A stretch of 63,172 bases of DNA, the filler included, from Octopus bimaculoides (lineage: Eukaryota), in the NCBI RefSeq assembly GCF_001194135.2. It is 3 parts of 3 records of this genome, joined end to end, with 100 filler letters (N's around TTAATTAATTAA, not from the genome) between each part and the next. Parts side by side here need not be neighbours in the genome. Positions count along the whole stretch, not along the records: positions 1 to 29,388 come from NC_068987.1; 2 more parts are not named here. One strand, written 5' to 3'. The position numbers were made by a program, and so were the translations under genes. Shown here piece after piece: positions 1 to 63,172 of the stretch. A model generated the notes under the pieces. It saw only the letters and a program-made list of their open reading frames with translations, searched no databases and was not told the DNA's origin. Each line of letters begins with the position of its first letter. Within the stretch, counting starts at the first letter, position 1.

Positions 1-239
1 TATATATATATATATATATTGATGTGGATTCACACTATCGAAGATAATGTGTTGAACAGAATATAAGTTTCCAATTGGTCAGTAGGCATCAATGCGATTA
101 GTTAGTAGTGATGATTCTGAATTTTGTACAATTATTTCTTCGAAAATAACGCATTGGCATTACATGCCTGCGTACATAGTTTATTAAGAGTCAGTGCCTA
201 CATTGGTATCATTTTTGTGTGTGTATGTAGACATTCACC

Positions 240-626
240 AGAACAAACATACACATGCACATTCGCAATTGTGCACGCTGTTATTACTTTCGAAACAGTA
301 CTTCTTGATACACGCTGTTATTACTTTCGAGACAGTACTTCTTGATACACCAAATATTTCGGCTGTTTCCGTTACACTAGCGCCTGGCATACCAGCACCA
401 GCAATTTGACCATTTTGAATGTCCGATAGAACTGTCATTTTAATGTATTTTAATTATCTTGTTCTGATGAGATCTGAAAATAAACAGCAATTTCAGCAAA
501 ACATATTAAGCAACACTAATAATAAATCAAAAACATAAAAATAAACAAGCTTTTGACGATTTTATAGATATTTCAAAATTATGATGGTAAGATGCTAGGT
601 GTTTCCATTATTTTGTTCATCTCCTG
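240..626 (-). mobile_element. Tc1-like DNA transposon, 5' part (TIR + start of transposase HTH), truncated
   Basis: Minus strand MTVLSDIQNGQIAGAGMPGASVTETAEIFGVSRSTVSKVITA resembles the Tc1 N-terminal HTH (LSDFERGQIVGAR..GASV..TA..GVSR.TVSKV). TIR-like TA|CAGGAGATGAACAAAATAATGGAAACACCT at 628-597. Confidence 0.8.
274..347. repeat. 37-bp tandem duplication inside the Tc1 remnant
   Basis: cacgctgttattactttcga(a/g)acagtacttcttgata at 274-310 and 311-347, one mismatch. Confidence 0.9.
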
Positions 627-892
627 TATGTATATGTGCAGATTTGGATGTTTCTGTTTTATGTATGTATTCTCATGCATATAGTTGCATATCTAGACAT
701 GCTCATATATACTTAAATGACAAACTTCTGGAAAGTTTTACAGACATTTACAGATCCAAGATGGATTGTATCTGTAGCCTTTAAATTAACTTTCTCCTCT
801 CTTGTTTTGAGAAGCCTAATTTTTCAACACTGGTATTTAGGCAGTGTATTACATGTCCCAGTGTCCCATAAATACAGGTATAAACTGAATAA

Positions 893-1047
893 TGCATGTA
901 TGTATGTATGTATGTATGTATGTACGTATGTATGCATGCATGTATGGTTGTATATATATATGTATGTATGCATGTATGTATGCTTGTATGACTATATGTA
1001 TGCATGTATGTATCTATCGATCTATCGATCGATCTATCTATCTATCG

Positions 1048-1119
<72 letters not shown>

Positions 1120-1207
1120 GTCTATGTATGTATGTATGTATGTATGTATGTATCTATCTATCTATCTATCTATCTGTCTGTCTATCTGTCTCTCTGTCTG
1201 TCTATCC

Positions 1208-1295
<88 letters not shown>

Positions 1296-1300
1296 TCCTG

Positions 1301-1355
<55 letters not shown>

Positions 1356-1410
1356 CTTTGTCTGCCTACCTACCTATCCATCTCTCTATATATATTGATC
1401 TATCTATTTA

Positions 1411-1485
<75 letters not shown>
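893..1485. repeat. Compound microsatellite (TATG)n/(TATC)n/(TGTC)n/(TC)n/(TA)n
   Basis: Directly visible simple repeats; they explain the YLSI/CMYV ORFs. Confidence 0.97.
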
Positions 1486-1488
<3 letters not shown>

Positions 1489-2539
1489 TATGGATGCATG
1501 TATGAATATATAGATGCGTATATGTATATATGTATAAGCGTGAGTCTATGTGTGTGTGTGTGGTTGTTTTATATTTTCCAGCAAAGAAAGATCAACGACA
1601 CAATAAGAACTTTATTACGAGAATATTGAAGACGGTTTTTAAAATTAAATATGCTTTCCATGTTTGGTTCATACGTGTAAGAATATTTCGTTGATGATAT
1701 TCAAGAAATCTGCTTATTCAAAGCAACAATACAAATGAGAAAATGCTGATTTGGTCTCTGTTCCATACCAAAAGACAATATAAATGCACAGATACATGCA
1801 TACATACATGTCTACATACATATATATAAACATACATATATACGTATACACATGCACATACACATACATGTGGTGTTTCAGATTATTTATTCAGTTTTCG
1901 TGAAGGGACTGAAATTCATTATGATTCAATCTGATTTAAAGTCTTCCTGCCGAAAACTTATAAGTGCATGCAAAGCATAAATGCGAATTGTGGTTTGTGA
2001 GAGAAATATTTATATAGCAAAGCATGTGCACAAATAAGATATAGAAAAATATTTCTAACTATATTTTTTACTTATATCTAAAGAATTAACCATATTTTTG
2101 CCATGTCTGGAGCTGTATTCAATTATTCTGAACGATATTGATTTTTCCTATAGTGTTGGGCGTGAATCTACATTTACCACCTTTTCTGCAAGAAGCACGA
2201 ACTATACAATAAATAACTTTGCAGTTTTTTGTATTATGCTAGAAAAATTTATCAGCGAATACAATAATAACATGATTCGCATTGGGCATTATTCAATAGT
2301 AGCCGAATGAATTGCTTACAAAAGTTACAGGCTTAAAAAAATAGGATTATTTAACCAGAATTGGCTGCGAATTAGTAGATTCGTTAAAATACAAAACAAA
2401 ATACATTGTCAAATCCATCGTAGATCCTTTCGTTCGGGGTTCAAATCCGAAGGAGGGCTAATATTTATCTTTTTTTGGGCCTCAATACAATTAACTGCTT
2501 CTCCAACACTTTTTTTGTTTTTGATATCGCTAAGATGAG

Positions 2540-2640
2540 AGAAGGAGCATTGGTTAGTGCCCAGATTATTAGGCTCACGATCGAAAGGTTGTGCGTTCAA
2601 TTCCTGGCGGTGCGTTATCTCCTTGAGCAAGACAATACAT
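2540..2640 (+). mobile_element. tRNA-derived SINE head, family D (degenerate)
   Basis: B-box-like GTTCAATTCC followed by tccttgagcaagaca; homologous segments at 5330-5430, 26515-26570 and 40060. Confidence 0.6.
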
Positions 2641-2652
2641 TTCCCGTTGCAA

Positions 2653-3205
2653 GGGGGCGAGCTGGCAGAGACGTTAGTACGCCGGATGAAATGCATTGCG
2701 GTATTTCGTCTGTCTTTACGTTCTGAGTTTAAATTCCACCGAGGTTGACTTTGCTTTTCATCCTTTCAGGGTCGATAAACTAAGTAACAACTAATCGAAT
2801 GTCCCCCTCTCCAAAAAATTGAGGCCTTGTGCCTAGAGTAGAAAAGAATATTCTAATTACTTATATATCGTTTTTCGTCTGTCTTTACGTTCTGAGTTCA
2901 AATTCTGCTGAGATCGACTTCGCCTTTCATCCTTTCGGGGTCGATAAACTAAGTAACAACTAATCGAATGTCCTCCTCCCCAAAAAACCGAGGCCTTGTG
3001 CCTAGAGTAGAAAAGAATATTCTAATTACTTATATATCGTTTTTCGCCTGTCTTTATGTTCTGAGTTCAAATTCTGCTGAGATCGACTTCACCTTTCATC
3101 CTTTCGGGGTCGATAAATTAAGTACTAACTGCGTACTGGGTCGATCGAATCGACTGCCCCCTCCCCCAAAATTGCATGGCCTGTACCTAGAGTAGAACAG
3201 AATAT
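2653..3205 (+). mobile_element. SINE family A, head-to-tail trimer
   Basis: ggcgagctggcaga...gagttcaaattc...gcctttcatcctttcggggtcgataaa body present three times; units 2 and 3 restart at g(t/a)tttcg(t/c)ctg. Confidence 0.9.
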
Positions 3206-3289
3206 ATTTCATGTTGCTGCAGTTCACAAGCTTGCAAATATGTGTGGTACCCGTAGTTCAGTGTGCTAGTCTGGTCGCATTCGGTGTGT

Positions 3290-3415
3290 CGTGCTGAACA
3301 TCCCAGAGAACTACGTTATGAGTAAGCGTGTCTGTGGAGTGTTCAGCCGTTTACACGTTAATTTCATGAGCGGGCTGTTTTGTAGATCGAATCAACTGGA
3401 GCATCTTAATTCTTT
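3290..3415 (+). mobile_element. SINE family B, 3' fragment
   Basis: gagaactacgtta...gtgtctgtggagtg.tcagcc...cacgttaatttca matches 30555-30660. Confidence 0.8.
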
Positions 3416-4025
3416 AACCCTACCTGCCAGCGCTGGACTTGAAAGTAACGGGACACGCTCACTGATTCATCGGTAAAAAAACCATTCTTAATCTAAAATA
3501 TTTCATCCAAAAATAATTCAATTTTCTTTTACTTTAATTTTGTTTCTTCTGTCAGTTTCTGAAAACTCACCAGTTTTATATTTTATATGCACCTAAATTC
3601 AAATTGTAATTTTGAGTCTTCTTTTTATGTTTCATCTGTCTGTTCTGCTGGTAAAGATTCTAGTCGTGGCTTTCGTAACTTAGGTGGTTAATTCAAATTT
3701 CCCCGCGGTTGAATTCACCTTTCATCCTTCCGGTGTTGATAAAATAAAAGCTATTTGGCCACTTGTGTCAACATAATAAATTTAGCCCCCACCCCAACAC
3801 TGCTGGCCTTGTGCCAAAATTATGAATTATTGTAAGTTCATGGGTACAAGTAAAAAAAGAGGACATGAGCAGGATGGGATTTTCTAAAAGACTGACTTTT
3901 GAGATCCGACGGCTTGGATGGTGTAATTTGTAGGGATTAGCGAATAACGAAATATTAGTAACGAGCTGAATCGAGATGAGGAGGTCGGAAGTGGAAGTGG
4001 CTTACATTTTGTTCAGTTTATTTAG

Positions 4026-4237
4026 GGCAGCGAGCTGGTAGAATTGTTACCACGCCGGAGAAAATTATTCACAGTTTCCTCCAGGTGTTTATGTTCTGAA
4101 TACAAATTGCGGCAATGTTGACCATGCCTTTCATCATTCCGAAGTCGAGAAAATAGGAAGCAGTTGAGCCTCGGATCAATACAAACGAAATCATCCTCCC
4201 CTCAAAATTTCTGGTCTCCTGCTAAAATTACAAAGAA
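4026..4237 (+). mobile_element. SINE family A, diverged copy
   Basis: ggcagcgagctggtagaa...gcctttcatcattccgaagtcgagaaaataggaagcagtt...aaaatttctggtctcctgc. Confidence 0.75.
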
Positions 4238-5329
4238 TTATGTCCCGTTTAGTTTTCTTTTATCTGAAACAGAATGTCAAAGTAAGATAGCTATGAACTG
4301 AGACATCGATACGAAAACTGTTAGTCAAAAGGAAGTTCATATGCTTTGTGATGTACGAGAAAATTTGATGCACCGATTAGAACCGCGATGAATCAATAAT
4401 ATTAAGTCTAATGGAGGACGTTCAAGAAATGATCAGAATTAAAAATATGCAGAGTCTACGACAGAGAATATATACTCGGCTGTAGCTTCTTCCTGTTGTT
4501 GAGATATGGGTATATTGCTGAGATGGCTGAAGCCTTACGGCATTATTTCGGTTATCAACTTATGTATTAAATCTGGAATTTGAAGTACTATTTTTTCATT
4601 TGAGATTTGAGGATAATATAAAAATGAAATATGTAATGTTTTCTTAGTATTTCAATGATATTACTAAATGTGATGTATCTATATACAATCGATTTTTCCA
4701 CGTGGAAGACAAGATCAGCAACATTAAAAGTGAGTACTAATTGACGAGAACTCTCAAAATCGCAACGAATGCTAAGCTCCTAAGCTTCTCGGTCACAAGA
4801 GATATCTGCAAACGAAAGAATAGAATCAAAATAGAAAAAAAAAACTACATCCTAAAGTCTAGCCTCTGTATTTGATGCGAAAATAAACTACTAATTCCCA
4901 GTAATATTCACTGAAATGGCATACAGCTAGTACAAATCGATGTTATAGATGCATGTCCCTCAAAACAGCCACCTACAATGTGATCTGCAGCTGGTCAACA
5001 AAACTATCCATCCTCTGGGGTATAGCACCCGTTTTCTGCCTGTCTCTGCCTGTCTTTCTACCTGATGTCTTTCGAATATAGTTTGTCTCGTGTCACCCTC
5101 ATTATGCCTTTTGCCTTCTCACCTCACATTTATTGCATTCAGCCTCAGACACCACGACAGCACTTAGACATTGTTATACATATTCAAAATGCTATCTCTT
5201 TGGAAATTCATTCTGCGAATAAGTAGAATTGGGAAAATACAACATAAAAACAGCGGATATTAACAAACAAACAACTACTTCGTGATTTCTGTCTTAGCTT
5301 TTTTTGTTTTTGATATCGCTAAGATGAGA

Positions 5330-5430
5330 GAAGGAGCATTGCTTAGTGCATAGGTTATTCGGTTCATGATCGAAACGCCGTGCGTTTGATTCTTGGCGGC
5401 GCGTTATCTTCTTGAGCAAGACAACATTTA
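5330..5430 (+). mobile_element. tRNA-derived SINE head, family D (degenerate)
   Basis: Homologous to 2540-2640. Confidence 0.55.
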
Positions 5431-5854
5431 CATGCTCCCACCCCATCAGAAAAAGAAATCATGCAGATAAGCATACGATAAGCATAACCGGTAAATAATT
5501 GAACGGGAAATACTTTGGATTACCTTAATAATTTGGAAGTAAAAACAAAGAACACTTATGGATTGCCAAAAATTCATAAATAGAAACAAATCCATAGCTG
5601 CATAAAAGACCTCCTATACGCTATATGTAAAGACCCTCAAACCGTCTGATTTCAAGTTACGTCCAATTTTGCAGGATCGATATCGAACACCGGGTGATTA
5701 AGCAATTTACTTGACGTAAATTTTGAAACCATTGAACAAATTGATAAATTCTAACTTCAGAGATGACATACACGTCCAAAATCATGTCCTAGAAATAGCT
5801 AAAGTTTCTGCCAGCTCAAGGCCTTAGAAATAGCGAATATTCTTTTGTTTTCTT

Positions 5855-6268
5855 GGCACAAGGCTCGAAATTTTGGGGAGGGGTGGGCCAGTCGATTAGA
5901 TCGACCCCAGTATGTAACTGGTACTTAATTTATCCCCCCCAAAAGGATGAAAGGCAAAGTGGACCTCGGCGGAATATGAACTCAGAAATACCGCTAAGCT
6001 TTTCGGCCGGCGTGCTAACGTTTCTGCCAGCTCACCGGCTTAGAAATAGCGAAAATTATTTTCTACTCTAGGCGCATGGCCCGAAATATTTGGGGAGTGG
6101 GCAGTCGATTCGATCCATCACTGTATACAACGGGTACTTAATTTATCGACCCCGAAATGATAAAAGGCAAAGTCACCCTCGGCTGAATTTGAACTCACAA
6201 CGTAAAGACAGACTAAATACTGCTAAGCATTTGGCCTGGCGTGCTAACGTTTCCGCCAGCTCACCGCC
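5855..6268 (-). mobile_element. Two adjacent SINE family A copies bounded by a repeated target-site sequence
   Basis: Two reverse-complement family A bodies (5855-6039, 6066-6268); ttagaaatagcgaaaatta at 6040-6058 and 6269-6287. Confidence 0.85.
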
Positions 6269-6289
6269 TTAGAAATAGCGAAAATTAAG

Positions 6290-6790
6290 ACAAACCTAGT
6301 AAGGTTCGATGTGACTAACCCCAGCACTAATATCTCATGTGGATTAGGAATTAGGATTACAAGCAGTAGTTATCTGGATAGAGAAACATCTACACAGAAT
6401 TGTGGAAAGATTCCCAAAGTAATTTATACTGGAAGGATTACGACTGGTGATAGAAAACAAGTAATTCTTCTTTGATAACTATTCTTACCTTCAAAGTATT
6501 CGATGGCAATGGGAAGGAAAGTTAGACCTACATTTGCAACACTAGTATTGGAACTGCTCGAAGAAAAACATCTCTGCTCTTTCAGGAATTTGATCAACAT
6601 ACTCAATCCTATTTAAGAGGGATTTTGAAAGGTTTCCTGGATAGCTGCTTCATATATTGCTAATGAAACAACGATGGCCGTGCAAGAACCCTTAAACATA
6701 TGCATAGCTTTCATTAATCGATCTAGTTCACAATGAAAATGAAGTAAGGGAACTTCCACTTTCGACCATACTAACAATTAAGAAAAAACT
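6290..6790 (+). mobile_element. Penelope-like element reverse transcriptase fragment (frameshifted)
   Basis: Across frames: LVRFDVT, FILEGLRLVIENK*FFFDNYSYLQ, MGRKVRPTFATLVLELLEEK, KGFLDSCFIY, ELPL. These match PLE RT motifs (LVSFDV.SL; ENNYF.F...YLQ; AMG...AP.YA.L; RFLDDCF). Confidence 0.8.
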
Positions 6791-6911
6791 AAGCGATTTG
6801 TTTGTCCGTCTGCTTCTCCCTCTATGTTTNNNNNNNNNNNNNNNNNNNNNNNNNNNNNNNNNNNNNNNNNNNNNNNNNNNNNNNNNNNNNNNNNNNNNNN
6901 NNNNNNNNNNN

Positions 6912-6954
<43 letters not shown>

Positions 6955-8949
6955 ATATATACATATTCATATGTATATGTGTAATTATCTGCGTGTGTGT
7001 GTATGTATGAATGTGTGCGTAGACAGAGTGGTTACTGATAAATATATTCACTATATTCATACGTGTATCTCGATGTATTTTAAAATGTTAGTTCACTTTG
7101 TGTATGTGAGAGAGATCAAGTTTGAGAGAGACAAATTTTGTGAGAAAATAAACACTGAAGCACATATTCAAGACGTCATAAGTCTATTAAGAGATATTAC
7201 CGAAATAGAAATCACCAATTTGTGATTTAAAATGAGAAAAATATAGAAATAAATAACAAGTAGTCTCTCCGTATACTTAGACGTTGATACACGTTAGTGT
7301 TTTGCAGCTACTCTAAACCACAGACACGAACTAACAACAACTACAACAAGAAGGTAGACAGCCACATTTACATAAATTTACAATATTATACAATTTTATA
7401 CATACACCACCACACAACTTACTTGTATATATATATGTATATATATATATATATATATACATATAAAACTACATACATATCTGTATGTATTGATATATAG
7501 ATATATACGTNNNNNNNNNNNNNNNNNNNNNNNNNNNNNNNNNNNNNNNNNNNNNNNNNNNNNNNNNNNNNNNNNNNNNNNNNNNNNNNNNNNNNNNNNN
7601 NNNNNNNNNNNNNNNNNNNNNNNNNNNNNNNNNNNNNNNNNNNNNNNNNNNNNNNNNNNNNNNNNNNNNNNNNNNNNNNNNNNNNNNNNNNNNNNNNNNN
7701 NNNNNNNNNNNNNNNNNNNNNNNNNNNNNNNNNNNNNNNNNNNNNNNNNNNNNNNNNNNNNNNNNNNNNNNNNNNNNNNNNNNNNNNNNNNNNNNNNNNN
7801 NNNNNNNNNNNNNNNNNNNNNNNNNNNNNNNNNNNNNNNNNNNNNNNNNNNNNNNNNNNNNNNNNNNNNNNNNNNNNNNNNNNNNNNNNNNNNNNNNNNN
7901 NNNNNNNNNNNNNNNNNNNNNNNNNNNNNNNNNNNNNNNNNNNNNNNNNNNNNNNNNNNNNNNNNNNNNNNNNNNNNNNNNNNNNNNNNNNNNNNNNNNN
8001 NNNNNNNNNNNNNNNNNNNNNNNNNNNNNNNNNNNNNNNNNNNNNNNNNNNNNNNNNNNNNNNNNNNNNNNNNNNNNNNNNNNNNNNNNNNNNNNNNNNN
8101 NNNNNNNNNNNNNNNNNNNNNNNNNNNNNNNNNNNNNNNNNNNNNNNNNNNNNNNNNNNNNNNNNNNNNNNNNNNNNNNNNNNNNNNNNNNNNNNNNNNN
8201 NNNNNNNNNNNNNNNNNNNNNNNNNNNNNNNNNNNNNNNNNNNNNNNNNATATATATATATATAGGTAAATATATACATATATATATATATATATACATA
8301 GATATATATATATGTATATATATGTGTGTGTGTGTGCTTTGCGTGTTTGTATGTATATGCGTATTTATGTGTTATTTGTATTTTTATGTATTCGTGTATA
8401 GATAGATTTATGTTGTCACACATATTCGATCGAAAACACACGCACACCCTCTCAATCCCTCACGGACTCGTAGACACACCTCAAATACAAGCACACGTCT
8501 ATAACAGTGTTGTTTGCTTATTGTATATATATAACTTTATGTGTGGTTATATGTGTTTACATATATAATCACTTTATTCTAAACTGTTAGTGCGTGTGTT
8601 TCCTGCGTGTGTAAATGCTCTTCGTCCATTATCCAATTTTCCTACGGAGATAAAAAAAAAAACAATGTAGAACGCCATGGTCTTTAAGATCCCAATTATA
8701 ATCTGAAGAGGTGGGAAGAAACAATGTAAAAAAGAACGAAATAATTGACAACAAATTATATTAACATATTAAGACAATGAGGAAAACGTTGCGAAAAACA
8801 GTGATTCATGGCGACATACACACGCGCGTCCATATATTTGTATATATGTATGAAAATATGCATATTTATATTCGTATAGTTATCAATCTATCAATCTAAC
8901 TTTCTCTGAATCTCTCTATATATGCTTATAAGAGCTTATGAAAATACTG

Positions 8950-9014
8950 ATACACACACACACACACACACACGCACACACACACACGTACACACACACA
9001 CACACACTCACACA

Positions 9015-9110
<96 letters not shown>
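8950..9110. repeat. (CA)n-(TA)n microsatellite
   Basis: Directly visible. Confidence 0.97.
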
Positions 9111-9111
<1 letters not shown>

Positions 9112-9991
9112 CGACGGCGCGAGAGGAAGAATGGGAGTGACAGAAGGAAGTGAATGCAAAGATGGGAAATCTAAGTGTCAGTGAATACAAGGAAGTGGAA
9201 TGAACTAGAGAAGGATTTGAGTAAGGTAAATGTATAATGGAAGCGATGATTGGAAATATTTCAAAGAAATCTTGCCTGAAGCAGAAAGACTAGCGGAATT
9301 TCAAAATTTATCCTGCGGCCATATAACCACTTCAATTTGCCGAGAATATAATTAGTTTATTCAAAGGCAACGGACAAAACTTTTAAATATATTTTGCGGT
9401 TGGATATATAAAAATACAAAATGCGAAACAGAATTGTTAATCAATATATTTCTTGCAAATATATACGTATGTGTGTGTTTGTGCGTGTATATATGTATGC
9501 TGTACAACAAATATATATACACATACGTATACGAGTCTGTGTGTGTGTATTATACATGTGCATATATAGACATAGGTAAATGTATCTATACAGTTATGCA
9601 TATATGTATATATAGATATGTACATATATACACACGTATATGCATACATACATATATATATATATNNNNNNNNNNNNNNNNNNNNNNNNNNNNNNNNNNN
9701 NNNNNNNNNNNNNNNNNNNNNNNNNNNNNNNNNNNNNNNNNNNNNATATATACGTATGTATATGTATATGCATACATACATATATATGTATGTATATGTG
9801 TGTGTTCTTTACTTCACTTTTTATAGGTACGTTAGAAAATTGCCAATTATGCGAAAAGCATAGAAAACACTAATAAAATATTTTGAATGAAGTCAACAAA
9901 TACATTTGTAATTACATATATCTACACATAAACATATGTGGAAAAATATCGTTGAATACTATGAGTATTTGTGCGTATGCATGTGTCTATG

Positions 9992-10029
<38 letters not shown>

Positions 10030-12881
10030 TGTATATATGCTTACATATACACCGACATACTCTCATGCACATTTGCACACACTCACATATATGTGTAAAT
10101 ATATATGTAGCTCTGCATCTATATGAGTGTGTTTATGTGCGTGTGCACGTATGTATGTAATATTTATATAAATAAATATATATATATATACAAGTATATA
10201 TATATATATATATNNNNNNNNNNNNNNNNNNNNNNNNNNNNNNNNNNNNNNNNNNNNNNNNNNNNNNNNNNNNNNNNNNNNNNNNNNNNNNNNNNNNNNN
10301 NNNNNNNNNNNNNNNNNNNNNNNNNNNNNNNNNNNNNNNNNNNNNNNNNNNNNNNNNNNNNNNNNNNNNNNNNNNNNNNNNNNNNNNNNNNNNNNNNNNN
10401 NNNNNNNNNNNNNNNNNNNNNNNNNNNNNNNNNNNNNNNNNNNNNNNNNNNNNNNNNNNNNNNNNNNNNNNNNNNNNNNNNNNNNNNNNNNNNNNNNNNN
10501 NNNNNNNNNNNNNNNNNNNNNNNNNNNNNNNNNNNNNNNNNNNNNNNNNNNNNNNNNNNNNNNNNNNNNNNNNNNNNNNNNNNNNNNNNNNNNNNNNNNN
10601 NNNNNNNNNNNNNNNNNNNNNNNNNNNNNNNNNNNNNNNNNNNNNNNNNNNNNNNNNNNNNNNNNNNNNNNNNNNNNNNNNNNNNNNNNNNNNNNNNNNN
10701 NNNNNNNNNNNNNNNNNNNNNNNNNNNNNNNNNNNNNNNNNNNNNNNNNNNNNNNNNNNNNNNNNNNNNNNNNNNNNNNNNNNNNNNNNNNNNNNNNNNN
10801 NNNNNNNNNNNNNNNNNNNNNNNNNNNNNNNNNNNNNNNNNNNNNNNNNNNNNNNNNNNNNNNNNNNNNNNNNNNNNNNNNNNNNNNNNNNNNNNNNNNN
10901 NNNNNNNNNNNNNNNNNNNNNNNNNNNNNNNNNNNNNNNNNNNNNNNNNNNNNNNNNNNNNNNNNNNNNNNNNNNNNNNNNNNNNNNNNNNNNNNNNNNN
11001 NNNNNNNNNNNNNNNNNNNNNNNNNNNNNNNNNNNNNNNNNNNNNNNNNNNNNNNNNNNNNNNNNNNNNNNNNNNNNNNNNNNNNNNNNNNNNNNNNNNN
11101 NNNNNNNNNNNNATATATATATATATAAGTATGATATAGACATGCAGATCTAATTTTTGTTGAAATTGAAAGATGATTTTACGAAGCAATCCTTTTCTCC
11201 CCACCAAAAGTTACATTTGATATAGCAATGATATGTTACCTCCCTTTTCAACTACTAATCATTTACATAAACTAATCTTTTCGCGCTATAATTTTGAATT
11301 ACCAACCATCGACTCAGAGTTTATAGAAAGATCGAAATTCAAAGCTTCGAAAGTCACTCCCAATATTTGTCCCGCCTATATTTCCTCCTCTTCATAGTGT
11401 ACAGAAATAAACTGTAATAAAAATACTATAAATATATTAATTTACTCAATGATATAATAAACTGTAATTACGAACGAAATAAAAGTTCGGCAGTATACCT
11501 ATAATGAAGTAATATAGCGACATTTTGTCCATGTTTACGTTGAAATGTCTCCGAGGTAGACCTAATGATTCTTCATTTCGGATTCGATAAAACAAATCCA
11601 TTTAACTTGTGATCGACTTAATCCTATTCCCCCGAAGTTGCTGGCTTTGTGCCAATATTTAAAACCAATATTAAGCTGTTTACTGACTACAACCTTAAAT
11701 TGTGTGGTATTGAACTTTCCAAAAAAATGTTGTCGCTATTGCCTACAAACATGCCTTCATATATAATGAAATATCGTGTACTTCCTCTGATAAATCAAAA
11801 AGTCAACAACGGCAAATTTTGGATTTCAGTTCCACAAATATCCTCCGATATAAGCCAATACCCACCGATACCCACCATATACAAATTTCATCTATCAATC
11901 AAACTAGAACCTTCTTCCTTGTGCCGCAACTATTAAAATCAGAGAACGTATAACAGCTTTTGGACAAAATTACAGATATCGATTTCTTGGCTTATGTAGA
12001 AAAACGTCTTTGTTGAAACAGATTAAACCAAAAATCTATACCAAATCGACCACGCTACTTATCATAGACTCTTATTTATATTAATCTCAAAACGAACTTA
12101 TGAGAAAACCAAGTGGAATACTAAAGGAGCTTAATATCCGAAGCCCAAAATTACTTCTGATCTCTGAGTTGAAATAAAAACACAACCATCTCACACGTCA
12201 AAAGACTATTTATACTTATATGGACGATTAAAGCATAACATCTTTATTTAGATTAATCAACGCCGAAAGAAAAAAAGAAAAGTAGTTATAAATTTTTAGT
12301 TGGCACTTATATAAATTCACACCAAAATTTCTAAATTTCTCTGCTTAAAGCTAGGGATTTAATAACTCTACTCTCAGTAAAATGTTCAAATATTCATATA
12401 TAATATAAATATCACTGAAATCTTACACAAAAATATAACAAGTTATTACATTTCTCTCCCAGAATGACTGCTCGATATTATACTTTTCTAAAACAACCAC
12501 AGCAACAACAAATTCTTGAAGAATTCTCTAAAAACTGCCAAACTATTATAATTTCTGCTACAGCAGCACTACTCAATATTGCCCTGAATTTTGTTACAAC
12601 AATGATAGTCATGAAACATGTGTTAATGGAAATTAATCTAATCAACACATGCATAAAAGTATAGCGAAATGACACGAATTTATAAGCACCAGTATTTCAT
12701 TTTTGTTTCAGCATGGTGCTTATTCTATCGGTGACCTTTGCCGAACTGCTTTTTAATGGGACGTAAACACACCAGCATCAGTTGTGAAGAGATGGTGGAG
12801 CTCGTTCTCTCACACACACGCACGTACGCACGCACACACAGACACGTATATACACATACTTATATATATATATATAATATA

Positions 12882-13115
12882 TACGAGGTCTGGTCAATAC
12901 GTATCCGGACAGTTGCTATAGTAATGAAGCTAAAGCGCGGAGAGAGAAGCCTCTTCGTAAAGATTGACCTTGAACTCTGCTGTGCATGCGCAGTAAGGTT
13001 TAACGTTCTAGCTCACTTTCGCTGTTTACAGCAGTGCTTGAAAGGAAGTTGTGTAGCGTGTGATCGTTGCATTGACCATGACAGAGGAAGCTGGACGGAG
13101 AATCTGCATCTATTT
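12882..13115 (+). mobile_element. mariner-like transposon 5' end (TIR + transposase start), truncated
   Basis: TA-CGAGGTCTGGTCAATA.GTATCCGGAC TIR-like start after a TA run; MTEEAGRRICIYF resembles mariner N-termini (MTE..EQRICIKF). Confidence 0.7.
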
Positions 13116-13671
13116 TTCTGGTGGTTGTGTGTTGATAGTGAAACGGACTTTTTTATCGAACTAAATCTATAGTATCATTCTTCTAGATGTTTGTTCACAC
13201 TTTACGCTTTAGTTTGTTAAAGAGGAGGCGGGTGGAGTGAAAGAAAAGAAGAGGGAATGTGAGAGCGAGTGAGCAGATAGCCAGCCGATGCATTATGCTC
13301 TCACTCATGTGGTTGGTTGAAGTGTGTTGTGAAAAGAAAGAGAGAATTGTTAAAAACACGAAGATGGGAAGTACATGACTAAAAAGTTTGTTGAATAGGT
13401 AGAGAGAAAGAAAGAAATATAAAGTGCTTAGGAGAGGGGAAATTCTAAATCATATAACATATTATTTTGACTAGAAGTGAAATAAATTAGCAGAAAGAAA
13501 AATAGATAAGAAATAAAATTGCAAATCATCCTTGCTCTTTTAAATAACATCACTTAATCCTTTTCGTTCTGTGGAATTTCCACGATTCTACTAGTATAAA
13601 TAATCTTAGAGAAATTTTAGAAATAGCATATTTACTCTTGAAATATAAATATTGCTTGCAGAAAATAGCTG

Positions 13672-13769
13672 CTATCATCTGTAACTGACGAGTTGTCCAG
13701 TACTGTGGAGTGGCAGAAATAGCTCGAAACCAGGACTGGTCTACTTGCCCCGTCGCTTGGAGATGGTAG
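13672..13769 (+). ncRNA. Candidate type I hammerhead ribozyme
   Basis: CTGACGA (13685-91), G13692-C13725 pair, GAAA (13726-29), helix III CCAG/CTGG, GTC triplet (13739-41), distal helix I CTATCATCT/AGATGGTAG. Helix II and proximal helix I are irregular. Confidence 0.55.
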
Positions 13770-14920
13770 GGATCGCTTCCTTGATCGCAATTTTATCGGA
13801 TGCAGCTGTGCATCGTTAACCAGCTAGATGAAATGTCCTCTTGGGGTAAAAAAACAAAACAAAAATAATCGTTTCAATGCTTTCTTATCTATCATGTCTG
13901 TCATTTGTCGCTGATACAAAATACGGCGCGAAACATTAGCTCCCCGTCTGCTCCTTTCATTGCCATATTTTATCATAACTCACATTTTTTGTTGATTTTC
14001 GGTGAACATTCTAATAAGTTTACACTCATGTCTCTCACACCTAACACTTCATATATTATATATTTATTTGTCTCCTGAACTCAAACATGGTCGTTTTTAT
14101 TTTACGCTCTTCGTTTAATTCTCTCTGTTCTCAAACACACACTCTCTCTCTCTCTCTCTCCATCTGTGCGTGATCCTATCGATATTCATATAGATTTATA
14201 ATGTGATGTGGTGTGTTATCATACCTCCCCTTCTCTTTCAGTCACACAACACACAATCACACGCTTACACATATCACATGTACTAATACATACATTTATA
14301 CACACATGCACGCACGCACACACATACACAGTCAGACACACACACACACATCTATATACATTTTAATATAATTTGTTTAAAAGTTTAATCGCGTATATTT
14401 CAATATATTCATTTCAATAATTTTAATATACTCGGATTGATTCTCATAGAGAAGATAAATTTCCACAAACATTTTCCTAGAATGTTCGCTTCCATGAATA
14501 TATATACGATTTCATAATTATCGTCTTTACACGAATATACATTTTTAATATACTATATTTACAATTTAATCGCATGCGTATTTCAATAATTTTAATACTA
14601 TACAGTTTTTCCCAATAGAATCTCAATTTTTCTATAGATATATATTTATTATTTTCTCAGTCATTCTTTTTAGTCCACATCGCCACCATTTTATCTCACT
14701 CTCTCTTATCAAGTGAATATTTTATTTTATATTTGAGATTTTTCTGATTCTATTCATAAAATTGATCAGAAAGTCGTAAGGAAACTTGTACTGATGTTCG
14801 ATGTTTAACGGGTTAATATTGGTTGAATATATGATCATTATTTCAAAGCAAATAAATATTTGGGTGGCGAAAGCATTCGAGAGAAGGTAGAATTTATTAT
14901 ATCGGTACACACACGCGCGG

Positions 14921-14990
<70 letters not shown>

Positions 14991-16324
14991 GTACACACAC
15001 AGACGTATAGATATATATGAAATTGACCTTTTGTATTTTCGTACTCTCTTTCCTACTTCTTGTTCGTACTGTTTAACTTAATTCCTTTTCCAGGGACATC
15101 GGCGAAATTTGAAACAGGAGCCCATCTTTATATCTAATCTGACATTATTTTCACACTAGATGAAAATAGTAATGCAATAACCATTTAATGGCATATACCT
15201 GATGATTTAGCAGCAGGAAAGCCATATAGTTCTAATAAGTCAACGAAAGTAGAAGATTGCCAAGGAAATGTTTAACTGAAATCACTAATGTATAGTCACA
15301 TATACCTATTTTTGAACATATAGTAAGTTGCATTGGGTATTATTACGTATTAGAAATAATGAAATTCCCTTTTTTCCCCTAAATGAAAAACATTTTCAAC
15401 AAGTGGTCCCATGTCCATTCATATTAGCTTCATAGAAGCCAATCTATTCTTACAAACAAACCCTATCTTCTCATTCACAGGACGATAAAAATAACTAAAT
15501 ATTACTTAAATCCGTGACAACGCGTTAGTTTTTGATTGAAGAAACTTGAATTAAAAGATGTTACATTAATCTATACATGCGTATGATGAATTTCCCATTG
15601 GATCTGTTGCATATATATGCTCTCCAATGTAATGCACATTGATAGATGGATCCCAGCTTTCGAAAATGAGACTGATCAAGATATCGAAGGATTAACTCTG
15701 TATTACCTATAGTCTTTATTTAATCCATTATAGGAGAAATGATAATCTCTTAAGCTGAATCTTATACGAAGTTGTAAACATGTAATACAAAATTTAAAAT
15801 TTCGCTATCTCATATTAGTGTAAGCGATAAAGAAAATAATATTTTGAAATAAGACAAAGATAATATAACTTTAGAAAGAAATAACATATAATAATATGTT
15901 TAGTGTTAAAAAAATTCATTATAATCAAATCATTTCTATTTGTACAAATTCAGAGCAGAATAGAATGAATAAGATCAGATGTTTACATCAACCCAAGATC
16001 ATATTCACTCCCCAGACAAACTCCATTTAACTTTCAGAGTTATCTTTCTTCAATCGAGAAAAGGAAATGTCATTGATATTATTGTTATTTTGTTATTACT
16101 ACGAGTGTAATTTTACTCATTCATTATAACTAATTCTCATATGGAATTATACTCAGTTTCCATTTGCTTATTGTGACATGTACACTAGAGGCGGGAAATA
16201 ATTTTATAATTTAATAAATCTAGAATTTATGTTGTATGGTATTTGATATGGCGCTATTTGTCCATCTTGTTCATATACATACCACTGATTAAACAGTTAA
16301 TTTGTCTAGTTCATTCTGGTTTAA

Positions 16325-16328
16325 TGTA

Positions 16329-16376
<48 letters not shown>

Positions 16377-16390
16377 TCTGTCTATGTATG

Positions 16391-16424
<34 letters not shown>

Positions 16425-16582
16425 TGTATGTATGTATGTATCTATCTATCTATCTATCTATTTCTCTATCTGTCTGTCTGTCTCTCTGTATAACTGTCTC
16501 TATCTCTCTCTCTGTCTCTCTCTGTCTCTCTATCTCTCTCTGTCTGTCTGTCTCTCTCTGTCTCTCTCTATCTCTCTCTGTC

Positions 16583-16627
<45 letters not shown>

Positions 16628-16733
16628 GTCTGTCTCTCTGTCTGTCTCTCTCTGTCTGTCTCTCTCTGTCCGTCTCTCTCTGTCTGTCTGTCTCTCTGTC
16701 TGTCTCTGTCTCTGTCTGTCTGTCTCTCTCTCT
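16325..16733. repeat. Compound microsatellite (TGTC)n/(TATC)n/(TATG)n/(TC)n
   Basis: Directly visible. Confidence 0.97.
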
Positions 16734-16804
16734 GATTAAAATAATGTCATTTATTTTCATGTGTGGTCTATTTATGAGTTCAAAAACCGTAGTAACACTC
16801 CTCT

Positions 16805-17990
16805 TTTCTCCATGACTGGCTCATGGGCGGGTGCTGTCTATCTTGATTTTACTAAAGCCTTCTACTCTGTGCCACACAAACGAATTATGGTAAAATTTTC
16901 TGTAATGAGTATGAAGGATGATCTTTGTAACTGGCTGAAGTCCTTCATTCTCGGTCGAAAAGAGTGAGTTACGGTTCTAGGACATCATTCTTAACCCTAC
17001 AAGATGACTTCTGGTATACCATAGGGATCCGTTCTTGGACCCCTACTGTTGTTGTATATATTAATTGTATAAATGCCAATTTGTGGAATGTTACAGTGCT
17101 GAACTATGCAGATGACATCAAGCTGTACGTCGAAATAAAAACAACAGACCCTATGTGCTATGTATCTTTCCTGCAAACAGACCTGGATATACTGTAGCAA
17201 TGGATCTCTGACTTGCAACTGAAGATAGCTCTGGACAAAGACGTCATTATGCATTTTGGGAGGAAAAATCCAGCCTTTACATACTCCTTCGGCAACACCA
17301 ATCTCAACAAATCTTCGAGCGCACGTGATCTGGGCAGTATTGTAAACAACGATTTGCTTTGGACAAGTTCTAAGAGTGTGAAGAAATCTGAGGGAGTGCC
17401 AGCATCACTCAGTAAGACACTTGACAGCCGTCTCCAACTATCTATTTAAAATTCTATACGACAATGGTACGTCCACACTTGGAATGTGCATTACCAGTCT
17501 GGAACCCCTATCTTCAGCATATAAATATCATGGAAACTGTTCAGAAACGTGGAACAAAGGAATACACGCCGTCAGACATCTATCATACTCTGAACATCTT
17601 GCTTCCCTGGGCGTGGATACAATGAAACTCACACGCTTGGCAACTGGCTTCGTAAACACCCACAAGATTATCCACCATCTTTCCGACAACAATCTTGAGC
17701 ACCGTTCTGAATTCCATATGACAACTTATGCTTATAAAACCCCAAAACGTGCTTATAGTATAAAATAAAAATACAACACCCATGACTTTCGGAAACATTG
17801 TTTCTCGCTCAGAATTGCTGAAGCATAGAATAAACTACCTGCATTAGTTGTTAGCTATGGAGATACCACAACCTTCTAGACTTCCATGCTTCCTAAACTC
17901 CACCAACAGTACATCTGATGGCCTTTTTTTTAGTTGTACTGCACCTGACCACTGTACACAACACTTTTCTTCATTATATAGATTCCTGTC
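16805..17990 (+). mobile_element. CR1/L2-group LINE, 3' part (RT), decayed
   Basis: AVYLDFTKAFYSVPHKR, CNWLKSFILGR, LNYADDIKLY, LQTDLD, RDLGSIV, HCFSLRIAEA in shifting frames with stops. Confidence 0.9.
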
Positions 17991-18039
17991 TTTAATATAA
18001 CAAGCACATGCACGCGGACACGGATAGAAGTTTATCTCC

Positions 18040-18320
18040 CAAACACATGGTTCTTCTACTATAACTTCAGGCAGACCAAAGCCTTGGGAGTGTACATACA
18101 TACATACATATGTGTGCGTGCGTTTATCTTTGTGTCTGTGTTTGTTCCCAACCAACCTGTGTTGGTGTATTTACGACCCGAAACTTAGCGGTTCGGCAAA
18201 ATAGACCGTTAGAATAAGTACCAGGATTAAAATAAAGTACTTGAGTCGGTTCATTAGATTAACAATTCTTCAACGCGCTGTTGCACTTTGACCGCAGACT
18301 AATGACTGACACAAGTTAAA
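18040..18320 (+). mobile_element. SINE family C, partial
   Basis: cttctactataacttcaggcagaccaaagccttg...ttagcggttcggcaaaa...agaataagtacc; matches 18698-19165. Confidence 0.75.
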
Positions 18321-18697
18321 GTTAATACGTACGTAAATGCACATACACGTAAAAGAAGACACATTCACACACATGCATACGCACACACATATACTTACAT
18401 ACATATCCTGTACCGAAGGAAATAACTGAAAGTGGTTCACAGAATGAATTTGTCAGTAACATCTTCAGATTTATGCCAGATGCCGTGCAGGAAGGTCTTT
18501 GAAGTACTGAAATATTTTTTTTCTGAGAGAGAATGTACGGAATTACTTAGGAGTATTGGCCAAAGTTTCTAAATAACAGGGATTGGTACAAGAATAAAAA
18601 AAAAATTGTACACATTTACATTTCGTTGAAGGAAATCTGTTCTGATTTGCTTTTTTCTGGAGGAACACTTTGAACAAGTGTTTCTCAGTGCATAAAT

Positions 18698-19165
18698 GGC
18701 GCAAGAATAGCTGTGTGGTAAGTAGCTTGCTTACCAAGCACATGGTTTCGGGTTCAGTCCCACTGCGTGGCACCTTGGGCAACTGTCTTCTATTATTGCC
18801 TCGGGCCGACCAAAGCCTTGTGATTGCATTTGGTAGACGGAAACTGAAAGAAACCCGTCGTATATATATATGTGTGTGTGTGTATGTATGTATATGTATA
18901 TATATATATATGTGTGTGTGTGTGTGAGTGTGCGTGTGTTGTGTGTGAGTGTGTGTGTATGTTTGTCTGTGTGTGCCCCCTCCCCAACATCGCTTGACAA
19001 CCGATGCCTGTGTGTTTACCTCCCCGTAACTTAGCGGTTCGGCAAAAGATGGATAGAATACTTACTAGGCTCACAAAGAAATAGTCCTGTGGTCGAGTTG
19101 CTCAACTAAAGGCGGTGCTCCAGCATGGCCGCAGTCAAAATGACTGAAAGAGGTAAAAGAATAAA
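18698..19165 (+). mobile_element. SINE family C, near full length (tRNA-like head, internal TA/TG microsatellite)
   Basis: ggcgcaagaatagctgtgtggtaagtagcttgc...gggttcagtcccactgcgtggcaccttgggcaa...aaagaaacccgtcg-(TA/TG)n-...ggtgctccagcatggccgcagtc; many homologues in the window. Confidence 0.9.
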
Positions 19166-20103
19166 ATAATAAAAAACCTTTTTTACACAGTATTGATCTT
19201 CCTTGGTCCCAGCCAGACAAAATTCAAAAGACACTGATCACTGTGACATCTTCCACATGGACGATTTACTGAAGTTAGCTTTAAATCAGACTAAGTTAAG
19301 CAAAAAAAAAAAAAAAAAAATTGAGACTTGATACAAAATCAAATTGAAAATCAGAGATGATAACAAAATAAACAAATTAATTAAATAAAAGCCGATCTGG
19401 TCTCTTCTGGCGCTAAGGGAGAGCTTTTAACAGGAGTATCTATCTCGATAATCGTTAGTAGCGCAAAATTGCTCTTCGTTGATTGCATAATAATGGAATA
19501 ACCACAAAGAGTACGAAACAATTTTGCCCAAGTGTAGATAGCCGAANNNNNNNNNNNNNNNNNNNNNNNNNNNNNNNNNNNNNNNNNNNNNNNNNNNNNN
19601 NNNNNNNNNNNNNNNNNNNNNNNNNNNNNNNNNNNNNNNNNNNNNNNNNNNNNNNNNNNNNNNNNNNNNNNNNNNNNNNNNNNNNNNNNNNNNNNNNNNN
19701 NNNNNNNNNNNNNNNNNNNNNNNNNNNNNNNNNNNNNNNNNNNNNNNNNNNNNNNNNNNNNNNNNNNNNNNNNNNNNNNNNNNNNNNNNNNNNNNNNNNN
19801 NNNNNNNNNNNNNNNNNNNNNNNNNNNNNNNNNNNNNNNNNNNNNNNNNNNNNNNNNNNNNNNNNNNNNNNNNNNNNNNNNNNNNNNNNNNNNNNNNNNN
19901 NNNNNNNNNNNNNNNNNNNNNNNNNNNNNNNNNNNNNNNNNNNNNNNNNNNNNNNNNNNNNNNNNNNNNNNNNNNNNNNNNNNNNNNNNNNNNNNNNNNN
20001 NNNNNNNNNNNNNNNNNNNNNNNNNNNNNNNNNNNNNNNNNNNNNNNNNNNNNNNNNNNNNNNNNNNNNNNNNNNNNNNNNNNNNNNNNNNNNNNNNNNN
20101 NNN

Positions 20104-20140
<37 letters not shown>

Positions 20141-20806
20141 GAACAGAAGTAAAGCGAGATATATAATTATGTAAATCGATAGATAAATGCAACCGGATAT
20201 GTGTGCTTGTGTGCGTGTGCGTGCGTGTGCTTGTGTGTGTGTGTGTGTGTATGTGTGTGTGTGTATGTGTGTGTGTGTGTGTGTGTTCAAATAATTGGAT
20301 AAAAAGAAAATGAATAAAAGACACTTCGGACGGACATAGATATACAGAAATGTGTACAGAGATAAAAAGAGAGAGAGATGTAAAGATAGGAAGAGAGCAA
20401 GATATAGACGCAGACAGAGACGAAAGTGGAATGGTTTGTATTTGTCCATGAGATAACTTAAGCAGTTGTAAACAGCTTTGACAAGCGGAAGATGGCTACC
20501 TTAATCAGCTTTGATGTGTTTACTTTAAAATCTGATTACTGCATTGCAATATCTTCCATACGCTACCCAACACCCATGCACCTGCAGCGTATATAGAATC
20601 GGATACTTGGACAAACACGATTAATATAACTGACACAAGCATACATTGTAGACGCAGACACACGCGCGCAGAAACACACACGCACACACACACACATACA
20701 CACACACACACACATACACACACACACACTCATTAACATAGGTTCTAAACAAACGCATACACTCACAAACAGAAATATAGAGATGCAGATATACACATAT
20801 GCAGTC

Positions 20807-20847
<41 letters not shown>

Positions 20848-20959
20848 TTTATTTATATATATAAATGTATACACAAACACATATTCTTTTATATTCTTTT
20901 ATCTGTTACAGTATTGTGGCCATACTAGAGCATCACCTTAATTTATTTTCTTTCAGTTT

Positions 20960-21850
20960 TGTTGTCGCTTTATGGTTAGAGGTTGCTGTATGGTTGTGCT
21001 TGTAGCAGCTGGTCTTTCCTGAGTGTATCCTAGAATGGTTACCTGGTCCGGTACCTTTGTTATGAGTTCATTCAATGTTTATTCGTTTCTATATTTCGGT
21101 AGACGTCCTTTTTCATATTTCTGATTTCTTTAAATAGGCAGGTGAACGTTTGACATTTGTAGAACAGGGTGTTTTTGGAGGTGAGTTCGAAGGTGTTTTA
21201 TTTGGAAATGACATTCTCTACCAGTTCGCGCATTGAAAGTTTCTCTTATGCCAAAGTTTGGGACAAGCTCCACCAGAATTTCCCATTCGGGTATGATAAT
21301 ATATATCACGCAATGCGGCTTTCAAGGGAGTAGACGCAAAACTTTCAAACGTTCTCAGTAATTAAGGAATTTAACCGAAGTTAATTTATAGGTAAACGCT
21401 GTTCGTAACCCTTCGGCTCTTTTATGAGACAGAATGTATTTGAAGACCAAAGCTGGGAGCTAATCTGCTTAGAACTAAGGTCTTCCACAGAATCAGCATA
21501 ACCACTAATTCTCTTGTCACGAAGGTTCGTGGGATCCCTCCGATAAGATGTCTGCATTTAAAAGTCAGTTTGGTGATGTGGCTGATGACAGAAGCATCAT
21601 TTAACATGATCTCACCCAAGTCACGTATGTCAGAAGCGCTCTGAATCATTGTATTGTCTGGTGTCAATGAATGTGACTTTTGTGTATTCCCTCCGTAATG
21701 AAGGACCTGACATTTTGATGTATGAAACGTAATTTTTTTTTATCGATCCACTGATAAATGAAGTTTAGTTCATATTGGAATGCGACGGTGTCTTCTGGAG
21801 TCTGAGTAGCATTCGACATTTTGTCTTTGGCGAAGCGCATTAAGTTGGCC
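20960..21850 (-). mobile_element. CR1/L2-group LINE, RT C-terminal half, decayed
   Basis: Minus strand: RFAKDKMS (SFADDTK-like), IRDLGEIM, KTLVLSRL, GRLPKYRN, VPDQVTILGYTQ. Confidence 0.8.
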
Positions 21851-22199
21851 GAGTGCACTTGTAATCTTATAGCTAACAGTATGATTGTTATTATATGAGT
21901 ATATACGTCTTGTGTAAAATGGTATTACTCAAATAAATAGTTGGTTGTGGTTATCTAAAATAAGCTATCGCAAAAAATATATGCAAAGACAGAACGCACT
22001 CCGTACTATTGGAACGTAGGTACGATACTCACTATTCACTGTTCAACTACCGACTGTTAAACCAACGCAGTCGAGCTAACATTGACAACCACGTCCCTGA
22101 AAGTTCAATCAGTTATTTATTGTCATCAGTCAGTCTATATTCAATCACGTGGGGCTGCTCAGAATTCTCCCATAACAATGATGATGAATAATTCTTTCA

Positions 22200-22400
22200 G
22201 ATTTTGCCACAAGGGCAGTAAATTTGAAGGCGGTGATGAGTCGATTACATCAATTCCAGTGTTCAACTGCTACTTGTTTCATCGACTCTGAAAGGCTGGA
22301 AGGTAAAGTCGACCTCAGCGGAATTTGAACTCAGGACCTAGTGACGGGCGAAATACCGCTAAGCATTTCGTCCAGCGCGCTAACGATTTGCCAGCTCACC
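22200..22400 (-). mobile_element. SINE family A copy
   Basis: Reverse complement of the family A body (gaaggtaaagtcgacctcagcggaatttgaactcag...gccagctcacc). Confidence 0.85.
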
Positions 22401-22459
22401 AATAATGGCCCTAAAACCGTGTTCAGGGGATTATCACTTACAACAGGTGGCTATGAGAG

Positions 22460-22810
22460 AGAACCATGTGAAGAGAGAAAACCATTGGAAGTAACAGATT
22501 GATTCCTACTCTGTAGGAAGTCAAAGAGCTATGTTCCAACTTTTCTTGTGATACCAAGATCCCTTAGCCTAGGAGAGATGATTCAATCACCAAACTCATC
22601 AAACGCCTTAGCAAAATCAAGGTATATACAGTCAGTGCCCATCCTTCACAAGAGTTTATTAAGGAGAGTGGAGGGGGAGATGTACCTAACGAGTAAATTT
22701 GTTGAAAAGCAAGAGAATGCTGCGGGAAAATCCTGAGGGAATGAAGTTACTCTAAGCATGATCCTGTAGGCTGCGTTGTACAGAAGTGAGAGACAAATTT
22801 GCCATCTTAC
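22460..22810 (-). mobile_element. CR1/L2-group LINE RT fragment, probably the upstream part of the 20960-21850 element
   Basis: Minus strand: MGTDCIYLDFAKAFD...LRDLGITRKVGT*LFDFLQSRNQSV. Same strand and correct motif order relative to 21850. Confidence 0.75.
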
Positions 22811-22999
22811 TCACTTTGAGCCGGGTCGCCCCTGGCTAGCCTATCCCTCCCTAAGGGCGAATTTACAGTTATAATTCTCTTGGTGATGGTTTTTCTCTTT
22901 CGTTTACACGCGTTTATATATAGACTCGTTGTCCTTCGTCTTCGTATTGTCCTAAACGTTATTTTGCTGCCCTTGTGGCCAATCAAAGGATGTGACTAT

Positions 23000-23229
23000 T
23001 ATTATTATTAGTAGTAGTAGTAATAGTAGTAGTAGAAGTAATAGTAGTTGTAGCAGCAGAGGTGGCAGTAGTAGTAGTTTTAGTAGTAATAGTAGTAATA
23101 GTAGTGCAGTAGTTGTAGTAGTAGAAGTAGTGGCAGTAGTAGTAGTTGTTGTAGTGGTAGTTGTGTAGTAGTAGTAGTTGTAGTAGTAGTAATAGTAGTA
23201 GTTGTAGTAACAATAGTAGTAGCAGTAAC

Positions 23230-23286
<57 letters not shown>
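23000..23286. repeat. Degenerate (AGT)n trinucleotide microsatellite
   Basis: Directly visible. Confidence 0.95.
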
Positions 23287-23287
<1 letters not shown>

Positions 23288-23369
23288 TCCAGTGAAAAGC
23301 TGACTGAGTTATAAAAGTGAATCAGAGGTGGTTGCCATGCTTGGCTGATTTTAGCTTTTCTTCCTGCAG

Positions 23370-23480
23370 ATGCTTTAGTTTTGCTATTGAATGAGATGAA
23401 AGCAACAGAAAACAGCAACCGACAGGAAGTGTCTGAGTCACCAGTTACTTTCGTTACTAGTCACTCGTCCTCTCCTTTCG
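23370..23480 (+). CDS. Candidate internal coding exon (111 nt, phase 1-1) of an unidentified gene
   Basis: Acceptor ttttagcttttcttcctgcag and donor TCG|gtaagt; length divisible by 3; only the phase-consistent frame is open: (D)ALVLLLNEMKATENSNRQEVSESPVTFVTSHSSSPF. No homology recognised. Confidence 0.45.
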
Positions 23481-23794
23481 GTAAGTAGGAATAGTAACTA
23501 TATTACACATCGTCGCTGCAAATATCACAGCCACATGACATTTCACTACCACTACTACTAATACTACTACGTGGCAACGAGGCTTATTTATCTACCTAAT
23601 AAAAAAATTTGTACGATAGCTACACACTAGCCAATCTTCTTCGCCGACATTTCTGAATTAATTTTGCTGACGAAAAATCAACGAAATGCAGGTCCATTAA
23701 CTTTCGACTCGAAACAACTAACATGTCCTAAAATCAGTTTTTACCTGCTTAAAAAGAATGGTTAATTTATTTCTTGTCCCTTCTATGTTTAACC

Positions 23795-24008
23795 GAGGTT
23801 TAAACATAGAGGGGACAAACAAGGACAGATAAAGGCATTGAGACGATTACATCGACCCCACTGCATAACTGGTATTTATTTCATCGACTCCAAAAGAATG
23901 AAAGGCAAAGTTGACCTCGGCGGAATTTGAAATCAGAATGTAACGGTAGACGAAATACTGCTAAGCATTTCGCCCGGCATGTTAACGATTCTGCCAGCTC
24001 GCTACCCT
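23795..24008 (-). mobile_element. SINE family A copy
   Basis: Reverse-complement body with the ggggacaaacaaggaca tail variant. Confidence 0.85.
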
Positions 24009-24169
24009 TAATGGTAAATTTATATTGACCAGCGAATGCTGTCCTAGATATAGAATCTTAGAAAAAAAAAATGGAATATCCAGGAATCCCTTTTGTTTGG
24101 TCATACATCCCTTGGATCAACTTCGATGTTGTTCTAAAATGTCAAACACTTTGAAGAAGAAACGATGTC

Positions 24170-24330
24170 CGGCGTGGCTGTGTCGCTGTCTCTCGCCTAC
24201 ATGGTCTCTCGTTCAGTCCCACTTCGTGAAACAATGGTCAAGTTATTTCTACAGAAACTGCTGTAACTTTGAGCCGATCAAATACTTGTGGGTGGATTTG
24301 GCAGATGGAAACTGAAAGAAGCAGCCTGTG
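24170..24330 (+). mobile_element. SINE family C, 5' part
   Basis: ggcgtggctgtgt...gttcagtcccac...ggatttggcagatggaaactgaaagaagc. Confidence 0.7.
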
Positions 24331-24343
24331 AATATTTATATAT

Positions 24344-24459
24344 CGTGGAGTTTTAGGTGTTTTCGCTCAATAAACACTCACAACGGCCGGTCTGGGAATC
24401 GAAACCGCGATCCTATGACCGCGAGTCCGCTCCCCTAACCATTGGGCCATTGCGCCTCC
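24344..24459 (-). mobile_element. SINE family B, tRNA-like head
   Basis: Reverse complement nearly identical to 30313-30430. Confidence 0.9.
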
Positions 24460-24483
24460 ACACACACACACACACACACACAG

Positions 24484-24499
<16 letters not shown>

Positions 24500-24514
<15 letters not shown>

Positions 24515-24640
24515 CACATGACCGGCTTTCTCTCAGTGTCTATTCACCACATCCACCGAAGGCTTTGATCAACTTGAGGCTATAGAAGGCATATGCCCGA
24601 GGTGCCACACAGTGGGACTGAAACCGAAACTATGCTGTTG
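24500..24640 (-). mobile_element. SINE family C, 5' part
   Basis: aggtgccacacagtgggactgaaacc is the reverse complement of the family C head. Confidence 0.7.
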
Positions 24641-25329
24641 GGAAGCAAACATATATACGTTTATACATATATATATATATATATACTTATGTATGTATGC
24701 ATGTGTGGTGTGTGTGTCTCTCTACTTTGCATTTCTGTCTTGGGTGTATTTATGTATGAATCTGTGTCTACCCATATATATGTATGCGTATATATACATA
24801 CATATATCGAAAGAGAGATAGAGAGATTGAGAGAATCGGTGACAGAAAATTCAGGCATACCATACACTGAACCTTCATAAAAGAAAGGCGAACAGCGTCA
24901 CGTGGTTTATGAGTAAACCTGAAGTAGGTCAGAGCCAAGCTTTGCAGAGCCATCCTTCATGTACAATCTCAGCCAGTTGCGTCTGTTTTATTGATTTCTC
25001 TGGACCTGAAACGACTTCTTTCTGGAAAAGATAGGATACAGCTGAGTAACTCGACACGTGTGTATTGATTTTATTTTGTATTCAGACACAAAGCGACAAA
25101 TTTATAAGGGAGCACGTATAAAACTATATGTCATCCACACCTTTCTGGCAGGAAGTTGTCTTTATCAGAAATGAATTGGTTTAATTGGCAGGTTTTTATC
25201 GACCTAGTTTTGTGTGAGGGGAACATTTCTAACGCGTTGGAGATGAAACCTCAATAAGGCAACGTGGGTTGCTGCACATTTCATTGCTTGTACCAGTTTT
25301 TACCTTTTAATTATGTTATTTATTAGACT

Positions 25330-25556
25330 GCGGCCATGCTAGGGCAGTGCCTTGAAGAATTTTTGTCGAACATCTCGGCTCCTGTGCTTATTTCTTTGTA
25401 AGCCTGGTACATAGCCTATCCATCTTTTTTTTCCGATCGGCTACTTTACGGCGACGTAAGCACACCATCACCGGTTACTAAGCTGATGCGGGACAACCAC
25501 ACACACACGCACACAAACACACACACACACACACACATACAGACACGCACACACAG

Positions 25557-25595
<39 letters not shown>

Positions 25596-25760
25596 ACGGG
25601 CTTCATTCAGTTTCCGTCTACTAAACCCATTGACAAGGCTCTGGTCGGCACGAGGCTATAGTAAAAGTAACCTACCCAAAGTGCTACGCACTGAGACTGA
25701 ACCTGTTACCATGTGGTTGGAAAGCAAACCTCTTACTCCACATCTACGCCTGCGCCTATG
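25330..25760 (-). mobile_element. SINE family C, near full length
   Basis: gactgcggccatgctagggca...(CA)n(TA)n acgggcttcattcagtttccgtcta...cctgcgcc. Confidence 0.85.
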
Positions 25761-26309
25761 TTAATTTTATTTCCATCGCCTACCTTTTATGGATGATAGT
25801 TAATTTATAAACGGGGCGTGATATAGTAAATCGGTTCAGCTTCACTGAGTGCATTAATTATTTAATTGACCAGCTTGCAAATAAATATCAGGTTATGAAT
25901 GCATTTACTAAGTAAAAAGTATGGGAACCTTTCGTAGCTTAAGTAAGGACGCAATTTATTTTTCTTTATTTCTATATGTTCCATAACTTTGTTTCCCCAA
26001 ATCAGATGACCTCACACATTGGCGCAGACTTCATATGTTTGTGATAAATAAGCACAGTTCATTGACTCAACTATATTACAAAACAATAGATATTAACTTC
26101 TTCGACCTCGCAGTCATGGATGTTGAGTCTGACAGGGACTGGTTTTAAACCAGAACAGAATGGCAGAAATATTACTAAACTGTTCTGTGTATCAATGAAT
26201 TGCACGCCAGTCTGAGATTAATGCCACTATCTCCATGGGATGGAAAACTATAATTTTTTTATGTAAAAGGGACACGATGTGTTATAATTTTTGTCTTTTT
26301 CTTGTTTCA

Positions 26310-26500
26310 GTTATTAGACTGCGGCCATGCTGGGGCATCGTCTTGACGAATTTTTAGTTGAATGAATCGATCTCGGTACTTAGTTGCTTTTAAAGATTGC
26401 TACTTATTCTGTCGGTCTTTTTACAGAACCTCTAAATTACAGAGACGTAAACACACCCCCACCAGTTGTCAAGCGGTGGCGGAAGACAAACATAAACAAT
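26310..26500 (-). mobile_element. SINE family C, 3' part
   Basis: gactgcggccatgctggggca...acgtaaacacacc. Confidence 0.7.
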
Positions 26501-26589
26501 TCCTAGACCGGTCAGTGTCCTGTGTTCTTGGGCAAAACACTTCATCTCACGTTGCTCTGAGATCACTTGGACACTTAGCGCGTGCTACA

Positions 26590-27060
26590 CCGTGGCACCT
26601 ATTCAGACAACGTAGATTTGATGGAAAGAGTGTGAGCTGATGTGTGGCACATACATTTGATCACTATGAAAGAAAATATCTGCACAGCTGACAACAAGGT
26701 ATGCCATAAGGTAGAAAGAAAAGTTGATAGATATGACAGGTTAGTTTGGGAGGTTAAGCAGTTGTTGTCGATGAAAAAGTGGTAGTAGTATGAATAATTG
26801 TTGGAGCCCTGGGAACAGTGAGCAAAAATCTTGAGAAGTACGTGGAACAAATAGGGGCTACAATAAGGGTGGAGCACTTGCAGAAAACAGCACTGCTTGA
26901 AATCGCTCGAATACTCCGGAAAGCGCTCGAAAAATAAGAGGTGTTATCTTAATTCACTGGTAGTGGACAGCTGACACTGTAGTACATCTCCAGCGTTAGA
27001 AGCTGTCCATAATAATAATAATGATAATAATAATAATAATAACAATAACTAATGATAATG
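26590..27060 (+). mobile_element. R4/Dong-like (restriction-like endonuclease) LINE, 3' end with (TAA)n tail
   Basis: IIVGALGTVSKNLEKYVEQIGATIRVEHLQKTALLEIARILRKALEK* (stop 26935-37) is the typical RLE-LINE C-terminus, followed by a short 3' UTR and (TAA)n. Confidence 0.8.
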
Positions 27061-28769
27061 NNNNNNNNNNTTAGAAGCTGTCCATAATAATAATAATGAT
27101 AATAATAATAATAATAACAATAACTAATGATAATGAAAAAATACGAAAGGAATATTACAGAAGAATACAACTCATACTAAAAGCTGAACTCAACTCCAAA
27201 AGTCGCATCGAATAAAGTTTTGCACATGACTGACAGATCCGGTCTCTGGACTAGATATAAAGACGTAGAAACATTATACTCATCATCTGATGGCGTCATT
27301 CATAGCTCACCTTGGTTAGTTCCCACACAGGTTGTCAATAAAGAGAATTTCTTTTCTGAATGGTTTACTCTGTCGATGGTGCTTCCCTGTTTATATGAAT
27401 GTGCTAAATGTGCGCAACTTCACTGCGGCAAAGTACAGGTATTTTTTAAGTCGTTACATGGAATAGACTATAAGAAAACAGACAGATATGCATTTTGATT
27501 ACTGGAAATTAAATGAAACACTCGAATGCATGGGTAGCAACATTTTGCTAAATATGGTTCAGACTAATTACATCTTAGTAGTATTTTATGATTACCTAAC
27601 GAAATACTGTGTCCTTGCTAGCAATTAATATTTTACGTACCAGTTTTCTGATGCGTAAATTTGTTTATCCAATTGTGTGATATTGCTATACTTAGATATT
27701 AAAGCAATGTGTTCATAGACAGTTAATGGATTGGATGTTGCACTCATGAAAGAGCAATAACCCTCAAAATATGCATATACACTCTTTAATTATCTTTCCT
27801 ATCTTCAAGCGCATTGTTTACACAGACGTATCCGTATAAGAAACGTCGTTATCCTTGCATTGAGTTTTATAGAAAATCTATAAAGGTAATCTTACAAATG
27901 ATAGAATCTCACTATGGCAGCAGTAATTGCCTCCTGTCATTGGGTCAACTCTACAACATATTTTAATGCAGCCACTAAAAACTACACGTGACAATGGTTC
28001 AATAAAATCCCCAAATAAACAATGCTTGGAAACCTTCTACTCTCATCCCGGACTGACTAGGGAGATAGACCTTATGTACCTGCTAGAGTGTATATAATGC
28101 CTTAATTTCGTAGTGTTATCCATCCACGGATTTTGAAAGTTGTTTAATGTCCAAGTCTTATCATTCCGCTATTAGAAGTTATCCAAACTCCAAGTGTTAT
28201 TGTTACAGATTCCTTACATGTTCTTTGTATAATTCACTGAGTAACCGTCGGTGATCCTCCTGAAATATGAATTTCTATCTGAGAAGCAGATGAGATATTG
28301 CGAAATACGGGCGAATCATTCACTGAGTGGTACGCAGGTCTATACAGTTGAGGGTGTCAAATAGATCTCCAACGCTTTTGACAATGGATATACTTCAGTC
28401 GTTTAATCAACTGACGTATCTATTCATCGAATGAGCGCCTAAGTGGTTATGACTCTCGAGATGCATGCACTCTTAAGCTCTTGGAACAGAATCAACGTGA
28501 CGGAGTGACAAGAATTTCTTTAAAGTTTCCATCAATTCCATTTTAATCACAAACTGTAGCTGTCGTGAAAGTCACTTCGTGAAGATGACCCGGGTTGACA
28601 TCGAACCGGCAAACTTAGAAAAGAACTGCGTACACATTTGACCATACTGTGTAATAAACGATCGCAGAAGACAGGCAAAATATAACTTTTTACGGATTCC
28701 AAAGTGGTATTTAGAATAGATGTAATTGAAGAGAAAATACCGATACTCAGAGTATACAAAGTCGAAATT

Positions 28770-28806
28770 ATGACATGGAAGCCTTTCCAAATTGAAGATA
28801 TTCTCT
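28770..28806 (+). CDS. Possible first coding exon MTWKPFQIEDIL with an eh1-like FxIxxIL motif
   Basis: ATG at 28770, 12 codons, then gtaagt at 28807-12. Very short evidence. Confidence 0.2.
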
Positions 28807-28901
28807 GTAAGTGGATTGTCTGCAACTAAGCACCACTGTAAAGTGAAAGAGAGAACATGTTGACATATGCATATATTTAAATACACGAACACGCTCACAT
28901 G

Positions 28902-28943
<42 letters not shown>

Positions 28944-28954
28944 NNNNNNNNNNC

Positions 28955-28986
<32 letters not shown>

Positions 28987-29170
28987 ACACGTATACGTAG
29001 TTTCACACATACAAGCAGACAGAAAAACACGTGCACAGGCATGCACATGAGTATCTGCATACATATACGCGGAGTATATTTATCTCCTTGATATTCATAT
29101 GTATATGTGCGCATATATATTTTACAAAGTTATAATATCGAGATACGCAGATATGTAATAATATATATCT

Positions 29171-29214
<44 letters not shown>

Positions 29215-29327
29215 ATATGTATATATATATAAATATAAATATATATATCTATATATAAATATATACAAACATATATACATATATATATGTACATACATAT
29301 ATATACATATGTATACATATGTATGTA

Positions 29328-29388
<61 letters not shown>

Positions 29389-29488
29389 NNNNNNNNNNNN
29401 NNNNNNNNNNNNNNNNNNNNNNNNNNNNNNNNTTAATTAATTAANNNNNNNNNNNNNNNNNNNNNNNNNNNNNNNNNNNNNNNNNNNN
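29389..29488. other. Artificial scaffold-join spacer N44-TTAATTAATTAA-N44
   Basis: Exactly 100 bp, with an identical layout at 53973-54072; the 12-mer gives stop codons in all six frames. Confidence 0.9.
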
Positions 29489-29499
29489 AAAGAGTAAGA

Positions 29500-29900
29500 G
29501 TTCTGTGTTGGCTGTGTAGTTAGGCTGCTTTGAAACCAAGTTATTTCGGGTTCAGTCGTACTGCGCAATATCGTGGACATGTGCCTTCTATTATAAGACC
29601 CAGGCCAACCAGTGAGTGAATATGGTAGGTGGAAACTCTGTGGAGGCCCTTCATGCGTGTGTGTGTGTGTGTGAGAGTGTGTGTGTGTGTGTGAGTGCGT
29701 GTATGTGTGTGTGTATGTGTGTGCGTGCGTGTGTGTGTGTTTGTGCTTGTTATGCCTACTGCTTGACAATCGGTATTGGCGGTTCGGCAAAAGAAATTGA
29801 TAAAATAAGTACGAGATCTAAACAAAATAAGTACTGGGGGCGATTTGTTCGACTAAGACTATTCAAGGGACGCCCCAGTATGGCTGTAGTCTAATGATTT
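29500..29900 (+). mobile_element. SINE family C, diverged full-length copy
   Basis: ggctgtgtagttagg...gggttcagtcgtactgcg...(TG)n...ggcggttcggcaaaag...ccagtatggctgtagtc. Confidence 0.8.
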
Positions 29901-30240
29901 GTACCCAGGACCCTTGTTGCTCCTTCATCTCAATGTCTTCAATATGACTGCCACACAGGATCTCCTTTGGGGAACAACTAAAAGTTACAAGAAGCAAGGC
30001 CTGAGTTGTAGGGAGGACGAGGAGCAGTTTTGATGCGTATCTCTGTCGAGTAGTTGGTTGCTAGGATGAAACTGTAAACTGGTGCATTGTTTTGGTACAG
30101 GTACCAGCGACTCGAGTGCGAGAGCTCTGACCTTTTGCGAGGAAATCTCTTCCTGAACCTCTTCAACGCCTCCACAAAGTACTTTTTATTGATCGTCTGA
30201 CCCAGTGTATGTGGATTATACCCTTACTGCCGAAAAAGAA
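29900..30240 (-). mobile_element. mariner transposase fragment (catalytic region), decayed
   Basis: EALKRFRKRFPRKRSEL...WYLYQNNAPVY...APRPPYNSGLASCNF matches LHHDNAPAH...HPPYSPDLAPCDF. Confidence 0.85.
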
Positions 30241-30312
30241 ACGCGGTGAGCTGTCTGAATCGTCAGTACGCCGGACACAATGTTTAGCGGCATTTCGTCC
30301 GTCTCTACTTTT

Positions 30313-30696
30313 GGAGGCGCAATGGCCCAGTCTTTAGGGCAGCGGACTCGCGGTCATAGGATCGCGGTTTCGATTCCCAGACCGGGCGTTGTGAGTGTTT
30401 ATTGAGCGAAAATACCTAAAGCTCCACGAGGCTCCGGCAGGGAATGGTGGCGAACCCTGCTGTACTCTTCCACCACAACTTTCTCTCACTCTTACTTCCT
30501 GTTTCTGTTGTGCCTGTAATTCAAAGGGTCAGCCTTGTCACACTGTGTCACGCTGAATATCCCCGAGAACTACGTTAAGGGCACACGTGTCTGTGGAGTG
30601 CTCAGCCACTTGCACGTTAATTTCACGAGCAGGCTGTTCCGTTGATCGGATCAACTTGAACCCTCGACGTCGTAAGCGACGGAGTGCCAACAACAA
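30313..30696 (+). mobile_element. SINE family B, full length (tRNA-derived head, (CAA)n tail)
   Basis: A-box-like GGCGCAATGGCCCAG, B-box-like GGTTTCGATTCCC, body shared with 3290-3415 and 24344-24459, ends gccaacaacaa. Confidence 0.9.
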
Positions 30697-32284
30697 GCCG
30701 AAAAAGAGGATCGCCATGAGATTCCCGGCGGACTTGCTTTGCCTAACCTTTTGTGCCAGCAAAAAATAGATGCTCAGCTCATACAAGTTAATCTATAAAC
30801 AGTCTGGAACATTTCATATGGCTCTGCTGTGTTTTTGTCCAGTTTAACAGAAAACTTTATTGCATAGCCAGATTCTGAATTGTGTTCACGTCCCAACTGC
30901 AATCTGCAAACTAGTCAGCTGTGACAAGCAATATTTAGTAGGGTGCTGTTACAGCCGTCTTCTTCAATCTGTAATAACAAAAGTTGGCAGATCAGCTTAT
31001 TAGATGGATAAAATTACAATAATGTAGGACAGTTATGACTGCGTCTCCTAGAAAGGTTTCAAAACTTCTGGAATGCACCGCGTAAAACATAAAAGATATA
31101 CTGTGAATAACCTTAGTCACTCTAATACTTCAACATTGTGAATCTCATTCAATGTGCAGAATATTCAAATTCTTTATTGTTTGTTTAAAATAATCTAAAA
31201 TTTAAATATTTATTTCATTCTGTAATTAAATATTTGCATTTTTTTTTTTGTTATGAAGTTATTTTTTATGTTATTTGATTATTTAATTAATAGTAATTAT
31301 TTCTCGTCTTAAAATTTTGATGAATCATTAAAAAACAAAAACAAAAACAAAAAATCAAAAATAAGCCCTAACTAAATACATTTTATTGCATTTTGGTATA
31401 GTCATGTTTGTTTACAGGTCAATTTTCCAAATTAATAAACACGATTTTAAAAATTTATCTTTCACTTCTTAAATATTCAGATTATTATTAGTATCATAAG
31501 TTTTTGTCATACCACATGAGCTATTCATTGATCTCAACTGTATCTCCGTTACGATCAATGAACAGGTCACATGGGTGTGGCAAAATCCCCGTGATATTAA
31601 TTATTACGGCTAATAATAATTAACGACAGCGAACAGAATATTGAATCCTCCTTCTCTCTGTAAATATTTTATTGAAGGTACACCTGAAATATACAAAATT
31701 TGGCATTTGACTGAAGTTATTGTTTCATAAACAACCAAAAAAATTCTTTTACACTTTTTCCTTATTATTGCCGCCGTTGTTTTTATGGTTGTTATTGATG
31801 GTGTTGTTTATAGTGGTGGTGGTGGTGGTGGTGGTGGTGGTGTTCTTGTAGTTATTCTTGCTTATCCCAATTTCAAACTTGGTTGACCAAACCTATGGTC
31901 AATGGTATTCCAGTCTTGTTTGTCTGGTGCTTATTTTCAGACTGAATGTATCTAAAACTACATTATCCCATCTGTTTCCCAATATTATTAGCTTTGTTAT
32001 TATTATTGTTATTGATGTCATCATTGTCACCATCATCATCTTCGGCGGCAGCAGCAGCAGTATCAGCAGCAGCATACTTCAGGTGTTGACTGGGTAAGTT
32101 TCGTGTACTCTGTATCAAGGTATATGGACATAAGTAATTAGTACCTTCGGCAGAATGTTGGAAGTTCCAAGTATTACCGACTTTTGAAAGGCTTTACAAT
32201 ATAGTAGTTGCAGGAGTTATATTCAACTTGATGATTGGTGTTGCAAACAGACTTGTTAGGAATAGAACCATGATTCTAAATCAA

Positions 32285-32485
32285 TATTGGTTTCAAATTT
32301 TGGCAGAAGGCCATCAATTTCGGGGAGGGATAAGTCAATTGTTCAACTGGCACTTATTTTATTGACTCCGGAAGGATGAAAGTCAAAATCGACCCTGGTG
32401 GTGGTTGAACTCAGAATGTAAAGTCGAAAGAAATGCCACTAAGCATTTTATCTGGTGCAGTAACGATTCTGTCAGTTCGTCGCCT
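32285..32485 (-). mobile_element. SINE family A, diverged copy
   Basis: gaaggatgaaagtcaaaatcgacc...gaactcagaa...cgccttaa. Confidence 0.75.
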
Positions 32486-32572
32486 TAATCTAAACTAACA
32501 TTGGCACAACTTTAGTCCATCGTATTCTTCGGAATATCAATCAATTTTCTCGTGCTTCTTGCTTGCTATGCT

Positions 32573-33043
32573 GGGATCTTGTTCAAAACGGGGGCACCAG
32601 TATTTTCTTAACGAAACACTTTGAAACTTGGGACACTGGTACAATGTGTCATATAAAACATCTTTTTCTCTTAGTCTTCTTAACAAAAAAACGTACATCG
32701 CAAGTTATTTCATGTTAAAGTTGTCGTATTTCTGTAATTTCAACCAATGACTGACGTCTATTCAGCTGATATACATTAAGTGCTGAAGTAATGGAGATTA
32801 AATACGCTTTACACCGCTTAAACTGCCAAAGGAATAAGTGTCAACAGCTGAATACTTGTCAGTGATTGGTTGAAATTATTGAAATAAGACAATTTTTTAC
32901 ATGAAATAAATCCGAATACAAAAATATTTTTCTGTTCTATAACACAAAATAGATAAGTATACGAAGTTCGAAAGTCTTTCGGTACCAAAAACACTACATA
33001 AAACATAAATGAAAACTGGTGCCCCCGTTTTGAACAAGATCCC
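32573..33043. mobile_element. MITE / non-autonomous DNA transposon, 471 bp, perfect 29-bp TIRs
   Basis: GGGATCTTGTTCAAAACGGGGGCACCAGT at 32573-32601 and its exact reverse complement at 33015-33043; no ORF; no clear TSD. Confidence 0.85.
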
Positions 33044-33109
33044 TATACTGCGTTCGCTTGGGATAGCAACATCTATAATGTAACATTTCCGTGCTTCTTT
33101 TTTCTCGAC

Positions 33110-33319
33110 AGTGAGTCGGTAGAATACTTAGCTCATCGGATAAAAATGTTCAGTAGCATTTCTTCCGGATCTTTACGTCTTGAGTTCAAATCCCGTGGAA
33201 GTCAACTTTGTCTTTCATCCTTTCGGAATCGGTAAAATAAGGTACCAGTCAAATACTGGAACTGACTAATTGATTTGCTTCTTCTTTAAAAATTGTCGGC
33301 CTTGTGTCAAAATTAGAAT
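33110..33319 (+). mobile_element. SINE family A, diverged copy
   Basis: gagttcaaatcc...gtctttcatcctttcggaatcggtaaaataaggtaccagt...ggccttgtgtcaaaattagaa. Confidence 0.75.
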
Positions 33320-35921
33320 CATCGTATTCTTCGGAATATCGAGGGCCCTCTGCCAGTCGGGCACTGCAGTCAGTGGATGTTCCACGATAGCATTCTACAG
33401 AGACTTAGTGGTGAGTTAGAGCGACGACATATTCAAGGAAACTCTGGGTGTCGATAAAAGTCAACTTATAGTCTTTTTCCGGAAGATTTTCGGGCCGGGG
33501 CCCATGAATAATTTTCAGAAAGCCCTGACCTGGTTGTGCTGTCGGATGTGGTGGGATATTGCCGGTTCGGGATGAACACTGCAAGCATAGTTGTGCCGTC
33601 ATCCGAACATTTCCGAGATGTGCGGAGAGTGACGAATTCGCCCTGCACGCGATCGCACATATATATTACTGATTAGAGGAGTTCTGTCGAAAATAAGTAT
33701 ATTGTTTATACATATATATACATATAACAAATACATATAAACATATATTGTTACATATAAAATGAAAGTGAAGCGAAGCAAGCCGTTATATAGATATTTA
33801 ATAGCAATATAACTTTAGTATTACTTATGTTGAAAAGAAAAATACTAGAAGTAGTATATTTATCGTTGTTAAAGCAGTAAAATATTAATTCTTAGTAGAA
33901 CGCCGGTAAAGCATGCAACAGTTGAAAATATAAAATTTAAAGAAGACAGCTGTAACAATAGGGGATTAATTTTGTGACAATAATATAATAAATAATAGTT
34001 GATACAGCAGGATGGATGTAATCTGTTTGTAAGATGTGAAAGATGAACAATGCATGAAGTTTTAAGGAAAATATTTATTTACCGTACATTGTATATAATA
34101 CCCTGTCTCGACGGGCAGGTGATAAAAATCCAAAAGCATGCGAAGTAAAAAAAAAGTTAATTTCGGCCTATGTGTTCTTATTGTAGTAGTAAACCATAGA
34201 GAGAGATATGGTAATGTGCAGAGAAGAGAAAGTGAGTTAGTGAAAGTGAGAGTGTGGGATGAAACGACTGCTTCGTTGGCGAGATACCATAGTTGTTGTC
34301 TTTGCCCTTTTCTTTTTGCGTTTTGTTTAGCCTGTCAACCAGACTCCGTTCTCACCAACTGAGTTGTTAGCAACTGACTGATTTGTCACCAAGTGACTGC
34401 TTGGGGTTCTTGCTTTTATAACTATCCAGAAGGATAGACATATCAATGAGAACAATAGATTTAGTTGGTGGTCTTATTATCTTAATTTCTAGCTTTTGGT
34501 GAAATAGAAGAGGTTAGAAGGGTCAAGTGGTGAAGACATTATTTCGGCCTAGCTAAGGCATCTGGAAAATGTAAAACTGCTGTCACTGAAAAGCTATTGT
34601 TCCACCGTGAGAAAAGTTCTGTTAAATTGTTACTTGAAATTTGGCTATGGTGGATCGAATCCACTTCATGCCAGCAAGATCCACTACACAGCTATAAGAC
34701 TAACTATTGCAAAGCAGTTGTTAGCAAAACGTGCATTTAATATTAAAAAAAATAAATAAATAAACACTGAAAAATCAATGAAAAATATTACCAGAAAAAA
34801 TAAAGGAAGAATATTATCAGAAGAAAAGACAAGCTATAATAATATGAGCGAATCCTATCACCGAAAATGTTTCGACACAAAACGTTATCAGTAACTGGAA
34901 CAGGCTTAAAACAAAATATTATTAGTATTAAAGAAGTAGCAAGAAAATACTCACTATTAATAATAATAAATGTGTAAGAAAAATGCGATAAAAATTCACA
35001 CAAATAACAAATGAAGTTGTAGAGACATTCGAACATGAAATGTTTGCCAAGTAGAAATTCAAATGAGAGGTTACCTGTCTTCGTACATGCTCATGAATTG
35101 CAGTCCGGTCATGAACAGTTGAGAACAGCATGAAAAAGGTTACTGTTTATCATTGTTTATATATTACCGGACGTTTATATTGAACATGTACCTTGTAAAA
35201 AAATATTNNNNNNNNNNNNNNNNNNNNNNNNNNNNNNNNNNNNNNNNNNNNNNNNNNNNNNNNNNNNNNNNNNNNNNNNNNNNNNNNNNNNNNNNNNNNN
35301 NNNNNNNNNNNNNNNNNNNNNNNNNNNNNNNNNNNNNNNNNNNNNNNNNNNNNNNNNNNNNNNNNNNNNNNNNNNNNNNNNNNNNNNNNNNNNNNNNNNN
35401 NNNNNNNNNNNNNNNNNNNNNNNNNNNNNNNNNNNNNNNNNNNNNNNNNNNNNNNNNNNNNNNNNNNNNNNNNNNNNNNNNNNNNNNNNNNNNNNNNNNN
35501 NNNNNNNNNNNNNNNNNNNNNNNNNNNNNNNNNNNNNNNNNNNNNNNNNNNNNNNNNNNNNNNNNNNNNNNNNNNNNNNNNNNNNNNNNNNNNNNNNNNN
35601 NNNNNNNNNNNNNNNNNNNNNNNNNNNNNNNNNNNNNNNNNNNNNNNNNNNNNNNNNNNNNNNNNNNNNNNNNNNNNNNNNNNNNNNNNNNNNNNNNNNN
35701 NNNNNNNNNNNNNNNNNNNNNNNNNNNNNNNNNNNNNNNNNNNNNNNNNNNNNNNNNNNNNNNNNNNNNNNNNNNNNNNNNNNNNNNNNNNNNNNNNNNN
35801 NNNNNNNNNNNNNNNNNNNNNNNNNNNNNNNNNNNNNNNNNNNNNNNNNNNNNNNNNNNNNNNNNNNNNNNNNNNNNNNNNNNNNNNNNNNNNNNNNNNN
35901 NNNNNNNNNNNNNNNNNNNNN

Positions 35922-36122
35922 GCAAGGCATTTGGACTTGGCATTAGCCTGGACAAGACTGTTGTAATGTTCCAACCTGCACCAGGAAATCCATATGTGAA
36001 ACCAGCTATCTTGGTTGAAGGAACAATTCTGAAGGTAGTAGACAAGTTTGTCTACCTGGGCAGCACACTCAGCCGTTCTTGCTCCCTGGATGAGGAAATA
36101 TGTTTCAGGTTGCAGAGAGCAA
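35922..36122 (+). mobile_element. RTE/BovB-like LINE RT fragment
   Basis: AFGLGISLDKTVVMFQPAPGNPY...VVDKFVYLGSTLSRSCSLDEEICFRLQRA; begins at an N gap and ends in (ACAT)n. Confidence 0.85.
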
Positions 36123-37921
36123 CATACATACATACATACATACATACATACATGCATACATACATACATACATACATACATACGAATATGTTTTCCACAC
36201 CAACTCTTGATAATCAGTGTTGGTTTGTTTATGACCTCGGCAACTAACAGTTCGGCAAATGACACCGATAGAATAACTAACAGACATAGAAAGAAGAACT
36301 CAGCCTGGTCAAAGTCCAATGACTAAAACAAATAAAGGGCTAAAAAACAAACAAAACCATCATATGCTATCTCCAATAAATTGACATTAAAAATAAAATT
36401 AAAAAAATGTTTCTGGATAACTTTTATAGTGCTATGTATTTTCCAGCGTTGTGTTTATCAGGTAGCAAAAACAACTTGGTTTATGTCATGCTAATGCTTT
36501 ATTGCATGACATAGCCAATTATTTCGTGTTGACATTAGTGTGATGCATTTGTCGTGACGTCATTGTGTGGTTGTTTACAATCTCTTGTATGTACATAGAA
36601 ATATCAACACATCTCAGTTAAGCCCACAGGTGAGAAGAGAAACTTTTCGCATTTGTTTGAGTTGTAGAAAAATAACGACACTAACATAATTTGATGTATT
36701 ACATAAAATGCGTTTTACGAAATATTATTCAAAACGATGGTTTCCGTATTGATAGTCTTGGGAAAAGTATATGAAGAGAAATATGGTAGCTATCATAAGA
36801 CAAGACGTATAGTGGCATAATGTGCATGCGTTAAGGTACATATTAAGTGTTAAGTGTGTGCATATGATATATATATATAAACTTACTTGGAAATGAATGC
36901 GTGGCGTTCAATTAAATAATGGTTTAACGACTCTCTATGTTTGTTTTCTTTCGGTTTCCTTGTAAGTTTCCACAGTCCTGTTTTTGTTCCCTACTTTGAC
37001 CCTCCATAAATTCCAAATTTTATTTTGGTACTTATGGGAGCAACTGTATCGGAAGACTCATATTGTCGTTCAATGCTCGAAATGAGGAGTAGATAGACAA
37101 CCGACACCTGATGAAGGGTCGTTTTTTTGTGTTACTTGTCCTGTCATCCACTGTATGAGTGACTAAGTCACAGTCATCTGCATAAAGGAGGTCACGAATA
37201 ATAGACTGGAGAACCTTTGAATCGGCAGCAAATTGTTAAGTCCTCATTAAAGGCCTGTGATATGCAGGACACTGACTGGGAGAACAACGAGAGAAACAAA
37301 TGTTTGCGTATTGAACTCATTTATTTTCGTATTTCATGTTGTTTACTCTTGGTNNNNNNNNNNNNNNNNNNNNNNNNNNNNNNNNNNNNNNNNNNNNNNN
37401 NNNNNNNNNNNNNNNNNNNNNNNNNNNNNNNNNNNNNNNNNNNNNNNNNNNNNNNNNNNNNNNNNNNNNNNNNNNNNNNNNNNNNNNNNNNNNNNNNNNN
37501 NNNNNNNNNNNNNNNNNNNNNNNNNNNNNNNNNNNNNNNNNNNNNNNNNNNNNNNNNNNNNNNNNNNNNNNNNNNNNNNNNNNNNNNNNNNNNNNNNNNN
37601 NNNNNNNNNNNNNNNNNNNNNNNNNNNNNNNNNNNNNNNNNNNNNNNNNNNNNNNNNNNNNNNNNNNNNNNNNNNNNNNNNNNNNNNNNNNNNNNNNNNN
37701 NNNNNNNNNNNNNNNNNNNNNNNNNNNNNNNNNNNNNNNNNNNNNNNNNNNNNNNNNNNNNNNNNNNNNNNNNNNNNNNNNNNNNNNNNNNNNNNNNNNN
37801 NNNNNNNNNNNNNNNNNNNNNNNNNNNNNNNNNNNNNNNNNNNNNNNNNNNNNNNNNNNNNNNNNNNNNNNNNNNNNNNNNNNNNNNNNNNNNNNNNNNN
37901 NNNNNNNNNNNNNNNNNNNNN

Positions 37922-38021
37922 GAAGAAGAAGAAGAAGAAGAAGAAGAAGAAGAAGAAGAAGAAGAAGAAGAAGAAGAAGAAGAAGAAGAAGAAGAAGAAG
38001 AAGAAGAAGAAGAAGAAGAAG
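37922..38021. repeat. (GAA)n microsatellite at a gap edge
   Basis: Directly visible. Confidence 0.97.
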
Positions 38022-38229
38022 AGGGAGTAGGAAAACAAGAGAAAGAATAATAAAAAATGCGGGAGTGGTATGACAGTAGAAGGATGTTGGTGGAATCCCC
38101 TTAAATGGTCAAGCGACCTAAAAGTCATTTGTGGTTGTAATAGTAGCGATTGGAATTGTTCTGAATAAATTCATGGGTAGTGACTGTTCTGAATATATCG
38201 TTTTTAATATTTGAGTGGGTATTATTCTA

Positions 38230-38740
38230 AGGCCCTTGTAATAGTGTCATTTGTGGTGACGCATTCAAAAAGGGTTTATATTTTGTGATAAAATATGACG
38301 CTTAACAAATGCGCTAACTACAGGTTGCATAGTTCCTGAATTGATAGAGGGGAAAAATTCTGAAGCTGGGTTGTTTGTAAGTAGCACAAATGAACGATGT
38401 GTTCACTGAATGCTGTTTTTCTGTATTCCCGAATTTTGATCTGGAATCTATGTAGAGCCACCCTTTGACGTAGACTGTTTTTGGTTTGGCTCTCGACACC
38501 TAGAGCAAGTTAATACATATATTCGGTTCTCCGAAGTACATGTAAAGTTGTTTTTCACTGTAAAACATTGACCCTATCTGAAAGAGAACTCCGATCCCTC
38601 AATTAGGTTGACGCATATACCACAGTTAGGTCTTCTGCATTTTTTTTACTGACGGCTTCAGTGTTGTTGTTGAGCGTACTTGGGCTTGTGCTAGGAGTCT
38701 TTTCATAGATTTGGGTTGTCTTTTGCTCTTTATAAATAAT
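38230..38740 (-). mobile_element. Penelope-like element, C-terminal GIY-YIG endonuclease region, decayed
   Basis: Minus strand across frames: RQPKSMKRLL, KKCRRPNCGICVNLIEGSEFSF, NFTCTSENRIYVLTCSRC, FRIFPLYQF, FITKYKPFLN. Confidence 0.75.
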
Positions 38741-40054
38741 TAAGCTGTGCAGATTGTTCAGCAAGAGATTGCAGAAATCTCATTTGTCGTGTGCGACGAG
38801 AGAGTCCACCATAACACGCACNNNNNNNNNNNNNNNNNNNNNNNNNNNNNNNNNNNNNNNNNNNNNNNNNNNNNNNNNNNNNNNNNNNNNNNNNNNNNNN
38901 NNNNNNNNNNNNNNNNNNNNNNNNNNNNNNNNNNNNNNNNNNNNNNNNNNNNNNNNNNNNNNNNNNNNNNNNNNNNNNNNNNNNNNNNNNNNNNNNNNNN
39001 NNNNNNNNNNNNNNNNNNNCACACACACACACACACACACGCACACACACAATCTTTGTATCCAATTTAACGTGAATGTGCTGTTAGAACATTGAATATT
39101 GCGTTATTAATCTTGAGAGATCTTGTCATATAGATGATTGGTGCATAAAAGCACATACATAGATCGCCGGAACTCCCATACCTCGCGATTTTATTCTATT
39201 GGAAATCGTCAGTGGGAAGCGTCCGGTCACTGCGTGACAGTGAAATCTCGCGGCTACGATATATTGAATATCAGCATCTTTTCAGATACTGATGTCGTAG
39301 ATAATCAGCAGGCTAATCAAAATTGAATTACTAGCGATAGAAGCAGTATTAGTATCAAAAAGCAGTCTTTATATCGAACTTAACGTAGATGCCTTCTTAG
39401 AAATAAACATAGTCCAATATCTGAACAGCAACCATGATGAGGCTGTAAGACTTGTTGCAGAAATAGCCTGCTGGTTAGTTGAAACCACCTAAGAAGATTG
39501 TCACATCGGAACAGATCAAAGAGGAAAAAAAAAAACCTAAGGTTGGAAATGTATAGAACATTTGTCCAAATTGTTTAAAATGTATTCTCATTACTATTAC
39601 TGTAATAGGTTGACTAATTATATATAGTCATATTATTATTATTATTGCTGCGTTATTAGCCTTGAGGCATCCATAGGCGCTTGTTGCTTGAAAGCACATA
39701 CATAGATCGTAGCAGATAAAAATCGTGTGTCATGTGTGCCGGTACACACATTTCAAGTGATTTCATTCTACTAGAAATCATCAGGGGCTGGCATCCGGCC
39801 ACCACATGCCAGTCAAACCTCGCTACCACGAAATATATTAATAGAATATCAGAATCTTTTCAGGTACTGATGTCGCAAGGTTTAGTCACAGTTATTACCA
39901 ATAGTTTAGTTACCTTTGGTTTATACCTGAACTAGCTGGCCCCGTGCCGTAAAAAATGACGGCTATTTGTAGTATTTTATATATAAATATGGATGGCAAA
40001 TCAAAAATTAATACACTTGTCAATGTTATCTTGTGTTTGTTTTTTGAGATGTGT

Positions 40055-40314
40055 GTTGTGTTCTTGAACAAGGTACTTTATTTCATATTCCTCCAGTTCC
40101 CTCAGCTGGAGAAATGAGTTGCGACATCACTGGTACGAAGCTGTATCAGCCTTTGCTTTTCCCTTGGATAACATCGGTGGTGTAGAGAGGGGGTGCTGGT
40201 ATTTATGGGCAACTGCTGGTCTTCCATAAACAGTCTTGTCCGGACGTGTGTTTCGAGGGTAATTTTCTAGGTGCATTTCCATGGTTATTCATGACCGAAG
40301 GAGGTCTTTACCCT
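40055..40314 (+). mobile_element. SINE family D, body and 3' part
   Basis: cttgaacaaggtactttatttca continues the family D head motif (ccttgagcaagaca seen at 2620 and 5411), then ...catgaccgaaggaggtctttaccct. Confidence 0.55.
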
Positions 40315-40564
40315 ATATATTACATAAAGCTCATTTAATGAATATATAAACAAGGTTATAAATAGTTAATTTTGAATTCATTACACAATCTAAATACTGG
40401 TATATATAAAAATTTGTGTTGATTGGCATATGTCAGTTATTGTTTTAAATTTTCTTTACAGTAAATTTCAAAATATTAATTACAATCTTTCTTATTATAT
40501 ACAATTGAAAATGCTCCGCCATGGAAAAATGGCTAAATATGTGAAAACGATGCTGAAGTAATAG

Positions 40565-40780
40565 TGGTTGCAAATTCTGGCACAAGGTCCACAATTTTAG
40601 GAGAGAAGCTAAGTCGATTACAAAGAACTCGGTGCTCAACTAGTACTTATTCTACCAACCTCGGAAGGATGAAAAGCAAAGTCGGTCTCGGTGGAATTTG
40701 AATTCAGAGCATAAAGAGCCAGAAGAAATGCTGCTAAACATTTTGACCGACGTGCCAACAATTCTGCCTGCATGTCGCCT
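40565..40780 (-). mobile_element. SINE family A copy
   Basis: ggcacaagg...gaaggatgaaaagcaaagtcg...gtcgccttaa. Confidence 0.8.
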
Positions 40781-41841
40781 TAATAGTGAAATAATAATTC
40801 TTACAGAAAGCGTATGCATTAACGGGAATTGGAAAATGAGTGAAGCTATAGAAGGCGAAATATTTTTCATAAAAAAGAGGAGGTACCATGCAATTTCAAA
40901 ATGGATTTAGAAAGCTTTTGCTCTTAGCTGTGAAGGGCATTGTCCACTTTGCTTAATTTGTGAGAAACATTTAGTGAATAAAAGCAAGAAAACCCTCTAA
41001 ATTAAAATGACACATTGGTATTACTTGTCTCCTTAATTTTCAAAGATTACGGAAATCTTCGAAATAGCATGAGCAATTTTTTTGGCATATAACTAAATTG
41101 TAGAATTCATTGAAAAGGTTTTTGGAGGTATCAAATTTGTTATTCATTTGGGTGAACAGACTGCCTTGCTTGAGCCAATTATTTGTATAAAAACAATGCA
41201 CAAGAACTTACTGTTTTATCGAATATTAGATGGACATATAACAGATGAAAATGCTTTCTACAAAGTGGATCATCTATTTTAAAAGGAAATAGGTCCATAT
41301 GTACCAGTGGAGCAGGAGCAAAACAGAAAAAAAAATGTTGAATTTCATGTGAAAAGTTAAAACATTGTAGCGGGAATATTTAGCAGAATCCCAAGCGTCA
41401 AATCACTGATTGGAAATCGATCCGAATCACTGTATTCACATGAAAAAATAACAATTACAAAAGCAGGATGTTGTCAAGGATTGATGACATCAGCAAAAAA
41501 TTGGCCATTCAAATCAATAGACCCAGCAGTTGTTTAACTCGTTAAATCATGGTGCTGTAGAAAAAAAAACATTGCTTTGGACAAACAACATATTGAACTG
41601 TTATTAACAATTTCGTCTGTGGTGCTTTTTTCTTTGATAGACAGCAGTTATATGTAGTTTGATTTTTCTTCTTATACACCAGTGACCTATGACAGCGGCG
41701 GTCCTTGTTGGGACGTAATATCTCATATGAACTACTGGACAGATTCACTTGACATCGATAGCTTCTTTTCTGTCGTTCATCAAATCGACACATTGGTTTG
41801 TTAACGGCGATTAAATATTATATATTTGAAACTTCACGCAG

Positions 41842-41999
41842 ATTTCTTGCTCATTCACCTCTTAACTCAACCAAAGGATATCTTCGTTACGCTGGTGACA
41901 ACCGAATCGAAAAAATTTTCCGTTGAAACTTCAAGCTATGCACCTACTATATTTTCTCGTTACGTGATTCATCGAGAGAATTCTATAGTGCTAAGCGAG
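41842..41999 (+). CDS. Candidate exon (158 nt, phase 1-0) of an unidentified gene
   Basis: acttcacgcag| ... GAG|gtaaca; open frame (D)FLLIHLLTQPKDIFVTLVTTESKKFSVETSSYAPTIFSRYVIHRENSIVLSE; unique sequence; no homology recognised. Confidence 0.28.
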
Positions 42000-42054
42000 G
42001 TAACACAAGATGCACACCGGCCTTTCACATCAGACCGTAAACAAATAAAAGAAA

Positions 42055-42300
42055 ACACACACAGACACCCACCCATCAACTCACACACACACACGCTCTC
42101 TCTCACACACACTCACACTCACACACACATACACTCACACACACACACACTCAACACACACTCACACACACGCTCACACACACTCACACACACATACACT
42201 CACACACACTCAACACACACTCACACACACGCTCACACACACTCACATATACTCTCTCTCACACACACTCTCTCTCTCTCTCACACACACACTCACGCAC
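42055..42300. repeat. Degenerate (CA)n/(CACT)n microsatellite
   Basis: Directly visible. Confidence 0.95.
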
Positions 42301-42824
42301 AAAATGCATATACACATATACAGTTATACACCCCTACATTTACATACATAGCACATACATATCCATGAAATACGCCCACACGCATACACATATAAATACG
42401 CTCACACATGTACACACACACACACATACATACATGCATACATACATACATACTTACATACATACATGTGATTGAGTGTGCGTGTGTGTGTTTGCCTGTG
42501 TGTGCGTGAGCGCGGGCACACAAGTTCACCAATACATTACTATGCAAACGTACACAGATATAAAATACATCCATATACATGTGTATGTGTGTGTGTATAC
42601 ACACGTTTCTGTATATGTATCCATATACATACACATAGAGATATATACGTACACACACAATTATACATAAATGTTTATTCCGCATGCACACGATTAAATT
42701 CTTGCGTGCGTATACATATGCGCTCAACTGCATAATAACGCATTTATACACATGCATTTATCTATCGTCCATCACCCTACAAGTATTCATGAGGCTGTCG
42801 TCTGCCTGTCTTCTCGTCTGCCAT

Positions 42825-42871
<47 letters not shown>

Positions 42872-42967
42872 ATCTATCTGTCTATCTTTCTATCTATCTA
42901 TCAGTCTATCTGTCTGTCTGTCTGTCTGTCTGTCTAACAAAGTGTATATCATGTGATAACATATATA

Positions 42968-43016
<49 letters not shown>

Positions 43017-43019
43017 CTT

Positions 43020-43530
43020 CATTTTTACGTGTTTCAGTCATTGGTCTGCGGTCGTGCTGGAGCAACGCTTTAAACGGTTTACTTGAACAAATCGCCCCGG
43101 TACTTATTTTTTCCAATTTTGGCATTATTCTGTCAGTCTTTTTTTTTTTTTTCCGAACCGCTGATTTATGGGGACGTAAACAAGCAAGCACCGGTTGTCA
43201 AGCAGTGCCTGGAGCAAATACAAAGATAAACATACACACACATGTACACACATACACAAATACATACAAACACGCGCGCAAACACATACGCACATGGTAT
43301 ATATTTTGTCTTTTATTTGTTTCTGATACTGGACAGCAGCCACATTGGGGGCATGGCTTTGAAAAAGAACGGGCTTCCACATTGTTTCTGTCTGCCAAAT
43401 TCATTCATCAGGTACTGGTCGGCCTGGGGGCTATAGTAGATCTTCACCCAAGGTACCATCTAGTGGGACTGAACTCGAATCCAAGTGGTAGCAAAGCGAG
43501 CTTCCTAATAACGCAGCTATCACTGTGTGC
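43020..43530 (-). mobile_element. SINE family C, diverged full-length copy
   Basis: ggtctgcggtcgtgctggagcaacgc...ggggacgtaaaca...tagtgggactgaactc. Confidence 0.8.
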
Positions 43531-43573
43531 GTGTGCGTATAGCGCATGTGTATGTGTGTGTGCGTGCGTGCGT

Positions 43574-43632
<59 letters not shown>

Positions 43633-43959
43633 ATATTTGGATGTATGATATATGCATACATGCATTTTCTCAGCTTTGTTGTTGTTTAGTTGTATAGCAA
43701 TTTATTTAATCTACCTTTGCCGCTTCGTCTGCGTTTAACTGTCAACACATTCGGCAATTTATCCACATTTCTATCTATTAAGTCTATGTCTGCATTTCTG
43801 TCTGTTTATTTATATATCTTTCTTTGAATGCGGTTGTTAAAACAATTACATGATAAAATCGGTATTTTGTAAAAATGAAAATAATTTAAGTGATTAAGAA
43901 TTTAAGAATGAAACAAATAACAAATCCAGAAATTTGAAAGAAAAGAAAAGAAAATCAAA

Positions 43960-44121
43960 ATCGGCAATTTCGCGGGGAAGGATGCTACTTAATGTTACCG
44001 ACCACGAAAGGATGAAAGGCAAAGCCGACCCCGGCGGAATTTGAAATGAGAACGTAAAGACAGGCGAAATGCCGCTAAGAACTTTGTCCGGCGAGCTAAC
44101 GACTCTGCCAGCTCGCCACCT

Positions 44122-44191
<70 letters not shown>

Positions 44192-44395
44192 TTCTACATA
44201 AGGTACAAGGCCTGAAATTCTGGGGGAAGGGGACTAGTCGATTATATTGATCCAAGAGCGTTACTGGTACTTATTTCATCGACTCCGAAAGGATGAAAGG
44301 CAAAGTCGACCTCTGTACAATTTGAACTCAGAAGGTGAACATGGACGAAATGCCGTTAAGCATTTTACTAACAATTCTGCCAGCTCGCCGCCTTC

Positions 44396-44431
<36 letters not shown>

Positions 44432-44635
44432 CCTTTCTACTATAAGCACAAGGCCTGGAGGAGGGGGCAGTCGATCACACCAGCCTCATTATTCAACTGG
44501 TACTTAATTTATCGACCCTGAAAGGATGAAAGCAAAGTCGATCTCGGCGGAATTTGAACCCAGAACGTAGCGCCAGACGAGATTCCGCTAAGCATTTCGC
44601 CCCGCGTGCTAACGACTGCCAGTTCGCCGCCTTCA

Positions 44636-44673
<38 letters not shown>

Positions 44674-45260
44674 CCTTTAACTACTGGAACCACTAGGCCT
44701 CGAATTTGAGGGAAGGGATTATGTCGATTACATTATCTCCAGTACGTATCTGGTACTTATTTGATCGACCCCGAGATGATGAAAGGCAAAGTCGATCTCG
44801 GCGGAATTTGAACTCAGAACGTAATGACAGGCGAAATACCTATTTCTTTATTGCCCACAAGGGGCTAAACATAGATGGGACAAACAAGGACAGACAAACG
44901 GATTAAGTCGATTATAATGACCCCAGTGCGTAACTGGTACTTATTTAATCGACCCCGAAAGGATGAAAGGCTAAGTCGACCTCGGCGGAATTTGAACTCA
45001 GAACGGAGCGGCAGGCGAAATAGCTATTTCTTTACTGCCCACAAGGGGCTACACACAGAGGGGACAAACAAGGACAGACAAACGGATTAAGTCGATTATA
45101 ATGACCCCAGTGCGTAACTGGTACTTATTTAATCGACCCCGAAAGGATGAAAGGCTAAGTCGAGCTCGGCGGAATTTGAACTCAGAACGCAGTGGCAGAC
45201 GAAATTCCGCTAAGCATTTCGCCCGGCGTGCTAACGTTTCTGCCAGCTCACCGCCTTCCG
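43960..45260 (-). mobile_element. Cluster of six co-oriented SINE family A units, mostly separated by (AAT)n
   Basis: Units at about 43960-44122, 44195-44395, 44435-44632, 44690-44840, 44841-45020 and 45021-45258. Confidence 0.92.
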
Positions 45261-45599
45261 TAATGATTGGAAGTGCTAATATGTACGTGTTTTGTCTTGG
45301 TGTTAAAAGATGGGCCACAGCAAATATTCTGCTCAACATCACAGATTTGCTTGTCAGTTGCTTGACCATTACCAGTTGAGCACGTCCCATTGAGGCTGAC
45401 GATATTTGAGTCTCTGATCACGAACATGAGTAGTCGGGAGCAAGCTCTTATCCAGGGACATTTTGAGTAAGATGGGTTACTCGACCTGGTGAACCTTTGT
45501 CAGACGAATTGTCATGATAGGTTTATTGGGCTTCGTATATTTGTACCCCAGGGTCACTTTGGTAGCGTGCGCTGCTCTTTCCCGCAACAGCAATAATTC

Positions 45600-45990
45600 T
45601 TTCTGCTTTAGTTACAAATCCTGAAATTTTGGGTGAGGAGTGTAATCGATTATATCGAACCTAGTACTTGATTGCTACTTATTTTATCGGCCTCGAAAGA
45701 ATGAAAAGCAAAGCGGAATTTGAACTCAGAACGTAAAGCCGGGAGAAATACCGTGAAGTATTTTGTCCGTTGCCGCAACGATTCTACAAGCTCGCTGTCA
45801 AAATAATAATAATAATAATAACAATAATAATAATAAAGGAAGTGACTAGTCAATTATATTGATCCCAGTACTCGACTAGTACTTATTTCATCGACCCCGA
45901 AAGGATGAAAGACAAAGTCAACCACGGTGGCATTTGAACTCAGAACGTAAAGACGGACGAAATGCCGCCGAGCATTTTGAGCGACGCGCT
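45600..45990 (-). mobile_element. Two further SINE family A copies separated by (AAT)n
   Basis: Reverse-complement bodies at about 45600-45800 and 45840-45990. Confidence 0.85.
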
Positions 45991-46498
45991 TAAAATGCTT
46001 GGCGAATAATAAAATAATAATAATAACAATTATTATTGTCATTAATTTTATTAATGATATCATAATCATTTACAAATGGGAAAAAAATAACCAAATGAGT
46101 GTATGTGCGTGGGCCTGCGGGAATATAAATGTGTATGTGTCTATGTATGTGTGTACATGCATGTATGTGTGTGAGTGTTTGTGTATGTGTGTTTATTAAT
46201 GCTAATGAGTGTGAATGCAGATATAGTAGGATTTCGTTAACGGCATAATAGTCCCTGGGGCAAATAAAAGCACTGCAGTTCTTACAAACGCAATCTACAT
46301 GCATGCTACAGCATGCATAAATTAGCATTGGGTTCCTAGATTCGTGGGTCCCCTGGACAACTGCCCAATGTGTCCGTGTCTAAAGTACTGAGCACATGCA
46401 TCTGTCATACATCTTGAGAGAGAAATTGATAGTAAAATGAACAGACAGATATAAGCATGAATAGACCCGCGTCCGCACGTGTGTATTTATATTGATGT

Positions 46499-46535
<37 letters not shown>

Positions 46536-46714
46536 AATAAATAAATAAATATATATACACACATACATGCATGCACACGCGCGCAATCACACACACACAC
46601 ACACACGCACATACGTGGATTCCACTCCCTGAGGTCTAAGAGCTATGTTCCGATAACAATCCTAATGAAACTCTTTTAAATAATGATAATAATAATAATA
46701 ATACTCAACGACAT

Positions 46715-46860
46715 GGCTCCGGGTTCAGTCCCACAGCGTGGCACCTCGGGCAAGTGTCTTCTACTATAGCCTGGGGCCGACCAAAGCCTTGTGAGTGGAT
46801 TTGGTAGACGGAAACTGAAAGAAGCCCGTCGTATATACGTATATATATATGCCCGTCGTA

Positions 46861-46909
<49 letters not shown>

Positions 46910-46943
46910 GACGGGCTTCTTTCAGTTTCTGTCTACCGAATCC
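46715..46943. mobile_element. SINE family C 5' half with an inverted copy of its end across a (TA)n tract
   Basis: ggatttggtagacggaaactgaaagaagcccgtcgtata (46797-) and tatacgacgggcttctttcagtttctgtctaccgaatcc (-46943). Confidence 0.85.
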
Positions 46944-47008
46944 GTCTACCAAATATATATATTTATTCTACACCTGTCTGTCAATGTGTCTGTCCATCTA
47001 TCTATCTG

Positions 47009-47270
<262 letters not shown>

Positions 47271-47804
47271 TATATGTATTTTCATGTGTGCATGTGTGAA
47301 TGCACGTATGTTTTATCATGGATGTGGATACGGTATACACATATGAAGGAACAAAATGCTCACCAAGTAGTAGTAAAACATAATAGTTGCTGCATGAATA
47401 GAGTAGTTACAGCTGCAGTCAGAAAAATTGTGGTGGTGACATGGAGAATGAAGGGAAAAAGAAGCGAGCTACAGCTTGGCCAGAAGAACCCGGATATTCC
47501 CTGGTAGCATTGGTGTTGTTTTGGTGCTTATGCAGGGAGTGATACTGACGGAAGGTGCCGAAATGGTTCTGATCCTGCATCAAATGATAACTCATAAAGT
47601 GTGTATGATGTAAAATATATGTAAGTGCATTATGTGTATACATGGGTTGGCCTCGGTGAATACGTGTGTGTGTATGTGTGTGTATACATGCATATACATA
47701 TATACATACTTATATATTTATGTATGTATGTATATATACATACATACTTACATACATTCACTTGTGTGTGTGCGTGTGTGTTCGTAAATGAGAGAGTTAT
47801 TGAG

Positions 47805-47814
47805 TGAGAGAGAT

Positions 47815-47900
<86 letters not shown>
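47805..47900. repeat. (AG)n microsatellite
   Basis: Directly visible. Confidence 0.97.
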
Positions 47901-47902
<2 letters not shown>

Positions 47903-48165
47903 AGAAAGAGAGGGAGAGAGAGAATTGCAGCCGATAGCCATTATCGAGAATGAAAAAAAAGCTGGAAATATTGTTTCCTTGATTCGATGGACAGATTGGA
48001 TATCTCCATTGTCAAACCATCTCCCCCTGTCCTTCTCTCTTTGCGTTTGTGTGTGTGTATGTCTGTGTGTGTATATGTGTGTGCGTGTGTGTGTGCTTAT
48101 ACATACATATATACATATGTATATATATATATGTGTATATATATACACTCACACATATGCATGCT

Positions 48166-48248
<83 letters not shown>

Positions 48249-48749
48249 TATGCATGCATACACACACATATATATTTACATACATTACATATTATACAAA
48301 CACTTACATAAATACATGCACGGAATGTGCCTTCGTTAAACGGTACTAATCGCGGAAAGTCTCCATTTCACTTGAATGATTTTTAAGTTAACTAATAGTA
48401 AGGGCTAATAACGAATATGTGTACGACAACAGAAATATACACACTGTACGTTTAACATTACTCACATCAACAAAATACTGTAGACATTATATATCGATAT
48501 GAAATATAAATAGATGTTCTTTAAAATTATTTAACGTTACTAGTAAAAATTTCAACTACTGTAAATTGTGAATTTCCTTTACCTAGTGGAGCTATGAGGC
48601 TTCATTAGTTCCTGCTTCCCACAGAAATAAGTCTGAGAGTAGACTGAGAAAGGACAGAGTGGACAACTAACTGGTGGGTCATCAATATTATCAAGTTTAA
48701 CGATTGCAATAAAGTAGGGACAAATTGACTTGACAAATGAGTCGAGTTT

Positions 48750-50560
48750 CAGTTGATACCTTATTGAGACTGCTTCCGAATAATGAGTTTCTTTAAATTT
48801 CTAAGATGTTGATTATATTTTCAACATTAGTTTTTGTTGTTAAGTATGAAATGACGTTATCAAGGGATTCATGCAGTAACATTACTGGGAGGAGATTGGG
48901 AATAGGGAGCAATCCGCTCTGGTTCAACGCTTTAAAGGCACGACACTTTTGGGTTTGCTTGCATAAGCCTGTGTAGGTTTATACGCCAGGAGTGGTGGTG
49001 AAGGACAAACTGAAGATTTTCTCTGGGTGGCATACACTCTAGCCATACCACTAGATTTATATAACAGGGTGTTTTGATTTATTGGGCAGCCTCACCATTT
49101 CTGTTGTAACTTCATTGTCTATTTCTCTTGTTGACAATTGATTTACCTGTCTTCTGACCAGTTTGTGATATCGTTTTCTGTGACACTTGTTTCGCGTGCT
49201 TTCTGAAGTATGTGATGAAAATCCGTTGTTTCAAATCCTTTAGAAAGGACAGAGTGGACAACTAACTGGTGGGTCATCAATATTATCAAGTTTAACGACT
49301 GCAATAAAGTAGGGACAATTGACTTGACAAATGACATAAGTATTACTCAAACATCGTACACAAGTTTTTCCCAGCCTAAAGTGACAGTCTTCAGAACTTT
49401 CAATGAAGCTACTGCATTGAATATTACACCTTTAAGCTTGTAATTTTTTATACTAAGGAGAGTAGTTTGTCCTCGTGTGTCTTATTTGATATCATATTCT
49501 TCTATTAGAATTTTTTCCACAATATCTTCGTTGATGTAGTCTGTTGTAGGTTACTTTGATCCGCTGGCCGAATGGTGGAGGTAACATTAATAGCCAAGGA
49601 CGTGTACTTTATTTTAACATCGTTACTGGTGATCACCTATCTGAGAAAGTGCGTTGTCTAAAATTAGTAGCGGCTTCAGCTCTTCAGTACGAAGTTTGGA
49701 GACATCTTCTTGCTATTTATTTATGTATCGCACGAATGAAACGCGAGGAAAAGCCATTAAAGATATGCGTGTTAGCCACAATTTCTTAGACCTAACATAA
49801 TGACTTCACCTGCTGTAATAATTGCAGGTGTATTATGTCTTTCAAAACTCGTGGGGGAAGGCCTCCACAACATCACTAACTTTAAGAGGTGCATATCGTC
49901 TGTATTCGTACAACACACCCGATAATGGACGACTCTGTCTGGAAACTTCATCCATTAAAACTTGGCTATTCCAGGGACAATGACCGCCTACACAATCCAG
50001 TTTCAATCTCATTATACACTTGGGAAATTTGGAGCACTTTATACTTAAATGAGTCCTTTGACCTTTTCAGGAATAGTTGAATTTTCTCGGTTGGTGCGCT
50101 GCCTATTTCACCATTTCAATTTCTAAATTGCTATAACCACCCATTACTAGTTTTGAATAATACCCTTATGCCTAGTTATCATTGCAGCAACACTTTGAAT
50201 TTCTACATCACAGTCGTTCTTACTATATAATCGCTGACGAATAAACCACCACTTCGTTGCTACCTCTTCAAGATTTACGCCTCTTTCAACTCTCTTACGC
50301 TTCCTTGTAGCAACAGATGATTATTTAGAATTTGCATCAACATCATATTTCAAAGAACATGTTGTGACTTTCTCCTCTGAGTTACGTGCATTCCAAGCTA
50401 TAAGCTTTTTAACAGCTTGCATTTCATATTTACTCAACACCAAAGTACTAGCCTCTAAGTTATTTATAAGTTCTATTTTCTGTTTCCCAGTTAACCCCAC
50501 AAGTGTTTTCCTTGGATTATTGCTTTGCCTTGAAGCCATGGCGTTAAACACAAGGCTGAA
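48750..50560 (-). mobile_element. pogo/Tigger-like (CENP-B type) transposase pseudogene
   Basis: Minus strand across frames: KTLVGLTGKQKIELINNLEA (HTH), NGWL*QFRN, SQVYNEIETGL (IYNADETGL), PRVLKD, NVTSTIRPADQ (NTTS.IQPMDQ), TVTLGWEKL, GFETTDFH. TIRs not identified. Confidence 0.75.
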
Positions 50561-51499
50561 GAATTCCTAATCACTCAAATGTCAAAGACAAGTGCAGGGC
50601 AAACCTAGGACATACAGAAAATACACTCTTACAACATGCTGTGTTGTATTGTGTATGATGATTATCATCACAGTGTGTACTTTGCTACCGTGCTGAACCC
50701 GTTCATTTGACATAAGTATTACTCAAACATAAATTTATAAACCTTAGGCTACTTCGGTGTGACTTAAAATTTATGTGTGTATAATTAAATTTAAGAACAA
50801 ATTACGGCCAGATTACATCATGATACAGCAAGAACAGAATTATTATAAAGAAAATCAATTTCAATCAACAAATTTTTGACAAATTTAATACATTGATATA
50901 AAAAATAACTGATATATTAATAAATACATACAAGGTAAGCATAGTGATAGTTAGAGGGGAATGTGAAAGCGAAGAAGAGCGATTAAGTCTTATATATACA
51001 ACAAGCTGATTATAGAGAAAAACAGGTGACTGGAGGAAATAAGCGGATTCGAATCGTAGGCAAATTAAGAGATGGCTTAGTTAGCGGGGAATGTTTCAGG
51101 AAATAAATATATTTCTCAGGCAGAAGAGAAAGGCGAATAACAAATTGGATGATTACTGGTGAAACATCGCTCACCTTCAACCCTTATTTCTGCCACTTTC
51201 TCATTATCCTGACATTCTTGTGGAAGATATCATGCCCCAGTTAGATATGGGGTGTGCAGTACTGCCTTAGAATAACTGGTATGATGTTTCATGAGAAGGG
51301 AAAAACAAATTTAACATCCGTGTGCAACTCTCACTTAGAACATACAAAAACTATGATTATACAAGTCAACGATGGTAGCCAATGTAAGCACACACAGTCA
51401 TTGTCTTCAGTCAGATTTTGTATGGTTTATCCGATATCTGACTGAAGCGGGTACGGTTTAACGTAGATTCACTGATACAGAGAGGGATGCATAAATCTT

Positions 51500-51640
51500 T
51501 CATTTATTTCAATCATTAAACTATATCCATGTTGGGGCACCGCTTTAAAATATTTAGTCAAACAGATCGACCCAATACTTATTTTTCTTAAGCCTGGTAC
51601 TTACTCTATCGGTCTCTTTTGTCGAACCACTAAGTTACGG
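51500..51640 (-). mobile_element. SINE family C, 3' part
   Basis: ccatgttggggcaccgcttt...cctggtacttactctatcggtctcttttgtcgaaccactaagttacgg. Confidence 0.75.
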
Positions 51641-52870
51641 TGCATAAGATGTTTGAGGACAGATTTATGTTTATTAAAAAAAACCCAGATATATAATAAC
51701 AGATAATAACTTTATTTATCAAAAAATGCTATGAGGATAAAAATAAACCTTCTTTTCTATAATGTCATTCAATAAAGCCAACTTCAGCTACAACAACTGC
51801 TTCTATACGAGATCTAAATCATCTACATGCTCGAATCAAGTGGTCCTGGTTCATTTTGGACATTACTTGACTATGGCAGCTTTCAAAGAATCTTTGGTAT
51901 CATGGGCGTGTTTATTGGCCTCTCTCTCACCAACGCTCCACATGTAATAGTCCAATTGATTGAGATCTGAGGAATTAGGAGGCCAAATGTTAGGGGTTAT
52001 GTGATCATGAACATTTTCAGCCATCCGTTCCTGTGTTACTAGATCTGTGTGATAGTGCAGAGTCTTACTGAAGCACACATCGCCTTCCATTGCATACACT
52101 GTTTATCCAGGGCTAAATTATTTCCAGGACCTCAATGTAGGCGACAGATTTAACTCTAAGGCTTTGTGGGAAGAAGTAAGGAGACATCACATGTCCTTCA
52201 TTACTGACAACCCCTCAAACCATGACAATTGTAGGAAATTTTGTATGCATAACACTTGGAACTTCAGAAGGGTCTGCACATAACCATCTGTCATTTCTTC
52301 TGTCAACTTTTTTTTTATCTTGGTCGAAGTTTTTCTCATTTGAGAAAAACCAAATCAAATCTTCATCTGCTGCATTTTTCTGTTTAAGAGACTTTTAGAT
52401 CTGTTGTAGTGATGTTCTTTTGCTTTTTCTGACGAATTGACCTTTCCTCATCATATTAGACTTATATCTGATGTTTTCTGACACATGGAGATCTTTTACA
52501 ATTGACCTCATGGACTTTCTGAGATTGTAATCAATGGTCTATTGAACTTGTTGGATAAATTCAGATGTTCTGATGATTTCAGAGCGTTTAGAATGCTTTT
52601 TATGCTTTGATACTGGTGATACGTTTCCATCTTCAGTCTCTAGCTCCTTACAAACTTTGTTGACGAAAGATCTGGGAACTTTTAAAAAATCGAGATATTT
52701 CTAATTCGCTGTGCTCAGCGTTTATAACCACAATAACAGCATGCCTCTTCATTTCTTGAGTAAGCTGAGGGCCTGCTATTATTATTTTCTGAAACAAAGA
52801 TTATACAGAATTAGCAAAAATGCAGCAATGACCCCCAAAAGGTATGTCTTCAAATACCTTATGCACCCTT
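51639..52870 (-). mobile_element. Near-complete DD37D (maT-type) Tc1/mariner element, transposase decayed
   Basis: TIRs GGTGCATAAGATGTTTGAGGAC (51639-60) and rc GGGTGCATAAGGTATTTGAAGAC (52846-68). Transposase QEMKRHAVIV...WFFSNEKNFDQ...RRNDRW...Q*DSALSH..TQERMAEN...WPPNSSDLNQLDYY has 37 residues between the 2nd and 3rd D after repairing one frameshift. Confidence 0.88.
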
Positions 52871-52880
52871 TATATATGTC

Positions 52881-52914
<34 letters not shown>

Positions 52915-52922
<8 letters not shown>

Positions 52923-53070
52923 GTTCTTTCAGGTTGTGCTTACAAGGCTTTTGTCGGTCCGAGGCTATAGTAGAAAAACTTGTCGAAGGTGCGTGCCACA
53001 CAGTGGGACTGTGCCCGGAACGATGTGGATGGGAAACAAGCTTCTTACCACACAAACACGGCTCTATGTA
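52915..53070 (-). mobile_element. SINE family C, 5' half
   Basis: gatgggttctttcag...gtgccacacagtgggactg...cttcttaccacac. Confidence 0.75.
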
Positions 53071-53105
53071 TGTATGTGTGTGTACATGTGTATATATATA
53101 TATGC

Positions 53106-53136
<31 letters not shown>

Positions 53137-53269
53137 AAGTATATTAAAATATATTTTACATAATACAAACATTATCTGATGTAGCACACACATACATAGG
53201 NNNNNNNNNNCACACATACATAGGTACATATATGTGTATGTGTTATAAACTGTTTTTAACCTTTTATTT

Positions 53270-53500
53270 CTTATTTCTTTATTGCCCAAAAGGGGTTAAA
53301 CATAGAGGGGACAAACAAGGACAAAGGGATTAAATCGATTACATCGACCACAGTGCGTAACTGGTACTTAATTTATCGACCCCCGAAAGGATGAAGGGCA
53401 AAGCCGACCTCGGCGGGATTTGAACTCAGAACGTAACGGCAGACGAAATACCGCTAAGCATTTCGCCCGGCGTGCTAACGATTCTGCCAGTTCGCCGCCC
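53270..53500 (-). mobile_element. SINE family A, well-preserved copy
   Basis: tatttctttattgccc...ggggacaaacaaggac...gccagttcgccgcc. Confidence 0.9.
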
Positions 53501-53509
53501 TCAAGTCAA

Positions 53510-53972
53510 CCTTTTGTTTCTTCCTGTCTTTCGACTTGGATCATGCTGAGGCACCGCCTTGAAGGGTTTAGTCAAACAAGTCGACCCCAGGACCAATCTT
53601 TTTAAAGTTTGCCACTTATTCCGTCGGTATCTTTTGCCGAACGGCTATGGTACAGGGATGTAAATGAAGCAACACCGGTTATCAAGCAGCGGGGGAGAAA
53701 CACGAAGAGAAAGCCTTACACGCGTAGATCTATATGCATATCATTATCTCTCCCCCTCCTTTATATATATGTGTATGTGTGTGTGTATGTGTGCGTGCGT
53801 GTATGTTTGTGTGTCTGTGTCTGTTCCCCCCATTATCGCTTGACAACCGATGCTGGTGTGTTTACGTCTCCGTAACTTAGCGGTTCGGTAAAAAAGACCG
53901 ATAGAATAAGTACTAGGCTTACAATAAATAAATCCTGGGTTCGATTTGCTCGACTAAAAGCGGTGCTCCAGC
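53510..53972. mobile_element. Two SINE family C 3' halves back to back (minus 53510-53700, plus 53760-53972)
   Basis: Left part is the reverse complement of the family C 3' region; right part is the same region forward; central TA/TG tract. Confidence 0.75.
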
Positions 53973-54072
53973 NNNNNNNNNNNNNNNNNNNNNNNNNNNN
54001 NNNNNNNNNNNNNNNNTTAATTAATTAANNNNNNNNNNNNNNNNNNNNNNNNNNNNNNNNNNNNNNNNNNNN
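53973..54072. other. Artificial scaffold-join spacer N44-TTAATTAATTAA-N44
   Basis: Same 44+12+44 layout as 29389-29488. Confidence 0.9.
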
Positions 54073-54227
54073 GTGATCTGAACAGAACCGCTTCTGACAC
54101 AGAGAATCGGGAGCCCTTTTGGTCATTCTATTTTCCTTGCTGGAAGGGTTCCTAACCCATGGGCAAAGAGGGGTTAGATGATGGCGGTGGTGTTTTCAAA
54201 GGGATGGCATGTGTAACCTGATCACCT

Positions 54228-54853
54228 CTGCTGATCAAACTCCCAACCCAAAGAACTAAAGTATTTCAGATTGCAAGACAGTCTGTGAGAGAACACCGTG
54301 GTGTCGTAGGAGAGAAATGTGTGCGCATGGATGATGGTGGCATTGTGTTTAATGATTCTGCAAAGAAAGAGGCTTGGAGACAACATTATGAATGACTGCT
54401 GAATGGGAGAAGGAGAGTCTGCCAACAGTTGACCTAATTGAGGGACAAGCTATCTGAATCAACAATACCCAGATAGATAAAGCAATTAAGGATATGAAGA
54501 CAGGGAAAGCACCTGGCCCATCAGGAATCACTGCTGGAATGCTTAAAATATCCAGCAGTGTGGGTTATGGTCTTGTCACTCGCATCATAAATAAGGTAGT
54601 TCATGAAGGACCCAATGGCTGGTGTAGCAGCACCATAATCAACTGCTACAAGAGGAAAGATAATGCTTTAGATAGAAATTACTACAGTAGTATCAAATTA
54701 TTGGATCAGGTGATCAAAGTTACAGAGAGGGTCATAGCCCAACTAATTAGGGACAGAGTTAGCCTAGATGAGATGCAATTTGGTTTTGTGCCAGGCAGAA
54801 GCACCACTGATGCTATATTTCTGGTAAGGTAACTGCAGGAGAAATACATACTC
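54228..54853 (+). mobile_element. RTE-clade LINE fragment (pre-RT and early RT)
   Basis: MKTGKAPGPSGITAGMLK...CYKRKDNALDRNYYSSIKLLDQVIKVTERVIAQLIR...MQFGFVPGRSTTDAIFLVR*LQEKY. Confidence 0.9.
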
Positions 54854-55917
54854 AAAGATCGATTTGTAATAGGAGTAGGAAGAGTAAATTAGATTGTTTT
54901 AGAGGGGAAAATGATTTTGCATGTAGTTTTATTGATTTTATTTGTAATTGGGAGTTATTTTGACGGAAAAAATGACGCTGTGACCTAAGTTATGGTATTT
55001 AGAATATTAATTCCGATACTTTCATCCAAGAAATTTGGAATTGTGTAAATGTATGAATTTAAACATACACACACACACACACACACAGAGAAAATCTGCC
55101 TTTTATAGATAAGATANNNNNNNNNNNNNNNNNNNNNNNNNNNNNNNNNNNNNNNNNNNNNNNNNNNNNNNNNNNNNNNNNNNNNNNNNNNNNNNNNNNN
55201 NNNNNNNNNNNNNNNNNNNNNNNNNNNNNNNNNNNNNNNNNNNNNNNNNNNNNNNNNNNNNNNNNNNNNNNNNNNNNNNNNNNNNNNNNNNNNNNNNNNN
55301 NNNNNNNNNNNNNNNNNNNNNNNNNNNNNNNNNNNNNNNNNNNNNNNNNNNNNNNNNNNNNNNNNNNNNNNNNNNNNNNNNNNNNNNNNNNNNNNNNNNN
55401 NNNNNNNNNNNNNNNNNNNNNNNNNNNNNNNNNNNNNNNNNNNNNNNNNNNNNNNNNNNNNNNNNNNNNNNNNNNNNNNNNNNNNNNNNNNNNNNNNNNN
55501 NNNNNNNNNNNNNNNNNNNNNNNNNNNNNNNNNNNNNNNNNNNNNNNNNNNNNNNNNNNNNNNNNNNNNNNNNNNNNNNNNNNNNNNNNNNNNNNNNNNN
55601 NNNNNNNNNNNNNNNNNNNNNNNNNNNNNNNNNNNNNNNNNNNNNNNNNNNNNNNNNNNNNNNNNNNNNNNNNNNNNNNNNNNNNNNNNNNNNNNNNNNN
55701 NNNNNNNNNNNNNNNNNNNNNNNNNNNNNNNNNNNNNNNNNNNNNNNNNNNNNNNNNNNNNNNNNNNNNNNNNNNNNNNNNNNNNNNNNNNNNNNNNNNN
55801 NNNNNNNNNNNNNNNNNNNNNNNNNNNNNNNNNNNNNNNNNNNNNNNNNNNNNNNNNNNNNNNNNNNNNNNNNNNNNNNNNNNNNNATATATATATATAT
55901 ATATATAAATATACATA

Positions 55918-56090
55918 CAGTTCTATATTTAAGAGATGAGGTATTATGTACATTATTTACATTTGACAAATATTTGACCTCATCTTGTTTGTTAAGACAA
56001 TGTTTCGGCTGATATACCTTCCAGCCTTCATTGTGTGTCTTGGGGAAATTTAAAACCTGGGTTCTCATTCCTAAGGTATTTTTCAATGGC
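55918..56090 (-). mobile_element. Short interspersed repeat with a degenerate hammerhead-like motif (PLE pLTR-like)
   Basis: Minus strand AAGACACACAA-TGA-A-GGCTG-gaaggtatat-CAGCC-GAAAC-ATT-GTCTT; the CUGA part of the core is missing. Family assignment rests on recollection of similar octopus repeats. Confidence 0.35.
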
Positions 56091-56129
56091 ATTATCATTA
56101 TTATTATAATCATTATGCCATATGCCCGT

Positions 56130-56200
56130 GGGCATATGACGTAGTGGTTAAGAGCACGGACTACTAACCCCAAGATTCTGAGTCCAATTCCAGTCAGTGA
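56130..56200 (+). mobile_element. Short tRNA-derived SINE head (degenerate)
   Basis: gggcatatgacgtagtggttaagagcacggactactaaccccaagattctgagtccaattcc: A-box and B-box-like motifs, but no closed acceptor stem. Confidence 0.55.
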
Positions 56201-56309
56201 CAAGAAGAAGAAGGACAACGACAACGACAACATCGAAAACTTGATATTCACATTATTCATTTTTATGGATACAAATTTTCTTTTCTGAGCCTTACTTAAA
56301 AAATTTTTT

Positions 56310-56930
56310 AATGCATTATGTCCAATTTTCCACACTTGAAACATTTACGATTTTTAAAAGGACAATTACTTTTAAAATGTAAACCCCCACACACATAGCA
56401 TGGATTTGGTCTTGACATTCGTTTTTCTTTATTCTTATCTGTTTCAAGTCGACACACATGTATCTGAGAGCAATCTTTTTCTTCAATTTTATCCGTGTCA
56501 TGTCTTAAATTTGTAATCCTCTGGCATTCTTCAGCCACTGCCTGTAGAGTTAATTTTCGGTCCTGTACTAATTTTGTTAATATATGGGAACGTATATCAA
56601 TATGTTTTCTTGAACAAAAGTTAGACATTTGAACAAATCCAGGATTAATTCATTTAATTTGAATTTTTCATACTCTCTGTTAACGACCCCAGCATAGGTG
56701 ATGAAATCTTCATCATCTTTTCTGACTAAATTTAAATATTGCCAATGAGTATTGAACAGGAAACTTCTTTCACTGAAAATTCTCAATAACAAATTAACTG
56801 TTTCATCGAAACAAATCTCACCTGGCTTCTTTGGCAGAATATAGTGACAGTATTTTTTATGTTCAGCAAGGGATAACTTTCTTAAAAGTAGTCACACCTT
56901 CTTCTCATCATTCCAATTTTTACATTATTC
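56310..56930 (-). mobile_element. Gypsy (Mag-like) LTR retrotransposon gag fragment
   Basis: KKV*LLLRKLSLAEHKKYCHYILPKKPGEICFDETVNLLLRIFSE...EDFITYAGVVNREYEKFKL...CYVCGGLHFKSNCPFKNRKCFKCGK (zinc knuckles). Confidence 0.85.
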
Positions 56931-57329
56931 TTTGAAGATTTCTTAGTATCTTCTAAAATATGAAGAAAAAGTAGTACCTTCTCCTGGGTTATAAATAAAT
57001 TCTCCAATTGAATTTGCTATGCTGCCTGACAAGAACAAGCCTGAAGTATTTTCAGACTTCTTCAACATTACTTCCAGTGGTATTGTTGCAACTGCACCAT
57101 ATGGGCCAACATGTCTCCCATGTTAAATAATTTTTTCCTTTGGTTCCATACCAAAAAAAAAAAAAATTAACATCTGACGCAAGCTTCGAATATCGCATAG
57201 CCACTTTTATATTCCAAGTTTGATAAATAATTTACACAGCGGAGGTTAATCAATGTGTTCACACAACGTACTTTGCAAGGCTACCAAAACGCTTTCTCCA
57301 TGACTACTACCAACCTCTACTCTTTATAA

Positions 57330-58620
57330 GAGTTTGGCTAGTCCATTCTTCCAATCCCCCAGGGATGTCAATGACTGGTCACAACTGACTAGGTTAAAAG
57401 CCTTTGTGAGGTCATTGAAGGTGATAAAGAGTGGTTGTCTTTGCTCTCAGCACTTCTCCTGTAGCTTTTGGAGAGAGAAAATCATGTCGATGGTGGAGTG
57501 TTTTGATCTGAAACCACACTAAGATTTAGGGTATACCCTCTCAGTGATTTTCTGTAGCCAGTTTAAGACCATGTGGGCAAAGACCTACCCAACAATGCTT
57601 AACAGTGAGATGCCTCAGTAGTTATTGGAGTTGTTTTTGTCCCCTTTGTTCTTATGTAGAGTGACAATGTTGCAGTGCCTCATGTCTTGCGGCACTGATC
57701 CCTACTCCCTGTACTGACACAGTAGCTTCAGCAAGTGGCTAAGTAGAACTCTCCTTGCACATCTGATGATCTCTGGTGAGATGCCATCCAAACCCGGTAC
57801 TTTTCCAGTGGACAAGCCAGCAATGGCTCTGCTCAGGTCTTCAGCAGTTGGCAGTGTGTCCAGCTCCACCATGTCTAGTACACTGTCTGAGATGTTGCTT
57901 TCCTTAGCATAGAGTTCGGGGTAATGTTCCACTCATTTCTCCCGCTGCTATCTTTTGCCCTCGAAAACTTCCCCTGTTCTGGATTTCAATGGAGCTATCT
58001 TGCTCTGGGCTGGACAAATGGCTTTCTAGATGCCCTCATACATTCCATAAATGTTGCTCATGTCAAATGACAAACCAGTAGTATTTGCACAATGTCTCAC
58101 TGTCTTCTGCATGCTGTTCCTTGCTGATCTTGCAGCATTGCCCTGGTGGGTTGGTGTTTGTGCTTCAACAGGGCAACACGCTTCTCCTCCATGGGGGTAT
58201 TGAGTTCTTTCACATTCGCTTCAAACTAGTCATGTGTCATTTTCCTCCTCCTCCTCCACCTAGGACAGTGTTAATGATATCTCTGAGAGAATCCCATCTC
58301 TGCTGAACATTGTCTTCTGGAGGGTCTGCAAGGATGGTGTCTTAGTTAGCTGTTGGGTTGCAGTAGGACTGATGCACTGCTTGCTTGGAGGCTTGGTGCA
58401 GTGCATCATTTTAGGTTGGGGTTTGAGATTACAGCAAACCAGAGAGTGGTCCGTGATGCAGCCAGCACTGCAAAAAGACTGAGTCAAAAGGACATTCTTC
58501 AGGTGGTTGCATCTTGTGATAACCAAATCTAGCTGGTACCAGTGCCATGAGCAAGGGTGACGCGAGGAGATCCTGTGTTGAGCTTTCGCCTGGATGTAGG
58601 TGTTGAGCTTTCGCCTGGAT
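57330..58620 (-). mobile_element. RTE/BovB-like LINE fragment (end of APE to RT), decayed
   Basis: HPCSWHWYQLDLVITR...TDHSLV; LSTGKVPGLDGISPEIIR; KGDKNNSNNY*GISLLSIVG; CGFRSKHSTIDMIFSLQKLQEKC*EQRQPLFITFNDLTKAF. Confidence 0.9.
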
Positions 58621-58672
58621 ATATTGCAAGCAAAGGAGCAAACCCCTTACCACCTTCTAGCAGATGACAGGA

Positions 58673-58725
58673 TCACCAGACCAAACAGTGTCAGGCTATT
58701 TGTGCCCATCTTCAGTAGTGAACAC
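58673..58725 (-). ncRNA. Decayed type I hammerhead, left arm (GAAA mutated to GACA)
   Basis: GTGTTCACTA-CTGAAGA-T-GGGC-ACAAATA-GCCT-GACA-CTG-TT-TGG-TC-TGGTGA. Confidence 0.6.
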
Positions 58726-58783
58726 CAGTCCACTAGAGTTATATCGCGAGCTGGAGTGAACTCTTACTATTTCTAGTGGTCAG

Positions 58784-58840
58784 GTGTTCACCATAGAAGA
58801 TGGGCACAAATAGCTTGAAACCGTTCAGTCTGGTGAGTAC
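58784..58840 (+). ncRNA. Decayed type I hammerhead, right arm (CTGAAGA mutated to TAGAAGA)
   Basis: GTGTTCACCA-TAGAAGA-T-GGGC-ACAAATA-GCTT-GAAA-CCG-TT-CAG-TC-TGGTGAGTAC; 10-bp helix I including G-U pairs. Confidence 0.65.
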
Positions 58841-59248
58841 GTCTTCTAGAAAGTGGTAGGGGTTCGCTCGCCTGCTTGTAATATATACTGGGTGCAGATT
58901 GCACTGATAACCTGCTGGCAGGGTTAAACAGCAGTAATGTCAAACAGCCATACTGATGTGGCGATAAAAATTACTTCTCAGTAGAGCTACTACTTTCATC
59001 TCTTACTGAGATTTTCTAACTAGCTACTTTGCTTGTCATTCATTCCATTTGCTATCATTTATCTATTTATATAAATTCTATAGATAACATGGAATTCCTG
59101 ATGTATATCCAGTAGCAAGAGCATGCCCACTGATTGATGACTGTATGATGACAAGCTTTGCATAATATTCTACAAAGATTTTGCTTGAATCTTTTTTAAC
59201 TATATTATTATTATTATTATTATTAATATTATTTCATAAACAATATAT

Positions 59249-59331
59249 GTGCTACTATTAGTTTCATGTGCTGAGAACATGCCAAACATTGTTTTATAAC
59301 ATGTCTGGTGTTCAGCACAATCATCAGACAC
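59249..59331 (-). ncRNA. Minimal type I hammerhead with a long helix II, 3' of the Penelope-like element
   Basis: GTGT-CTGATGA-T-[TGTGCTGAACA CCAGACAT..ATGTTTGG CA TGTTCTCAGCACA]-T-GAAA-CTA-A-TAG-TA-GCAC; same strand as, and about 250 bp downstream of, the PLE ORF end. Confidence 0.7.
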
Positions 59332-59559
59332 TACCCACATGGCATAATAAACTAAAAATAATACAAGAGAAAAAACAAGAAAAGGCAAAAAGGAGGTATA
59401 TATGAAAAGTAAAAGGTTGAAAAACCAGTAAACAGAAAATTAGAAAGAAGCGACAGGGGAACAAGAGTTATTTCCATTAGACCATAAATTATAAAGCTGA
59501 AAAGATACTGGCTTAGAGCCTCTATAGTACAGTTATTTAATCTCGTGGGGGAGGTACTT

Positions 59560-60790
59560 CTCAATTCTTCAACAGGAACTAAGGTATATCCTTATAACAG
59601 CTGAAAAATTCAGATATAGAGTTCAGCAGTGAGTCAGAGTTCTTAGATCTGAGTGTTTTCAGCTACATGTAGGTCATATTGTTTTGATCTATTAACATAT
59701 GATGTGGATTTTACAACTATTTTCCACTTTAATGTATGTGGGGTTGCATTCAATTTCAAACTTCTTGTGCGGCTAGCCAACTTAGCTGCTTTGTTTTTGT
59801 CCGTGCCAGAAGGAAGATATGTGATTAGCATAGTGATTCTTGGAGTCTCTTTCACATAGTCCATTATTGTTATTTTTCTTAGTTGTATTATTATCTAGCA
59901 TTGAAGTAACTTCTGTCGCATATATGATGGATTTATTCATACATTGCTGGTCAAGTGAACAGTTTCCTGGGTTTTGACAGTTGCAACTGGGAGTTGGCTC
60001 TTGGTATTGGTCTCGTGTAATGATACTCTTCACACTGGAGCAGCAGCTATATGATAATTTCACAGAACACCTGTTAAATATTTTACTGTACCTGTGATTT
60101 TCTGGAAAATGTTAGGAAAGACGAGTATCTTTAACTATGTTAATTTCTACATTAAGGGAAAAGCGAGGGGCAAACCAAATAGTTTTCCTATGTCTATTTT
60201 TAGGTCTATTATTATTATTCCAATTAATATTAGAGAGACTATATATTAAGCCACTATTGGTTAGGGCATAGTTGTAGTAGAGGGCTACTGTTTCAAAAAT
60301 TTCTTTAGAGGAAGACAGGTTAAAAATTCTGTTACTAATATTAGCTATCAGGTTTTAAATATTACAGGAGGATGACAATATTGTTTATGTATATAGGAAA
60401 GTTTCTCGTTAGGCTTATAGTAAGGTTTATAAGAGGAGGAGTTCAGGTCTAGGGAAGCATCTAAAATAATCAACTTTAGACAAATAAGTAGCTACTGTGA
60501 TTTTAAGGCCTAATTGATTGAAGATAAAAACAAGTTGTTTCCTAAATTTATCAAGGGTCTGACCATCACAGCCATGGGAAATACCCAAACTGTTGTCTTG
60601 GTATAGACCAATGTCATGAGATGGATAAGTACCCATCTCACGTCTACAAAGATACTCACAAGGTTGCAGACATCAACACTATTGTACGACCCCACAGATA
60701 CATCAAATAATTCATCGTTATCTGACTTTTTTTACCCAAGCTGAGCCGTTATTAAACAGTAAAGTAAGAAATTAGGATATGTCTAGCCAT
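59560..60790 (-). mobile_element. Penelope-like element (RT + GIY-YIG), 5'-truncated and decayed
   Basis: LFNNGSAWVKK, FDVSVGSYNSVDVCNLV, GLYQDNSLGI, FRKQLVFIFNQLGLKITV, YKPYYKPNEKL, RKTIWFAP, KLSYSC, CNCQNPGNCSLDQQCMNKSIIYATEV, NHISSF, LLNSISEFFSC. Confidence 0.92.
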
Positions 60791-62829
60791 AGAAAGAACG
60801 TCTATGGAAAAGTTTAATGACATCTGGACCAGCAAAAGTGCCCTAAGCTCAAAACAAAGCTAGTGCTCATTCAGCCAATAGGCATTTATTGCTGCACAGC
60901 ATGGACTCTGAACAAAAATTTGAAAAGAACATGTGTTTGAAATGTGGGTGTAAGTAGCATCAATTTTTTTTTAAGTCATTCAATTTTTCTCAACTGATCA
61001 ATAGACCAATTGAGTAAACCTATTAGTAATGTACCTATAATGACTACTGGAAACAGTTGTAAACCAAATTTATTCTAATATAGAAAAACATGTAATGACC
61101 ATTATTTATGCCTTATTGATCAGAATTTCTGATTACAAGTAGTTTTCCACTGTTCAATCAACTAGACTACAAGGTTCATTGAGTCAGCATGCAAATATAT
61201 GAGTACTCAACAGACTTGTGTATTCTTAATTATTAGATAGAATCAAAGGACCAACCCAGCTACACTCACATACTGACATAGTGTATCAAGGCTGGACCTT
61301 TGATTCTAATTTTTTTTCCAATATATGATGCAAGAAACAATTATATATATTTCTTGTGTATCAAGTACATTAAAGGTACAAACAATACTTAATGACAAGT
61401 TATTATTTAAACAATTGCAATCTCATGAATGTAAACAATCAAAGCTGATAAAATTTGTTACTTGGCATATACTATTAACCCATTAAAAAGTTAAAGAGAA
61501 AAAAAATGTTTACCATGTGTTAAGCTACTGGGTTTTAGATTTCTCAATATGTGGCCAGTTCTTGAGCCCTGAAAACAAACAGGAATAACTTTTAGTTTAC
61601 AAATGGTTTTGTTTTTTAAAGTACATTCATTGTGATCTAACAGTTATTGAAAGTCAATAACCAAGTAATGAAAATTACCTTATTTATTTTATAAGTTGTA
61701 CCTTACGTTCTGCATAGAACAGTTGACACAAAACTTTTATAATTGAAATTTACACGATTGAGACAGTGAGTTTTTCAATTTGCATCACATGTCTATTGTT
61801 GTAAGGGGAGTAAGACAATTAAACAACTCATCCTATTGAACACATTAAAATAAATTATGAACATGATTATGGAATAGCTTGCTACATATTGTATTGTGTA
61901 TTATAAAAGGAAAGTAAATTAAATAGAAGTCATCAAAGTACACTTCAGAGAAGTACATTAATAAAAACATGTATGGCCTCTTATCATGCTCTGATCAACA
62001 TGGTTCTCCACAAAACAGCTTGCATTACTTGGATGCAATTCTGCTTGAACTCTGCAGATGTTCCATCAGTCAAACATAAATGGGAAGTCATTCTAGTGGC
62101 ATAAAGTCATAGACAGCTTTGTTCATTAGTTTAATCTGTATAGACTAACATGTTTCAAGTTCGCCTTCCAGCTCCATAGTATAGTTGAAAACTATACCCT
62201 GTCTATGAATCAAAATTTCAATTGACTTGGACTTTGGAACTGCAAGCAACACAAATACTTCTGCAGATCTGAGAAGTTTCTGAATTCCATCCATTGTCAT
62301 GCCACTATCACAACCCTGAGAGTATTCGACCAAAGGGATAGTAAAAGACTGGACAGTATCACAATCCTCTCATTCTGAGGCAGCAAGTCTTTCATCTGGG
62401 ATGCACCTTGAAACAATACTCTCTTCAGTGGCAACCTGGTAAATCAGGGTTACATCTAGGCTTCATCACCAACAAGATTGTGAGACGATAGTTATTTTCC
62501 AATAGGTTTCTTTTCAAACATAAAGCAGTCAAGAATCCTGGGCTCTAAACCACATTCCACTGTGTCTGAACAAAATAGAAAAGGCCATCCAGAGAAATGA
62601 GACCCGCAAGGTAGAATGCTTCTTTTAAAGCATTACCCACATCATTCTTGGGTGTGATGCAATTACTGTTTTGTCTGTAGGGACTCTGAAACATTTTAGG
62701 GACTTTCTCCAATAATAAATACTTGACATAATAAAACAAAACAAAAAACAAAAACAAAACAAAACTTCTAAAATAATGAAGCTAATAACAAAAGATTAAT
62801 TAAAACTTAAAATATATAAATCTAACATC

Positions 62830-63172
62830 TATTTAAAAGTCATCAAATTCAAATTCTTCATCACCACTGATACTAAAAAAAGTCCTCCCATTCCTGCTTT
62901 GTCGAGTTTTCATCAGCAACCCATGATGTTGTATCTTCTTTTGTTTCAACCTCGGCTCATAAACAGTCATCTTCAGTTCCATTCGTGATGTTTAATATAT
63001 CTTTTATTTCATGAAACTTTTTATCCTCTTTCATGAATTTTTTTTTACCTTTGCATTGAACATCTTTCTTTAGTTCCTTCTGGTCAGAAGACATCCAGCT
63101 CATATCTCATTTATGCTACTTGTCCCTCAATGGTTTATTCTGTATCACACACAGTGTATGGTTTGGTGGGTT
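62830..63172 (-). mobile_element. Possible pogo-family transposase C-terminal remnant
   Basis: Minus strand ILNITNGTEDDCL*AE...WEDFF..SGDEEFEFDDF resembles the ISNALDGTEDD.L...DEEF.GF tail of pogo transposases; weak. Confidence 0.3.

What the first reader, a model, noticed from the sequence alone, without database searches (positions are those of the whole stretch)
13672..13769. Stand-alone type I hammerhead ribozyme candidate in otherwise unique DNA
Seen, in the correct order on the + strand: CUGACGA core, G10.1-C11.1 pair, GAAA, helix III (CCA/UGG closing GGAC, or CCAG/CUGG), the canonical GUC cleavage triplet (predicted cut after 13741), and a 9-bp distal helix I (CUAUCAUCU/AGAUGGUAG) separated from a short proximal helix by a 16-nt 3' bulge. 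Established: natural type I hammerheads use a helix I internal loop for tertiary contact with loop II. No PLE ORF is adjacent, so it may be a solo pLTR, a retrozyme-like element or an exapted intronic ribozyme (inference). Weak points: helix II needs a 2-nt bulge and proximal helix I is only 3 bp.
Basis: partly seen in the sequence, partly recalled or inferred. Interest (0 to 1): 0.7.

Follow-up and report, generated by a model that had tools for sequence, protein, structure and literature searches.

The report
Dead hammerhead in a decayed retrozyme copy

Summary
The DNA is not unique. Window 13604-13854 is a roughly 90%-identical, internally deleted and 3'-truncated copy of a 361-nt dispersed repeat (family F1) of a 2.34-Gb mollusc-like genome.

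The F1 consensus encodes a canonical type I hammerhead: CCAGUA|CUGAGGA|G(U)GGC-AGAAAUA-GCCC|GAA|ACCA-GGAC-UGGU|C^|UACUGG.

The real catalytic box lies at 13703-13709, where this copy reads CUGUGGA (A6 to U). It also needs an unstable helix II (+0.4 kcal/mol).

A sister family (F2, 82% identical) keeps the same ribozyme with compensatory changes at three helix I pairs.

Insertions show the signature of Penelope-like elements: partial tandems, inverted 5'-truncated copies, 30-40-nt tails and (TA)n flanks. The unit has no ORF and folds into a highly paired RNA. This fits a non-LTR retrozyme.

Rfam's hammerhead models hit neither this copy nor intact copies.

Verdict: an inactive relic of a known kind of element. 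Low to moderate interest.

The parts
13604..13854 (+). Decayed copy of the 361-nt F1 repeat unit. 13604-13636 matches unit positions 1-33 and 13637-13854 matches positions 62-280. There is a 28-nt internal deletion and the last ~80 nt of the unit are missing.
   Evidence: BLAST against the family consensus gives 88% and 90% identity. Flanks beyond these limits are not more similar than shuffles.
13697..13702 (+). Proximal helix I, 5' strand (CCAGUA, positions 2.6-2.1) of the family hammerhead.
   Evidence: Descriptor hit on the consensus. Covariation with the 3' strand across families.
13703..13709 (+). True catalytic box C3-A9. The consensus is CUGAGGA; here it is CUGUGGA, with A6 changed to U at 13706.
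   Evidence: The box is intact in 17 of 31 sampled copies.
13710..13725 (+). Helix II and loop II: G10.1, bulged U, GGC, loop AGAAAUA, GCU (consensus GCC), C11.1. The helix is weakened here to +1.3 kcal/mol.
   Evidence: -1.7 kcal/mol in the consensus, +1.3 in the window copy.
13726..13741 (+). G12 A13 A14, then helix III (A15.1 CCA, loop GGAC, UGG U16.1) and C17. The predicted cleavage is after 13741.
13742..13747 (+). Proximal helix I, 3' strand: UACUUG, where the consensus is UACUGG. The G-to-U change at 13746 breaks pair 2.5/1.5.
13672..13696 (+). Distal extension of helix I, 5' strand.
13748..13769 (+). Distal extension of helix I, 3' strand (…CCCGUCGCUUGGAGAUGGUAG).

Best explanation
Window 13604-13854 is an old, non-functional insertion of a short non-coding retroelement of the non-LTR retrozyme or Penelope-dependent type.

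Inferred mechanism for active members:
- A transcript spanning more than one unit folds a type I hammerhead (helix I 6 bp, helix II 4 bp with one extra U, helix III 4 bp).
- It cleaves itself after GUC and releases 361-nt RNAs.
- The two ends of each RNA are held together by a long extension of helix I, which should favour circularisation (inferred by analogy with published retrozymes).
- These RNAs are then copied back into DNA by the RT/GIY-YIG machinery of Penelope-like elements (inferred from insertion scars).

In the window copy the hammerhead is disabled by three changes: A6 to U in the catalytic box (13706), a broken helix I pair (13746) and a weakened helix II. The element has also lost its 3' end.
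For: Shown:
- The region is a repeat: at least 59 matches in the genome. A 34-nt hammerhead pattern has 56 hits at <=1 mismatch and 0 for the reversed control.
- The unit is 361 nt and the window copy maps to positions 1-33 and 62-280.
- The consensus passes a hammerhead descriptor at unit positions 128-166. None of 2000 shuffles passes.
- The window copy reads CUGUGGA at the true box.
- The sister family F2 (82% identical consensus) keeps the motif. Three helix I pairs change on both sides (CG/UA; GC/CG/UA; UA/CG/GC). 87.5% of cells are paired against <=37% when partners are slid. The covariation score is 0.257 against 0.137 in shuffles, reached by 0 of 500.
- The only core position with a recurrent, subfamily-level variant is the free N7.
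- F2 has an extra nucleotide between A9 and G10.1, and F1 has a bulge in helix II. Both traits are described for PLE hammerheads (PMC4209133).
- Architecture in 46 loci: 24 with a head-to-head inverted 5'-truncated copy, 34 partial tandems, 19 with a tail (17 chains end 20-40 nt into the next unit), 17 with (TA)n flanks. This matches the published PLE pattern (PMC8557442).
- The unit has 47% GC and no RT ORF between or beside copies. The monomer cut at GUC folds at -142 kcal/mol, z = -6.8. These fit non-LTR retrozymes (PMC7229834).
- The genome holds many RT+GIY-YIG PLE ORFs.
Against: - Rfam Hammerhead_1 and the other hammerhead models give no hit at E<=10 on the window copy, on an intact copy (L019), on 20 F1 loci or on 20 F2 copies. 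RF00163 does detect other hammerheads in this genome.
- Helix II is weak: -1.7 kcal/mol with a bulge.
- The covariation rests on only two or three family-level events among related copies.
- Core positions are only slightly better conserved than the rest in decayed copies: 5.4% against 8.3% changed, p = 0.045.
- No autonomous PLE sharing sequence with F1 or F2 was found in 28 PLE loci.
- Few insertions hold two hammerheads in tandem.
- There are no expression or cleavage data.
Confidence: 0.8

Rival explanations
1. One reading: an active, stand-alone type I hammerhead using CUGACGA at 13685-13691, a long bulged helix II (13692-13725) and a split helix I. It would cut after 13741, possibly as an exapted intronic ribozyme.
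For: All the named strings are present. The 98-nt stretch folds better than shuffles, z = -2.7. A very loose descriptor hits it, and such hits are rare in shuffles at 0.06 per window.
Against: - Helix II is +0.4 kcal/mol.
- There is an unpaired A at the helix I/core junction.
- It fails a relaxed descriptor.
- There is no Rfam hit.
- The U4 is absent from the family consensus, which reads CAGACGA, and from most copies.
- The good fold is the rod-like helix I extension shared by the whole family, not a hammerhead junction.
Confidence: 0.02
2. The repeat is an ordinary interspersed element with a long hairpin, such as a SINE, a MITE or a foldback element. On this reading the hammerhead-like consensus is coincidental and never catalytic.
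For: No Rfam hammerhead hit even for intact copies. Helix II is weak and bulged. Half the loci have inverted copies, which could suggest a foldback element. There is a B-box-like GGGGUUCGCUCCCC just 3' of the motif.
Against: - All 12 scored core positions are present in the consensus, with 0 of 2000 shuffles matching.
- Three compensatory helix I pairs separate the two families, while the core is kept.
- Loop II, A[G/C]AAAUA, is conserved.
- No tRNA-like structure is found.
- Variable 5' truncation with two fixed 3' ends, partial tandems and tails argue for reverse transcription of the PLE type, not cut-and-paste.
Confidence: 0.1
3. The element is a solo pseudo-LTR left from a full-length autonomous Penelope-like element, rather than a member of a dedicated non-autonomous (retrozyme) family.
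For: PLE pLTRs carry hammerheads (PMC4209133). The genome is rich in PLEs. One F2 copy lies, inverted, about 2.5 kb upstream of a GIY-YIG hit (L080).
Against: None of 46 F1 loci has an ORF between or beside copies. None of 28 PLE loci carries F1 sequence, and only L080 carries F2. Units join head to tail directly at the 361/1 junction.
Confidence: 0.08

Closest known systems
Metazoan non-LTR retrozymes (Cervera & de la Pena 2020, PMC7229834; Li et al. 2026 preprint 10.64898/2026.07.22.740005)
   Same: Type I hammerhead in a non-coding unit of a few hundred nt (here 361). GC is below 50% (47%). Units are joined head to tail. The monomer RNA is highly self-paired. It co-occurs with PLEs in the genome.
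   Different: Most insertions here hold fewer than two full units, and few have two hammerheads. There are no long arrays in the sample. Circular RNA and cleavage are untested. The window copy is a truncated monomer with a dead core.
Hammerheads of Penelope-like element pseudo-LTRs (Cervera & de la Pena 2014, PMC4209133; Craig et al. 2021, PMC8557442)
   Same: An extra nucleotide between A9 and G10.1 (F2) or a bulge in helix II (F1). A G10.1-C11.1 pair. Insertions occur as partial tandems with an inverted 5'-truncated copy, a 30-40-nt tail and a (TA)n target.
   Different: There is no RT/GIY-YIG ORF. Helix III is a stable 3-4 bp stem with a non-palindromic tetraloop, rather than the minimal 1-2 bp palindromic form. 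Helix I is 6 bp and helix II 4 bp, as in canonical type I motifs. Helix I is 4-5 bp and helix II 7-8 bp in the minimal PLE hammerheads.
Rfam RF00163 Hammerhead_1 (classical type I: Schistosoma Sm-alpha, newt satellite 2)
   Same: Same topology and core (CUGANGA ... GAAA ... UH). The GUC site. An AAAUA-type loop II: the resemblance to the Schistosoma loop CAAAUA is recalled from memory and was not tested.
   Different: The covariance model does not score it at E<=10. Helix II carries an extra or bulged U, and helix III is longer than in the model's 45 positions.

Membership tests
Type I hammerhead ribozyme (structural definition, Hertel numbering) | Conserved core C3 U4 G5 A6 N7 G8 A9, G12 A13 A14, A15.1-U16.1, H17, in type I order | tested here: not met
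   The window copy has U at A6 (13706). The F1 and F2 consensuses meet it fully, and 17 of 31 sampled F1 copies keep every core base.
Type I hammerhead ribozyme (structural definition, Hertel numbering) | Three helices around the core, supported by compensatory changes | tested here: met
   Met at family level. Helix I has 3 pairs with changes on both sides. 87.5% of cells are paired against <=37% when slid. Helix II and helix III show mostly one-sided or sporadic changes. In the window copy helix I has a mismatch and helix II is +1.3 kcal/mol.
Type I hammerhead ribozyme (structural definition, Hertel numbering) | Mg2+-dependent self-cleavage 3' of H17 | not testable with these tools
   This needs in vitro transcription of natural copies.
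Rfam RF00163 Hammerhead_1 | Covariance-model score at or above the gathering threshold (34 bits) | tested here: not met
   No hit, even at E<=10, on the window, an intact copy, 20 F1 loci at E<=1 or 20 F2 copies. The model does find 11 other sites over the cut-off in the same genome.
Non-LTR retrozyme | Short (150-450 bp) non-coding unit with a type I hammerhead, joined in tandem, low GC, no LTR/PBS/PPT | tested here: met
   361-nt unit, 47% GC. 34 of 46 loci cross the 361/1 junction. No ORF was found. However, most loci have fewer than 2 units, and the window copy is a truncated monomer.
Non-LTR retrozyme | Highly self-paired unit-length RNA | tested here: met
   -142 kcal/mol, z = -6.8, 0 of 100 shuffles as stable. 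The two ends are paired by the extended helix I.
Non-LTR retrozyme | Expression as linear and circular unit-length RNA | not testable with these tools
   No transcriptome was available.
Penelope-like element derivative (mobilised by PLE RT/GIY-YIG) | Insertion architecture: partial tandems, upstream inverted 5'-truncated copy, 30-40-bp tail, microsatellite target | tested here: met
   24 of 46 loci have an inverted copy, 34 of 46 are partial tandems, 19 of 46 have a tail and 17 of 46 have (TA)n flanks. The 3' ends cluster at unit positions 330-349 and at 20-40 nt into the next unit. Criteria are from PMC8557442. None of these scars is preserved at the window copy.
Penelope-like element derivative (mobilised by PLE RT/GIY-YIG) | Sequence homology to the pLTR of an autonomous PLE in the same genome | tested here: inconclusive
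   PLE ORFs are abundant. Only one F2 copy lay near one of 28 sampled PLE loci, and much of those loci read N.
tRNA-derived SINE | tRNA-like head with A and B boxes | tested here: not met
   ARAGORN finds nothing in the window or in four near-consensus copies. Rfam finds no tRNA.

The most novel reading that the evidence does not exclude
F1 and F2 may be a still-undescribed pair of mollusc (probably cephalopod) retrozyme families. Their hammerhead variant has an extra or bulged U at the base of helix II and a stable helix III, and it is invisible to Rfam. Their insertion scars (inverted 5'-truncated copies, 30-40-nt tails, two discrete 3' ends) would be direct genomic evidence that non-LTR retrozymes are integrated by the Penelope RT/GIY-YIG machinery. 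So far that link has been argued mainly from co-occurrence and pLTR similarity in vertebrates.
Probability: 0.45. Interest if true: 0.45.

Novelty: new member of a known kind. Interest (0 to 1): 0.3.

Why it matters
For this locus the result is deflationary. It is a dead relic, not an exapted or stand-alone ribozyme.

At family level there are two modest points of value. First, a hammerhead with full core and helix I covariation is missed entirely by the Rfam models, so CM-only scans undercount such ribozymes in mollusc genomes. Second, the insertion scars of a 361-nt ORF-less hammerhead repeat match those of Penelope-like elements. This supports the recent proposal that animal retrozymes are non-autonomous passengers of PLEs, and it gives concrete loci for testing that proposal.

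Tried and rejected
- Rfam at gathering and at E<=10 on the window, on F1 copies and on F2 copies gave no hammerhead. The weak hits (SNORD45, speF, SPRY4-IT1, many microRNA models on microsatellites) are far below their cut-offs and were treated as chance.
- tRNA-SINE idea: prompted by a B-box-like GGGGUUCGCUCCCC, but rejected because no tRNA-like fold was found.
- Extending the window copy beyond 13604 or 13854: alignments were no better than shuffles.
- Search for an autonomous partner:
  - The 1.7-kb spacer between two copies in L035 has no coding ORF.
  - 28 GIY-YIG loci share no F1 sequence, and only L080 holds an F2 copy.
  - Many PLE ORF stretches came back as N.
- Per-position conservation in decayed copies gave only a weak signal, p = 0.045.
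- The second loose-descriptor hit at 8703-8760 is AT-rich with no evident helix II and fails the stricter descriptors, so it was rejected as chance.
- Species identity: not established. The evidence is at least 30 large numbered contigs (C1-C30 appear in the hit tables; their count was not tallied directly), a 2.34-Gb genome, and PLE protein relatives in bivalves and in the octopod Argonauta. This suggests a mollusc, possibly an octopus, but the octopus guess rests on my memory of assembly statistics.

Full report
**1. What the sequence shows**

- CUGACGA at 13685-13691
- G13692 and C13725
- GAAA at 13726-13729
- CCAG/CUGG at 13730-13739
- GUC at 13739-13741
- CUAUCAUCU (13672-13680), complementary to AGAUGGUAG (13761-13769)

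The 98-nt stretch folds into a long imperfect hairpin of -34.1 kcal/mol, z = -2.7. That fold is a rod, not a three-way junction. Rfam finds nothing in the 29-kb window at gathering thresholds. It finds no hammerhead family at E<=10 in 13550-13900.

**2. The DNA is not unique**

A 251-nt query around the site has at least 59 matches at 76-87% identity in the window's own 2.34-Gb genome. I fetched and oriented 46 further loci.

They define a 361-nt unit, family F1. The window copy covers 13604-13636 (unit positions 1-33) and 13637-13854 (positions 62-280). It is 88-90% identical to the consensus. It has a 28-nt internal deletion and lacks the last ~80 nt. Beyond these limits similarity is no better than in shuffles.

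A 34-nt pattern from the motif has 56 genomic hits at <=1 mismatch and none for the reversed control. Scaling by the sampled copies suggests on the order of 10^2 to 10^3 copies. The 10 long window ORFs I scanned, including those nearest the element, have no Pfam domain, so no PLE ORF is adjacent.

**3. The family consensus carries a different, canonical hammerhead**

At unit positions 122-172 the consensus reads:

CCAGUA | CUGAGGA | G(U)GGC-AGAAAUA-GCC-C | GAA | A-CCA-GGAC-UGG-U | C^ | UACUGG

This has every conserved core base, G10.1-C11.1, A15.1-U16.1, a GUC site, a 6-bp helix I, a 4-bp helix II with one bulged U, and a 4-bp helix III. A descriptor finds it in the consensus and in 0 of 2000 dinucleotide shuffles. 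The minimum-energy fold of the consensus segment is a three-way junction with helices II and III formed.

The catalytic box differs. It lies at window 13703-13709, and this copy reads CUGUGGA there, so A6 is U.

The window copy also has a U instead of G at 13746, which breaks pair 2.5/1.5. It has GCU for GCC in helix II, which raises helix II from -1.7 to +1.3 kcal/mol.

From established mutagenesis of the hammerhead core (my knowledge, not tested here), changes at A6 reduce cleavage by orders of magnitude.

The whole model fails even a relaxed descriptor.

**4. Evolutionary support for the family hammerhead**

A diverged relative turned up beside a PLE locus. It led to a second family, F2, whose consensus is 82% identical to F1. 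Its hammerhead reads:

UCACCA | CUGAAGA | U-GGGC-ACAAAUA-GCCC | GAA | A-CC-GUUC-GG-U | C^ | UGGUGA

A subfamily has UCAUGA/UCAUGA in helix I.

I aligned 48 segments and counted pairs on the named structure:
- 87.5% of cells are standard pairs, against 19-37% when partners are slid.
- Three helix I pairs change on both sides (CG/UA; GC/CG/UA; UA/CG/GC).
- The covariation score is 0.257, against 0.137 in shuffles (0 of 500 reach it).

These represent only two or three independent family-level events, so the support is real but not deep.

In decayed F1 copies the core is only slightly better kept than the rest: 5.4% against 8.3% changed, p = 0.045. That is as expected for copies that decay neutrally after insertion. 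The only recurrent core variant is at the free position N7.

**5. What kind of element it is**

Among 46 loci:
- 34 cross the 361/1 junction as partial tandems.
- 24 have a head-to-head inverted copy truncated at a variable 5' point.
- 19 carry a short 'tail' that repeats the start of the unit.
- 17 abut (TA)n.
- The 3' ends cluster at two places: unit positions 330-349, and 20-40 nt into the next unit.

This is the architecture described for Penelope-like elements (PMC8557442).

[quoted passage not shown] Both are described as typical of PLE hammerheads, together with G10.1-C11.1 (PMC4209133).

The unit has no ORF and 47% GC. When cut at GUC it folds at -142 kcal/mol with z = -6.8, with the two ends paired. 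These match metazoan non-LTR retrozymes (PMC7229834). A 2026 preprint argues that such retrozymes are non-autonomous PLE derivatives.

The genome contains many GIY-YIG hits and RT+GIY-YIG ORFs, whose relatives are in molluscs. It also contains Rfam-grade minimal hammerheads elsewhere. I did not find an autonomous PLE sharing F1 or F2 sequence. There is no tRNA-like head.

**6. Weak points**

- Rfam's hammerhead models do not score intact F1 or F2 copies at all. I attribute this to the extra or bulged U and the longer helix III relative to the 45-position model, but that is inference.
- Helix II is weak.
- Cleavage, circular RNA and mobilisation by PLEs are all inferred.

**7. Verdict**

The 3' half of the motif and the distal helix I are real family features. 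The 5' half was mis-assigned to a chance look-alike, because the genuine box is mutated in this copy.

The locus is an inactive, truncated relic of a hammerhead-bearing, retrozyme-like repeat with PLE-type insertion scars. That makes it a new member of a known kind, of low to moderate interest.

Noticed in passing
G000 loci L083-L108 (e.g. G000:C1:98204613-98204904); L080:705-1012 (- strand): A second, older repeat family (F2). Copies are 72-82% identical to the L080 query copy, and the first look gave 1262 candidates. Its consensus is 82% identical to F1 and carries the same hammerhead with an extra U between A9 and G10.1.
   Followed up: yes
G000, e.g. L030:1501-1546, L031, L033, L034: Rfam Hammerhead_1 finds 11 sites over its cut-off among only 74 scored of 186,549 candidates. 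These are minimal PLE-type hammerheads with a 2-bp helix III. L030 also holds a GIY-YIG-like ORF (…NVIYCISCSFC…HIGQTGRRLGDWFAEH…).
   Followed up: partly
F1 insertions in L002-L054: Insertions end at two discrete 3' termini about 55-60 nt apart: unit positions 330-349, and 20-40 nt into the next unit. The cause is unexplained. It may be two alternative ends of the template or resolution by the endonuclease.
   Followed up: partly
window 8703-8760 (+): A second hit of the very loose hammerhead descriptor (CUGAAGA…GAAA…). It is AT-rich, shows no evident helix II by eye, and fails the stricter descriptors. Judged to be chance.
   Followed up: yes
window 6830-6911, 7511-8249, 9666-9745, 10214-11112, 19547-20103, 27061-27070, 28944-28953: Runs of N (assembly gaps or withheld sequence). 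They create the long spurious ORFs and the GC dips seen in those intervals.
   Followed up: yes
window 14922-15001, 16329-16734, 18871-18975: Microsatellites: (CA)40, about 100 copies of (TCTG)n or (TCTCTCTGTC)n, and (TG)n. More CA/CT-rich tracts lie at 14140-14340, just downstream of the element.
   Followed up: no
L067-L082 (PLE loci): Many stretches around long RT/GIY-YIG ORFs came back as N. Open frames of 588-1096 aa reported by the genome search could therefore not be read. This limited the search for an autonomous partner.
   Followed up: no
L010 (G000:C11:27399361-27399855), F1 copy a: One other F1 copy independently shows the same A-to-T change that creates the pseudo-box CUGACGA in the distal helix I. 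A different F1 copy (L002) also has CUGUGGA at the true box. Both look like recurrent random substitutions.
   Followed up: no
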